From Ascidiella aspersa (taxonomy: Eukaryota), in the NCBI GenBank assembly GCA_963924565.1, contig OZ004607.1, forward strand, positions 28,520,001-28,584,000: a DNA stretch of 64,000 nucleotides, read 5' to 3'. Below, piece by piece: positions 1 to 64,000 of the stretch. The notes beneath the pieces are model-generated. The model ran no database searches, had not been told where the DNA came from, and saw only the letters and a list, made by a program, of their open reading frames with translations. How positions within the stretch are numbered: the first letter of the stretch is position 1; each line of letters opens with the position of its first letter. Both the position numbers and the translations under genes were made by a program.

Positions 1-193
1 TATTTAAAGTAATTTATGTAGGTTTATTATGCTTTATAATAATTAAATTCTGAATTTGTTTCTTGACTGTAATAAAGATTTTCAGTAGATTTTGCATTTA
101 TTTTATAGGTAGAATCTTTCAATGTTGCTAATGTGCTAAAACTTTTTTATTTGATTAACCTACTATATTTAAGTAAAATAATAAACAATTAGG

Positions 194-3100
194 ATGAAAG
201 TGGTTGCCTTAATCAGGTTAGTGAAATCCAATAAGTTGTTGTGTTTATCAAGTTTGTTTTAATGACAAACTATTTTTTTTGGCATTTTAAGTGGTGGAAA
301 AGACAGTTGCTTCAACATGATGCATTGTGTTGCAATGGGACATAAAATTGTGGCCCTTGCGAATTTGCAGCCAAAAGTAAAAGGTAACATTATTTTAATA
401 TATTTTGTAAAACCATTGTATTTGTTGTGCTGTACATTTGATAAAGGTTATCTAACTACTAAGTGGTGTTGACTTAAGTCATTCCAGAAATTAACCTTAT
501 GAACATAATAGCATAGGCAACAGTTTTAAATGATTGCTAAAAAGAACCTTATTCATTCTTTTATTAGCAGATCTAATTTTATATGCCTTATGTTACACAT
601 GATCACTCGCGAATCCTCCCATTATTTTAGGGCATAAATTATGTAAACAAATTGGTTTTGGTGGTTGTACATCCAAGTTGCCATCTTATGTAAATCATCA
701 ATACCATAGGTAAACCATGGAAATGTCTTACTTAAGATAAAATCACCTGTGTGGAATATGCTAAAATCCTTATTTGACCACTTACAAACAGTTAACTTAG
801 CAACCAGAAAAATATAAACCAAAACAAACTATTAATAATAATTTTTTGCACTTAGATGAACTAGACAGTTATATGTATCAGACTGTTGGACATGAAGGAA
901 TTGAGTTGTATTCACAAGCAATGGATCTTCCACTATACAGAAGGCATGTATACTGATATTGTGGTGGCAGTGGCCATTTTTACATGTTTAATTAATCGTT
1001 TTAAGTAATTAACGAATAACAAAAACATGCGCCCCTTTATTATTTCTTGTCTAATTATCAAAATTGTCATAACGCATCCTTACCAAAAAAAATTGTAATA
1101 TATTAATTGTAATAATATATCTATTTATCAAAGAGCTTTATGTGTCTAAACTCAAAAATGTAATGTTGACAAATTGCTACTGTGTGCGTTTTTAGTGAAA
1201 ACTTCCGGTAAATTGCCAGTGCCTTGCAAAACAGTTCGGCCACTTGTTCACAGATGACAAATAGCAAAAATTGACACATATCCTTCCTCATATTGTACTA
1301 GAATGTTCGACCTTAAAATCGCCGCTTTGAGAATTGGCACATTAGCCGCATCTCAAAACAATGATTCGAAATTGTGTTTACAGTTAGAGAAGCCGCTTTC
1401 GTGTACTAATATGGACAGATTCTAACTTCCTTGTAGGAGATAAGTTGAGCATGGAGTTAAATCATATTTCATATATTTTATGGCTAAAATTAGGAAAAGG
1501 TGAATAACAGCCATCTAAAACCTAGTCATATTGTTTCTACTTATTTTGAACTATAGTGATATTTCTTTAGAAAATACCAAATTAATATTATGCATTGTTG
1601 TTAAAAGCAAGCAACATTTTTTATGAGGAATATTTTTATTCTGAAAATAGATAGATTACTCTATTTCTTTAAAGCTAGTCTTAACATGTCTTAACTAGAG
1701 GTGTCTAAACTGTCAGGGTCACATGTACTTGCAATCCTTTTGTCTTAATGTTATTAATTTGACGTTGGTAAATGTTAATAATTGAATTCCAGTGAAACTC
1801 TTAAAATGAACTTTTACACATAAGATTTTTCATGTAGTTTTTCTGCCATAGGTTGCATTTGTGAAAAAAGTCATTTTGAGTTGCTGGGGTTATAAATAAC
1901 ATAATAAATACCAAACAAAAATGCCCAGCCTGATTACAAGTTGTTGAATATATTTGAAACTAGGTGAGAGTTGTCGTGTAAAAAGTTAACTCCTCTTTTT
2001 TCATTACTTAGCCGTTAAATACTATATATAAACTGTAATATTGACTTAATATTTGCAATTTTGTTATAAAGACTCCATTCATTTTTAGGTTCATTGAAGG
2101 ATCTTCCCATTCTAAGCAGATGAATTATGCAACAGATGCCTTGGATGAAGTGGAGGATTTGTACAAATTGCTAAAACAAATTAAAGTGTGTTGTGCGATT
2201 GGTTAGATTTATTTTTACTTTGTGATATGATTTGTTGTTGTTTTATTTTTGATGTTGATGTATGTTTGTATACTTTTATTAAATTTTGCCCGAGGCCTAC
2301 TTTTTCTTGAGTTTTGTTTTTTATTAAACTACACTTTTGAATAAACGTTTTAAGGGTGAACTTGAATTTGATGCAGTCTCATGTGGTGCAATCCTTTCTG
2401 ATTACCAACGAATCCGTGTTGAACATGTGTGTCAAAGGTTGGATCTGGTTTGTCTGTCTTATTTATGGAGACAAAACCAGCAAGAACTAATGCAGGTTGG
2501 TAATATCAACTACAATGACTAATTTGCAAGCTAATTAAATTGCATTGCCTTGTTGTTTTTCTTGTCCCTTAACTACCAACTTTTTTAAGTGGAATTTCCA
2601 AACTATTTTTTTATTATTTAAAATAAAAATAAGTTAATGTTGCAAAATAAAGAAATGTTAACTATTAAGTGTTCATAAAAAACTACCCAAGTATTTTCAT
2701 TAAGGACATGATTGATATGGAGGTTGAAGCAGTGATTATTAAAGTTGCTGCACTTGGGTTAAATCAGAATCATCTTGGAAAGACATTGAATGAAGTGCAA
2801 CAGCATCTTTTGAAATTGGTAGTGATTTATTGGATGCAATTGGTTTCATAATGTTTACATTCTACTGCTTAATTTTAGAATCAAAAGTATGGCTGTCACA
2901 TTTGTGGTGAAGGGGGGGAATATGAAACTTTTACAACTGATTGTCCATTGTTTAAAAGAAAAATTGTGATGTGAGTGATTTTCTTTAGAGTATACAAGTA
3001 TTCTTCAATTAACACAAAACATTTTTAATTATATGTAAAAATGTTTTAGAGATAAAAGTAAAGTAATTGTTCATTCTGATGATTTTTGTGGCGCACCTGT

Positions 3101-5553
3101 GGCCTATTTACGCCTGGAATCCTTACATCTAGAAGACAAGACACACAATCTACAAGCCTTAAAAATACTAAGCGAAAAATATATAGTGAATTTTCAAGAT
3201 ATTGATTTTGACAGTATCAGCCTCCACAGTAAAATGACCAAGGTTGGTAAGCAAAGTTTTCAAGCATTTAATCGGTGGTTATATTTAACTAAATTAGGTT
3301 TGGGAATAAAAATATAGGTTTTTCAATGGTCACATGTGATGTAATTGCTATTCATGCAGAATTCTTCTTTGAGGAATAACAGTCTTTTATCCAGTGTCAA
3401 TAACCAAAAGGAACCAGTTTTAATAAAATGTTATGAACAATATTGTGCAATAAGCAATCTGTCAGGAAACGTTGTTGAAAAAAGCAGTGTTGATAGTGTA
3501 CAAAAAGCGGCAAAGCATGTTTTAACACAACTAGTTGGTATGTCAATTTGTCATAATTCTGTCCTGTATAAGTACTATCACATATTTTTTTCAAATTCCA
3601 TATAAATGAAACTTTGTGTTAAAATATTTTACTGTTTCCAGAACTATTGAAAGAAAATGGACACACAACCAAAGATGTCTGTTACATTCATCTGTATATT
3701 GGCGATATGTCTGACTTTATTGCTATCAACAATATTTACAAAGAGTTTTTTGCATATAACCCACCAGCCCGAGTATGTATTGGTTTGCCAATATTAAGTG
3801 AGGAGAACACCAACTTAAACACTGTACTTACTCTGGACTGTGTGTCCTGTAAATCAGATTCTGACATTCATTCAAAAGTAATGCATGTGCAAGGAATTTC
3901 ACATTGGGCACCTGCCAATATTGGTGAGAATTGCTGGCTATATCATTTCAAAATAAAATTTTATTTGCTAAACAGTACAATATTTGTTTTGACATTTAGG
4001 TCCTTATAGTCAATGTGTGCAAAGGGGTGATTTATTTTTTGTTGCTGGGCAAATCGGTTTGTTGCCTGGTACAATGGAACTTATTGAAGGTGGATGTTTT
4101 TCTCAAGCCTGTCTCTCTTTACAACATGCCCATGTAATTATTTTGGTTTTATAGGAATGTTTAGAAAATAAATGTTACTGTTTTGTAGTCTGTGCTGCAA
4201 GCAATGAAGAACGATCTAGGAAGTGGAAACATAACACAATGTGTGTGCTACATAACAAACAGAAGTTATTTAAATGCTGCCCAAAATGCTGAAAAATATG
4301 TTATGGGTAAGAGCATTTCCATATTTTGCACAGTTGTAATGAAATTGATATTCTTATAGCCCTATATTATAGAATCCCTTAAAAACAGAACTTCTGTGTT
4401 TTTTGTGTATCAATTAGGTGCTGGGGTTATCCTTCCTGTGTTATATGTGGTCATACCTCAACTACCTAAAAATGCGCTTGTTGAATGGCAAGTTATTGCA
4501 TCTTCAAGCCAAACAACAATTCCAGTTTGTTTATATACCTCCGGTTTGTATATTTTGTGGGGGGATTTAAGCAAAACTCATGAAAATGCTTACTGTTATT
4601 TTGAAAAGACAAATCACTATAAAAATGCCAAAGTAAAAAAAAAAGCTGGTTAATTTAGAAAAATGTTATGTAAATAGTTTAAATACAACAAAATTATAAT
4701 TGTTGAAAATTAACAAACACCTAGTTATCGAAATAGGAAATATGTTAACTGCAAATCACAAGCCAAACAGATAGCCAATACCGTTTAATACATTTGTCCA
4801 AATCAGAGATAAACAACTAATTCAAAAACAGAGTTCGAGTATACCGTATATTGCTCTAATAAAAATATAATACAGCTAAAATGCTGTTAATAATACCCAA
4901 GAGTCGAGACTAAATTATTTTGATAAAAATCTAACTGAACAACAATTTTAAAGAGCTGGAAATAGTTTTTTTTTTAATTTCTAAACGACTTCTGTGTGTT
5001 TGTAATCTATTTTGACTTGAATTATCTATGAAATATTTTTGCCGACCCTGCTCCATGCTAAACAAAAAACATTATAATGGTTCATGTTAAAAAAAGAACC
5101 ACTAACATAAACCATGTATTCTTAAGCCATTATATTATTTCATGTTTAAAATATATTATTATACAAAAAATTGTGCAATACCCAAAAAACAGAGTACTTG
5201 AATTTCAGCTATGAAACCAAACTTATCTTTATTGGACACATTCAACAATTTGCTAAATGAAATTAAGAGGGCTGTAAAAAAAGATAATCTGGATTGGAAT
5301 CAAGTGTTACAAATACGTCTGTTTTATGTAAAAGAGCTCGTTGGGCCACCACTTATAGCACGTGAGAATTTATATTAATTGAATGAATATCTGTTTTAAA
5401 ATCACAAAAACTATATATATTTTTTAAGAGCGGGGTGATTTAGAAGGCGACTTTCCATCCATATGTTGCATTCCAGTTCAAGCCATTTTTGGAAGAGAAG
5501 CTAAAAGTGAACTTTCAATGGCTGCATTTGGTTTAATTGTTGCAAAATCATAA
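194..5553 (+). CDS. DPH6: Diphthine--ammonia ligase (diphthamide synthase) with C-terminal RidA/YjgF-like domains, 15 coding exons
   Basis: Frame-consistent exons: 194-216, 292-383, 856-943, 2089-2185, 2355-2495, 2705-2818, 2879-2970, 3050-3242, 3360-3537, 3642-3923, 4000-4133, 4189-4306, 4418-4543, 5209-5361, 5429-5553. Motifs: MKVVALISGGKDSC (PP-loop), [52 protein letters not shown], then RidA-like [25 protein letters not shown] and [10 protein letters not shown]. The last three exons are less certain. Confidence 0.93.
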
Positions 5554-5962
5554 CCATCATTTTTATACCAGATACCAGGCTGGAAAGCCACGGTAAAATA
5601 CCATTGGCTCCCGCTCCAGCCCCTGGTAGTTTTCAAACTTTTCTTAGCTTTACTTATTTATATAATGTCCAAAGCCTAGCCCTGGCCTCACAAACAAAAA
5701 AAAATGACTCCAGCTCCGTTTCCCAGACCTGTTGAACACCGTTAAAAAGGATTTAACTGAAATCAGTTCGAAATCAGGAATGCAGTGCAAACAAGTACAA
5801 GGTAAAAAAACAATGAACCTGTGGGGAGGTTAGAACTGACGATAAACATTGACATACTGGGACATTGTTCTACCAACTGAGCAACACTGGATTAAGGGGA
5901 GAAAGTCGATAAATCTTATCACTGCTGCATCCTGTTCAAACATGGGGATGAACAGCCTAGAT

Positions 5963-6404
5963 CAGGGGTGGTCAACCACTCAGATACCAAGAGCCGCATT
6001 AGTTACTTGGTTAACCGAAAAGAGCCACACCTCACACACATGGAACGAAAAGAATAGCCTATCACTCCTTTTCTTACTCACATCCACAAAGCCATCGCAA
6101 AAATCGCGAAAAGAGTGCCTTTATTTACTTAAAAAGCCAAAATTGTAATTTACAAGGAGATGTGACACGTTGAATGAAAAAGTACACGTTTTTCGATATA
6201 ATGTGAATTATTAATATTATTTGGGCATATTGTTTGCGTTTAACTTGTTTCAAAAGTGTTACTAAAAATATAATGACCTTAAGGCAAAAAGTTTTAGTCG
6301 GAACCTAACAAAATCGAAACACTCTAAAATCATATGTGCAACACGAAAGAGCCGACTATAACTCGGTAAAGAGCCGCATGCGGCTCGCGTGTTGGCCACC
6401 CCTG
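5963..6404. mobile_element. Non-autonomous hAT (Charlie/Buster-like) MITE
   Basis: TIRs caggggtggtcaac and gttggccacccctg (13/14). Perfect 8-bp TSD gcctagat at 5955-5962 and 6405-6412. Repeated subterminal aagagcc motifs. Confidence 0.9.
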
Positions 6405-6914
6405 GCCTAGATTAAGCAACAAAGCCATGGAATCCACTTTGGTCAGCACTACTTAACAGGGCTAATCAAGTTTTTTATCATTTGGCAAAAGTTTCATATT
6501 TGTTATTCAAAACAAACTGTTTATGTGGCAATTAAAATGAAATACATTACTTTATTGTGTAGTAATTCTAAGTTTTATGGTATTTGCAAACTAACAATGT
6601 AATGAATTTTGCGCATTTACTTTCAAATTATGATTTCTTTCTTTGCCTGTGATATGTTGTAGTCATAATTTTCTGTCTTGCCAACATATGTAATTTTCAA
6701 CAGACTTACAAATAATATTGTTTGAAACTTTGACACTGTTGGGAAACAGAAAAATAATGATACTTATGCAAAGTCTGCATAACTTGCACTTCAACATCCC
6801 TAGTGTTTTTCAAGCAATCCTCTGGCATTAGTACTTTAAATTAACCATAACCCTGTTTTAACCTAATTTAATTTTACATTTTAGAAATAATAGAATTGTT
6901 TAAAAGGTAACACA

Positions 6915-7670
6915 ATGTTTGAAGAATTAAACCGTTTAGCTGGCTGGTCGGTTAAATCACTACCTGAAAAAGAGGTGCTACTGATCACTGACCAAGGATG
7001 TGACGGTTCATTTCTGCTGTCTCACTTCATCTCAATGTACCTAAAGGCAAAACAGCCTGTGATATTAATAACTGCTGCACAGTCCCAGACGCACTACAAG
7101 GTGGTTTGTTCAAAATTGGGAGTCAACTTAGAAAAGGCAGAGAATAATAAACAACTTGTCGTCCTGGATTTGTTAAAACTAAGCCTAGATGACTACATGC
7201 ACAAGAGCAGTGCTGGTAATAAATTGACAAATTTGTTTAATGATTTGCGGAACCAAGTGTTTAATGTTATTGATGAAATGTCCACAGCAGACTCCAACGT
7301 TCTTGTTATTTTTGATGATCTATCAATGCTTTGTAGTCTGGGTTTTGACAAAGAAGAAGTGATAAACTTTTTTCACAGCATGGCTGTTTTAAGGCACTTC
7401 ACAAATGCCACATTCCTTACCCTTTTACATTGGGACAATGAGTACCAACAAACAGAAGTTCTAGCTAGTTGTCAGTACTACTGTACTGGTGAACTACAGG
7501 TGAAGGGACTGGACACTGGCTACTGTAAAGATATTCACGGAACACTGACCCTTGTACAGAAGCATACTAAAAACTTTGGCACTGTTTTTAACCGGACATT
7601 ACGACAATATAAAGTTAAAGACCGCACACTATCGCTATTTGCACCAGGAACCTCAAGGGCTGTACTATGA
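6915..7670 (+). CDS. ELP6: Elongator complex subunit 6, uninterrupted 251-aa ORF
   Basis: Contains MFEELN, DGSFLLSHF, QSQTHY..V..KLGVNL, VIFDDLS.L, GLDTGYCKDIHGTL and the C-terminal QYKVKDRTLSLFAPGTSRAVL, all matching the recognised ELP6 pattern. Confidence 0.92.
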   Translation: MFEELNRLAGWSVKSLPEKEVLLITDQGCDGSFLLSHFISMYLKAKQPVILITAAQSQTHYKVVCSKLGVNLEKAENNKQLVVLDLLKLSLDDYMHKSSAGNKLTNLFNDLRNQVFNVIDEMSTADSNVLVIFDDLSMLCSLGFDKEEVINFFHSMAVLRHFTNATFLTLLHWDNEYQQTEVLASCQYYCTGELQVKGLDTGYCKDIHGTLTLVQKHTKNFGTVFNRTLRQYKVKDRTLSLFAPGTSRAVL

Positions 7671-7782
7671 TAAATTTAAATATTCTACTACTTTTCTATC
7701 ATATACATTGGTGCTGCATCTGACAAAGTTGTGTTATGTTTTTTATATATATTTTATTAATATTAGGCAAGCAAACAAAATA

Positions 7783-9354
7783 CTACATTTTCTTCAGAGG
7801 CTCAATACCAAGTAATGTTAATCCATTATGAAACACTATTTTAGTACAATGAAAACACAGTAAGCGAGCTTGGGCAAGTTTTACTGCTTGTCCTTTAACT
7901 GGACATTCCCTTATAGTCGTTCCAACCAAATGACCTAAAGTATATAAATAGTCCAATAAAATAAATGGCTCGAGTCGTTCATAGGTGTTTTTGGTAATAT
8001 CAGTGTACTTAGAAAGATGTTCCAGCAAAGGCTGGATTGATGGAGTGTCGAACAGTAAGTCAGGGTCAATTGAGTATGATATTGGAACCCCACAATTTTT
8101 CTCAATACTACATAAACGGCAGTGAGTGTATTGTAAGAAAATTCCGCAGTTGCCTTTGCTGGCAACAATTGCATCCCAACTGAATTTGTAGCCTTTACTC
8201 ATAGAACCCCGTAAATCACGACAGACCAATCCAGTTAGTGCCAAAGTCTTGATCACATGATTTTCATCTTCAACATCTCTTTTTGTAGTGTTGTGCTTCT
8301 CTCTTTCCTCTTTGACTAACTTTATAGCAGTGTTAAAAACATCCTGTAGAAACATCACTTTGCCAGCCCTGGTTTTCATATTCACAACCCTTCCAAACAT
8401 AATATGCTGTATTTTATTCGCACTCTGTTTGGCCCAATTGTGTCCCAGAACTTCCAAAGAGGCAAATAACTGCTTAAAATGCACCTCTTGAGCAAGGTCT
8501 GTAACATATATCATTTTATCAAATTTTAAGTTCTCATAGCGATCAATAGCAGCAGCAATGTCTCTTGTCAAATATAAAGTCGTACCATTGCTTCTTGCCA
8601 GAATAGCATTAGTTTCATAACTAGGTGCCTCTTTTAACCAACTAGACTGAGACAAATTTAAAGATATGGTTCCATCTTTATTTTTGTCAAGGATGTCTAG
8701 TTGCTTGGAGATAATATTTTTAGCCTGTTCCACATATAGAGATTCCCCTGAATATGAATCAAACGAAATCCCAATGTCTTTGTAAAACACTTTGAATTCT
8801 TTAATGCTTAAGGAACGTGCCAACTTCCAAAATTCTAACATCTCACCATTTTCCATTTGTAGAAAAAGATTTTGTGCTTGTTGGCGAATTTCAGGGTTAC
8901 TCTCTGATTCCTGCGAAACTTTAACATAAATATTATAAAGGTATGAAAGTGGGTTTTTGTAAAGATCATCCACATTTCCATACAGTTTAACTCCAATTGC
9001 CAAAAGTGCAAACTGAATACCCCAGTCGCCAAGGTAATTCATCTTAAATACATCATGACCAGCAGCAGACAAAATATTGCTGAGGGTATTGCCAATCAAT
9101 GTGGACCGAAAGTGACCAACATGAAACTTTTTTGCAATGTTTGGGGAACTGAATTCTACAATGACTTTTTCTTTTTGTAATCTTCTGAAGTATTCTGTGT
9201 GAAATCCGTACTTAGACTTTAAACTTGGTATATCCTCGAGTACATTGTAAATGCTTTCATTGGTTTGACCATTAGCATATGTAGAGAGAAAAGCAAAATG
9301 TTTTTTTCCACCAAACACATATTGACTCCATCGGAAACGTATAAAGTGTAACAT
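7783..9354 (-). CDS. RARS2: Mitochondrial arginyl-tRNA synthetase, uninterrupted ORF (523 aa from ATG 9354)
   Basis: Class I HIGH region VEFSSPNIAKKFHVGHFRSTLIGN, plus NYLGDWG, SYSGES, GTTLYLTRDIAAAIDR, NMKTRAG, LQYTHCRL and C-terminal LGIEPLKKM. The N-terminus MLHFIRFRWSQ is basic and lacks acidic residues, like a presequence. The ORF-track start at 9387 is a TTG inside the upstream acceptor region. Confidence 0.93.
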   Translation of the reverse strand: MLHFIRFRWSQYVFGGKKHFAFLSTYANGQTNESIYNVLEDIPSLKSKYGFHTEYFRRLQKEKVIVEFSSPNIAKKFHVGHFRSTLIGNTLSNILSAAGHDVFKMNYLGDWGIQFALLAIGVKLYGNVDDLYKNPLSYLYNIYVKVSQESESNPEIRQQAQNLFLQMENGEMLEFWKLARSLSIKEFKVFYKDIGISFDSYSGESLYVEQAKNIISKQLDILDKNKDGTISLNLSQSSWLKEAPSYETNAILARSNGTTLYLTRDIAAAIDRYENLKFDKMIYVTDLAQEVHFKQLFASLEVLGHNWAKQSANKIQHIMFGRVVNMKTRAGKVMFLQDVFNTAIKLVKEEREKHNTTKRDVEDENHVIKTLALTGLVCRDLRGSMSKGYKFSWDAIVASKGNCGIFLQYTHCRLCSIEKNCGVPISYSIDPDLLFDTPSIQPLLEHLSKYTDITKNTYERLEPFILLDYLYTLGHLVGTTIRECPVKGQAVKLAQARLLCFHCTKIVFHNGLTLLGIEPLKKM

Positions 9355-9377
9355 TATATCAGCATGAAGGTTGTTGC

Positions 9378-9441
9378 CTGCAGACAAAAAAACAATGATA
9401 AATAATTAACACGACCAGTAGATTACACTTGATAAAATTAC
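9378..9441 (-). other. Candidate 64-nt intron and/or trans-splice acceptor between ANAPC11 and RARS2
   Basis: On the minus strand: donor AAG|GTAATT 7 nt after the ANAPC11 stop, and acceptor TTGTTTTTTTGTCTGCAG|GC 23 nt before the RARS2 ATG. The length matches neighbouring short introns. Confidence 0.65.
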
Positions 9442-9448
9442 CTTTATA

Positions 9449-9786
9449 CTAAGAACCTTCTGATTTTGTTTCAACTTCTTTAAACTTCCATTCTTGTCTA
9501 CACATGGGACACTGTTGATTCATCTGCTGAGATTGGAGCCATTTTAGAATGCAGTGCATATGAAAACAATGGCTACATTGGCCCCAAACTGCAAAACAAC
9601 ATATATATTAAACAGAACATTAAAAAATATGCCAAACTTTGTTATACCTATTGGGCAATCATCTCCAGCTGTTTTGCAGTTAGAGCAACAATATTCAAAA
9701 GGGTATCGGCAGATGCCACAATTGTCGTCTGAAGCCTGCCAATGCCAACTTACGACGGCAAACCATTTGTTAATTTTAACCTTCAT
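9449..9786 (-). CDS. ANAPC11: Anaphase-promoting complex subunit 11 (RING-H2), 2 exons
   Basis: Exons 9786-9648 and 9588-9449 with a 59-nt GT-AG intron give MKVKINKWFAVVSWHWQASDDNCGICRYPFEYCCSNCKTAGDDCPIVWGQCSHCFHMHCILKWLQSQQMNQQCPMCRQEWKFKEVETKSEGS*. Confidence 0.96.
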
Positions 9787-10839
9787 CCGGGTATCTGGGC
9801 CAGTTTGTTAATTGACTAAAAGTTTGGTTATCAATTATCAAACTCTGGCAGTAGTGCAAACCGATTTTGGTAAAATGTTTTATGCAAGTTTTAGAATGTT
9901 TTCAAAACTGTTTACCACAACATTTCTTTTTTGGAATTGTTTTATCCTTATTGTAGGTTTAGCTAAAACACGCAAAATTGCAAGTCATCAGACATCCTAA
10001 TAACTTCGGGCTCTATCTCCCCGATTCACTGTTAGCAACGATTTTTTTTTTGAAGGCTATGTTATAAATAAAAATAAAGACCTAAACTTGGGTGGCCATA
10101 TTCAATAACGCACAACCTCGAAAGAAACATACTGTTCTCTTTCTATAAGGAAGAACTTTTAACTTAGATTTAAAAAAGATGCTTAATGCATTAAAACATA
10201 TTATTTAAGTTTAACACATTGCTCTCTATAATGGATTTGAGTCGTAGCAACAAGCAGTAGGTCTTGTGTAATCGCAAGCGCAAAGGAGTTTCCGGTTACC
10301 ATAAACGCGTACCGTAGGTCTAGTTTTTTCAGAGCAGGCCTGCTGATGAGACAGGGGTGCGAGCATATTTTGTACAATGTGCGCACTTATTTTTAGAATG
10401 TGCACATTTTCACTGGTGTGTACATGCTTCTGGTATTACGGTCTGGCGCAAAAAGCTAGCGTCGTCCGGTTTGCGCATAAACGCGTTGCTAGCGTTAACG
10501 GCAAATTTCGTCGCTTCTAACCGAAAGCGTCAAAAGTTGAAATATTTTATCTTTCCGCAACCTAAAGCGTTTGAGTTAGCATTAGCGTAAGCGAACATTC
10601 ACAATGCCACTAAGAACTATTCCATTGGGCTAACCTGTAATTATACAAAAAAGTACCGCTATAAGTTACTGTTATCAAAATTTGTGATTTATTTTTATTG
10701 TTTACCTATAGTTAGGTTGGTTAAAAATTGTAGTTTACACAATTGGCCATTATAGATTACTTTGGATGCTACTTTTTGCATTTACATTAGTAGGCTAATG
10801 GTGGCTACAAATATAGTGTCCGGGGTCCATGACCTATAG

Positions 10840-11240
10840 CAGGGGCCGGCAACCTACGGCCCGCGGGCCGGGTTCGGCCCGCCAATGTTATTCATCCGCC
10901 CGCCACCTATTTCACAAACTAGACACGAGTCCATTTCACATACTTTTTGACTATTTTACGTAAGTGCCAAAAATTTTCGCGCTTCGCGCGAATGATCCTT
11001 CTGCTTCCGGTTTGTTTACGTTTTAATGCTGTCTTTGAAAATAGACCAGCGCTTCTTTCCGTTGCGGCGTGGAAGGCTGATAAGTGCGTCGCGGACAAAC
11101 GTATTATTTTCGGCAATGTAATAGGCTACAAACTTGCAAGAAATAAAAAAAAATACCGGTACCGTATGTAAAACAAAAAAAATCGCGCTCGATTTTGAAT
11201 TTGATTTTGCCCCCGACTAGAAAAAGGTTGCCGACCTTTG
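10840..11240. mobile_element. Non-autonomous hAT (Charlie/Buster-like) MITE
   Basis: TIRs caggggccggcaacct and aggttgccgacctttg (13/16). TSD acctatag/acctataa (7/8). Subterminal ggcccgcgggcc motifs. Confidence 0.8.
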
Positions 11241-12239
11241 ACCTATAATGACCAACCTCAATCCGATTTTTGATGCAACAAAATTTCTTTGGTGAAAGAA
11301 GGTAAAAGGAAAACACTTAACAATTCATGTAAAATAAAGGCCTACATGAACACGAGTGGTCTCACATACCGATCCAAATGTCGAACAGTCGATTTTTAAT
11401 GGAGCCGTAGAAAGATCATGCAGTTGAACAAAAATAAATTTTAATAGGGACAATTGAGGCAATGAGCTATTTTATCCATTTTAGTTAGGAAATGTTGCTC
11501 TTTCCATTTACTCTCATCCTATTTGCATCCTATTTTCCTGCTAAAGGGAAAAGCTTTTTCGGTTTCGTTATTAAGGTAGCCTATATTATGTACAAGGGTA
11601 GATCCAGAAGGGAGTTTGACAATTTTCAGTGATTACGTTTGTGACGTAATAACGTACGTTACGAAATATATTAAAATTGAGAATAAGTAATTGGATGCAC
11701 ATTTAACCAAATGTAGGCTAGACCGGCCTAACGCAACGCCGGTGTACAAAAGTCGCGGTTGATAACCACTAATTTAGACAGTTTAAAAAAACGGCGATCA
11801 ATTAGGTATGTCCGATAATATCGGATCAGAGCCGATACCCAGTGTCAAGTAGTAGTATCGGTACAGTCCGATACTAGCCTGTTGGTATCGGTGTTGATTC
11901 GATGCAAAATTATTATAGCAATTTTAGCTATGATTTGCGATCCAAATGAGCAATTTTTATGATGAAAGGTAACTCTTTAGGTTAAAAACTGGTGGTAACT
12001 AAACAATCCTGGGAAGATTACCTTTGTTTGAGTATAGTACACTGTTAGCAAAATTGGGTATTGAATACCCAAAATCATTGGGTACTTTTTTGTCAAACAG
12101 GGTACGCTCGTGGGGATTCCCAATAAATATTTTTGGGTAATTAATACCCAAACACCTTGGGTACCATTGATATTACCTAATTTAAATTGTTGGGTATCAC
12201 ATTATTTTACCTAACTGATATATTGGGTAATATTAGCTT

Positions 12240-12435
12240 TTACCTAATTTAATTTTCTGGGTGCGCTCGTGGGGATTCCCAATAAATATTTTTGGGTATC
12301 AAATTGTTGTACCTAATTTAATTTTCTGGGTGCGCTCGTGGGGATTCCCAATAGATATTTTTGGGTATCAAATTGTTGTACCTGATTTAATTTTCTGGGT
12401 GCGCTCGTGGGGATTCCCAATAAATATTTTTGGGT
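12240..12435. repeat. 69-bp tandem repeat (~3 copies) in the left subterminal region
   Basis: gtgcgctcgtggggattcccaata(a/g)atatttttggg recurs at 12261, 12330 and 12399, with a related copy near 12103. Confidence 0.9.
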
Positions 12436-12715
12436 TGCACATTTTTCCACCCAATTGTTATATTGGGTAATTTTGGCATGTGCCACATTCAAAATACAAG
12501 GCAACTTTTTGGGTGGAAAAACACTTTACCCAATTAAATTGGGTTTAAGTTTTACCACACAAATATACAAAAAGAAAGTGTGTATTTAAAAGAACAGTGC
12601 TGCATTGAAAAGAAAAACATAAAGGAACAAATACTCAAACATAATACTTAAGGAAAAACAGAGAATATGTTTAACAGAACAAGAAAAACACAGAACCTGA
12701 GCAAAACACAATAAA

Positions 12716-15468
12716 TTAAACAGTAATATTTAGTTTCATGGCAAATTCTTTCACCGAATCACTAACACTGCATGGGATGCCTAACCAATATGTCTGTAAA
12801 AACTGGAGCGCTAAATGGACATGAGGACAGTATTCATAATTAAACACAAAATAATATGAAAAAAGTGCAGTATATGCTTGAGTTAGCGTTTTCACTTCAA
12901 TTAGGGGTTCTTTTTCACAAAAAAGGCGAATTTTTTTAATGTTTTCAAGAGTGCCAAACAAGACAATAAATGGCTGGTGTCGGTCGTGAACAGCACTAAT
13001 AATGTCATCTGTAGTAGTGTTTTCCTACAAAAACAAATAATGTCCTAAAATAAATGCAAATAACAAAACTTTGTCTTAGCTAGCCTAATGACTTACCGGG
13101 CACAGATCGATCAGGTAGAGTTCACCGCAGTACTTCTTTTTGGTGTTTGATCGGAGCATATTGCATAAAAGCCACAAGCCGAAAACAATCGTTTGTCCTA
13201 AAATATAAACAAGTTTTTTGGTAAAATTACTGTGATATAATAATAGTAGAGCATTTTAACAATGATTTTTGTATGAAAGTTTTCTTACCAACTGGTAAAT
13301 TCTCCTCCTCATGGTCTAATGGCAACTTTTGTAAAATGCGCATGACCTGTGCAGATGATGCTCTATGTTGTTTGGCATAATTTATAATTGTTTTAAAAAT
13401 GTTCAACTTCAGATAACCATCTTTGTCAAAAGGCCCGACTCTTTTAAACTCTCTAACCAACTGAAAAAAATACATATAAATGAAAAACTGCTACAATTCA
13501 TACAAAAATCATGTGGTTGTAATTTCTAAAAAAGTTTAAACAAAAAAAATGTCTTCGTAATTTCTTTTTGTTATACAAAACATAGTTAAAAAAAGTTTAT
13601 AGGAGAAGACAATTACCTCATTATACATAGACAAAGCCGGCCACTCTTGGCATGCCATTTTTGGGTTTGGATTAGATGAAAAAAAGTTTCTTCTTAAGGC
13701 AAAAGTTTGATCCATCATATCCGAAATTTTCCTTTGATTTCGCATGCTATTTTGTTTTTTAAACTCATCTTGTAAAATCTGCAAAAAAATCAGTGTCGCA
13801 AAACCTTTCCAAGCTTTCATATGAATTTTTACACTGTAACCTTTAAACATTGGCATATCACTGTTAAATGAGAACAAAAACGAACCAAGATCTTTTTTAA
13901 AGCCTGTAGTTCAAATGAAATATTTGTGTGCACTTAGTGTAGCCCAGGGGTGTGCAACATGAGAACCTAATAAAAAATGACACGCAAGCTCAAAAATACA
14001 GCCAATTCTCAAAGAAGGTAAATTTGTTAAACAGCCAATTGTCATTGTTTATTCACAATACAAACAATTCCAGCAATTATGACAACAAACAACTACTTCT
14101 GAATTTCTGATATTTTAACACTATACTGTTTTAATTTTTTGTATAAAAGCACTTTTAATATGAGAAAACAAAATGGTTGCTAAACTTTGGCACGGGTAGA
14201 AATTATTAAGATAAAAATTGCACGCCGAGATGTTTTAGTTGGACACCCCTGTGTAGCCCTACTGGGTTACATGCGCTATGAAAAACATGAATAGCTTAGC
14301 TGAATATATAAATATATATTCACTTACAGACTTACAATACAAAATACAATATAAAATCAAGAGCAAAGTTACTTGTTTGTTTTGGTTCATTAGATCCACA
14401 TCTAACTCCTGCTCATGAGTAATTTTTCTACGTTTTACAACAGATGTTGAAGCTGTTCCGGTTGTGTTGTTTTTTGTTCGTTTAGAAGGGGTTGTATATT
14501 TTTTTAGACGCCTCTGTTGTTTGAGTTGTGTGTTAATCTTTTGAGTAATTTTTCGCAAGCAAAATTTCTGAAAAGTAAAAATTATAATTATATGGATATA
14601 CAATGTGTATTTTTAAGTGTTACCTTAGCATCTTCCTCACCAAGTCCGAGAGTTGCCTTTCCAAGCTGAACAAATGAGTTTAAAGCAGATCGCTTTGTTG
14701 ATCTCGTAGGGTATCTTAAAACAAAACATGTAACTGACAAATATTTGGTCAAAAACAAATGACGTTTCAAAGTAAAATTTTATTAATATATATTAATTAC
14801 AACATACCTATGAAATGTCCAACCAATATTTTTACCTTTCATATGTTTTCATGACTCTTTTTAACTCAGAGGTTACCTCTCGCTTTCCTTTTTCCGTCAG
14901 CATACCAGTTCGGATAAGTTCCTTGGCATGGAACCCAAAATCACAAAGTTCTATTGGGAACACCTTGGGTACAGTTTTTGTAATATTAGGAAGATCTTCC
15001 AACTCAGGATTTGATGTGGAACTTTCTAAACTGCTGGAAGTTTCACACAATGAATTTTCCAAACTACTGCTGCTAGAAGTTGATATAGGGTCCGTGTCAG
15101 AATCATCTAGTTTTTCAGAGTTTTTAAGCTCTTGGTAGACTTTTAACAAACACCCCTTAGGAATACTTGGAAATACTTTTAACATCAAGTCAAGCCCATC
15201 TACTGCCTCCAAAGCTTTCCCATCAATTTTGCTGTCTAAAAGTAAACAGAATAGTACAATACACAGTATGAACAAGGATATTTTTACTACTTATAATTAC
15301 ATATTGATCAACCTGATGTTTTAATAATTGCACAAATTGTAAAAACTAAAATAGCGGACATTTTGGCTTACCATAAAAAGCTTGACATAAATTTTATCTT
15401 AATGTATCATCTTCATCATTTAAAGCCAATCTCACAATATCTATGACATCCTCAACACTTAGACTCAT
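12716..15468 (-). pseudogene. Transposon-encoded SAM-domain (SAMD3-like) accessory gene, 8 exons, ~508 codons, one premature stop
   Basis: Frame-consistent GT-AG exons: 15468-15372, 15235-14836, 14714-14624, 14567-14373, 13778-13617, 13460-13289, 13197-13097, 13024-12716. N-terminal SAM-like LSVEDV...IDGKAL...G.LLK. C-terminal QPFIV...ALFSYYFVFNYEY...LQFLQTYWLGI. In-frame TAA at codon 25 (15396-15394). Confidence 0.75.
13945..14251. mobile_element. hAT MITE inside an intron of the transposon SAM gene
   Basis: TIRs caggggtgtgcaac and gttggacacccctg. Direct repeat gtgtagccc overlaps both termini. Internal sequence is closely similar to 58099-58424. Confidence 0.88.
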
Positions 15469-15632
15469 ATTGATTTTTAAACAATAAAAAAACTTGATTT
15501 TTAAACAATAAAAAAACAAAACTAGTACGTATTTCTGTGTAAACAATAATAAGTTGTGCGCCGGGAGAAAACAAAAGCTTGTCGGACTTGATTTTTGCCG
15601 CGCCGATCTCGATCTCTTACCGCGCCTTGCTG

Positions 15633-15651
15633 TGACGTCACGTTTCGCGCC
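15633..15651. promoter_or_regulatory. Adjacent CRE (TGACGTCA) and E2F-like (TTTCGCGC) motifs between the transposon's divergent ORFs
   Basis: tgacgtca at 15633-15640 and tttcgcgc at 15643-15650, in a small CpG-rich patch. Confidence 0.4.
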
Positions 15652-15946
15652 AATTATTTAAATTCAAGTTTTACAACCTTATAAAGGGTTAAACCATAGA
15701 GCACTAATGGTTAAACAAAACATACTGATAAGTAAAATACCGAAAAAACAAATTAAATCAAACAAAGCACTACTTTGGGATACAGAAGCAAATAATTTTC
15801 TGGGTTTTAACGGTTGACTCAAATATTAGTGCAACGCTTGACTGATTTTAACCAGTAAGGTATGTCGTTACAATCATGCCGTTTTTTGCTAAAATATGTA
15901 GCGTCAACAAACAAACAAACTATAGATTTGTTATAACAAATGAACG

Positions 15947-16295
15947 ATGTCCAACCCAAAAAAAATTTTGTTCGAGTGCACGTTTTGTGCAAATTGTTTT
16001 AAAAGCAAAATGGGTTTGAAAAGGCATGTGTTTTCTTTACATTGCCATGACAAAGATTTTGTGCTAATTTGCAATATAGACGGTTGTTCGACACAAGTAA
16101 ATGACAAAATTTCATTGCGACATCACATAAAAAGGTGGCAATGTGAAAAATCCTGGCATATGCCGACTTGTTGGTATAGATACTCATCCAAAGACAGTGC
16201 CTCTCACTCACGAAAATTGTCAAATGAAACACTATTGGGAGACATTACAGATTCTAGCAGTGACTGTGAGACATTCTGTGATGTAACAAGCGTCA
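15947..16295 (+). pseudogene. C2H2 zinc-finger N-terminus, probably of a truncated transposase
   Basis: FECTFCANCFKSKMGLKRHVFSLH and LICNIDGCSTQVNDKISLRHHIK. The ORF runs directly into the right subterminal repeat near 16296, and no catalytic domain is visible. Confidence 0.6.
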
Positions 16296-16720
16296 GAGTC
16301 TTGTTTTATGCAAAGCTGAAACCACTGCTTTTAGGAAGTCAAGAGTACCCAATTTGTTAATTAGGTATTTGTTAACTTTACCCAATTAATCGATTCTTTT
16401 GTATTTAAGTTTACTTGATTTTGCAAATAAACTAAACAAAATGTTTTAAGAATTACTTTTAAGTCTTGTTTATGCAAAGCTGAAACCACTGCTTTAAGGA
16501 AGTCAAGAGTACCCAATTTGTTAATTAGGCATTTGTTAACTTTACCCAATTCACCGATTTTTGTGCATTTAAGTTGACTTGATTGTGTAAATAAACTAAA
16601 CAGAACGTTTAAAGAATTACTTTGGAGTCTTGTTTCATGCAACGCTGAAATCACTGTGTTCGGAAAGTCAAGAGTACCCAATTTGTAAATTAGGTATCTG
16701 TTGCCTTTACCCAATTTACC
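16296..16720. repeat. ~165-bp tandem repeat (~2.5 copies) in the right subterminal region
   Basis: agtcttgttt..tgcaa.gctgaaa.cactg...ggaagtcaagagtacccaatttgt recurs near 16296, 16462 and 16626. Confidence 0.88.
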
Positions 16721-19700
16721 GATTATGGGTACATGCGTTTTGGGTATTAAAGCTCAGACATAATTTTTTTGGGTGGTACGATTACCCAATTCTGAGAAAA
16801 GGAATTGGGTACTTGCAATTAGTACCCAATTTTCCTGTTTTGGGTAGAAACGTACCATGAATATTTGGGTATGAAATCTTATTACCCAAAAAAATAATTT
16901 TCTTCAATTGGGTAGCATGTTTTTTTACCCAAAAAAAAAGGAAATTTCTTATGAAATACGCGCTACCCAATTCTACTTGGGTAGGTTTTAAGGGTACCCA
17001 ATTTTTTTGGCCCTGTTTCGGGGTAAAATGTTGCACTACCCAAAACTTTCTGAATGAAGTACCCAATATTATTAACAGTGTAATGAGTCTAATGACGTCA
17101 TTTGGTATGGGGTCGGATTCGATATGTTTGGAACAAAATATAGGGTATCGATATTGGAACACAATGTCAAGTATCGGCCATTCCTATCATCAATCATTTC
17201 TTGGAATAAAACAACTAGCAAGTGACGCAAAAATAAATAACTTTGCAACTTACAAATCTGGCTTACATGAATAAACAAGTTAATGTTAAAACCGGACTAA
17301 GTATTTCGATTGTTTGTGACAAAAAAGTCACAAAATTTGCACTGGGAAAATTCGCCTTTATTGAGTTATTTCTTATAGACACATTGTTTATACGAAAACG
17401 GTTTGCGAACAGCTAGAAATGACTTTTACCTCGGTTATTTTTACTGATATTAAAGAATTACATTGAATTTCTATCTTTGATGCAAATAAAGTTTAGTGAA
17501 ACACCCAGAAAAACGTATATAATGCATGAGTCAAAACCGCGTTTAAGTATTTGTGTTTTTACATAATCGTCCTATTTTAGCCTACTTTTTGTTAGATAAA
17601 AGGCTGCTTTTCCAAGAAGTCTTTATTCTATTTTATTTTCTCAAAACGTTACAGGAGGGAATGCTACCAGCAGACTACTACTGAACTAGCGATTACGCTA
17701 ACAATGCGAAACACAATTATTATTCGGCTCGCAAGGTACGAAACGTTTTAGTACTTTGCATCACAAACTGTGATATGGGCTGACGAAAGAAGAGATAACT
17801 TTTTTGTTTAATTTTTATTGATTCTTATAGCTGTGTAATTCTTTATTCTTAAACTTCATAATGTGCAATAGGCTTAGCAGCCCCTTTGACCCTTTTCTTA
17901 GTCAGATCGTTTATTTTGCCTAAAAAAAAGCACGTTTTATTTTCTAAGACACTTCAACCAAAAAAGGACAAATCTTAGAAATAAGCACGATATGTTAACC
18001 CTGGGTATAGGCTATAGGAATAGGCATTGTTAAAGGTGAAACGGAAAATGGACAAACATTTGTTTAAGTTGCACTTTGTGTATTTGAAACTATATTTTTT
18101 AGAATTTCTGGGTCGATTGATAAGAATCACCGTCTCGCGTCCTTAAGCGTAAAACAATAAATTAAAAAAACTAGGTTTGTTTTTAGGCATTAATTTAATT
18201 CCTTAACGTTTTTTTCAAATTGATCTGATCTAGTATTGCAGTAAGATTTTTTTAGCCTAAAGGGTAGGCTGGTAAGAGAACAATACAAAAAGAAAGCTTT
18301 TGTTTTTGTCATAATTTCTTCTTAGCAAAATAATCGGAGCTTGTTTGAATTCTTGGAATGCTTAACGCTTAAAAAAAAACAAATTGTAAAAAAGAATTCG
18401 GAAAAAAGTTCGACCTGATGGTGTGATTTTTGATGGGGTTGCGAAAGTGTGGTGCCTTCCACATATAGCCTAGGCCGATTTCAATTACTGAAAGTTTTTT
18501 TTAAATCATTTTTCATTGCAAACGTTACTTTTTACGCAAACTATACTATCATTCAAAGAGATTTGAAATTTTAATTGGCCAGACCTGGTTCCTGAGGCTT
18601 TTCACAATTTGTATAGTTAACAAGAAAACGGTGTTATTTTGGACAGCCTATATAGCGGCTGACAGTCGTAGGGACTATGCTACACTTATAGCGTATTTAG
18701 TGCTTGTTAAAAGTGTCACGAGCCTTTTTGTATCGCCGGTTGAGTTCTATAACCTTAAGCCAATGTTAATCCGTCTACGGGCAACTTTGATCTTGCAAAA
18801 TAGATGTTTAGGAAATTTAAATATTAGGAAAACCACATAATTCATACTATAGTCCTCTTTCATCGTCATATTTCGCAAAGGACATCAAATAAACCACCTC
18901 GTTAGGTATTTTTCTTCGGTAAAACAAATGAAATTATAACGTTTGGTTTATTCTTGTTTAAATTAGCTAAAAATTGTGTAAAAAGAACGATTAAACTTGT
19001 TAGCGTATTAAGTCAGAACTATAAGGATGTTTGACTAAATTCGACCAGAGCCGCTACCTAATATCAATAATAAGCTAGTATCGGTACTCGTCGGGTTGAA
19101 TAGGAATATAAAATAAGGACGTAAAAGTAACCCAATTGTTTATTAAGGAAAATAGTAGATTTTGGGACACAGCCGTATAACTCTTGTAATCACTTTGTAC
19201 AAACGTCTCTGTTATATAGGATCGTTTTTTAATGCAGGTATCACATTTATACTGTATCTACACCGTGTTCGTTTAGCATCATGTTAGCCTAATTGTTGAC
19301 GATTCGCAATCGAATTTAGGAAAAATTAGGTGTCTATCTGAATTTTTAGATTGTTAAAAGAAATGGAGTTACAACAAATAAATCATGTTATTACAAGCAG
19401 TTACACTCCTATAAGACAAACGTTAAAGCTCCCGAAAAAATGAAAAAAGAAACCTCCTAGTTGCCCCCCAAAATAGCCTACTGTTGGCCAATTTTGTTCG
19501 GAGACTTTTAACAGACCTTTTGGTTCACTAGTAGCTGTTGTTTTCAAAACAATAATGGTGTCACTAGGGGACGTTAATAGTCATATGAAATATCAATAAA
19601 TAAAATATCAATAAATATTGTATAGGATGTATGTGTGGTGTAAAACTGAAGTAGCCTAACGCTCCAAATGAATTTAAAATTGCATTGAGCCAATATTTGA

Positions 19701-21269
19701 GGGTTTGAATAATAAGTGGCGATAGGCAGCTCGGTCTACCCACAAAAGGATTCTAAACGCGTTGGTTTCAAATTATTGAGAGAAGTCAAATATGCTGATT
19801 ACATCGACACTCAAGTTGGGTTGAAACCAAATTTAGAAGAACTATCATAAATCCACACTTCCTGTCAGTTGGTGTGAAAACACAAGCCAAAGCAAAAAAC
19901 CGTCCTTAACTTTTAGGCGTCTTAACTGTTCATGCGATCCCTTAGCTATAACATTCCAATAAATAAAATAATACATTGAAATTATTAATCATTTCGTTTT
20001 CCATTTTCCCTTTGTTTGCAAGGCCACCTGGCTAATAGGCCTACTTTTGTTTTCTTATGAAAAATCCGTGTTTTAGCCCAAGTGTTTTTTTAGAAAGTAG
20101 CCTATGTCTTTAGTCAGCCGCGTTTGTAAATAAAAAGGTCATTCTAACTATAGTAAATGAAGCAGTATAGCTACCAAGTGTAGAATATACTAGGCTACTA
20201 CGTCTTAGCTAACCACCATAAATGGGCTATAGTTGAATAGGGCGCAACTTATATCCGATGTGTGTATGTCCGTCAGAGACCAATTTATCTCAAAATTCTA
20301 AGTTAGTAGGAATATTTTGTAAACCTCATTAGGCCTATTTTTGTTGCAGTTGCAGTCATGTAGCGCGGTACTTACTTGTTACTGAAAAGTAGGTAAATGT
20401 TCTTATCCAATATAAAAAAAACAAACATTATACAAAGTAAATACTAAATCTGTTCTTTTCCCGAGCAAAAAAGGCTTCTTTTGTCTCATGTTATCAAAAA
20501 TAGGTGCGGAGAGCTTCCACTAAACAACCAGACACAAAATACGTACTTTTCAAATAAAACTATTCTTAAGTCTTCCTTTTATTAAGCATGACGTTCAGAA
20601 CCGTCAGATGGTTAGTGTGCCGGTAAACATATTCTTAGTATACACATGTTCTCATTTAGGTCAAAAAAACACAAAACAAAGCAGAGCCGGCCTGTTGCAA
20701 CATTCGTCTGTTATTATGCGACTTCCGTTTGAAAGCAGCTATTGTATACAGGCTGTTTGAGGCGCAAAGTTATCATAAAATTACAATTAGCCTATACACA
20801 ATATCGCTAAACTTTAACTAAATCAAGAACTTGTGTTTACCTTTTATTTTTTACCGCTGCCAACTTTCAGTTTGAGTGGCGGATTAGTCAAATATGTCGT
20901 GACATTACGTATGTAGTTAGTACTATTCTCTTTAAACCTCTGCAACCAACCCATAACTAGTGACGTAAGAATTCTATGACGATAAGACGACAAATCCAAA
21001 TTCTATAGAAATCCATTTACGCCTTCCTAGTTGGTTCTGTTGGAGACGAATATCTCGCAAAACTATTTAGAGTTTTAGACATTTTAAAGTGAGGTGTCAC
21101 ATCAGAATGTGTCTGAAGAATGTTTACACAGCAGTATGGAGCTACATGAAATTAACTCTTACTGGCCCTACGGTGTTATGGAAAGTTCAGTAACAATGTG
21201 AGACGAAGCTCAGTTATTTAAAATGGATGCGCCTAAAATGGTTCTAGGATAAAATAGACATTAGTTAGT

Positions 21270-21570
21270 GCTGGTCTGGATTCTAGATCCGACCACATTT
21301 TCGTCTGGGGGGTTTATATTGCTAGCATTAGTTGGGTTAGTTTGCGGGTTGGCGTTTGGGTTTGGGTGAGTCAAGCAAATTATTAAAAATAATGACTCAC
21401 ACTCACCCAAACACTAACCTACACCCTAATCCAAATATTGTGCTTGCTTTATAATTGTTTCAACGCTGTGGTAGGATTGTAGACCAGCGCCCCCATATTT
21501 CTTTCCCTGCAATTTAAATTTTGACAACTTTTTATTCCTGTAAAATATGTGGTAGGATTCTAGACCAGCG
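21270..21570. repeat. Degenerate inverted-repeat (MITE-like) element
   Basis: gctggtct...atcc.accaca at 21270-21297 is inverted relative to tgtggtaggatt.tagaccagcg at ~21467 and ~21548. Internal gtgagtca/tgactcac and gggtt/aaccc symmetry. Confidence 0.5.
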
Positions 21571-22512
21571 TCCATTATTTTTTCATATGTTAACAGAAAA
21601 ATATTTAAACAAAAATAAGCTTTATTTCCCGTTATTAGAATGTTAACACTGTTATATTTTGCTCAGCAATTAGAAATTGTGTGGTTAAAAGTAATATCAG
21701 ATAGGTATTTTAAAACTGTATTATATATTTGAAAGTGTTAAATTGGTTTAATGTTTTTCATACTTTGTTTATGGAGTTCATAAACAGCTGCAGACTTTAT
21801 TTAGGGATGGGTTAGTTCTAAAAAAAGTTAAGTTTATGGTTTACGGAGGAAAGTGTTCAATTTTTTTTAAACCATTATGATTCAAACTCAATCTATGTAT
21901 TCCTTATAAATTTGCGATGCTTTTAGTATATCTGTAACATTACTACTAAAATGGTTTTAGCATGGAAGGTTAAACCATTGAATATGCATGAAGAGTATAA
22001 TAAAAATATGTGCATGAAGAGTATAATAAAAATTCATAAGCAATACTCAGTCAGCAGACCACAGTTAAAGATAGTTTGCTTTATGTATTTTATACAGGTA
22101 TCCACATACTGTATTTATTCTTGTTCATTTAGCATTGTTGAGGATGACGCAATCAAATTTAGGAAAAGTTAGGTTTCTATCTGAAGGACGTAGTTTAATT
22201 TTTATTACTCAGCAGACCACGGTTAAATATATGGATACCTTACTTCTACAGGGCAGTAGTATCAACTAAATGTATTAATTTGCAGTAGGTAACACATGTT
22301 ATTTTGTATATTGACAATTGGTTTGCAATTCATTTGGTTGATTCATGGGTTTTAGAAGGTTTATTTACAACTTTAAATGCAACTCTGAGGTAAATGATTT
22401 AGTACTTGTAGCCCTGCTTTTTAAACCTTTTCCTTTTTAATGTAAGAATGATTGTTATGTTTATACATTTGTCATACAACATTTAATGTTTATTAACTGC
22501 TCAGTATAAAGA

Positions 22513-25500
22513 ATGGGAAAGGACCATGAACTGTTGGAAGCTGCACGCATTGGAAATCAAAACCTTTTAGAAAAGTTGCTGTCTCCCAAAGCCAAATCAA
22601 CAACAAGGACATTAGCTGCCAGCATAGGGTAAATGCAACTTTGCCCTGCTTTTGTATATTTACACTGCTAATGCAGCACCAACCCAACTATATGCAGCCA
22701 ATTTTGTGTGGTCTCTTAAACTTTTGTCACTGCCACATGTTTAACTGATTTGTTTAAACAGCCATTGTTCCTGTTTAACCTTTGTTTGCTCGAAAAATAT
22801 TAACCATTATTTCCTTCTCAGAATAAAAGTCGGTCCAAATGTGAACTGCCAAGACCAGTCAGGGTATTCTCCTTTGCATCACGCCGCATTAAATGGACAT
22901 AAGTATGAAAAACTTAAAATTTGCACTTCCTGAAATGTTTTCCAAGTATTTTATTTATATATATCCTTCGATTTGTGTACTTTAGAAAGCTGTATGTTTT
23001 TTTAAACATTTTTTTCTGAAAAACATTCAATGTAGAAAAGTCAATTGATAGAATACAATTGACTTTGTTGTTTATTATATCTTTGTGTTGGCTTTTAACC
23101 ATGCAGTAGTGCATATCTTACAAATCAAACAACAGAAATATAAAATGAATTTTATATTGCAATTACCCAGGGACTCGGTTTGTTTTCTGCTTCAAAACTC
23201 TGCCTCTGCCAATGTGAGCGACATCAAAGGCAACTTTCCACTTCACCTTGCCTCCTGGAGTGGCAACTCTGAAATAGTCAAGTGTTTGCTTACATATGGA
23301 CCTAGCATTGCCAGAGTCAATGAGCAGGTAGGCCTTCTGCTTAAAAAAGTGCATGTTTTAAATGGCATGCATACAAATAAATGAATGTTACCAGATAATT
23401 TTCAAGAAGTAACAACATTGTGCAGTCAGCAGTGTTTTTATACATCCAAATTTCAAAGTTCTTTGCAGTACTTTTTACTCCATTGAGTATTTACTCTGCA
23501 ATGTTTATACACTATAAGTTTACTAACCATGTTAGTGGAATTGATTAGAGTTACTTTATTTTATAATATTTATATTTAATTATGCTTTGACAAGATGTTG
23601 CTTAATTTATCACTCTCTAGTCTGTAATGCATTTTCTCTTCACCTGGGTACTCAAGTTACCACAGGTTTCCAGTGTCAATAAGGGGAGAATTCTGTCCAC
23701 AAGAAAAGCTTCACCTGTTTACCAGTTACTACAACAGGCTGCCAAACTATAAATTTAGTGTTTTGATCCTTCTGTTTAGTTTCTGTTTTATTTCCCTAGC
23801 CCACCTTATTACCAAATTTAACTTGGTGCTTATAAATAGTCTGCAAAACAGTGCTAAAAGGTTCCTTTAAAAGTGCTCATCACAGTCCAACCACCTTTAT
23901 TCTTTTCATTTAAAGAATGGTGACAAGGAAACAGCCTTACATTGTGCCGCTCAACATGGACATACTGACACCGTGAAAGTACTGCTGAAACATGCTGCTG
24001 ATCCTAATGTAAATATATTATATTGTTTTTCCATTATTCTAAATTATATACCTGTTAACCTAACCCACACAAAAATTTTTTAGGTATTTTATTGCAATAA
24101 CTTTGTAAAACAAAATATATGTCTTTTAGATACTGTTTTGTTTTGAAAATACATTTATGTGCAGTGAATCCTGCAAGTTTGTTTTTGCAAGATTCAGCCT
24201 ATGTTAAAAATCAATAAAAATATATTTCAAATGTTCAAAATGATACCTACTTCTGTAGTGGCTTTTACATACTTTCTACGTCTTACTACAACCTCTACTA
24301 ACCATTATGCTCCAAAATTTTAAATAAATATACAATTTGTTTATTTACTTTAGTTTCGGAATGTCCGTGATGAATCGCCATTGGACCTGGCCTCTCAGTA
24401 TGGACGCCTACATGTTGTTCGATTAATACTGCACTTCCAACCTTCGCTTTTGTCGCAATCGTCTGAGCGCTACACGCCTCTTCACCTTGCATCACGAAAC
24501 GGCCACAAGGAAGTGGTGGAAATGCTACTTGCCCATGGAGCGGACATCAATAAAACTGTAAGAAATAGTGTTCTTAACTAGATAAACCCTTTTGAAGTTT
24601 GAAGCTACAATGTCAATGTGTGTATGCAAGTTTTTTGAAAATACATTTCAACCAATGTCGGTTAAGTCATTGTCTTAACACGTCAATTTAATGTATGTTC
24701 CATGTGGTAAACTTATCCAAATTTTCAGTATTTCCATAGGCAAACTTTTAAAATAAACAAAACCAAAGCATACTGTTTTCTGTATACAAAATTTGGGTAC
24801 TGGTATTTAATTTTCTACAAAAAACATTTTGATTTAAAAAAACTATATTTAAAGCACAATCCCTGTCAAAGAATTTGTCTAAATGGCTTAGGTAAGAATT
24901 AAAAAAAACAGAAGCATAATTATGATAGACCTTACATTGCAATAGTGCATAGTCTCATAGTGTTTATGTAAATCTTTATTTTAAGGGTGAAAACGGTTCC
25001 GCACTTCATGAAGCAGCTCTATTTGGTAAGCCGGAAGTTGTTCGGCTATTGCTCAGCAGAGGGGCAAACCCACACACCCACGACCCAAAGAATAGAACTG
25101 CTATGGAATTAGTCAGACAACTTAATACTCAAACCTCACGTGAAATATCACAGCTTATTTTGTGTAAGTACTAAGTAGTATTGCATTTGATTGCCGCATT
25201 AATTTAGTTACATTACAATTATTTTTATTTTGCTCTTGAATCATGGACAAACCTTTGTTGTTAAGTATTTTTTTGCTTGAATTGTTTTTATTTAATTTTT
25301 TTTACTAGGTTTTTTTTGCCTTGTAGTTGCATTTTGACATTTTATGCAAGGTGTGCTTGACATTTTTCCTTTTTTTATGTTTGCATTTTACCATAAACAT
25401 TTTTAAGCTATTTTACACTTTTTTGAACAATTTGAATGCCATCATAGTTTAATTGACTTGCAATTTTTTTCACACCCCTTTTTGACAATTCAAAGTTTTA

Positions 25501-28500
25501 ATTGTTATCAATTTCACCAAGTATTGCAATCACGCAATTATGCACCCTCTTGATTAATAAATTGCACCAGCTCGCTTGCAAGACGGCGAGGATTATGAGC
25601 CGATTAGTCCTTCACCCGTCGATCGAACCTCTACCCCATCTTCGCTCAGAAGGGTCCAATCCCAGGCCACCGTCATAGAGTCACCCCACACGTACCTGGA
25701 TATGCAACGTGGAGAAGCTCTGGGTCAGTTAAATAACATTAAGAAAGGATTGGCTTTTAACCCCGCAGCTACTAATTCTTTAGGAATTTTTAGTTTGAAG
25801 TTGTATTCATTTGCTTTGAACGGTGACTATTTTTCAAGAAAATGAGATTTAGAACAATTTTCATTGAATGTTACCTACTTTTGTATATTGAAGGTAATTT
25901 TATTAAACTTAATTTTCCCAAAGTGACTAGGATTTATGTAAAAATGTTGATTGCAGTTACTTTTTGGCGTGTGTGTGTTCTATAAACAACTACTAGTTAG
26001 ATTTAAGTATATTTATTACAATATAAAAGGCACTGATGTGTCTAATGCTGCTCTTTCAGGTCTTGTAAATATTGGCATAATAGTATGTGTTTAAATTTGT
26101 GGTAAACTGAAAATATAGTAAGGAGTGCTGGTTGGTAATTAGTTGGTGAATGTTTGTAGAGACAGTTGTTCTCAAACAGGATCTTTGTAAAATGTAGGAA
26201 ACTGTCTTAGACAAAGCCAAAGTTACAACGTTTTTAACAGTGTCATAAACGCCTATAGATGTGGTTAATCTAACTTGTTCATGAAAGATCAAAAAATTAA
26301 AAACCTAATGTATATTACCTCTGACTTTCTTCGTATCCAATTTTGCTGTGATGTTTTTGCTCTTCTCCATAAGGCAGTTATTTTTAGAAAAATTTTAAAC
26401 CTACTATTCCTACAACTGGTAATTGCTATTTTACTTTTGTGTTATAGGTGTTATTTTATAACTAAACAGCGGTTAGTGATGTTATACCAGCTTTAAACCA
26501 GACCAAAACTTGTTGTTTTCTTAATACCACATTCACGCCAGGCCACAGTTTTCTGCTTGGACATTGTTGTTTGCTCAGTCAGACATCAATACCCGGAAAA
26601 TTCAGCTGCATAGTTGCTTGTTAATTGCTTCCGATTGCCCAATACGAGTTCGTAGTCGCACCATTTTAGATTTAAGATGTTGCAAATGTTAAAAACACGC
26701 AGAAAGCGAGACGGCCAACGTGCATTCTTACTAGCAGTCCTGTCACGGTAAAGTAGTGAAAAGTTCATACGAGGTAACAGCGCTTTGCGAATATGAAAAC
26801 CAGGGCTAATAGTAGTCTTTTATGCAGATTATTCAGACAATGCAGGCAATGGAGATTTTAGGCCAGTCTTGACCTTCAGAAGATTAAAGGATACAAATGG
26901 CGCAAAAACACGTGTGGCTCAGATATTACATAGCCTTAGCGATACAAGCTGTACGATTGGTTATAACAGCATGAAAGCGTGGTAAAACCCAGCAGGGTCT
27001 TTCCGAAGTGTCGCGCATTTTTGAACAAGATATGTCGTTTGTGTATAACATTTGGGATACCCCAAAGTAGCATTTTATCTGAACAGCTGTAATGTTAGTT
27101 GTCGGTCACCTGCTCCGCTGCCAACTGGTATCTCCCACCGCTCACAAATCGTTAAAACAGACGTAGGCGAATGGTAAACAAGTCTCTCTAGTGTCAGTAC
27201 GCCGCTCGGTCAGCGGACAGTTGCCGAATCAGCAAATATGCCGGGAATGCCGGTTCACTTCGGTCAAATATCTGGCCGATATGGGTATATATGCCGTATT
27301 GTAGCGCGACGAATCCCTTTGTCGTCGCAGGGCGCACAGCGGGTTCCAGTGTCAATTAAATCGCAAGCGATCGAAGTCGTTTTCCACATCTCTCGCATAG
27401 TTTATGCATCGATAGGCTCACGTCGTTCTGTTTGTGCGGCCAGCCTTATTTGATCTCGGTAATTTTTAAACACGTTCTGTTGTCACATCGGTTTGAGTTG
27501 TTGATCCCTCTGTTGTCGCAGTTTGTGTGTCGACACATGAGAGTTGCTGTTGCCAGCAAAACCTGCAAATGTTAAGTGATCATTTGTTGTTTTTAAATGT
27601 TTTCCGTGTGTGGGGAATTTCAATTTTGTTGCTGAATTTTCGTTTTTAAATATGGAATGATTTTTGAACACCTGTTCGACCTAGTTAAGCAACTACTGCG
27701 TTGCAGTTAATTTTTGGGAAATTTCTCATATTATAGTTTAAATTTGTTTGCCATTTACGATTTGTTTAAGAAGCATTTATATCGAAGTTTATTTTCGATT
27801 TTGCAAATACGCGTGACACGGTTTATATTTTGTGTATGACAATTTGCGGCTATGACAATTGGCAAAGTTAATGGGCTCCTATGGCTCGTTTCGAGGTTTG
27901 ACACCTTATCACAGTATCAGTTCTTTGTTTGGACCGCGGCCGTACTATAAGCTGGACAACAGCTTTTTCGCTTAATCCCCTTTCTAGAGGCGACAGGCGG
28001 CCGAACGCCGGTGTCTTGTTATTGATTTAAACAGACGCGAACGTCGTCTTTGCTTCTACTTCTGCCGCCGTCCGTCCGCAAACAAGCCGCTACGACGTCG
28101 TCCCGATTTGCTTGATTGGCGTTTCGGGAGCGCATATGACGTGATAATGGCCGCGAGAGTGCGTCGAAAGTGTCGCCACCGCACACCGCCTCTCGTCGCC
28201 AGCTGTTCGGTGTCTTTGCGCGAAATCGGAAAAGTAAATGACGTTTTAATGAAACCGAATTTAATTATGCGACGGTAACGAACCAACACACAACCATGAG
28301 CAATTCCTCCTTGCCCTACATGCAAGTTTTCCGTATTAAAATGGTTGGTACTATGTTTGTTTTGATTTTTGAAGCAGTGTGTTAAAATGGAGTATGCTGG
28401 ACTCCCTAAAACTATAGGCTGATAAAGAAAACTGACTGTTGTCTAAATTGTATGAGAAAAAATATGTTTCACTTCATCTGGTTTATTGATTTAACACTTG

Positions 28501-31500
28501 ACAACAAATTTATTTGTTGGATCTCCGAAACCACATATGTACTGCCAAAAATGTTGAAAAATGGTACATTAAGTGTGACGTCACGTCACGTAACGCCACT
28601 TCAATCCCATGGTAACACTCAAAAGAAGTCAAATCTAGATACCATCTTCATCTTGCTTTGAACAAATCGATTTATAATGTGCCTGGTAAACTGGGCAAGA
28701 GTTGATAGGAAGCGCCACAACGAAAGTGAAGGCCCGACATTCTCAGAAACGGTTATACAAGTGGCGCTATTGTGGCTACATTTCAGCGCCGTACGTTTTC
28801 TGCGAAGTATAAACAACAGTTGGCGCCCGAAAGCAGTGACAGTAAGAATCTCCCGCGCCCACCTACTAAAGCCTCCCTTTCATCTACTGCACCCTCAGCA
28901 ATAGAGCGTGCGATTATTATCAGGCCATTGTCCTACCTAGAGCTGTGCTGTTGATTTGATCCTTTCTGGTTGCGCTCTGCTGGTCTTTTAGTCATGCCCC
29001 GACGATTTTGGTCACGGCCCGCTTCTTGAGTGGCAAAATCTTGCAAAATTGTCACCCGTGTCTTACTGTTGTTGTTTTTGGCTTGGCTTCTTAGGAATTT
29101 TATTATCATTTTCTCCTTGAAAAGTTTTTCTTGTAAATGTTTGATGTTTTTGCTCTCGGATTACGGATACCACTAACGCAATTTTTATTTCTGAATCCAT
29201 TCAAAGGTGGTGACTGTTTTTAGAACTTATAAATGACTAAATAAGGTAATAGACTTTGTTTTAAACTTATGATATTCGGAGTTTGGCGGTTATCTAAACA
29301 TCTCACGTATCCTGAAGTAAATTTTCTTTAGCTTGGTTTGTAAAATTGTTTTGTTGAAAGAATTCGTAGTTATCAAGATTGTTGTATACAAACTGTACCA
29401 ACACAATATTACTTGGTTAAATATTGCAACTATTTCAAACATCTTAAACGTTACTTACCTAAGTGCAACTGAGACATTAGCCGTTAAAGAAGTTAGTCGG
29501 TGGTAAGATTCAAAGTCATGCCCTCAGTCATGCTGGGATTCTTGCATATAGAGATTCATCTTCTCTTTGGTCTAGCTCAGGGGTCAACAAATCTCAAAAC
29601 CACGGCCCATTGGCGAAATTCTTCCGACCCTTGACCTATGTTCAAATTGATCCTAAAAAACGCTTTTTAATACTTTATTATCCAACATGTTTGTCGATAA
29701 GTTTCAAAGTTAACAACCATATCGATTTAGTTACTTTAATCTTTTATCTTTCCTTCGTTTTAGAAAGATTAACATAAATAAGTTAAATCCGAAATTGATA
29801 TCCTTTCCGGGATCGCCATCCATAAAGTTATCCCGCCCTTTATGAAAAACGTTTGATAATCCTTGCTAACTTAACGTTTATGTGAACGAAGTTATTTCAT
29901 TGTTGAAAAATATTTTATGTGATTTCGGAATGTTTTGGTGTTCATCGCGACCTCTATTTAAAAAAAAGGTTTTAAATTTGCCAGAAGCGTAACCCAACGG
30001 TGCGATAGATAGGCGAATAAGCTCCTGTAGGCCTTGCAGCATTAGACTCAAGACTCGCCCCAAACGCGGAAGGACGTACAGGCAAATATTTGCAACCGCT
30101 CACTTCTCGTTTGTTTGCGCTGAAGTCGAATGCTCGCCTGTCATCCGTCTAGCGACCGCACAGATAGCGTTATAGTATTAGGCCTGCCGATCGCTGCTAC
30201 CCGTTTAGCGAACAGCAATCGATTGATTCCAAGAAGGGCCCTGTTTTAATTTTTTGACCATGCTTGTTTACAAGGTTGGTCAGTTACGTTTCAAAAGTAC
30301 CTGGATTATTTTTGTCCATCTTGTTCGGCATTTATGATATTTTGAAACGTTTAGGGCGTGTAGTAAAATCAAGACGACTGCCTGTAGTTGTAAACGAGCT
30401 TCAAACCCACTCACTTTCCAAGTCGCACGTATGCCGAAATAATTCCTGAATTCTCGTCGAAAGCTGGCGGTTTGAGTGATTTAAAAAGTGGAAGTTTTTT
30501 CTTCGTTTCGTCAAATAGTTGGCAAAAAGGGCTGTTGGAGCACCTTAATGCTTAAATCTTTTTTGTTGTTTTTTAGTTTTAACACTTACAGCAAGTTTTT
30601 GGCCAATACCAAGGTGCAAATATAACTCGTTATTATTTTTTTTTTTTTTTAGTTATTTTTCCATATTTTTAAGATCAACCTGTAAAAAAACAGTGTATGA
30701 ATGAGTAATCTTGCCTAAAAAGAGTTGTGTTGGCTTTCTTCAACACTGATGTAAATAATTGGCGTTTTACCATTTTAATAGAAGAGAAACTAATTGTTGT
30801 TTTCCATCCCTTTAACAATCCTTGGACTTTCGTTGTGTTAACTCCGTCCACCAATCTGTCTTTTGGAACCGACATAAAGGGCAATCGATTTGTCAAGGGA
30901 CGAAAACTAAAACTAAAATCGTCCAGTGGGAGAACTAGACAGTAGAGAGGTGTTTATTGACGAACGCGCCGAAAACCATTTCGTCTCGTTTCCGAACTCG
31001 CCTGCTAATTGCCCGACACCCGACAATCACCAACGTTATTCAGGAATCATCGCGTGTTTTTTTAAGCCAATAAAATAACCCATCACCCTGTCTGTTCTTA
31101 TGGCGATTAGGGCTTCTGCTGTGGGTTGGTTAACTCCTTCGTGTTAGTTATAACCCAGCCAAGACAATAGGCTGTCCTTTTTTATACAAGACTGTTTTAT
31201 GTCTCTCAATAAAATTACCTTGTATCCTATTAACCCTTTATAATTTGGAATATAATTTTATATTGATTCTGGGACAAAATTAAGTTGTCTCTGTGTAAGA
31301 TAGGTTAGTGCTGGCTTGTATAATTCGTGTTTAACTATTAATGCCGAAATGCCTAATATAGCTTGTTATAGAATGAGCTCTTCATGATTTAAAAGTTTAG
31401 TTTTCGATTCACTGTTGGCATTAAAAATATATCGGCTTAATTTTTGCATTGACGCTTTTAGCTTGATCAATTTTTGTCCTTTCAACAAACGCATTAATTC

Positions 31501-34500
31501 AATGCTTGATGAAATATCCGATTTGTGAAACAAAAACAAAAATGCCGAATGCGATAATCTGTCAACGACTGTGCTGTGTAGAGCCATATTTCAGACGTGT
31601 AGAATGTGAATCACATGTGCTCCATAGCGCAGTAGTCATCAAAATTCACTCGGAGAGGCACCTTTCGAGGGCCATTATCACCGTTCGGTCGCGACGAATT
31701 GCCGTAAGGAGAATCGCTAAATAAGCGCAAAGTGCGGCTAGACCGACTTGATCACTTTCCGCTAACACGAAACATCGGCGCTGTGAAAATTTTGACCGGC
31801 ATGACGAGACATTTCAAGTCCCGTGTACGAGCTCACCCAAAAATTTCATTGTTGTTAAAGTAGGATAACAGTGAGGTTCAAGGTATTAGTGAAACACGAA
31901 ACTACTATTTGTTTAATTTAAAGTATTCGAATTAAGGATGAAACATAAAAAGCTTTGAGTTTTTCATTTGACAAATTATGTCCACGTTACCAGAAGAACC
32001 GACTAGTTTGGATATCTAGATTGTTAAACCAAGGCTAACAGAAATCATTCAAAACCCATGGCCGTATATGGCCTGCCAACTTAAACTCAGCAACCTGTTG
32101 TTGAACATACAATTTCATTCAACATCGCAAAATCGATCACAACTTTCAACGTTTCGTCACAATCGATGTGATTGTAATGTACTTCAGTTCCATCTCAAAT
32201 CGATCTCTTTGTTAATTGGGTTCTAGGCTGAACTGAGCGAAACCACACTCGGGCCTTATCCGCGAAAGTCAATTACAGGGACGTGTTTTATCGCGCCTAA
32301 TCGGATTTCGTCTCTTCCCGGTGGACTTAGGCCATGTGCGGAAGGCCATGCGGTCAGGCCTAGTGGTTTCCAACCGTCCGTTATAAAAAATTAGTTACAG
32401 GAGTTGCCCACCAGTCAGAGACCAAGAGCCAATTCCCTACTACTAGTTTACTGCCCTAACCGCAAAGAGCCACACAGTAAGAGTAATGCACACAAGACTA
32501 TCAGTAGATTTCTTCCTTTTTAACCCTTATTTGTTTCCTAGTTTCATGTACATGTTACGCTGCAAGTCGTAGTATTTAGTTACAGATTCCACAGAAACAA
32601 TACGATCTAAGTCATATACATCATCATTAACTTCAGGAAATTTGATATGCTGCACATTCACCCTAAAACACTAATACATCATGTCGTGAGAGACACACAA
32701 ATCTGGAAAGAAGCCACCTCTGACAAAGTGTAGTAGTTTTGGCAAGATCTTTTTTTATATTGAATGATAACCTTCGCGAATTTGTTACTTCCTGTAACAC
32801 GCATTTTGAACTTTGCCATTAACAGTTGGAAAACTCATATTTTTTTTTTAAATGTTAACTTTTCGATGACCAAGGTTTTTAGCTGTCTAAAATTGTTTGG
32901 TCATAAACTGCGTGTGGGTTCTTAATAGTTGCACATTTATTCGATGAAACATGCACACACATATGTGTGTTAAAAACTGAGATCTAGCCCTGCTGAAGCT
33001 GCTTTTTGACCAACGATTGCGGCTTACGTATTATTTGCACATTTTGTTGTTTGTGTTAATTGTTATTATTTGTCCGCAATTCACATATTACACCAAAATT
33101 TTGCACTACGATACGCCAAGCCTGCTTGTCGAAACAAAAAAGATTAAAATAAATACACATCATATTTTAGGCAATTAATCTTGCTAAGTTGGTTCCAAAA
33201 AGAGGGACGTAGGTTCCTAGGTAGCTGATAAAAAATGTTAAAAACTTGCATGTGGTTTTACAGAATGTTGCCAATTGCCATGTTATAATGACGCATGTGT
33301 TTGCCTAATTTTATACCTTGTAATTTTTCGAGAGATTTTAATTTAATTTTCTGTTTTTATATCTGCTTTACGCTGCCCTTAATTTTTCATAAAATATAAT
33401 TGTTTTGTCGATAAATGGTAACATTTTTAACAAGTTGCTTATTGTGATTTCCTGTTTAGAACGTCAAAAAGCAATATTATATTTTGTTTTGTACACAGCG
33501 TTCCTTGAAAGGGGATACAGCAGCAAAAACGTATTCGGTGAGTGGTTAATCCTGAAATTGTACATTATGTTTGCATGTCTCTATTTTAAGATGTTTAAAC
33601 TCAACAAAAGTATATACCTACCTATAAAACGTTGTTCACTTGCCACCAATTGAAAACTGGGGCGGGACAATACAAACAAAGGCACAATGGGTAAGCCCAG
33701 CGTTTCTCATCCCAAAGTTCCCTAGGGGGCCACGAGGCAGTCTTCTAGGGCCACTTCTAGTCTTCTAGGGTCAAGAACTACATGTCAACTTAACTTGAAT
33801 TTGTTGTTTCATAATTTTTGTGACGTTCCTTGGCGCATTTTCCAAAATGTAGGCAAGAAAGCCACCAACTGTTAAGAGCTCATGAAAGTGGGCCAAGCAC
33901 TCATTTGAACCACTATGATAGCGAAGTAATTTCCTTCTAGATTACTCCTAAGGAGTTAAGTAATTATTGAAATTATGCCAGTGTTTCAAACGCAATAAAA
34001 TTTGTTTGCAAATTTTATTTTCACCAAAAAAATCATAAATATTGAACGCTTGTATTTGTACGTAAAAAAAACATTATTTTTTGTACAACATGTCTTTCGT
34101 TCTACCAACTTATAATATGACCCAGAATTAGGCACCCCATAGTTCACCTGGAATGCCGTTCACACCCCTGGCAAGTCAATGTTAGAACACTGATAAAAAG
34201 AATCCACTTTTCTCCTGCAGAAACCCCTGCACCTTCTCTTGTCTCCCTACCTCGTGTCACTGTTGAGGATCACTACATTTCCCCCGAACTTCGTCGCGCC
34301 TCCAACACTTCGTCACCTCACAGCACCGAGGGATCCAAAGGTAGAATTTTAATATATCCAATACCAAGTGCCCAAGTGGTAGTGTCGTTACTAATTTCTT
34401 ATTTCGTACTTTTGAGTTTGAAACATCAAACTAAACCGCATGCGGACTGACACCAAAAAAAATCGGTCGTAGGTGTAATAAGAGCACGTTACCACTCACT

Positions 34501-37500
34501 TGATTAAATGTTTTAACGAATAAAATAGCAACATATCAAACACTGTAATATAGTTCGTGTGCCCCTTCATTAAAAAACACCCTATAAGTTAGGTATCACC
34601 TGTTTACACCACCGTTATTTGATTAAAATTGAGTTAAACTTTATTTTGGGAGACATGACGCATTGGGCACACCAATTGCACATTGCTCATGCTTGATATA
34701 TTGACTTTTGTCGAGCTGATGTTGAGAAACATCTAATTAGGACCGTTGTAAGGGATTGTAAGGCTATATAAAGAAAAGCACGCAAAAAGTTCGCGCGAGA
34801 CATAAGAATTACACATTACGCTTATCCTGCTTCAAAATGGTGTTACGCAATGCAATGACAATATTGCAAAAAACATTATAGATTAGCTCGAACAACAAAA
34901 AAAAGCTTGGGGAGTCCACCGGCTTAAGACTGTTGTCATAATATAGAAAAGCTGTAAGAGAAGTACTTCGTTCAAGCCGGATAGCTTCGTTTATCTTAAA
35001 ATTGCCGTAATTCTTTCAATACGAGTAATATGTGTATGTTTAATAGACAGAAAGCATGCAACAAATATAAATAAAAGGCTCAAATACCGGGAAACTATTA
35101 AAAATTGGTAGCTGAAAAGCTTTTATGTAATTTTTCCATGTAAAGCATTGCATATAGCACAGCACTAAGCAGAATGAAAACCAAGCGTAGCATGGACTTA
35201 TTAAACTTACAATAACAAAACTAAAGCTCTCACTCCCAGGTTAGAACCATTGGCCTAACGTTCAAACAGTTGTCTAGTAACCAAACTTGATCCGCAGGTT
35301 TCGGAGGTAGCTGGGGCAGGAGCAGCTTTGGCAAGGGGATAATACTCAGGAGGAGCGCGTCCGCTCGCAGCTCCCGATCCCTGCCGCGGCTCCCATCCTC
35401 CAGCGGCCGATCCCCGTCAACATCCGTCCTCCTAAGTGATCCTAACCACCCCGCATCCTCAGCCCTCTTCCGTCAGCATCATCCCTCCTCCAATATGTTT
35501 CCCGTGAGTCCGGCCTCCCATCTCAAACCCTCCGATCCCGCGCGAAGAGCATCAGCCTCACTTCCGTCTTCTCCTCTCCTGCCCTCTCCGCTCCACTCCT
35601 CCCCGCTCCCTGCATCCCAAATCAAAGAGGAGGAGGAAAACGAAGAGGTGGAGTGGCGCGCCAACAAGAAGATCTTCACCCGGGAGCGGTTAAAGACGGA
35701 GGACGACAACGTTTTTCTTCCCGGACCAACTCGCAAAGCGAAAGAGGCTCGTAGTCGCCGAGTACAGAGTTGTGAGCCGCACGACTCGCCTGCGGTGAAT
35801 CGGAACATCGAACCTACTCGAAAGTCGGAGGTTCGGTACTCGGAAGAGCTAGTCGACCAAGCGTCGGTTGAGTTTGGGACCCCTGGCCGGTCTCCACCGG
35901 GTTCCCGGCCCAAAAAGCCGGCGAGAGCCAGGTCAAAGTTTTCGACGCCTATGACGCCAATGACGCCCATGACGCCGCCCCCAATTCCGCCCAAGCCTAT
36001 GAGCATGATGAAAGTACGGATTTATTTTTATTTTTTTTTAATATTTTTATTTTTTTAAAGATTTTTAATATTTCGAAATGTATTGTTTATAAACAGTTTG
36101 TTTCTTGTTACGACATGTTAAGTCTAGTTGTTTATTTATTACTACAAAAGTCATTTAACTCGCTTTTTGAATGTAATGTGTTGCTTAAAACGTTGCGTAC
36201 ATAATCCCAAAACGAAACGTAATAAAAAAGTCAATATTTCGAATACGCCATTGCACAATGTTTAATGGATGTTTTAAAACTAATTACAACGCAATACTTT
36301 CGGTTTAAAATAACTTTGAACAAAATCTTAACTGGTACACAAAAAATAACGCTATTTTTATAAGTTTCGATAAATAATACCTGATAATTTCGTGTTTCCT
36401 CACGTCTTCACTTGCTCCCAGGTGAGACTGTGCTATTTTAAACACTTTGTTTCTTGCGAGTCCCCAGATGAATGCTTTCCAGCCCACGGCCAATTGGTCT
36501 GATAAAAAGCGTTAAAAGTATTATTTTTTTTTACTAATTTCGTGTTTCCTCACGTCTTTGTCGCTCCCAGGTGAGACCGCCCTCCCCGGTCGATCCTCCC
36601 CCGGAAGACGAAGAAGTAGACGAGGAGGAAGAAGAAATGACGTCACCGGATCCGGAGGAGGGAGATCAAACTGAGGAGGAAGAAGAAAACAAGGAGAACT
36701 TGGACTGCTCGATATCAGTGAGTGTCGGACCTATGCCGGTGGTGGGCAACTTGCGGACTAAGATGACTGGCGAGTGCTGAAATGCGGAAAAGTGCGGAAT
36801 TTCCGAGATTGCGAAAAAATCCCCAACGTGTAGGGTTTGCTTTCCGGGGCAGTACTTTGAAGCCTCCGAAAATTTATAAACTTTTTGTTACTGTTAGGCG
36901 TTTTTTTTAAGCGGTCGTTGCTTCGAGGACTGTTGTTTTTAGGTTTTTAGAGGCAGATTTTTTCTTGATAAGCCAAGCTTCCTTTTAAAAGTAATCTATT
37001 GTTGGCCTACTTTCGTATTTTATTTTCTCCTCAAGCGTTTTGTTCTCGCGCCTTTGACTTACGTTTAGATTTTAATTCGTTTTTATTAGTATTACGGAAA
37101 ATCGTGGAATTTCTTGCTTCAGCTTTTCTCTTACAGTATTATTCGCAAAAAGAAGCCGTTCTTAGCTACGCAAATTAGTGGCCATATTTTTCTTTTAATT
37201 GCCGCCTACAAGTATGGTAACTGAGTGAGTAGTTTGATCTTGTTAATTTTCTTTTGATGTAAATCAGACTTTGTGTTTGTTTGTGTGTGTGTGTGTGTTG
37301 GTTGTCTTGGTGAATTTCGACCTCACGTAACCTCAGATGATGACCTTTACATTCGCGGTCGTTGCGATTTTATTTCGAGGTCATCACAACTTCTGTTCGC
37401 TTGCGATAGCGTCTTTGAAAGAAAAACAGCTGTCTATGGCTTCGAATCAGTTGCAGTCATGAATTGAACTTTCTTAACTTTCCCTTGTAATGTCGATTGC

Positions 37501-40500
37501 TCAAATCCCTGCGTCTATTTCGAAGCGCAAGAATGCTTCTCACTGCTTTTATTTTTTCTTAAACCTGAGTTAACCTCTCGCCTACATGGTACAGAAAAAC
37601 GCGTTACTGCGCTTGGATTTCTTGTGCGTCTATCAACAATGTCAAGTTCCTTTGAACTTCGAGATAACGTAATAGTAGGTTATGTAGCATTGCGCGCCAA
37701 AATCAATGTTTTGGATTCAACATTGTGCAGACCCTTGAACAGTTAAGACAAAATAGTCTCTGGCGCATTTTCAAGGTTTGGTTTTCGTTTCGCGGGTGCG
37801 ATTTTTCGTCTTTACAACTTTCCGCGCGAATTGCTCACACCTTTCACCTGTTCCTTAAACGAACAGAAAACCTTGCTTACCTTCGCTTGTGTTCTATCCT
37901 TTTCGGTTTTAGTTTGAAGGCTGGATGTTTTTGCTTCTCTCTAAATTCAGGTTGACCAAAGATGTTTTCGCGCAAATAAAATATGTTTTCCAACTTATGC
38001 CTTTGTATTTTGAGAACTGCGGTAGAGTAGGAATAGAAATGGAGTTTGTTATTGCACTGTTTAAGTTACATATTCGATTTACTTCGCTCATAACAGTTGC
38101 CCACCACTGACCGAATAACTACACTACAATTAACAACTTAATGGTATTTTGCACTAACCAAACTTAGGCATGTAAGAATTTATTTTAAATTACAAAAAAA
38201 TGAAACAAAGTTTAGTGTAAAACATTGTAAAAATATTTAAAGCATAAGAAATGTCGCTTTCGTATGATTTTAATTAATAAAATAACCACCGTTCAAATAT
38301 TATAATTTAAGGATTATAAATTTTATACACAATATTTTACAGACAAATTAACACGCAAATTGAGTTTTAGCGAACTTAGATATAGTTTTAAGTTTCCAAG
38401 TTTTGATGTCTTTACGTCGAAATGTGCTTTAAATGACAAACACCTCGCTGCTGTATCCACTTGAAAATAATGCTAAAAATGGGTTTACACAAATGTAACG
38501 CCCGTATTGCTGCAGCACTCCAACACGGCAGGATACGACGCCGCAGCCGCCATACAAAAACTTCGCCGCTCTCTCGTGCTACCTACTGGCAGCAACTTTA
38601 AAGGTCGAACGTCCAACAGGGGGAGCTCGTCAACCGACGCCCAGTCGCCGTTATTCTCTCCGCCCTCGCCACACACGGCCATGATCCAGATTTCAGAAAC
38701 TCTTCAGAAGGTAGGAATTGGCATATCTTTCTCTTCAGCATTTTACACGTTAAAACCAGGAGAACCATAATCGCCAACGCCCGCTAAAATAATCAAAATG
38801 TATGTCGATTGATTCAGTAATTGTTACTGAAGGATACAAAATATGACGTCCAGGAACAATTTAATCATTGTACAAAATGTGAAAGTTGTACTGGAAATTA
38901 TATAAAAAGATGTTTCGGCTAAAAACATGAGAATGCGCCAAAAGTTTAATATTTTTTCTGTGTAATTAGGTATTCTTCACGACGAACTGAAAAACAATTA
39001 GGAAATAAAATTTCCGCAGTATTTCGACATATTCGCCCAACATGCGGCCTATACGTTGACAAGTATTAGTTAGTTTTTTACCCTCTAATGTTATTGCTTT
39101 GCAAATTCAAGTTTAGCTTATACTTTTTCCAGGCGATCTCGCACGAAAACCTAATCGCTACCTCAGCCGCGAACGACGCAGCGACCTTGTCCGACGGCAC
39201 TTCCCACTCGGTGTCGTCCTACCATTCCACGTCGACGTCATCGGACAGCGACGATGACGTCACTTCAGAATCTATGCAAAAGCGGCGCGTCACAACGTCC
39301 CCGGGCCCGCCGACCAAATCCGAAAGCAGTAACAAGCAAAATATGCAAGCGAACAGCGACCAAAAGCAGTCAACAGAAGCGGCGATCAACGACCAATCGC
39401 ACGCCGCCACGTCATCGAAACTAATTTCCCAAAATGCAGTTGAGAAATCGCCACTAGAGGCGCCCGTGCCCGCCAAACGCAACAAGCCTCCAGTAACGAA
39501 CAAACCAACAGTAAAAAAGCGCCTGTCGCTATATGAACCCAACCACGCAGTAGTAACCCACTTCCAAACCCCCGCGGTCGCTCCTCGAAAGCCAACAAAC
39601 CTCAGCGATGAACCCGATGACATCACGGTTCTGGACTCGCAGGCCTGTTACGTCACCAGCGGCGCCGTGGTGAAGCAGGCGCGTATCCTGAGCACGCGCA
39701 GTTCTGGTTCCCAGCCCTCCTCGCCTATGTCGTTGTCTTACGACAAGAGACAACGTGATGACGCGACGGTTTTGGTTAGTTCTTTTCGTAGCGAAAAGCG
39801 TATTTCTTTTAGGAAATTATGTGAGTTAATATCATGACCATCCGACCTGTCCGGCGAAAATTCTCGTCATCAGTGAACGTTAAAAATTGGAGTTTTACCG
39901 ATGTTGGCATTGAGCTAGCTAGATGTTTAATTTAATATTAACAAGGCCGTATAATTATATATATCTAAGACATCGTTTCACGCTTCGTTAAATCCAAATT
40001 TGTACTTACTGCTTACTTAATTGAAAAGTTGCGAATAGTAAGATTTCAGTTCATCACAACCTAAAAAACATATTGAAAGAGTGTGTGGTGAGTCGAAGTG
40101 TCCCATCTCTACTTCGAAAAAAGTAGAATACACATATTTTCCAGGTAATATGAGCTTTTTGATTAATAAAGTTCCATCATTGTATACCTAACGATATGGT
40201 TTCTTCAAACGGCATCATTGCTCCAGCAGCAGCACAACATATGAATTAACACCAAAACTGTTTGAACGTTTGAGTAAATATATCAACGAAAAAATTCGTC
40301 AATATTTTTAGGATGAGTCAGCAAACCCAGGACGCGAATCACAGTTGGCAGTGGTCGACACACTTTTCAACGCCCAGACATCGATCTTGCCTGCCGAGGG
40401 CCGGGCCCCAACTTCGGGAAGCCCCTCAAATCGAGTAGAACCCCCTCGCATTGAAAATCACCCCCTGCGTCGCCAGGTGGAATTCGTTGGAACGAGAAAC

Positions 40501-41036
40501 CTTTCCAAAGGCAGCATCGGTAAGGCGATTTTCTTTTTTGTGTTTTTGTTGTAGCAGCAATTAAAGTGATCTTAAGACTGTTTATAAAAACAGATATAGA
40601 AATAAAATTTTAGGAAATGATTTTATGTTTTACATTTGTTTTTATAAACAGTCTTAAGATCATCTGATACGAAAACAAGAACTTTTCTTTTACATTTTAT
40701 TGTCTGCGGGAAATTCCTTATTTCCTAAAGTGTTTCGCAATTAAGACGTTCTTGCTTCTTGGTCTTATTAACTTAACTTCTGTAACAGTCTGTAAGGTTG
40801 ATTATAAAGTTAGTAATGTTCTTATCGCTACCGTGGAAATGGTAAATTTACAATTTAAATTAAACTTTTTTTTTCACATTTTTTTGCATCGAAATCCATA
40901 TATATGTTTTTATTTTGCCAAGATTCAGACGACGTTGGCCTGGATGAGACAAAGAGCACGGCGGATGAGTGGGACGACTCGCTCTCAGTGAGAACCGAAG
41001 ACTTGGAGATGCCCAAGGAGGTCCGGAAGTTTAGAG
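22513..41036 (+). CDS. ANKS1: ANKS1 (Odin/AIDA-1)-like ankyrin-repeat scaffold, 5' part; SAM/PTB exons not seen in the window
   Basis: Frame-consistent exons: 22513-22628, 22822-22902, 23171-23327, 23916-24008, 24354-24557, 24986-25163, 25571-25723, 34221-34340, 35298-36013, 36571-36717, 38516-38710, 39133-39774, 40312-40519, 40923-41036. [70 protein letters not shown] and [12 protein letters not shown] fit ANKS1A/B better than CASKIN. Later exons are Ser/Pro-rich and rest on splice sites and frame only. Confidence 0.85.
32361..32480. mobile_element. Degenerate fragment related to the 5963-6404 MITE family
   Basis: tagtggtttccaacc followed by ccaagagcc...aaagagccacac, as at 5986-6031. Confidence 0.4.
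36386..36577 (+). repeat. Locally duplicated 3' splice site (~42 bp, two copies)
   Basis: aatttcgtgtttcctcacgtctt...gctcccag|gtgagac, with the AG ending at 36421 and at 36570. Confidence 0.85.
40567..40662. repeat. Intronic hairpin with perfect 26-bp arms
   Basis: tgatcttaagactgtttataaaaaca ... tgtttttataaacagtcttaagatca. Confidence 0.9.
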
Positions 41037-43190
41037 GTAAGATGGGCTCATTTTCAAGTTTTATATATTCTACTTTCAAAGGACAGTCAGTCGTCGTCTG
41101 GTACACAACCGTTCATGAGCTTAGCCTTTCGTTCTGTTTCCTCAAGAGTAATTGCTTTGAACGTTGCAGCATTATTCTCTTTGTCTGATGTGAAGTGCGG
41201 TATTCGCAATATCTTAGGCAAGTTTACACTACTAATTTTACTAGGGTTAAACACGAATCTATTTGCTTTGAATCTATATAAACACTATCTGTAAGGAAAC
41301 CTATATCGAACGATTTTGTGAGACAACAGAGCAACTGAAATTAGTTTTTGTCAAAACGATAGTTTTAGTACTTGTTAACATGCTCGTTTCGGTAAATTGA
41401 AAGAACTGTAAGAATTTAGACAAGCTCGAAAGGCTACAGGCTTTAATATTCAACCTTCCTTTTGTTGCATTAGTTAGGCCATCTATACGCATATTGCTTT
41501 GGTTCTGTTTTATTTGCTTCAATGCAATTTACCAAAGTGTAAAAAAGTGGAGTTAGTCAACTTTGACCCGCCGTTTGTCGAACACCGACCATATGTGTTT
41601 CCTACTGAGTCATAGAAGTATCCCTAAAGTTTGGCTAAAAGTTTGGCTGGGCGCCAATATTTCGCATTTTGTCCACTGTTTTTTTTTGTTGACAAATGAC
41701 ATAGAAACGACTCCGTGAAGTACTTCAAAAGATCTTTGTGCAAAAACTCGCAGAATGTGCGTCATAATCTGGACGTCATGCTGTCTGTTGTGACGCAATA
41801 GCGGTCCTCGCTGTCGCAGGGGATTAGAGCAGCGCCTGAATACACTAGACGAGCAAAGTCCGTTATAATCCTCGAGTCGCTGTCGTTGCTGTTTTTTTAT
41901 TTGGCCCTTTTTGTAAACGGCCGGAACCTAATATAACATTTGCGGTCAATTGCTGGGTAGGCCGCTTTGGACTAATTAATTTCGGCCACAAACTTAGTTT
42001 TGAACCGTCTGTCAACGCTTTAAAGGTTGGCACCGGCTTTTTTGATTAGTTTAGGCCGTTTACGGCTGAAGAAATTTATAGAATAGATTGTTTTTGTTTA
42101 TGTTTTATGTTTTATGTTTTTGGCAATTGGACTGAAGGAACAACAAGGATAATTGAAATCGTCTTAGAAAAATTAAGCAGAACCATCCTCGACTGTAGGC
42201 GGAACGCATCAACCATTTTTTTTTTAGTTTCGCCCTCCTAAAATCATCGTGCCTGTACTTACCTTTATTATGTATAAAAAACAGCATCGGAATTAAGGAA
42301 ACTTAAGCCGGTGTGGATTTAGTGCGTGAAAAAGAAAACAATTTGCCAATTTTCGTCGTTGTATCCAAGCAAAGGTAAGCCGTTCCGTATATTCGACGCC
42401 TTTAAACGGCAGCATTGTCCCTCGCTTTGCAAACACGATACGCTATAGAGCTAGACATCCGTGCCCGTCCGGCCCCAAAGCCGCACGAACAAATCGAGCC
42501 TGTGATGTGGTAATGGTCGCAATTTTTTCAGCCACCGTTGCGGAAAAGCCGCTTCCCGACCGGGCGCAATAAACACCGCTCGGATAATATAGCGATTCCC
42601 TGTTTCCAAGATGATGTCCCTGTTTTGCTAGCGGCGGTGAAACCGTGTTTCGGAAATGTGCCCGCCTCCGTTGTTGTTTTTGCCTTATGTGTGGAGGTCG
42701 CCTGCGGTCTAAGCCCGTGTCCTTGATGTCGCGATACCGGGTTTGTTCCACGGGCCTTTTGAAGTATTTATAGAATGTTGTCGGAACTCTTTATTTGCGC
42801 TTAGCGGCCCCTGGAAGCTCTGCCGGACGCGACGCGATTTTCTACACGTCCGGTGTCAACTCGTGCCCCTATGAGTTCGAGCAAAAAAGTCCAGCGCGAA
42901 TTGTGAGCTCTTGCTTACCGTGCGGTAAGCAAACTGTTGTGCTTGGCGTTTGTCTGTCGTCTTTATACTTTGCCATAAATATTCTGTGCAAGTTTACACT
43001 AGTAAATGACAGTGCTAATTCATATGTTGCGGCTCGACCAGCTCATGTCGTAGGCTATTTAAGTTTGCTGTCATGGTGTCATATGGCGCTCAAATTGCCT
43101 TGGTTTTTCTTTCAGGACAACTCTATTGGCACAATGCGCGCGCCCGCCACCTAGTGCCCATATTATCAGTTTTTACCCAAACACTTTACG

Positions 43191-43287
43191 ATCATTTGGA
43201 ACGTTTCAAAAAACTCTTCATTCATTTTTAACATCAATGTTGAATATTGAAAATTAATAAAGAGTTATTCGAAACGTTCAAAATGAT
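43191..43287. repeat. Imperfect inverted repeat, part of a dispersed repeat
   Basis: atcatttggaacgtttcaaaaaactctt versus aagagttattcgaaacgttcaaaatgat (25/28). gttcaaaatgatacctacttctgta also occurs near 24233. Confidence 0.7.
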
Positions 43288-46052
43288 ACCTACTTCTGTA
43301 TGGGCTTTGATATTATTATTACGTGTTTCAATATTGTTGTACGGCAACCCTTAATACGAACCTGGTGAATTTTGTTAATCTTCAACGCTATGTCAGGTTT
43401 GACTTCTTAGAATGTATGTTTTAGGTAAAGTTACTTTAATTGACTTCGGGTTACGGCCTTCTTTTGTAAAACGTGAAAAAAATCCTTAAGCTTAAAGCTG
43501 CGTAGCAACGACAAAGACAAGTTCATTTTTGGTTCAAGCAAATAACTGCTTTAGCTCAATGCGCGGGGTGATTAAGTAACGTGGCCCCGATTTGAACGAG
43601 GTTCATTCGGGTTCGTTGCTGTTGCTTGCCGTTTAAACGACCATAAATCTCAGCCTTAATTGCGCAGCTTGCATGTCGCCGCGAAGACTACTGATTTCTT
43701 AAACTGACAAACAGATAAGGTGTGTTGTTAAAAAAGTAACACCTGCGCCCAAACCATCCAGAGCTATTAGCCGCCACGCGTGATAATTCTCGTGTCGCGC
43801 AAGTTCGATTTCTTTTTTCAGACACACTTTTACGCCCCGTACACAAAATGAGTTTTCATTAGCTCGTTAAACCAAATTACTGAAATAAGTTTGGGCAGCC
43901 TAATCTTCTGGTTGGTTTAGCATGATTTATTGCCAGTGCAATAGGCAACATTTCACTTAGAAGGTATGGCCATTAAATTCGTTGTTGCTGAAATATGACA
44001 GTGCTATATGTTTTAGGACTAAAAACAAGCAAGGTTCAGTTTAGTACCAGACATTTCATATGTTTATATGTGAGGCAGACTAAAAAATAGTTTCTTAAGG
44101 AAATAATTCCCGCATTTTAACTTGTCTTTAAACCCAATGTTGCACATTTAAGCGTAAAAAAATTTTTGGAAATCGTTTTGAAAGCCGGCGGCCTAATTTG
44201 ACATTAAAAAAGCGGCAAAAAAGTTTGTCCAATGCAAACTGCAAGCTGTAAAATCGTTGTTGCATGTCACAAAATTTAAGGTGTTGTCTACAAATTAAAA
44301 ATGTCTAGATTTTTTTAATTCGAAGTAAATAACAAAAGGCATGCTGCAACATAGGTGTTAAATATTCCCTACATACGGTTTTGTCGTACGCACCAAAGGG
44401 TAATTAAAATTGCAGACGCTCGACGAAGTAAGCAGACAAATACACCGAAAAACATACGTACACGGCCCAAGGTAACTTAAATATTGCACACGGAAAGTCA
44501 GTCCATAATAGCCTCCAAAAAATACCGTAATGTAAAATTGTTAACGATATGCAGTACAAAAATACTGCCTTGGGAATACTTTATGTACTGCATAGCGGCC
44601 TTGCAACTGGGCATAGCCGGCAAATATACTTTAAATGACCTTCCTGTTCTTGTTATTGGCGGAATTTCTTTCCGATCCATCGCCTACGTCCTGCTTCCGC
44701 GTCCGATTTGCCACAAATCCATGTATCACTTCCATTCTGGCAACCTTGCACTTGACTTAAATTATGACCTCAACCTGTTTGAGCGCGTAGGCGTGATCGA
44801 TGGCAATTCCCCTTCTCGCCCACAACTCACTTCCGACCGCCTTGGCCCGCCATTTGCATCGCAAATCACCTCCCGTCACCGGGCAATAAATTATTTCAGC
44901 GTGTGTGTTAAGGAATGACGGTTCCAAGGTCCTTGATTGAAGTATATGGCACAACACAACTGCCTTTATTCGCCTACTTTTGATAAAAAAATTTGAATTT
45001 TGTCCATCAGCTTCTTTGAATTACAAGCAGCCCCAAACACATGCATCTACCATTAGGGGTGATACCTGGAACAACGTATATCCGCCCTGGTAAACCTAGC
45101 CTTTGAACCGACAGCGCGCTTATTGATTGCAAAATCGAGTTATTGGCATGTTGGTTTGGCTCGGCGCGAATCAAAGGATTTTACGTTCGGCCGTCAAGGC
45201 CATTGCAATTCAGGACGACAATAAATTACTCTCTGATTTATCACCTTGAAACGGGTTTCTGAAAGACCCTAGTCTCATGTGGTAACGCGCGACAGTTTGA
45301 ATTGCCAACCCTCACCGTTCCAAATCATAAATCAGGTTTTCGCGTTTCGAGGCTGTCAAAGCATGCCGAGACATATTTACCCTTGTGGTTTGTCGGCGCT
45401 GAATCAATCACCCGGTCGAAAAGTGACAGTAATTCGAGTTAAATGTTTTCCATAAAGCACACTCTTGCAGACTTGACATTGGATGGAAATTATGTTTCCT
45501 TTCTCTTGTCTTATTTTACCCCCTAACAACTTTTGCTCCGTTTGAAATTTACTACCCTTCACATGCATTAACCAAGTCTATCTAATTGTTACCACCTTTT
45601 TTATGGCATTTTTTTACGCAAACGCACCATGCTGCTGTGTTTGACGTGCCGCTCTCCAGTGTTGTTCTACCGAAAAATCCACTCCGGGTCAGTGGGGTCG
45701 TTTTCAAACGATTTGTTTCTCGTGTGAAGCGGCAGCCTTTAAATCGCACGCTTTCAACACTTTCCCTGCCCTACAAGATTTGCGACCGTCGGCTGAAACG
45801 CGCCGCCCTAAAGTGCCCTGTCGAGATGAAAGCCCCTTTTCTCTTCCTTAAGTTGTGTCAATTTAGATGCAAATTTTCGCACAGTTTGTAATGCTTTTCG
45901 TGCAGTAAATCTCGTAGCTTACTGTAATGTTCCCCAGGTTTATGGTGCATTACACGGCCTGATCAGTTCCACACATGTTGATACATGTTTTGGATTCACC
46001 AAGCACGGATCTGTATGTAGCTTAGTAATGAATTACAAAGCCAAAAGGGTCG

Positions 46053-46130
46053 AGTAGATCGACATCATCTTGATTAAGACGTTTCGATATGAACTTTATG
46101 TTAAACTAAAGATGATGATGTCGATCTACT
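46053..46130. repeat. Inverted repeat with perfect 17-bp arms
   Basis: agtagatcgacatcatc ... gatgatgtcgatctact. Confidence 0.8.
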
Positions 46131-48419
46131 TAATACATTTTACTAATGTTAATTGTAATCCGTTATATTTGCCGAAGTAAACTTTTTAACTTGAACAGTG
46201 CAGAAACCTAAACTTTCAAATAAACGCCATGTCTGCATAACATTATATTTTAAAAGTTTGTTGGATCAACACTGTTTTAGTGCAAACTACAAACTTGTGA
46301 TCAAGAAAATGGCATTTCATTAGCCACTGCCGCTGCAAGATCTTTCGTATTTCAACCTAATCCACACGCAGTGTGCTCTATTCGCTGACCCGTAACGACG
46401 ACCCTTGAACCAGCACCTTTCCGGGGGTGTGTACCTTCTTTGCGGATTTTCTCGTCCACTTATCGGCTGCATCTCCCCTTTCCACGTTCCCACGTCTATA
46501 CGTCAAACCGCGGCGAATTGGGTTAGCTTGGGTCTGCTGTTACCAGATAAAAGGCACTCTGGTTTCGTTGTCGTACTAGGCCTGTTTTCTCGATCAATTA
46601 GAAAAAGGCCGGATCTAGCCTTCAAATGCCGTTTCAAGTTTTATTCTTACAGTCCCGATTTGTTTTTTAATCTGTTGGCCTTCCACGGTGCCATCAAACC
46701 AAAAAAAGGCTGATTGCAACTAAATAGATTCGGTAGAGGATGCCGACTGCCGTTCACCTGGCGGCTTCGTAAAGCGACAAAGATGCATGGCCTCTGACGT
46801 GTATTGCTGACAGCGTGAAGTATCGCTTTCCGTCGATAAGCTATCGTTTTGCAACGCACACTTGCTTGAAGGAACTCTCTTCGGTCATGATGCGACACCC
46901 GTAGACCTTGTTTTTTTAAGCTTAGTGACACAGTTTTGTTACTCTTTGATGACTGCGTTGCGATAAGGATCTATGATAGGCTCTTACTGTACTATATCGA
47001 GAAAGTAAATTTAGTATTTTTTTGATAAATGATAGTACAAGCAGTAAAGCGATTTCTTAAACTATTCTTATGGGTGACTTTTACAAAAAACTCTAAACTA
47101 CAGTGAAAATTTCTTTTTTTTCTAATTAATATAACAGTTTTTGCATCAGAGATATTTTACCAAGAAAAGTGAACTTCCCTGCTTTAGCCAAGCAAACTAG
47201 CAGATCGACTCTAACCTCCCTGCTTCTAGCCGTTATTCCTGTTTGTTTGTGCTATACTTAGTACTCACAACGCAGATTTTGTTACGGTTGTTATCTGTCT
47301 GTGCGTGGTTGATTCGTTACAGCTCCCCGTTAATTTACCGTGAACGCTAGCAAAACACCAGCGAGCCGCGTCTAAATAATACAAACACATTACATCACTT
47401 CATACTAAAAAAACGCTTAGTTTTGACTTTCTTTGTTATTTTACGCCCAAAAAAGGTTTCACCTTCGTTTGCCGATGCGATGTACGTGATGGGATTAGTG
47501 CGCTAAATGGAAATCACAGGCCAGAAACGAGTCTTGATTTGTCCGATAAGACCAAGTTAAACCGAGCTGTCGAATTGTTTGACGACAAACAATCACCCGT
47601 CGTCGCCAGCTAACGCCCGACCGCCGTGTATGTTGGCCGTTGCCGCAAAACGGGGATTAACAGGAAAAATCCCCTCAATTTAGGCGCCGCGTCTAACCAC
47701 CCGCGATACAAAACGGGGTTAAACTCCTTGTTTGGAATGCAATTCTGCTTGAACCGCTTCTTTCTAAACTTAAAGAAAAGCCACGAGAAAGTGCCTTAGG
47801 CGAAGTTTGGACTTGTTTTTGCCGCCACGTAAATCTACATGGTCTCGTCATGTGTTTTCTTTTTCTACATTCCCAAATTTTATCCTACCTCTCGGGAAAA
47901 CAGACAGCCATATAAGTAAATTTTGTTTATTTTTGCGACTTGAATAACCCTCACGCCACTGATAAATATATAGGCATGTAAGCGTCAGCTTTTTGCAGTG
48001 TTTTCTTGTCAGCCAGGTTTTGTGTTTTATTTTTATCTTAGACAAAGCGCGGCGTTTTTGGGCCAAGCACATGCCTTGAAATAATGCAAACCACCGAGAA
48101 AATATTTTCTACCAACAAATTGGTTATATTTGAAGCAAAGACTGTTAGTTCGTTCCATGCTTCTTTAAATCGCCACACTTTGATACGTCAGGTTACCTAA
48201 ACTTGTGAATATAAACTAGAAACGGTCGTGTGCAGACCACCTTAAATTATTCGTCATTGTGTTGCCATCTTTTATCATAAAGCTTTCGTTTAAGATTTTC
48301 AATACATATAGGCTTTCGGAATTACTAAGGAAGAAAGACAGATTAATTCTTTCCCTAGATTGTTTTCCTCACTTAATCTTTTCCAGCGATTTTGGTTATC
48401 ATTGCGTTTGCCTTTACGC

Positions 48420-48496
48420 AACGTTATTTGAAGTTATGCGAAACGAAACGTTATTTGAAGTTATGCGAAACGAAACGTTATTTGAAGTTATGCGAA
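48420..48496. repeat. 27-bp tandem repeat, ~3 copies
   Basis: aacgttatttgaagttatgcgaaacga repeated head-to-tail. Confidence 0.92.
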
Positions 48497-51400
48497 CAAT
48501 CCTTTGGAAACCTACAAGCGGATTCCTTTCCGAATTCCGAACGTTCTCCTGCTGTCAATCAACACGAGCTGAGATAGTGAGCTGGTCGTTGAAAGATCCC
48601 GGCGGGATACACTGGAGTCAAACGAGGTCGTGTGAATCGTCGCTAACAAGAACTGGGAAGCGCCTTGAGGGATCTGACAAGAAGATTCCGTATTCCAAAC
48701 GCTTTTGTAAAACCCCCTTTTGTTTCCTAATACTACTGGCTGACAAAAAGTGCTCAATTAAAACGTCTCAATAACATCTTCTGGTAGTACGGATACACAA
48801 ACTATATCGAATCGTTTGCTATGAAATATCCATCCTTGATCATGAAGTTTATCCGTCAGGTCGAATGTAACTTTAACTAAACTTAACGGGGCAGTGTTAA
48901 TGAAATTTGGTCTTTTTATATTTAAGTGATTCACTAAACCACTTCCAAAATGTACTTTCCTGAGAAAAAAACGATCACAAAATCAAATGCGTTACACAAA
49001 GGGTTATATAATCTTGGGACCAACTGCAGGTAATCAGACGTGCCTTTGCTCATATGTTTTGCTCGCTTCGTGACCCTCGTAACGCGCTAAGCGCCAACCA
49101 AACCCGGAAATCGGGCGGTAAATACAGAAGAGAAAACGCGCCCATCGATCTTAACCCGAGCCGGTAAATTAATTCTGTGCGTTGAAATTTACGCGAAGCG
49201 CAATAAATACGTCACATGCGCAATTAAGGGCGGGCCGTAAATTTTCGGGGCGGAGAAGCTTTTCCCGTTTTCGCCCGTTGTTTACGCGCCGCTTCGGGAG
49301 ACGACCCTGAAGCTGCTACGTAAGCGATTACGTCACAATCTGCATCGCGACGCGCGGAGTTCGCTGCATTCGAGATCAAGGTTAAGCGGATTTTTGCGCA
49401 AAAATGTTAAGCCTTCGTGTCGCTGCGACGACTGGCCGCTGCAAATGGCTGTTTACACCATCTCTGGATATGTCCCGTGTTTTGAACTTAGGCCAAACAT
49501 GGATAAACCCGGCTTATTGTAAACAGCAGAGCACTAATACACTGAATGCTGCGGCTGTGGAAATTGGCGACCTTTCCACGTTACGCTTTTTTATTTTGCG
49601 CGGTATGTTAATGCGTGTGATCACGCGCAGTTGGTCGATCGGCGGCCCATTTTCGGCTTGTTGCAGTCCTCTGAGGAGACGCGCGGTCTTCGGTTTTAGC
49701 ATTCCTGCCATTTGATTCAGTCGTGTTTCACAGGGTTTGGTTTGCATGCGTACTTAAGCGCCGTCCCTGGATGCGCACTTGGCATGCAAGATGGTGGGAA
49801 AGTATGAAGTCAGCTTTGTTAACTGATTGACCTGTGCTTACTAACGTTGGGTAAATTGGGAAACAGAATGCGGTGAGAATGTGTAATAGCCGTTTTTAAG
49901 TCACGGTCCGAAGTGTGATCGACATTTAAGATAATGTTCTTCGATATGGTTCATCAAAAAAAAATACTTTTGAACATTGAGTTATCCCGAACTACAATTC
50001 GGCCAATTTACGAGAAAACTTTATTAACCTGTAGTTGCCGTTGATCACCAATGGGCAAAATAAGTTACTGCAAACCCAGACAAGCACAATAACATTCAAC
50101 AGTTACAAAATGTCTGTATTTTTTTCGAAGTGTGTCTAGAATCTCCCTGGATCTTATAAATTAATGCAAGAATTTGTCAAAATATATACAATTACTCTAT
50201 TGCAACTTTTGAGGTATGTGCTTTTTCCTATTGCCGAACTCATCCAATGCGTCTATTTTGCAAACTAAAGTCGTTCGAACAGAGCGAGCACCAAAGCGTA
50301 GCTTGTCAAACTCTTCCAACCCCGTCTGCACCCTGTCGCGTAATAAGCCGTCATCATCCAGCCGGCCGACAGCGGGTGCGTCTCCCTAATAATACACACG
50401 CTCCCCGGGCGCTTGTTTGACGGCCTGGCAGGTGGCGTGATGAGAGGGCAAATATACTTTGCAACATCAATCGCCCTCGTCTAGCGATCGCCCTGCGCCG
50501 CGCCCGGAATGGAAGTTTGCTAAATACAAGCTTTTCTTTTTAGCTGTTTTATTTTGGCTTCAAGTCCGTTCCAAGTTTTTCTTTTGGTTTAAGAGTTTGG
50601 GTACACACAACACACTTTATACTTGGCTGCCACCATATTCAGACCCGCCAGAAGAATCCAGAAGTGCATATGTTACTCCAGAGTTAAAATAAAGTGCTTT
50701 TTCGAAGCCTTCGCGTTTACTTAACCACCGATGCAGAAATAAAAGGCGAACATTTTGAAGATTGGTGCTGTCATGGCTTCCTAATCAATGGTTTGAAGTG
50801 TTCGACGTTCTATCGTGCTCTCTAAAAAACACCACGAGAAGATGTCTGTTTGAATACCGTATTTTTTCGGTTGAAAATGTCTATTTGCATAGCGACGCAA
50901 ATGCACACGCTATTCTTTGTCAGCCTTTGCGTTGACCGAGCCATTGTAACGCAGCGAGAGCAAACTGTTTAAAAAGGACAAATCGGTCGTGTCATTGAAA
51001 TAAAACTAAATATAAAAAGACAGGCTTGTTACTCGCGCCCCGTAAACCTGCCTTTTTCTATATGTATTGTGATTCTTCGGAGTTTTGCCTTATAAAGCGA
51101 CAAAGGCCAATTCGTCTACTTGAGATGCAGCATCGACAGGTCAAGGCAATGCCGGAACTTTGTGCCAAATTATTGCATAGCTGAATAAACTCATGTTTAC
51201 GTTTTTGGTGTGTTGCCTCTGCCCTGCTGCATTGCCTTGATTATTCGCCAAAAAAACATAAAACCACGCACAAACACTGTTTTGTTAGCATAACGCTGGA
51301 AATTGCGGAAGTGTTGTGTAAACGTTATGATCGATAGAACTGGCTGCTATACCTCTGTTTTGTTCTCCAACCGCCCCTGTCGATTCTTCTTGCGTCTCGC

Positions 51401-54400
51401 TTTGTCAAAAGCCGTTTTTTATATCGGTAATTAGTTAACGCTCGACGCACAAAAGGGACTTTATGGCGCGCCGGGCACGTATGAGCGATTCAAGACAAAA
51501 GCCTTCGCACAATCGTCACCAATCGTGTTTACGCCGAGCTATTGATTCGTGCATTTACAGCAGCCCTCGACTGAGCTTGCCGACAACGGAATCTGTCAGC
51601 CGTGAGAAATTTGGCTTTCGCCCCTAACGCCGAAAGCCCCCTGGAAAGCATTGTGCCGCCCTACGTCACCGATTTGCGGAATAAGAAACGACTCCAACGT
51701 CGCTCTTCATTTTTTACTCGAACGATGTGTCTTTTGATCGAAGCGTGGGTCACTTATCGCTTGTCCTACCTCCTAAAATAATTAAAAGTGATGGCGACAT
51801 TAATAAATGCGCTAATTGGCATAAATTTTCATGATTTTCCAAAAATGAATTGATTTTCTCACTATATATTTAAATTCGAGCTAACTTGCTTTCCTGTACA
51901 ATTTGTTTAGTTTTATTTTGCCAACAAGCAAATTTATTTTGAGGATATTTTAACTGAAAGTGATATTTTAATATTTAAGTTTTGTTGACGGATAAGCCTG
52001 GCAAACGCTAAGCTTTGTTTGTGTATGAAAGAAAACAAGTAAGCTAGGAAAGTGAATTCATGATTTAAGTGTCGAAATGTAATCGCATTTCTCAAATTCC
52101 GTAATTTAATGTAACCTGATATAAGCTGGTTCAATTTCTTTTAAATAAAACACGTAATTTTTCCTGCGAAATGAAGCGACAAGTTACATGACATGTATCG
52201 AAATTCTTCGCCGATTCAATTTGATACAATTGCCACATTGCCATCAATACATCGACATACCAAACAATGGGTTCTATTTCGTGTGGAGCGCCCGCGTCCA
52301 CGTTTGTCCAGCTCTCAAACTTTGTCAACGCGACAAACCCAGTTCCCAGGCAACTCAACCCGACATGGCCTCTTTAGAAACAGTCGGGTCCTTTCTTATG
52401 GCGTCGTATGGCATTGAAGAAATATTATGGGAAAATGACGGATAGACCTCATTTTAAAGCCTTAGTATAAAAGCTATAGCAAAAAGGTTAAAACACAGGT
52501 AAACATTGCTTTTAAAACATGATGCAAGCACTATTCCAATTGGCCGGGAAAGCTGGCCCATTAAGGTTGTTTGATTGAGAGATTGAGCCCATTGAATTAT
52601 CCGGGCGACAATAAACATTCCTGGCCGCCATTGTGGGCGTCCCAAAGAAGGTTACTTGGTGTTGCTAATTCTACTCTAAAACAAAGACACCACCTCTTCC
52701 CCGTCCATTCTCAATGCCTCTTGCCTCTTTCTCTCTCTTTTTCTTTTTACCCAACTCTCTTGTTGTGGTGGGTCAGTTTGTTATCGTCACATGTTTTCCC
52801 ACTGATCAGAAAGTATTTGTTAATCGTGGAAACTACAGTGGAGGATATAATAAGGTTGTTTTACAGAAATGGACGGTGATTAACCCCAGGCCACGAGTTA
52901 CAAACTAAAGAAGTTATTAGGTCAGACGTTGTTAATTTTATTCTTATGATTACTCACTAAAGTGATAGAATGCTGCTTGCTCGTCGAACCTTAAGTGCAT
53001 CGTTAGAAATTGAGAAACGTTTACATGGTACAATATAGCAGTGTTCTTGTAAAATACAGAACTATAGACGATAGTGGCTATACATTTTAAAATAGTATAT
53101 TTTTTAATATGATGTTGCTGCCAGGCATCGTTTCAATTGTACAGTTGTTCTTCCGGCAAGGTATATTTTTTGTTGCGAATTTGCGATGTAATGCTGGATG
53201 ATGAGTTTTTATGCCTAAAAAAGTCGAGCCAAACGAGCCAGGATCACAGAGGACTATATATTTTAATGCATTGCGCGTTGCAATGTTGAGGTTTGCCACT
53301 TATACTATTGCTATATCCTGTGACCGAAAAGCATTTCGTTTGCGCATCAACACACTTGTATTTGTTTTTCGACATTGATTGCTTCGGTTTCGTTATTCTA
53401 CGTCAAAATACTTACATTTCGATTTGACCAAACAATATATAGAAAACAAGTTTAGTGTAAACCACTGAAGCGTTTACTACAAGAAGAATGACAAAATTGA
53501 ATAGGGGATGTCATTGATTTTTCGGATCCATTTAACAACCTTGGATACTGAATGTCAGGACTTTTAAAGTTTTTGTTAGTCAATGGGTAAAATCACTTTC
53601 TCCAAATACAGCAAATTGCTTTGTTAATCATATTGTACATACCAGGCATTCATCCAGTCTAAAATTCTTAACGCGTTATGTTTAATTTTCAAGCATGATT
53701 TGCAACATTTTTGGTCAAGTTACAGGAGATATTTCAAAAGCATTTTTTTCGCATTTTATCACATACAAAGTGAAAACACTTAATTTAAACTAAATGGACG
53801 TATGAAACGACCCAGCTCATTTACGGCAGTCGATTACTGCTATTAGTTCCTTAAACACGCGCGCACACACAAAAGTTCTTACACACACACACACTTGATG
53901 TTGCATAACGAGGGAGTAAAGAGGAATGCGAAAGACAAATACGCCGCCTTCGCTTCTGCGACATTTTTATTCTCTCATTAGCAGGAGTGCAAACTTGACT
54001 TCGGAAGCGTACCGCAAGCATCGCTACCCCTGTATGTTCAGCTGCTCGAAAAAGCCCTGCGGTGTCGCGCGCGTCGCGTCGCCCGGGCTCGAGCGACGTC
54101 GCGTGTCGCGGCGGTCGGAACTACCCTCCTCGTGTCGCGCTAGGAATGTTTGAAAAGTTTGCCAACCTTGTGCCGTCGCTACTCGGTTTAGTTAGCTTAA
54201 GCGAAACCACAATCGTTCGATCGAAAAGCACGAGACTATAGGGGAATAATATGTACGCGCTTTGTCACTCCGCCCTTTAAATACAAAAGCACCCGTGCAG
54301 GCATGTGTTATTACTGAGGCGGTTTTCCTCCGCGTTCGTTCCATGAGGATCAGTCGCCAATCAGCACTTTCCCTCGCATAATGTGTACCGTGTGATTTCA

Positions 54401-57400
54401 TCTAAATCTCTTGTTGTTTTGTTTTTCACAATCCATCAGTCGAGAAATTCCGAACGCCAATAGCTGTCAAGCGTCGATATTTTCATACAAAGCACCACAA
54501 AAGATCAGTCGAAAGATTAATAATGCTTTGAGAAATGATTCCACAAAATAGTGAGCAAAAGCGGATGCCGCCATAATGTTTTAACTTGGGTTGGGGCGAA
54601 GTTCAACGTGGATGCGGTTGTCTACGATTCCTTTCTCCCAGTTGCATTCGCTTGTGGAATGAGGGCCTTGTGTGAGTCAGGGGCAGTCGTTCCGGAACTG
54701 TACAGGCGCGCCCTCGTCAAATATTCAACCTTTTATGATCGGAGTGTTTCTGTAGCAGCTCAAAGGCAGGCCACTGTGCCGGCGTTGACAGGCAAAAAAC
54801 AAACATCGTCGGGGATGATCTGTGTGATTTTCAAAACCTTGTTCCACGTGTTTTCCATGATGACCAGTTCAGTTTTGTTTCATGCCTATACCGACTCTCG
54901 TAATTAAGGTCGTTTAGGGACACTGCTCGCGCGTACTTTCAATTGCGTTGTTAATTTGGCTCGTTTGTTTTGGTGCAATGTTGTTAAATACTAACACAAT
55001 GGCGACGAAATGACTTAAATCCATACATGCATTCTAGTGTTTTACTCTCTAGCTAAAGATGTATTATGTGACCGATACTTGATAAATTGAGCAAAAATTA
55101 CAGCCGTCATATCCGATAATAAAAATGTTAAAAGTGGTTAGGTTGTTTATGTCAACAACTTTTTAGCGTCAAAAAGATACTTCCTCCTCTTAACCCACCC
55201 TGTTCCTTTCCGATATGTCAAACGTTGTGTTAAAATGTAAGAGGGAAATTTACTGTCGATACCTCTTGAATCAGAACGAGCATTGGTACTACCGCTTGGA
55301 CGCTTGTCATCTGATATATGGTCAAATCCGACATTATCCGGCATTCCTAATGTCAATCTAACATGCCGTTAGTGCTAAGTGATTAGCTGTGATACGTGTT
55401 CAGCTGAAAAGACCACCAAGAAGGCCACTCTATTTTTACCTAACAGTTTCGGTATTTTAATCTATCACCAACGCAAACTACTATGGGCAATTAATTAAAC
55501 GGCTAATGGTGTTATCCAAGTTGCGCTTTTTCGTCTTTTATCATACCCCTTACCCAATCTACATTGGCTTGTTGGTGCAAATCCACCAGTCGTTTCACAA
55601 TTTTCGCAAAACAGCCAAAGGGAAACAAGCAGGTCGATTTAAAGAAAAATTGCCTTGTAATCTGCCAACAAACGATTAAATCGTGCTCTCATTGTACGTT
55701 TACAAAGTTACTCACGTCGGGTGCGGTTTTACAGACGCGTTTCTCCCTTAGGCGAGTAGCCACGACCGAGGGTGTTGACATTTTGGAGACGGAAGTCGCT
55801 GTTATTTTCGGTAGTTTTGCTTTGTTGTCGAGGGGGAACAGGTCACCACACCTGCTACATCCGTGGGACGCGGCGCCATGCTCAGAAAAGCCCAACCGCT
55901 GAAACACGTCCCTTCTTGTTTCATGGTCATAACAATGCGAAGTTGTTACTTTTATTCGAATTGAAGCGCAGGGATTGGGTCACGCTTTCTGAGGGTGTGA
56001 GCCCAAAATAAATATTTCGACAACACCTTTAGTTTTTTGTCGAATTCTGCTACGATTTTCCCTGAGGTGGAAAAATTGTTCAATTTTACCACTATTTTTA
56101 AACCGTCATTAAAATTGTTTTAACAGCTTTGTAAGAGAGAAGTAAAACAGTTTTTACGGCCATTTCTGAAACATTTAGCCCCCCCCCCAAAAAAAACAGT
56201 TTTTATTTATTTGTAACCGCCTCGGTCAATTTTAATAGCTAATTTGAAACACACGTTCGAAAGATATCACGAAAAGAGGACGGAACACAGAGTCTGCTTT
56301 ACCAATCTAGGCGGTACAAGGCAGCCAACTGCTTCCTGCAGTTAAATACCTCCGGTCCATAGGTGACTTGGCACCGATCTTTTCGTTGGCGTTGGCCCGT
56401 GTCAAATCAACGCGTTCAAATTCGGTCGCGAGCAGCAGTTGGCTTTTGTCGAACGGCGCTCAACTGGAAATGCCTCGCAATAACGTTGGCCCATTGTAGA
56501 TGCTGACGCGAAAATTCGGTTTGAAAAGAGCGGGAGCAATTTTAATGCCAAAATTGGCCGCTTGACGTAAATAAAAGTGGAAAATGGCTGTCCGCATTTG
56601 AGTTGACAATGTAAAAACCTACTACCTTTTTTTGTCGAACGACGGAAGCGCTGAACGCCTATACCAATCCTCTCAATTAGTTTCGTGTAAGACTTCGCCC
56701 TTCAACCGGCCAAGCCAACTGGCCAAGCTTTTGTCACGCACCGAGGTACAGTAGTGCTTCGAGCTTACTTGTGACGCTTCTCTTGTTTGTCTTCGCCGCT
56801 CACCCGGCTCTCAGCTGCAATTAACGTTGGCGTTGAACGGCATTGTGACAAGAGACTAGCTCGATTCGACGTTGTATTGTGGTGCTTCTGTTTAGTGGGG
56901 CGAGTCGGTCGCCGTCGTTATTCTTATTATTGTTTGAGGCAACGTTGCTGGTTATGCTGCGCGCATGTACCATTTCGAAATGCTATGCCTGAGCAAGAGT
57001 GTTTTCTAAGTTTTGATTCTTATTGATGGGTTAGATAAGTGAGTGTTTCTATGGGTTGCGTGTGCTGCGTTTAAGAACATGTCCGGCGGCTTAAGCTACC
57101 ATTTTGCTATACTGTATGTAACTTAAACCTTTAGTTTAACTTAAAACGACTTGAGTTATATTGACAGTATTGGGATCAGAGCAATCAGCCCGAACTATTT
57201 GAGAATGAGCACAAGAAAGTTGTCAGATAAATGTGAATTACACCTAAAGGCACAGGATCCAGTTCAGTTAACTACAGACAAGAGCAAAGCACCGTAGAGA
57301 ACTTAAGTTCGCCCGGAATGTCAATTAGCATTTCATTGCTGCAAATGATCGGGCTCCAAGTGCGTAATATCCCGCTTTCCGCACTCCGAACGTGCAACAA

Positions 57401-58098
57401 TCTCGAAGCTGTCATAAGCTCTTAAACTGCTTGTTGCAGTAATGCCGAGGCTTAGCGCGTTCTCGACCGCCTTGGACTCGAGTTTGTTTGTTTGTTGCGG
57501 GGCTTATTACGCAGCTGCTGCAGTTTAGCGCGGTCCTCGCTGTCGCAAAAGGTATGTACTGTTGCAACTCTTCGTGTCGCGTTTGATCTGGAGATTGATG
57601 ACTTCGTTGCGATCTGTTGCGGCAATTCGACCAACGTCATCAGTCGTTGCCCTATGGGAAATCATCCAGGCACGCCTTTCGATGCGCTAAATGCCAAACC
57701 GTTCAAAGGTTCGCTTCAAGGAACTTTGCTTCTCCAAACCTAAATGCCACACGTTTATTCTCGCTGCACGTTTTTCAGCCTTAAGTCCTCTAAAGGGCGC
57801 GAAATCGAAATTGTATTTGACAAATTGTTGGCGCGAGGCGCAGACAGATCCCAGCAAAGGCTGGAAGAAACGCCGTTTCGTCTCCGCCAATCTGTCAGTT
57901 GGACGCACCTGGGACCATTAGGAATGGCCGTGGCAGCGGTTTAGTTCATTTGTCTAGGGCTCCATGGCTAGTAGAGGCACGGTTTGTTCGTTCCTAACCT
58001 TTTGCGCGCCCATTTCGCAACTGTTAGAAAGATGATATTGCTTTCAGCAAACGATTGGCTGGTTCTGTGCTCATCGCAATTTGCACATTAGCCTATCG

Positions 58099-58424
58099 CA
58101 GGGGTGTCCAACATGACGCACGCGTGCCAAATGTGGCACGCAACCTAATAAAAAATGGCACGCAAGCCCCCCAAAAATACAGCCAATTGTTAAAAAAGCT
58201 AAATTTGTTATACAGCCAATTGTCATTGTTTAGTCACAATACAAAACAATCCCAGCAATTACGACAACAAACAATTATTCTGATATTATAACACTATACT
58301 GTTTTTATTTTTTGTATTAAAAGCGCTTTTAATATTAGAAAAAAAAATAGTTGCTAACTTTGGCACGGGAAGATGTTATAAGATAAAAAATGGCACGTCT
58401 GCATGTTTGAGTTAGACACCCCTG
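58099..58424. mobile_element. hAT MITE of the same family as 13945-14251
   Basis: TIRs caggggtgtccaac and gttagacacccctg. TSD gcctatcg/gcctagcg (7/8). Shares internal aaaatacagccaatt, cagccaattgtcattgttta and taacactatactgttt with the other copy. Confidence 0.88.
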
Positions 58425-61400
58425 GCCTAGCGCCATTTGCCGATGTTTTCTGATTTCTTTTGCTCGACGCTGTGCAAGGCCTTTTTTCCTACTCAGGTTT
58501 TTAAATGTTTGAAGTCATCGCGAACGTGTTCCACCAAATGAAATTAAATAGTTTAAGGCAATGTAATTTTTTGTATACCTTATTTTTCGTTTTTTTTGCC
58601 TGGAGGATAAAATCTGGTTCTGTTTGGGGTCGTTGTTTTTTGACGAATATTCACTCATCTAAACTAATTAAAAAATGGCGCAACAACAGTCATGCGAGCT
58701 CGCCAAAGTACATGAAAAGTTTCTTTTACCAACTGGGCCGCGCATATTTAGTCCCGACTTTCGTCTTTCGATCTAGCGATGATTGAACTTCTAATCCGCA
58801 AGCTCCGGCTACTGAAAACTTATTAGGGCGGCCTCAGAGGAAGGAATCGGCGTCTGCACCCGGGGCCCTTAATGGATTCGCGCAAGACAGAAAGGTTGGA
58901 GACGGCGGCAGCGGCGGCGACGTCTTGGACTCCCCGCGGACCGCCGGGCGCCCTTCGCAGCCATCCCCATCCGCTGGCATGCGGACCAATTCATCTCCTC
59001 GATAACCGCAGCCCTGTATGCAGCTCGCCCTTGGAAGAGATTGTATGCCTTAATGGCATTGGAGAATTTTGCCTGGGAAATACACGGCGTGTGAGAGCGT
59101 GTGTGCGACTGTGCGCACTGGGCTTTGATATTGGCAAGTTGTTTAAGTGGCAGCAGCTTGTAGCGAGTTTTCGAAGTTCCTTGCTGAAAAAATAATTAAC
59201 AGCTTGTGAGTGCTGGAATTAATGGTTATCATTATCGCATACCAGGAGTAAGGTTGTGATTTTATCGATCAACCACTTGATTGACGGTGTTCGAAATAGG
59301 CTAGGATAGATATAAGATACTGGAATTGGATATATTAAATACCGACTTAGTAACCACTTGCCGTTGTTAACAAACCGCTGGGTGTATTTTTTTCGATTTT
59401 TAGCCTTGAACACGTCTGGCTGTCTAGTTGGAAGATATATTAGGAAGCAGGTTCAAGGTTCAATACAGCGTGAAACCGTGATAAACTAACTTATGACGTA
59501 GTCTGCATGGGTAGCTTATGGTACTGGTCAGGCTGCATTTACTGTAGCGCTAGAACATTGTGTTTACAGCGTTGTTTTTTTAGCCTGGTCGTTTAACGTT
59601 TATTTTCCTGCAAGTTCAATTGCCTTGCGTGCCAATCGAATGAACATTGAACCGTTGACGCATCGCAAATTGAGTGCGAAGGACCGCATCGTTTGCCAAG
59701 GTTCGTTCCGCCTGCCCTTTCTTCTAATCGGATTTGTTCACTTCGAATGCAAGCCTGGCTGTTCCTAGCAAGTCAGAGTCGGCGTCGGCTGCTGCGTTTT
59801 GCGGCCAGCCGCTAATGCGGTGTTGCGCTGTAAGTTAGTGCGCGTTCTTAACAAATCAGCAGCTTGTGTGTTGTGTACAGGCGGGTTACTTGTTGTGTAC
59901 CGCTCAGATATAATACTGCAATGTTAGGTTATTGTAATTTGTTAGCTTGTTTTGAAATTGAGTAACTGCGCGACTTTATGTTGATTTTGGCAGGCCAATC
60001 ACGTCTTACTGTTTACCGGTCAACTTTCATACGACATTTGTGAAAGATTCAAATCGACGATAAAATGCAATTTAAAAAATGTTAGCTATTCGTTTGTAAT
60101 GCGAGCCTTCAGCCTTGTACGATAAGCGAGGTACCACCCGACGTTTGCTATCGTATTTTTTGTTTAGTGTGAAAGCCCAGTAGACAAACCCTTATTTGTC
60201 AATCGGATTCAATTTTGGTGGAATTAGAGTGAAGCGAGATTAGTAGTGAATGACATTTAGGCCTAAACGCGACATTTCTTGCTTGCTTTGTTTACCAGTT
60301 GAACAGCGGGCGCCAAGTGAACCCGCTTTTTGCAACGTCACGTCAGCATGAGATGTGCTCGACCGGTTTTTATTCCTGATATTTGAAAAACACCAGATTC
60401 TTTCTTCAGTCAAGATTTATAAGCTTTTCTAAACCATCGCCAGTGTATATGAACTTAACAAGTAAATGAGCCCCTAATTTTATGCTTTCAATGTACAAAA
60501 AAATTGAACTGATTTTGATATTTTGCCGTGTTATACCTGTAGAGGCGCTTTAAAGCGACAACCCAGTCGCCGCATCTGTCACTTCGATATCGACTTTTTA
60601 AGATAAGGGAAATATAAACCCGTCACGCCCCCGTGGGCAGCAAAGCGAGAAAGCATTTCCTGTTATACGCGGCAATAACTTTACAAGGCCTTGTATCGTA
60701 CCTGGGCTTCATGTAAGATAGGCGCACCATTGGTGTAGCTGCCTCTGATTTTAGCAGATTTACCTTTAATTTCGATTTTACCTTGGCATTAATGTAATTG
60801 AATTTTGCTTTGGTTGCATTAGGCGCCGATTGCCGGAATTAATTGTATTGGACGTTTTAATGAATTTTCATTGATTTACGGCCGAATTGCGATGCTAGGT
60901 TCCATCGTTCGCACAGAAAGACGCGTATTCTTTTGTGCAGTCAGCAGGCAAGCTCAGTTGTTTTTCAATAGCTTTGTGGCGCTATGTTCCCTTGTGTCAT
61001 AAACGTAACGTCATGAAACTTTCTATTTCACTATTTAGCAAACTTTTTGGCATAGTTTACGTTTTAAGGACTTGTTCACGTTCGGCGACTTTTGTTATCC
61101 GAAAACCGCACGCTGTCGGACTTAAAGACCCGATTTATGTGCGCGTTGTTTTGGCATTGCACCGGCGGCCTTCGTGTAGCGGCGATGCGACACTCGAGCT
61201 ATCCAATTTCGTCGTGACGCTGGCGAGCCTAGAAAAGCACAGCAAGGGACCCCTGTCGCGGGTCGGCGCTGCAGCGAGCAGATACGACGACCTATCAAAC
61301 TCTTGTCGACAGCGCGATTCGGGTCAGACACATGTAAAGGCATCTCAAACAGCCGCTTAGCAGAATGAGGCCAGATTTTGATGCAAAGCTTACTTTTTCT

Positions 61401-64000
61401 GCTCCATTGCTTTGCAAAGTTTTCTGCGACCAGTTTAACTATAGTATATCAATATTGTTAGGATTGACTTTCCCGCCTTGTTTTCGCACTACAGTGGTTG
61501 GAACGCGAAACTGAATATGAGTGGGTACAAGGGAAGCCGACTGCCTTTGAAGCTTTCGTGTAAACTAGGCCCTACCGTGGCACAAGGATCGATTTTCGTG
61601 TCGTCGGCCGCCTTACACGTGTACCGAGTACATGTGGGCGCGTGCTTTTCTTGTAGCAGGACATTCTGTTGTTGTTATGCTGTTAGAAGAGGGTCGTTGG
61701 GCTGAGGGTTAGTCAGCGGGCTAGTCGGGTTTGGTAAAGCGTTGAGGATGCGGAAACCTTGTAACTGTTAAAGGCGGGAGACTTGTCTTAAGCGAGTGCT
61801 GAGTAATGTTTACGGCCGTCTCGTGTTTTTGTCAGTTTGCAGGTTACCTACCAGCTTTAAACCTTGCTGGGCCTCGTTTTCCACCTGGAGTGAAACAGTT
61901 GGGCTTGACCCCCTTGTATATACGAGAATGTAAACTGGATTTCTATGTTTAGCTAGAGCAGTTACCGAATTGGAAAACAACTAAGCTTAGACATTGTTTA
62001 GATTTGTGTATGGCACTAGTTGTAGTTAAAACTAGCTCCCACACAGAAATAGTTGGTTTCAAATCAGTTTTTATTTTGTAACAAGTCACGTTCAAAATGG
62101 GCTTGCAACCTCCTCATACTGAAACTCTGTTCGGTTTTGAAAAATGTGATTGCCAAGAAGGCAGCAGCTGTAAAGTGCAACATATTTTAAAAAGATGCCA
62201 CATGCAGGTGTTTAACGGTATTTTACGAGAAGTTAAAGTTTGCTGTCGTTACGTCAGCAGGCCAAAATCGGCGACAACTCAGTTAACAACCACGCCCTCG
62301 GCGAAAGTTCCGCTATACATAGTCCAGTGATGGCTGGCGCTTGTTTTCAGCCCAAAATGGGCGCACGAAACACATTGGAACGCGATCTAACTGCGTCACG
62401 CGGTATTTGTGGAATGCGATTTTGCGAAACTCAACAAAGGACTTTTTTGTTGCTGTCCCAAGCATTAGCGACGCTCCCGAAACAAGGCAAGGGTCAGTTT
62501 ACGTTAACGTGACAGCTTTGAAAAAGCCTCCTACTATTTTCCAGCCTCATATGTCAAAAAGATGCGACCGCTTTAAAATAGCTTCTACTCCCATTTTCAG
62601 CCTCATATTTTGCAAGAAAGATTGGAAAACTGAAGCCGGACGCTTTATACTGGCCGTGTGCCCAAAAACGTTGCCAAAAAGCGATTTTAATCGATAAATA
62701 GCTTTAAAATGTCGCTTTAAGTCTAACCTGCTGCGCCGATGCTTCACCAAAGTTTTGTTGGCGATTTTACGACCTCTGTCCCCTGTGGTCACCGACTGTC
62801 ACAGGCCTTTGTTGCGCTATAATCGGATCTGACAAGCCATGTTTAAAGAGCCTAATGTCATAAGCGACCCGACCTGCTGGAGTTAAAAATAAGGTCGTTT
62901 CTAGTAATCCGGCTCGGTAATTTTCGCTTCCCAGGCATATTTGTTTGAGATTGGCCTGTTGAATTGTTGCTTGCGAACGTTTTTTTCGTGTTTATGGCTA
63001 TTTAATTCATGTTGCCTTACTACACATTGGTAGGATCAGCGTTAAAATTTTTGTTATTGTGCTTGGTATCGCTGATTAGCTTAAAGAACTTTTGGAAAAG
63101 TTTTTAAATATCGCTTTGTCGTAAAGCCAATCTTCTTATGATAGCTCACATCCTGTTTCCCATATCTTGTAGTTCGCTTTCTGTTGTTCAAAGAGATTAC
63201 TGCAGCCCCGTGAATGGGTGGTATCCTTATTAGTTCTAATTCCAAGTGTGTGACTTTTGTGTTGTTTTGATTTCATTATAAAGCGATTAAATAGCTAGAC
63301 GTGAAGATATGATGATTCTTTAAAGGGCCAAGTGGTGCCAACCTTTTCTTACTGCAGTGGTATTTGTTTGCAATTTTCTCAACTATAATAATTTGTATCA
63401 TTTTGTTTGTATCTTACATATCTACAACGTTCGTTTGACCATTGCCCTTTGATATTATGGTCCAAAATGTGAATAAAAACACCGTTGTTGACAATCGTCT
63501 TATTATGAAAAAAGTCCATTTTACGACCAACGCTTAACGGAAAGTGAAATGACTGAGTATTTAATTACTGAGATAATTTATGATTTTGTTGCTAATCCTG
63601 CGTTGTGTTGGTAATGATATACGAGGTGATTGTTTGCATCATGAATGCGACCTTTTGTGTTCCAAGCATAGCTCGGGCAAGGTAGGCCCAAAACCCTTGT
63701 TCAAAACTCACTTGTCATGGTTCAGCGTTGATGGAACAAAATTTTGCCAAAACCCTGCCAAATTGCCTCGTAACTGGCACCGTAAATCACTCGGGGACGT
63801 TTAGAGCCTGTAATATCTAATCTAATTGAGCTGTCGATGTTTTTCGTGGACTTTTCATTAGTAATCGCCAAAATAGGCTACAAATAGCGGCCCGTTGTGT
63901 GTTGATGGTGCCCGGATTAAGCGATATCGTCTACTAACGTTCGAAGATGGTCTTTTAGAGTTAACTTGCCGCCAAAGGGCAGATGCGGCGCGATGGGCTG

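Follow-up and report, generated by a model that had tools for sequence, protein, structure and literature searches.

On the minus strand of the 64-kb window of Ascidiella aspersa DNA analysed here (the whole stretch of 64,000 nucleotides), ANAPC11 and RARS2 follow each other as neighbouring genes of the same orientation. We suggest that they probably constitute a two-gene operon of the type known from Ciona, or, at the minimum, two closely abutting genes on one strand. The intron-like stretch between the two coding regions is most likely the tail of ANAPC11 together with the site at which the leader of RARS2 is spliced on, and not a device for fusing the two proteins. We base the operon reading on the 94-nt gap between the genes, the lack of an AATAAA signal for ANAPC11, the single-exon structure of RARS2 and the presence of spliced leader (SL) RNA genes in the genome, all of which match the published hallmarks of Ciona operons. 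The features of the locus are listed in Table 1.

Table 1. Features of the ANAPC11–RARS2 locus. Positions refer to the 64-kb window; a slash marks the splice boundary.
Feature	Position	Strand	Remarks
Putative SL acceptor of the first cistron	9816..9817	-	AG of TTTTAG/, 29 nt before the ANAPC11 ATG
ANAPC11		-	2 exons, 92 aa
ANAPC11 exon 1	9648..9786	-	ATG 9786-9784; 46 codons + 1 nt
ANAPC11 intron 1	9589..9647	-	59 nt, TAG/GTATAA ... TTTTGCAG/T
ANAPC11 exon 2	9449..9588	-	including stop TAG 9451-9449; protein C-terminus ...EWKFKEVETKSEGS
Weak donor-like site AAG/GTTCTT	9451..9459	-	GT 9456-9455, in the last ANAPC11 codons
TATAAAG	9442..9448	-	abuts the ANAPC11 stop; TATAAA = 9448-9443
Donor-like site AAG/GTAATT	9436..9444	-	GT 9441-9440, 7 nt past the ANAPC11 stop
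64-nt GT..AG unit	9378..9441	-	under the operon model, most of the ANAPC11 3' UTR (9448-9378)
Candidate RARS2 SL trans-splice acceptor	9378..9398	-	pyrimidine tract + CAG/G, AG 9379-9378
Predicted RARS2 5' UTR, if trans-spliced	9355..9377	-	23 nt
RARS2	7783..9354	-	single uninterrupted ORF, 523 aa + stop; ATG 9354-9352
AATAAA	7753..7758	-	canonical, 25 nt past the RARS2 stop

The identity of both genes was established with Pfam, which was run exon by exon, whereas the joined open reading frames were only translated locally to follow the frame. Both exons of ANAPC11 match the family zf-ANAPC11 (E=3.4e-8 for exon 1 and E=3.4e-16 for exon 2), and the 523-aa ORF of RARS2 matches tRNA-synt_1d (E=2e-72) and DALR_1 (E=2e-20). 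The gene names proposed in a previous sequence-only reading of this DNA are thereby borne out, and its coordinates, including the 94-nt gap between the ANAPC11 stop and the RARS2 ATG (9448–9355) and the 64-nt unit within it, are arithmetically correct; the stop and the acceptor AG are 71 nt apart. Exon 1 of ANAPC11 is 80–83% identical to exon 1 of the relatives P0121 and P0122. The conserved motif ...DDCPI-V-WGQCSHC... of ANAPC11 is restored only when intron 1 is removed, and an intron at this position is also present in P0121, which reads through there. The closest relatives of RARS2 are the mitochondrial ArgRS proteins of the tunicates Phallusia, Clavelina, Ciona and Styela (46–52% identity); a self-match of this genome did not turn up in the protein database searched. 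In the ∼3 kb upstream of ANAPC11 no gene-like ORF of at least 60 aa is found on the minus strand, which fits with ANAPC11 being the first cistron. A genome search found no second copy of the 64-nt unit or of the locus, which is thus single copy. No Rfam family matches anywhere in the window and the spacer between ANAPC11 and RARS2 has no unusual RNA fold (z=0.34).

An operon of this kind would depend on SL trans-splicing, and the genome of A. aspersa does encode a Ciona-type SL RNA in about 880 gene copies. The 16-nt SL of Ciona followed by GT has 884 matches in the genome compared to 55 for a control sequence, and the matches are organized in tandem arrays of 584 bp. In one unit the SL RNA gene displays the SL/GTAAAT donor and an Sm-like sequence, GATTTTTGC. 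The operons of Ciona join neighbours on one strand across gaps below 100 nt, and the poly(A) site of the upstream gene adjoins the trans-splice AG. An AATAAA is usually missing in the last 40 nt of the upstream cistron, and 16 of 18 are devoid of it (PMC1488885). Ciona operons are in addition enriched in single-exon genes (PMC2760879).

The acceptor in front of RARS2 reads TTTTTTTGTCTGCAG/G with 13 pyrimidines among 16 positions and is situated 23 nt ahead of the ATG. Acceptors of this quality occur once per 2,563 nt in a local sample of 264 kb. A YAG acceptor 23–30 nt ahead of the ATG is found in ANAPC11, RARS2 and ELP6 alike. It is thus a general feature of local gene starts, and its presence before RARS2 is no sign of an intron. 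Given the operon hallmarks at this junction the acceptor can be explained without any intron. The 23-nt leader contains a three-codon upstream ORF (ATG 9365–9363) whose TAA overlaps the main ATG.

With regard to 3'-end formation, a pattern search found no AATAAA on the minus strand between positions 8683 and 10687, and the AATAAA at 7758–7753 is likely the poly(A) signal of RARS2 as the last cistron. The TATAAAG next to the ANAPC11 stop could be a variant poly(A) signal or a TATA-like element. The earlier observation that the gap has no AATAAA and only a TATAAA is therefore correct. Its assessment as an oddity is not, as this absence is a hallmark of upstream cistrons in Ciona.

We suggest the following course of events. 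Transcription would begin upstream of ANAPC11 and continue across RARS2. The AG at 9379–9378 would receive the SL, so that RARS2 would gain a capped 16-nt leader in front of its 23-nt 5' UTR, and the 3' end of the ANAPC11 mRNA would probably be formed at the position of the same AG, as in Ciona. The apparent 64-nt intron would then be essentially the ANAPC11 3' UTR and the GT at 9441 a donor-like site within it, which may serve a minor share of the transcripts or none at all. No RING–ArgRS fusion protein would be made.

Two points argue against the operon reading: the pair is not kept together in all tunicates (see below), and its acceptor has a possible partner. According to the textbook rule, restated in PMC1488885, SL trans-splicing takes acceptors without a partner donor upstream, and under this rule the donor-like AAG/GTAATT 64 nt upstream of the acceptor should compete. 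Acceptors serving both cis- and trans-splicing are documented in Ciona, where stronger donors go along with less trans-splicing (PMC11155486). The 64-nt unit might be a genuine intercistronic intron, with the 9441 donor cis-spliced to the SL acceptor in a substantial share of the dicistronic precursors. The spliced product would be a stable ANAPC11–RARS2 RNA ending at the AATAAA of RARS2, from which ANAPC11 would be expressed whereas RARS2 would remain essentially untranslated, and the competition between cis- and trans-splicing would set the ratio of both products. We regard such a substantial use of the donor as unlikely. The same low probability is given to its consequence, namely that one acceptor is shared by SL trans-splicing and cis-splicing and that an operon-internal intron acts as a cistron switch, ANAPC11 borrowing the poly(A) signal of RARS2.

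The quality of the donor speaks in favor of splicing. It agrees with the consensus at eight of nine positions (AAAG/GTAATT), compared to only five of nine for the donor of the proven ANAPC11 intron 1, and it differs very little from the donor of the SL RNA itself, AAG/GTAAAT. The unit is also similar in size to the neighbouring 59-nt intron, and its donor, pyrimidine tract and AG are all consensus-like. Since the junction would be located 7 nt past the stop, no nonsense-mediated decay is expected (50–55 nt rule). Counted by consensus matches, the 264-kb sample contains one donor of this quality per 3,641 nt; scored with a generic donor matrix, which is approximate, it contains one per 687 nt. 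Given the acceptor, a donor of this class would arise by chance over the ∼31 usable positions in about 1–5% of such gaps. A cis-spliced bicistronic RNA is possible on the evidence of this one donor-like site.

Against this stands the frequency of similar arrangements. In 528 kb of strand sequence four GT..AG pairs of equal quality are seen where ∼3.5 are expected, and the other three, in the surrounding 264 kb, are located in apparently non-coding DNA; the quality of the sequence is therefore in itself no proof of an intron. In an operon-rich genome with many junctions an event with a chance of a few percent is expected many times, and a sequence similar to the 9441 donor, AAAG/GTAACA, is found 7 nt ahead of the ATG of ELP6. 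Moreover, the spliced RNA would place RARS2 behind a 92-codon ORF and an upstream ATG. A species-specific splice matrix was sought from ORF-bridging GT..AG candidates in the 264 kb (EM with two or four components and cross-selection). It yielded only GC-rich noise or a repeat family, as short introns with long open stretches on either side are too scarce in the sample.

Alternatively, both genes could be transcribed independently with a separate start site for RARS2, which we consider quite improbable. In one version of this scenario the TATAAAG at 9448–9442, which fits the TATA-box consensus and is situated ∼65–70 nt upstream of the acceptor, would be a TATA box directing a start near 9420, followed by a short outron. 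Many trans-spliced genes of Ciona are indeed monocistronic and their outrons peak near 100 nt (PMC4691747). However, the outron resulting from this start would be only ∼40 nt long and thus shorter than the minimum of 51 nt, a value adopted in PMC4691747 from work on C. elegans. In the other version transcription would start in or upstream of ANAPC11 exon 2 and the stretch 9441–9378 would be an intron in the 5' UTR of RARS2, but a start within ANAPC11 would introduce several upstream ATGs into the RARS2 leader. Against both versions, gaps of less than 100 nt combined with an SL-spliced downstream gene are specific for operons in Ciona (PMC1488885).

The sequence-only reading had proposed that the locus switches between three outcomes: resolution of an operon by SL trans-splicing, a cis-spliced bicistronic mRNA and a RING–ArgRS fusion. 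Whereas the first fits the features tested here and the second is possible, the third finds no support. The fusion protein would require either that the TAG is read through once 9441–9378 has been spliced out or that the 9456 donor is used and the stop thereby deleted, and we consider its formation extremely improbable. Local translation confirms the claim underlying this proposal: removal of the 64-nt unit leaves 30 nt which join ANAPC11 and RARS2 in one frame with a single TAG and no second stop, and the 9456 donor (GAAG/GTTCTT) has the same phase. We also agree that this frame match is a 1-in-3 coincidence, which we estimate to become about 1 in 6 when the lack of further stops is counted. 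The 9456 donor, however, is weak and does not rise above background, since the 264-kb sample has a donor of equal or better quality every 52 nt on average. The context of the ANAPC11 stop, UAG UAU AAA, is unremarkable and is not known to promote readthrough, unlike contexts such as UGA-CUAG and UAG-CARYYA. Both ends of the proposed junction argue against a fusion as well. The C-terminal tail VETKSEGS of ANAPC11 is not conserved, as it is missing in the close relative P0121 which ends with ...KEV, and the start methionine of RARS2 aligns with the first methionine of the tunicate orthologues. We would not expect a mitochondrial presequence to function when ∼100 residues precede it. Finally, among the 120 best relatives of RARS2 there is not one with a RING domain, although proteins of up to 915 aa were admitted.

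Comparison with known systems places the pair closest to the intercistron-less, SL-resolved operons of Ciona intestinalis (Satou et al. 2006, PMC1488885; Satou et al. 2008, PMC2760879). Common to both are the gap of less than 100 nt on the same strand, the lack of an upstream AATAAA, the acceptor just before the downstream ORF, the single-exon gene and the same 16-nt SL, and in both cases functionally unrelated housekeeping genes are combined. In contrast to the Ciona operons, there is a good donor-like site in the ANAPC11 3' UTR, so that the acceptor is not strictly unpaired, and the present locus is known from its sequence. If the donor were used, the locus would resemble the TS-1stAS class of Ciona, in which one acceptor serves for cis- or trans-splicing and donor strength is decisive (Yokomori et al. 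2024, PMC11155486). Yet in that class donor and acceptor are found in the 5' region of one gene, whereas here the donor is located in the 3' UTR of the upstream gene, and the paired donors of trans-spliced Ciona genes are reported to be weak (PMC11155486), whereas the 9441 donor looks fairly strong. The predicted coincidence of the upstream 3' end with the downstream trans-splice site is also known from C. elegans operons of the SL1 type without intercistronic sequence. However, the characterised cases of this type have an AATAAA, which ANAPC11 lacks, and lineage and SL differ too. The donor/outron conversion rule, as restated in PMC1488885, predicts that a trans-splice site becomes a site of cis-splicing when a donor is present upstream of it.

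As an operon, the pair would be a further example of the arrangement described in Ciona in 2006–2008. For genome annotation this means that gene predictors should not splice across the gap and that ANAPC11 and RARS2 stay separate genes. Should the 9441 donor prove to be used, the locus would offer a small natural system for studying the competition between cis-splicing, SL trans-splicing and 3'-end formation at a single operon acceptor, a mechanism which the Ciona papers left open. A literature search found no report naming ANAPC11, RARS2 and operon together, and neither the species nor the gene pair appears in the papers searched.

The arrangement is not kept in all tunicates, since in Styela clava ANAPC11 and RARS2 are located on separate chromosomes. 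No member of the RARS2 cluster has a contig of 2,036 nt, the length of the Logan contig which encodes the spliced ANAPC11 relative P0123, and a second ANAPC11 search revealed no further tunicate contigs common to both genes. A metagenome scan retrieved no tunicate-like RARS2 but only ArgRS relatives of 31–39% identity, mostly on long metagenome contigs. On the other hand, ANAPC11 P0121 and RARS2 P0005 are both found on contigs of 709,562 nt, and P0122 and P0007 both on contigs of 808,328 nt. The identical contig sizes suggest that the linkage of ANAPC11 and RARS2 is kept in two related species.

ANAPC11 and RARS2 are neighbours on the minus strand, and every coordinate that the sequence-only reading gave for them proved right when checked on the sequence. 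Joining of the two ANAPC11 exons yields a product of 92 aa, and the RARS2 open reading frame carries a class-I ArgRS catalytic domain (E=2e-72) and a DALR anticodon-binding domain (E=2e-20; both Pfam). Among the best 120 RARS2 relatives the nearest named ones are the mitochondrial ArgRS of Phallusia, Clavelina, Ciona, and Styela (46–52% identity); these protein matches assign the window to a tunicate, and a self-match was absent from the protein database searched, in which the top match is 52% identical. Unbroken full-length RARS2 ORFs are also found on large ENA contigs (relatives P0001 and P0005–P0009) and suggest that an intronless RARS2 is common to several related tunicates; the ORF caller applied to these contigs was evidently non-splicing, as seen from the ANAPC11 relatives P0121 and P0122.

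Features of the ANAPC11–RARS2 locus, donor scores, and spliced-leader (SL) arrays of the genome
Feature	Position	Strand	Remarks
ANAPC11 exon 1	9786–9648	minus	Pfam zf-ANAPC11 E=3.4e-8
ANAPC11 intron 1, 59 nt	9647–9589	minus	
ANAPC11 exon 2, TAG at 9451–9449	9588–9449	minus	Pfam zf-ANAPC11 E=3.4e-16
RARS2, single unbroken ORF, 523 aa	7783–9354, start 94 nt past ANAPC11 stop	minus	Pfam
Donor-like site 9441	9441	minus	8/9 consensus; once per 3,641 nt; once per 687 nt by generic matrix
ANAPC11 intron 1 donor (proven)		minus	5/9 consensus; once per 75 nt by generic matrix
Donor-like site 9456	9456	minus	6/9 consensus; once per 52 nt by generic matrix
SL arrays, large	assembly G000, contig C3, ~5.22–5.45 Mb, e.g. 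L005:1380–1600 (a stretch of it, minus strand)	minus	584-bp units

The gap between both genes holds a GT..AG unit of 64 nt, which runs from the donor-like site AAAG/GTAATT (GT at 9441–9440, minus strand) to the acceptor TTTTTTTGTCTGCAG/G (AG at 9379–9378, minus strand); the distance from stop to AG is 71 nt. As 30 nt are left once this unit is removed, both ORFs are in one frame with a single TAG between them, and translation of the join bore out this part of the earlier proposal. TATAAA adjoins the ANAPC11 stop, no minus-strand AATAAA occurs from 8683 to 10687, and AATAAA is present 25 nt 3′ of the RARS2 stop. The RARS2 leader (9354–9365, minus strand) also contains a 3-codon uORF, ATG CTG ATA TAA; its stop codon and the main start codon share bases (TAATG). 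The uATG stands in a weak context, and the main ATG has an A at −3.

The criterion for operons in Ciona was two genes on one strand with less than 100 nt between them; in cases with both ends mapped, the poly(A) site of the first gene directly adjoins the AG at which the second is trans-spliced, and 16 of 18 upstream cistrons are without AATAAA within 40 nt (PMC1488885). About a fifth of Ciona genes are found in operons, and single-exon genes are enriched there (PMC2760879). The pair ANAPC11–RARS2 resembles these operons in its 94-nt gap, in the absence of an upstream AATAAA, and in the single exon of the downstream gene. The absence of AATAAA from ANAPC11 was correctly noted before; it is not a puzzle but the expected state in operons of this type. 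The intronless RARS2 fits the reported single-exon excess and may point to an ancient origin as a retrogene. On the minus strand no gene-like ORF is found within ~3 kb upstream of ANAPC11, which thus appears to be the first cistron. In addition, ANAPC11, RARS2, and ELP6 each have a YAG acceptor 23–30 nt before the start codon, the placement that SL acceptors would show. Since the locus matches the Ciona operon architecture, YAG placement included, no cis intron is needed to account for the acceptor at 9378.

In the 308.6-Mb assembly the 16-nt Ciona SL followed by GT is matched 884 times, versus 55 times for the reversed control, and most of the 884 matches lie in tandem arrays with a 584-bp period. 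In one unit, the exact 16-nt Ciona SL/GTAAAT is followed downstream by the Sm-like GATTTTTGC, and these arrays are probably SL RNA genes. Given the number of matches, the donor, and the Sm-like site, the genome encodes the requirements of SL trans-splicing, with the same leader as in Ciona.

As the best explanation we favor a Ciona-type operon, which we consider probable: the acceptor at 9378 would be used by the SL for RARS2 and the 64-nt unit would be kept as the 3′ UTR of ANAPC11. Of the sequence-only reading, only the most ordinary branch, the SL-resolved operon, is supported, with circumstantial evidence as regards splice-site use. We further speculate that U1 might bind the donor-like site beside TATAAA and reduce cleavage at this place, favoring read-through into RARS2.

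Donors were scored in a 264-kb sample by match to the consensus MAG/GTRAGT and by an approximate generic matrix, neither of them species-specific. The 9441 donor outscores the proven donor of ANAPC11 intron 1, is almost the same as the donor of the SL RNA itself, and would plausibly function if recognized by the spliceosome. Its use in cis, the main rival reading, which appears unlikely to us, would agree with the rule that a paired acceptor is preferentially cis-spliced (restated in PMC1488885) and with Ciona acceptors that are used both in cis and in trans, donor strength opposing trans-splicing (PMC11155486). A dicistronic RNA ending at the RARS2 AATAAA would result, which would mainly express ANAPC11, with RARS2 preceded by an ORF of 92 codons and by an out-of-frame uATG. 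About 31 gap positions could hold a donor with an intron of at least 40 nt, so that the chance is ~1–5% per junction; in an operon-rich genome, however, such an event will recur many times. In 528 kb of strand sequence, four GT..AG pairs that are 40–100 nt long and no worse in quality were seen, versus ~3.5 predicted by the frequencies of the two sites taken separately; the context of the other three is apparently non-coding. Good donor look-alikes also occur in leaders here, as the ELP6 leader has AAAG/GTAACA 7 nt before the ATG. Therefore, sequence quality alone does not establish an intron. The weak 9456 donor, formerly offered as an alternative, is at background level and carries no weight.

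Less likely still is an independent transcription of RARS2. A TATA-driven start would leave an outron of only ~40 nt compared with a used minimum of 51 nt (PMC4691747), and with a start inside ANAPC11 the leader would gain several upstream ATGs.

Nothing supports the proposed RING–ArgRS fusion protein, whether made by readthrough or by deletion of the stop. The frame match is a 1 in 3 event. The ANAPC11 stop lies in the context UAG-UAU, which is not known to promote readthrough. Conservation is lacking for the eight C-terminal residues of ANAPC11 (P0121 ends ...EWKFKEV and P0123, a further relative, ...KEN), and the start Met of RARS2 falls at the same alignment position as the initial Met of most tunicate orthologues. 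A RING domain is present in none of the best 120 RARS2 relatives, with proteins up to 915 aa eligible, and a mitochondrial presequence would hardly be expected to function when preceded by ~100 residues.

P0121 and P0122 are 80–83% identical to exon 1, and their contigs measure 709,562 and 808,328 nt; the RARS2 relatives P0005 and P0007 lie on contigs of exactly those sizes, which suggests linkage of the two genes in at least two related species. In Styela clava, ANAPC11 and RARS2 map to separate chromosomes. P0123 is a related tunicate's correctly spliced ANAPC11 of 85 aa on a transcript-like Logan contig of 2,036 nt; this length far exceeds the need of a monocistronic ANAPC11 mRNA and is about the size of an ANAPC11–RARS2 dicistronic RNA.

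Downstream, ELP6 (plus strand, stop 7668–7670) is convergent with RARS2 (minus strand, stop 7785–7783), and with only 112 nt between the stops the two 3′ UTRs are necessarily very short or overlapping. The ELP6 leader (6883–6917, plus strand) has its acceptor, TTTTAG, 30 nt before the ATG. At 12261–12504, ORFs on both strands repeat the peptide VRSWGFPI.IFGYQIVVP.LIFW at least twice, which suggests that a tandem DNA repeat (~70 nt) lies immediately upstream of the SAM-domain gene described in the sequence-only reading. In 2-kb windows the G+C content steps from ~30–35% in the first 26 kb to ~38–46% from 26 kb on.
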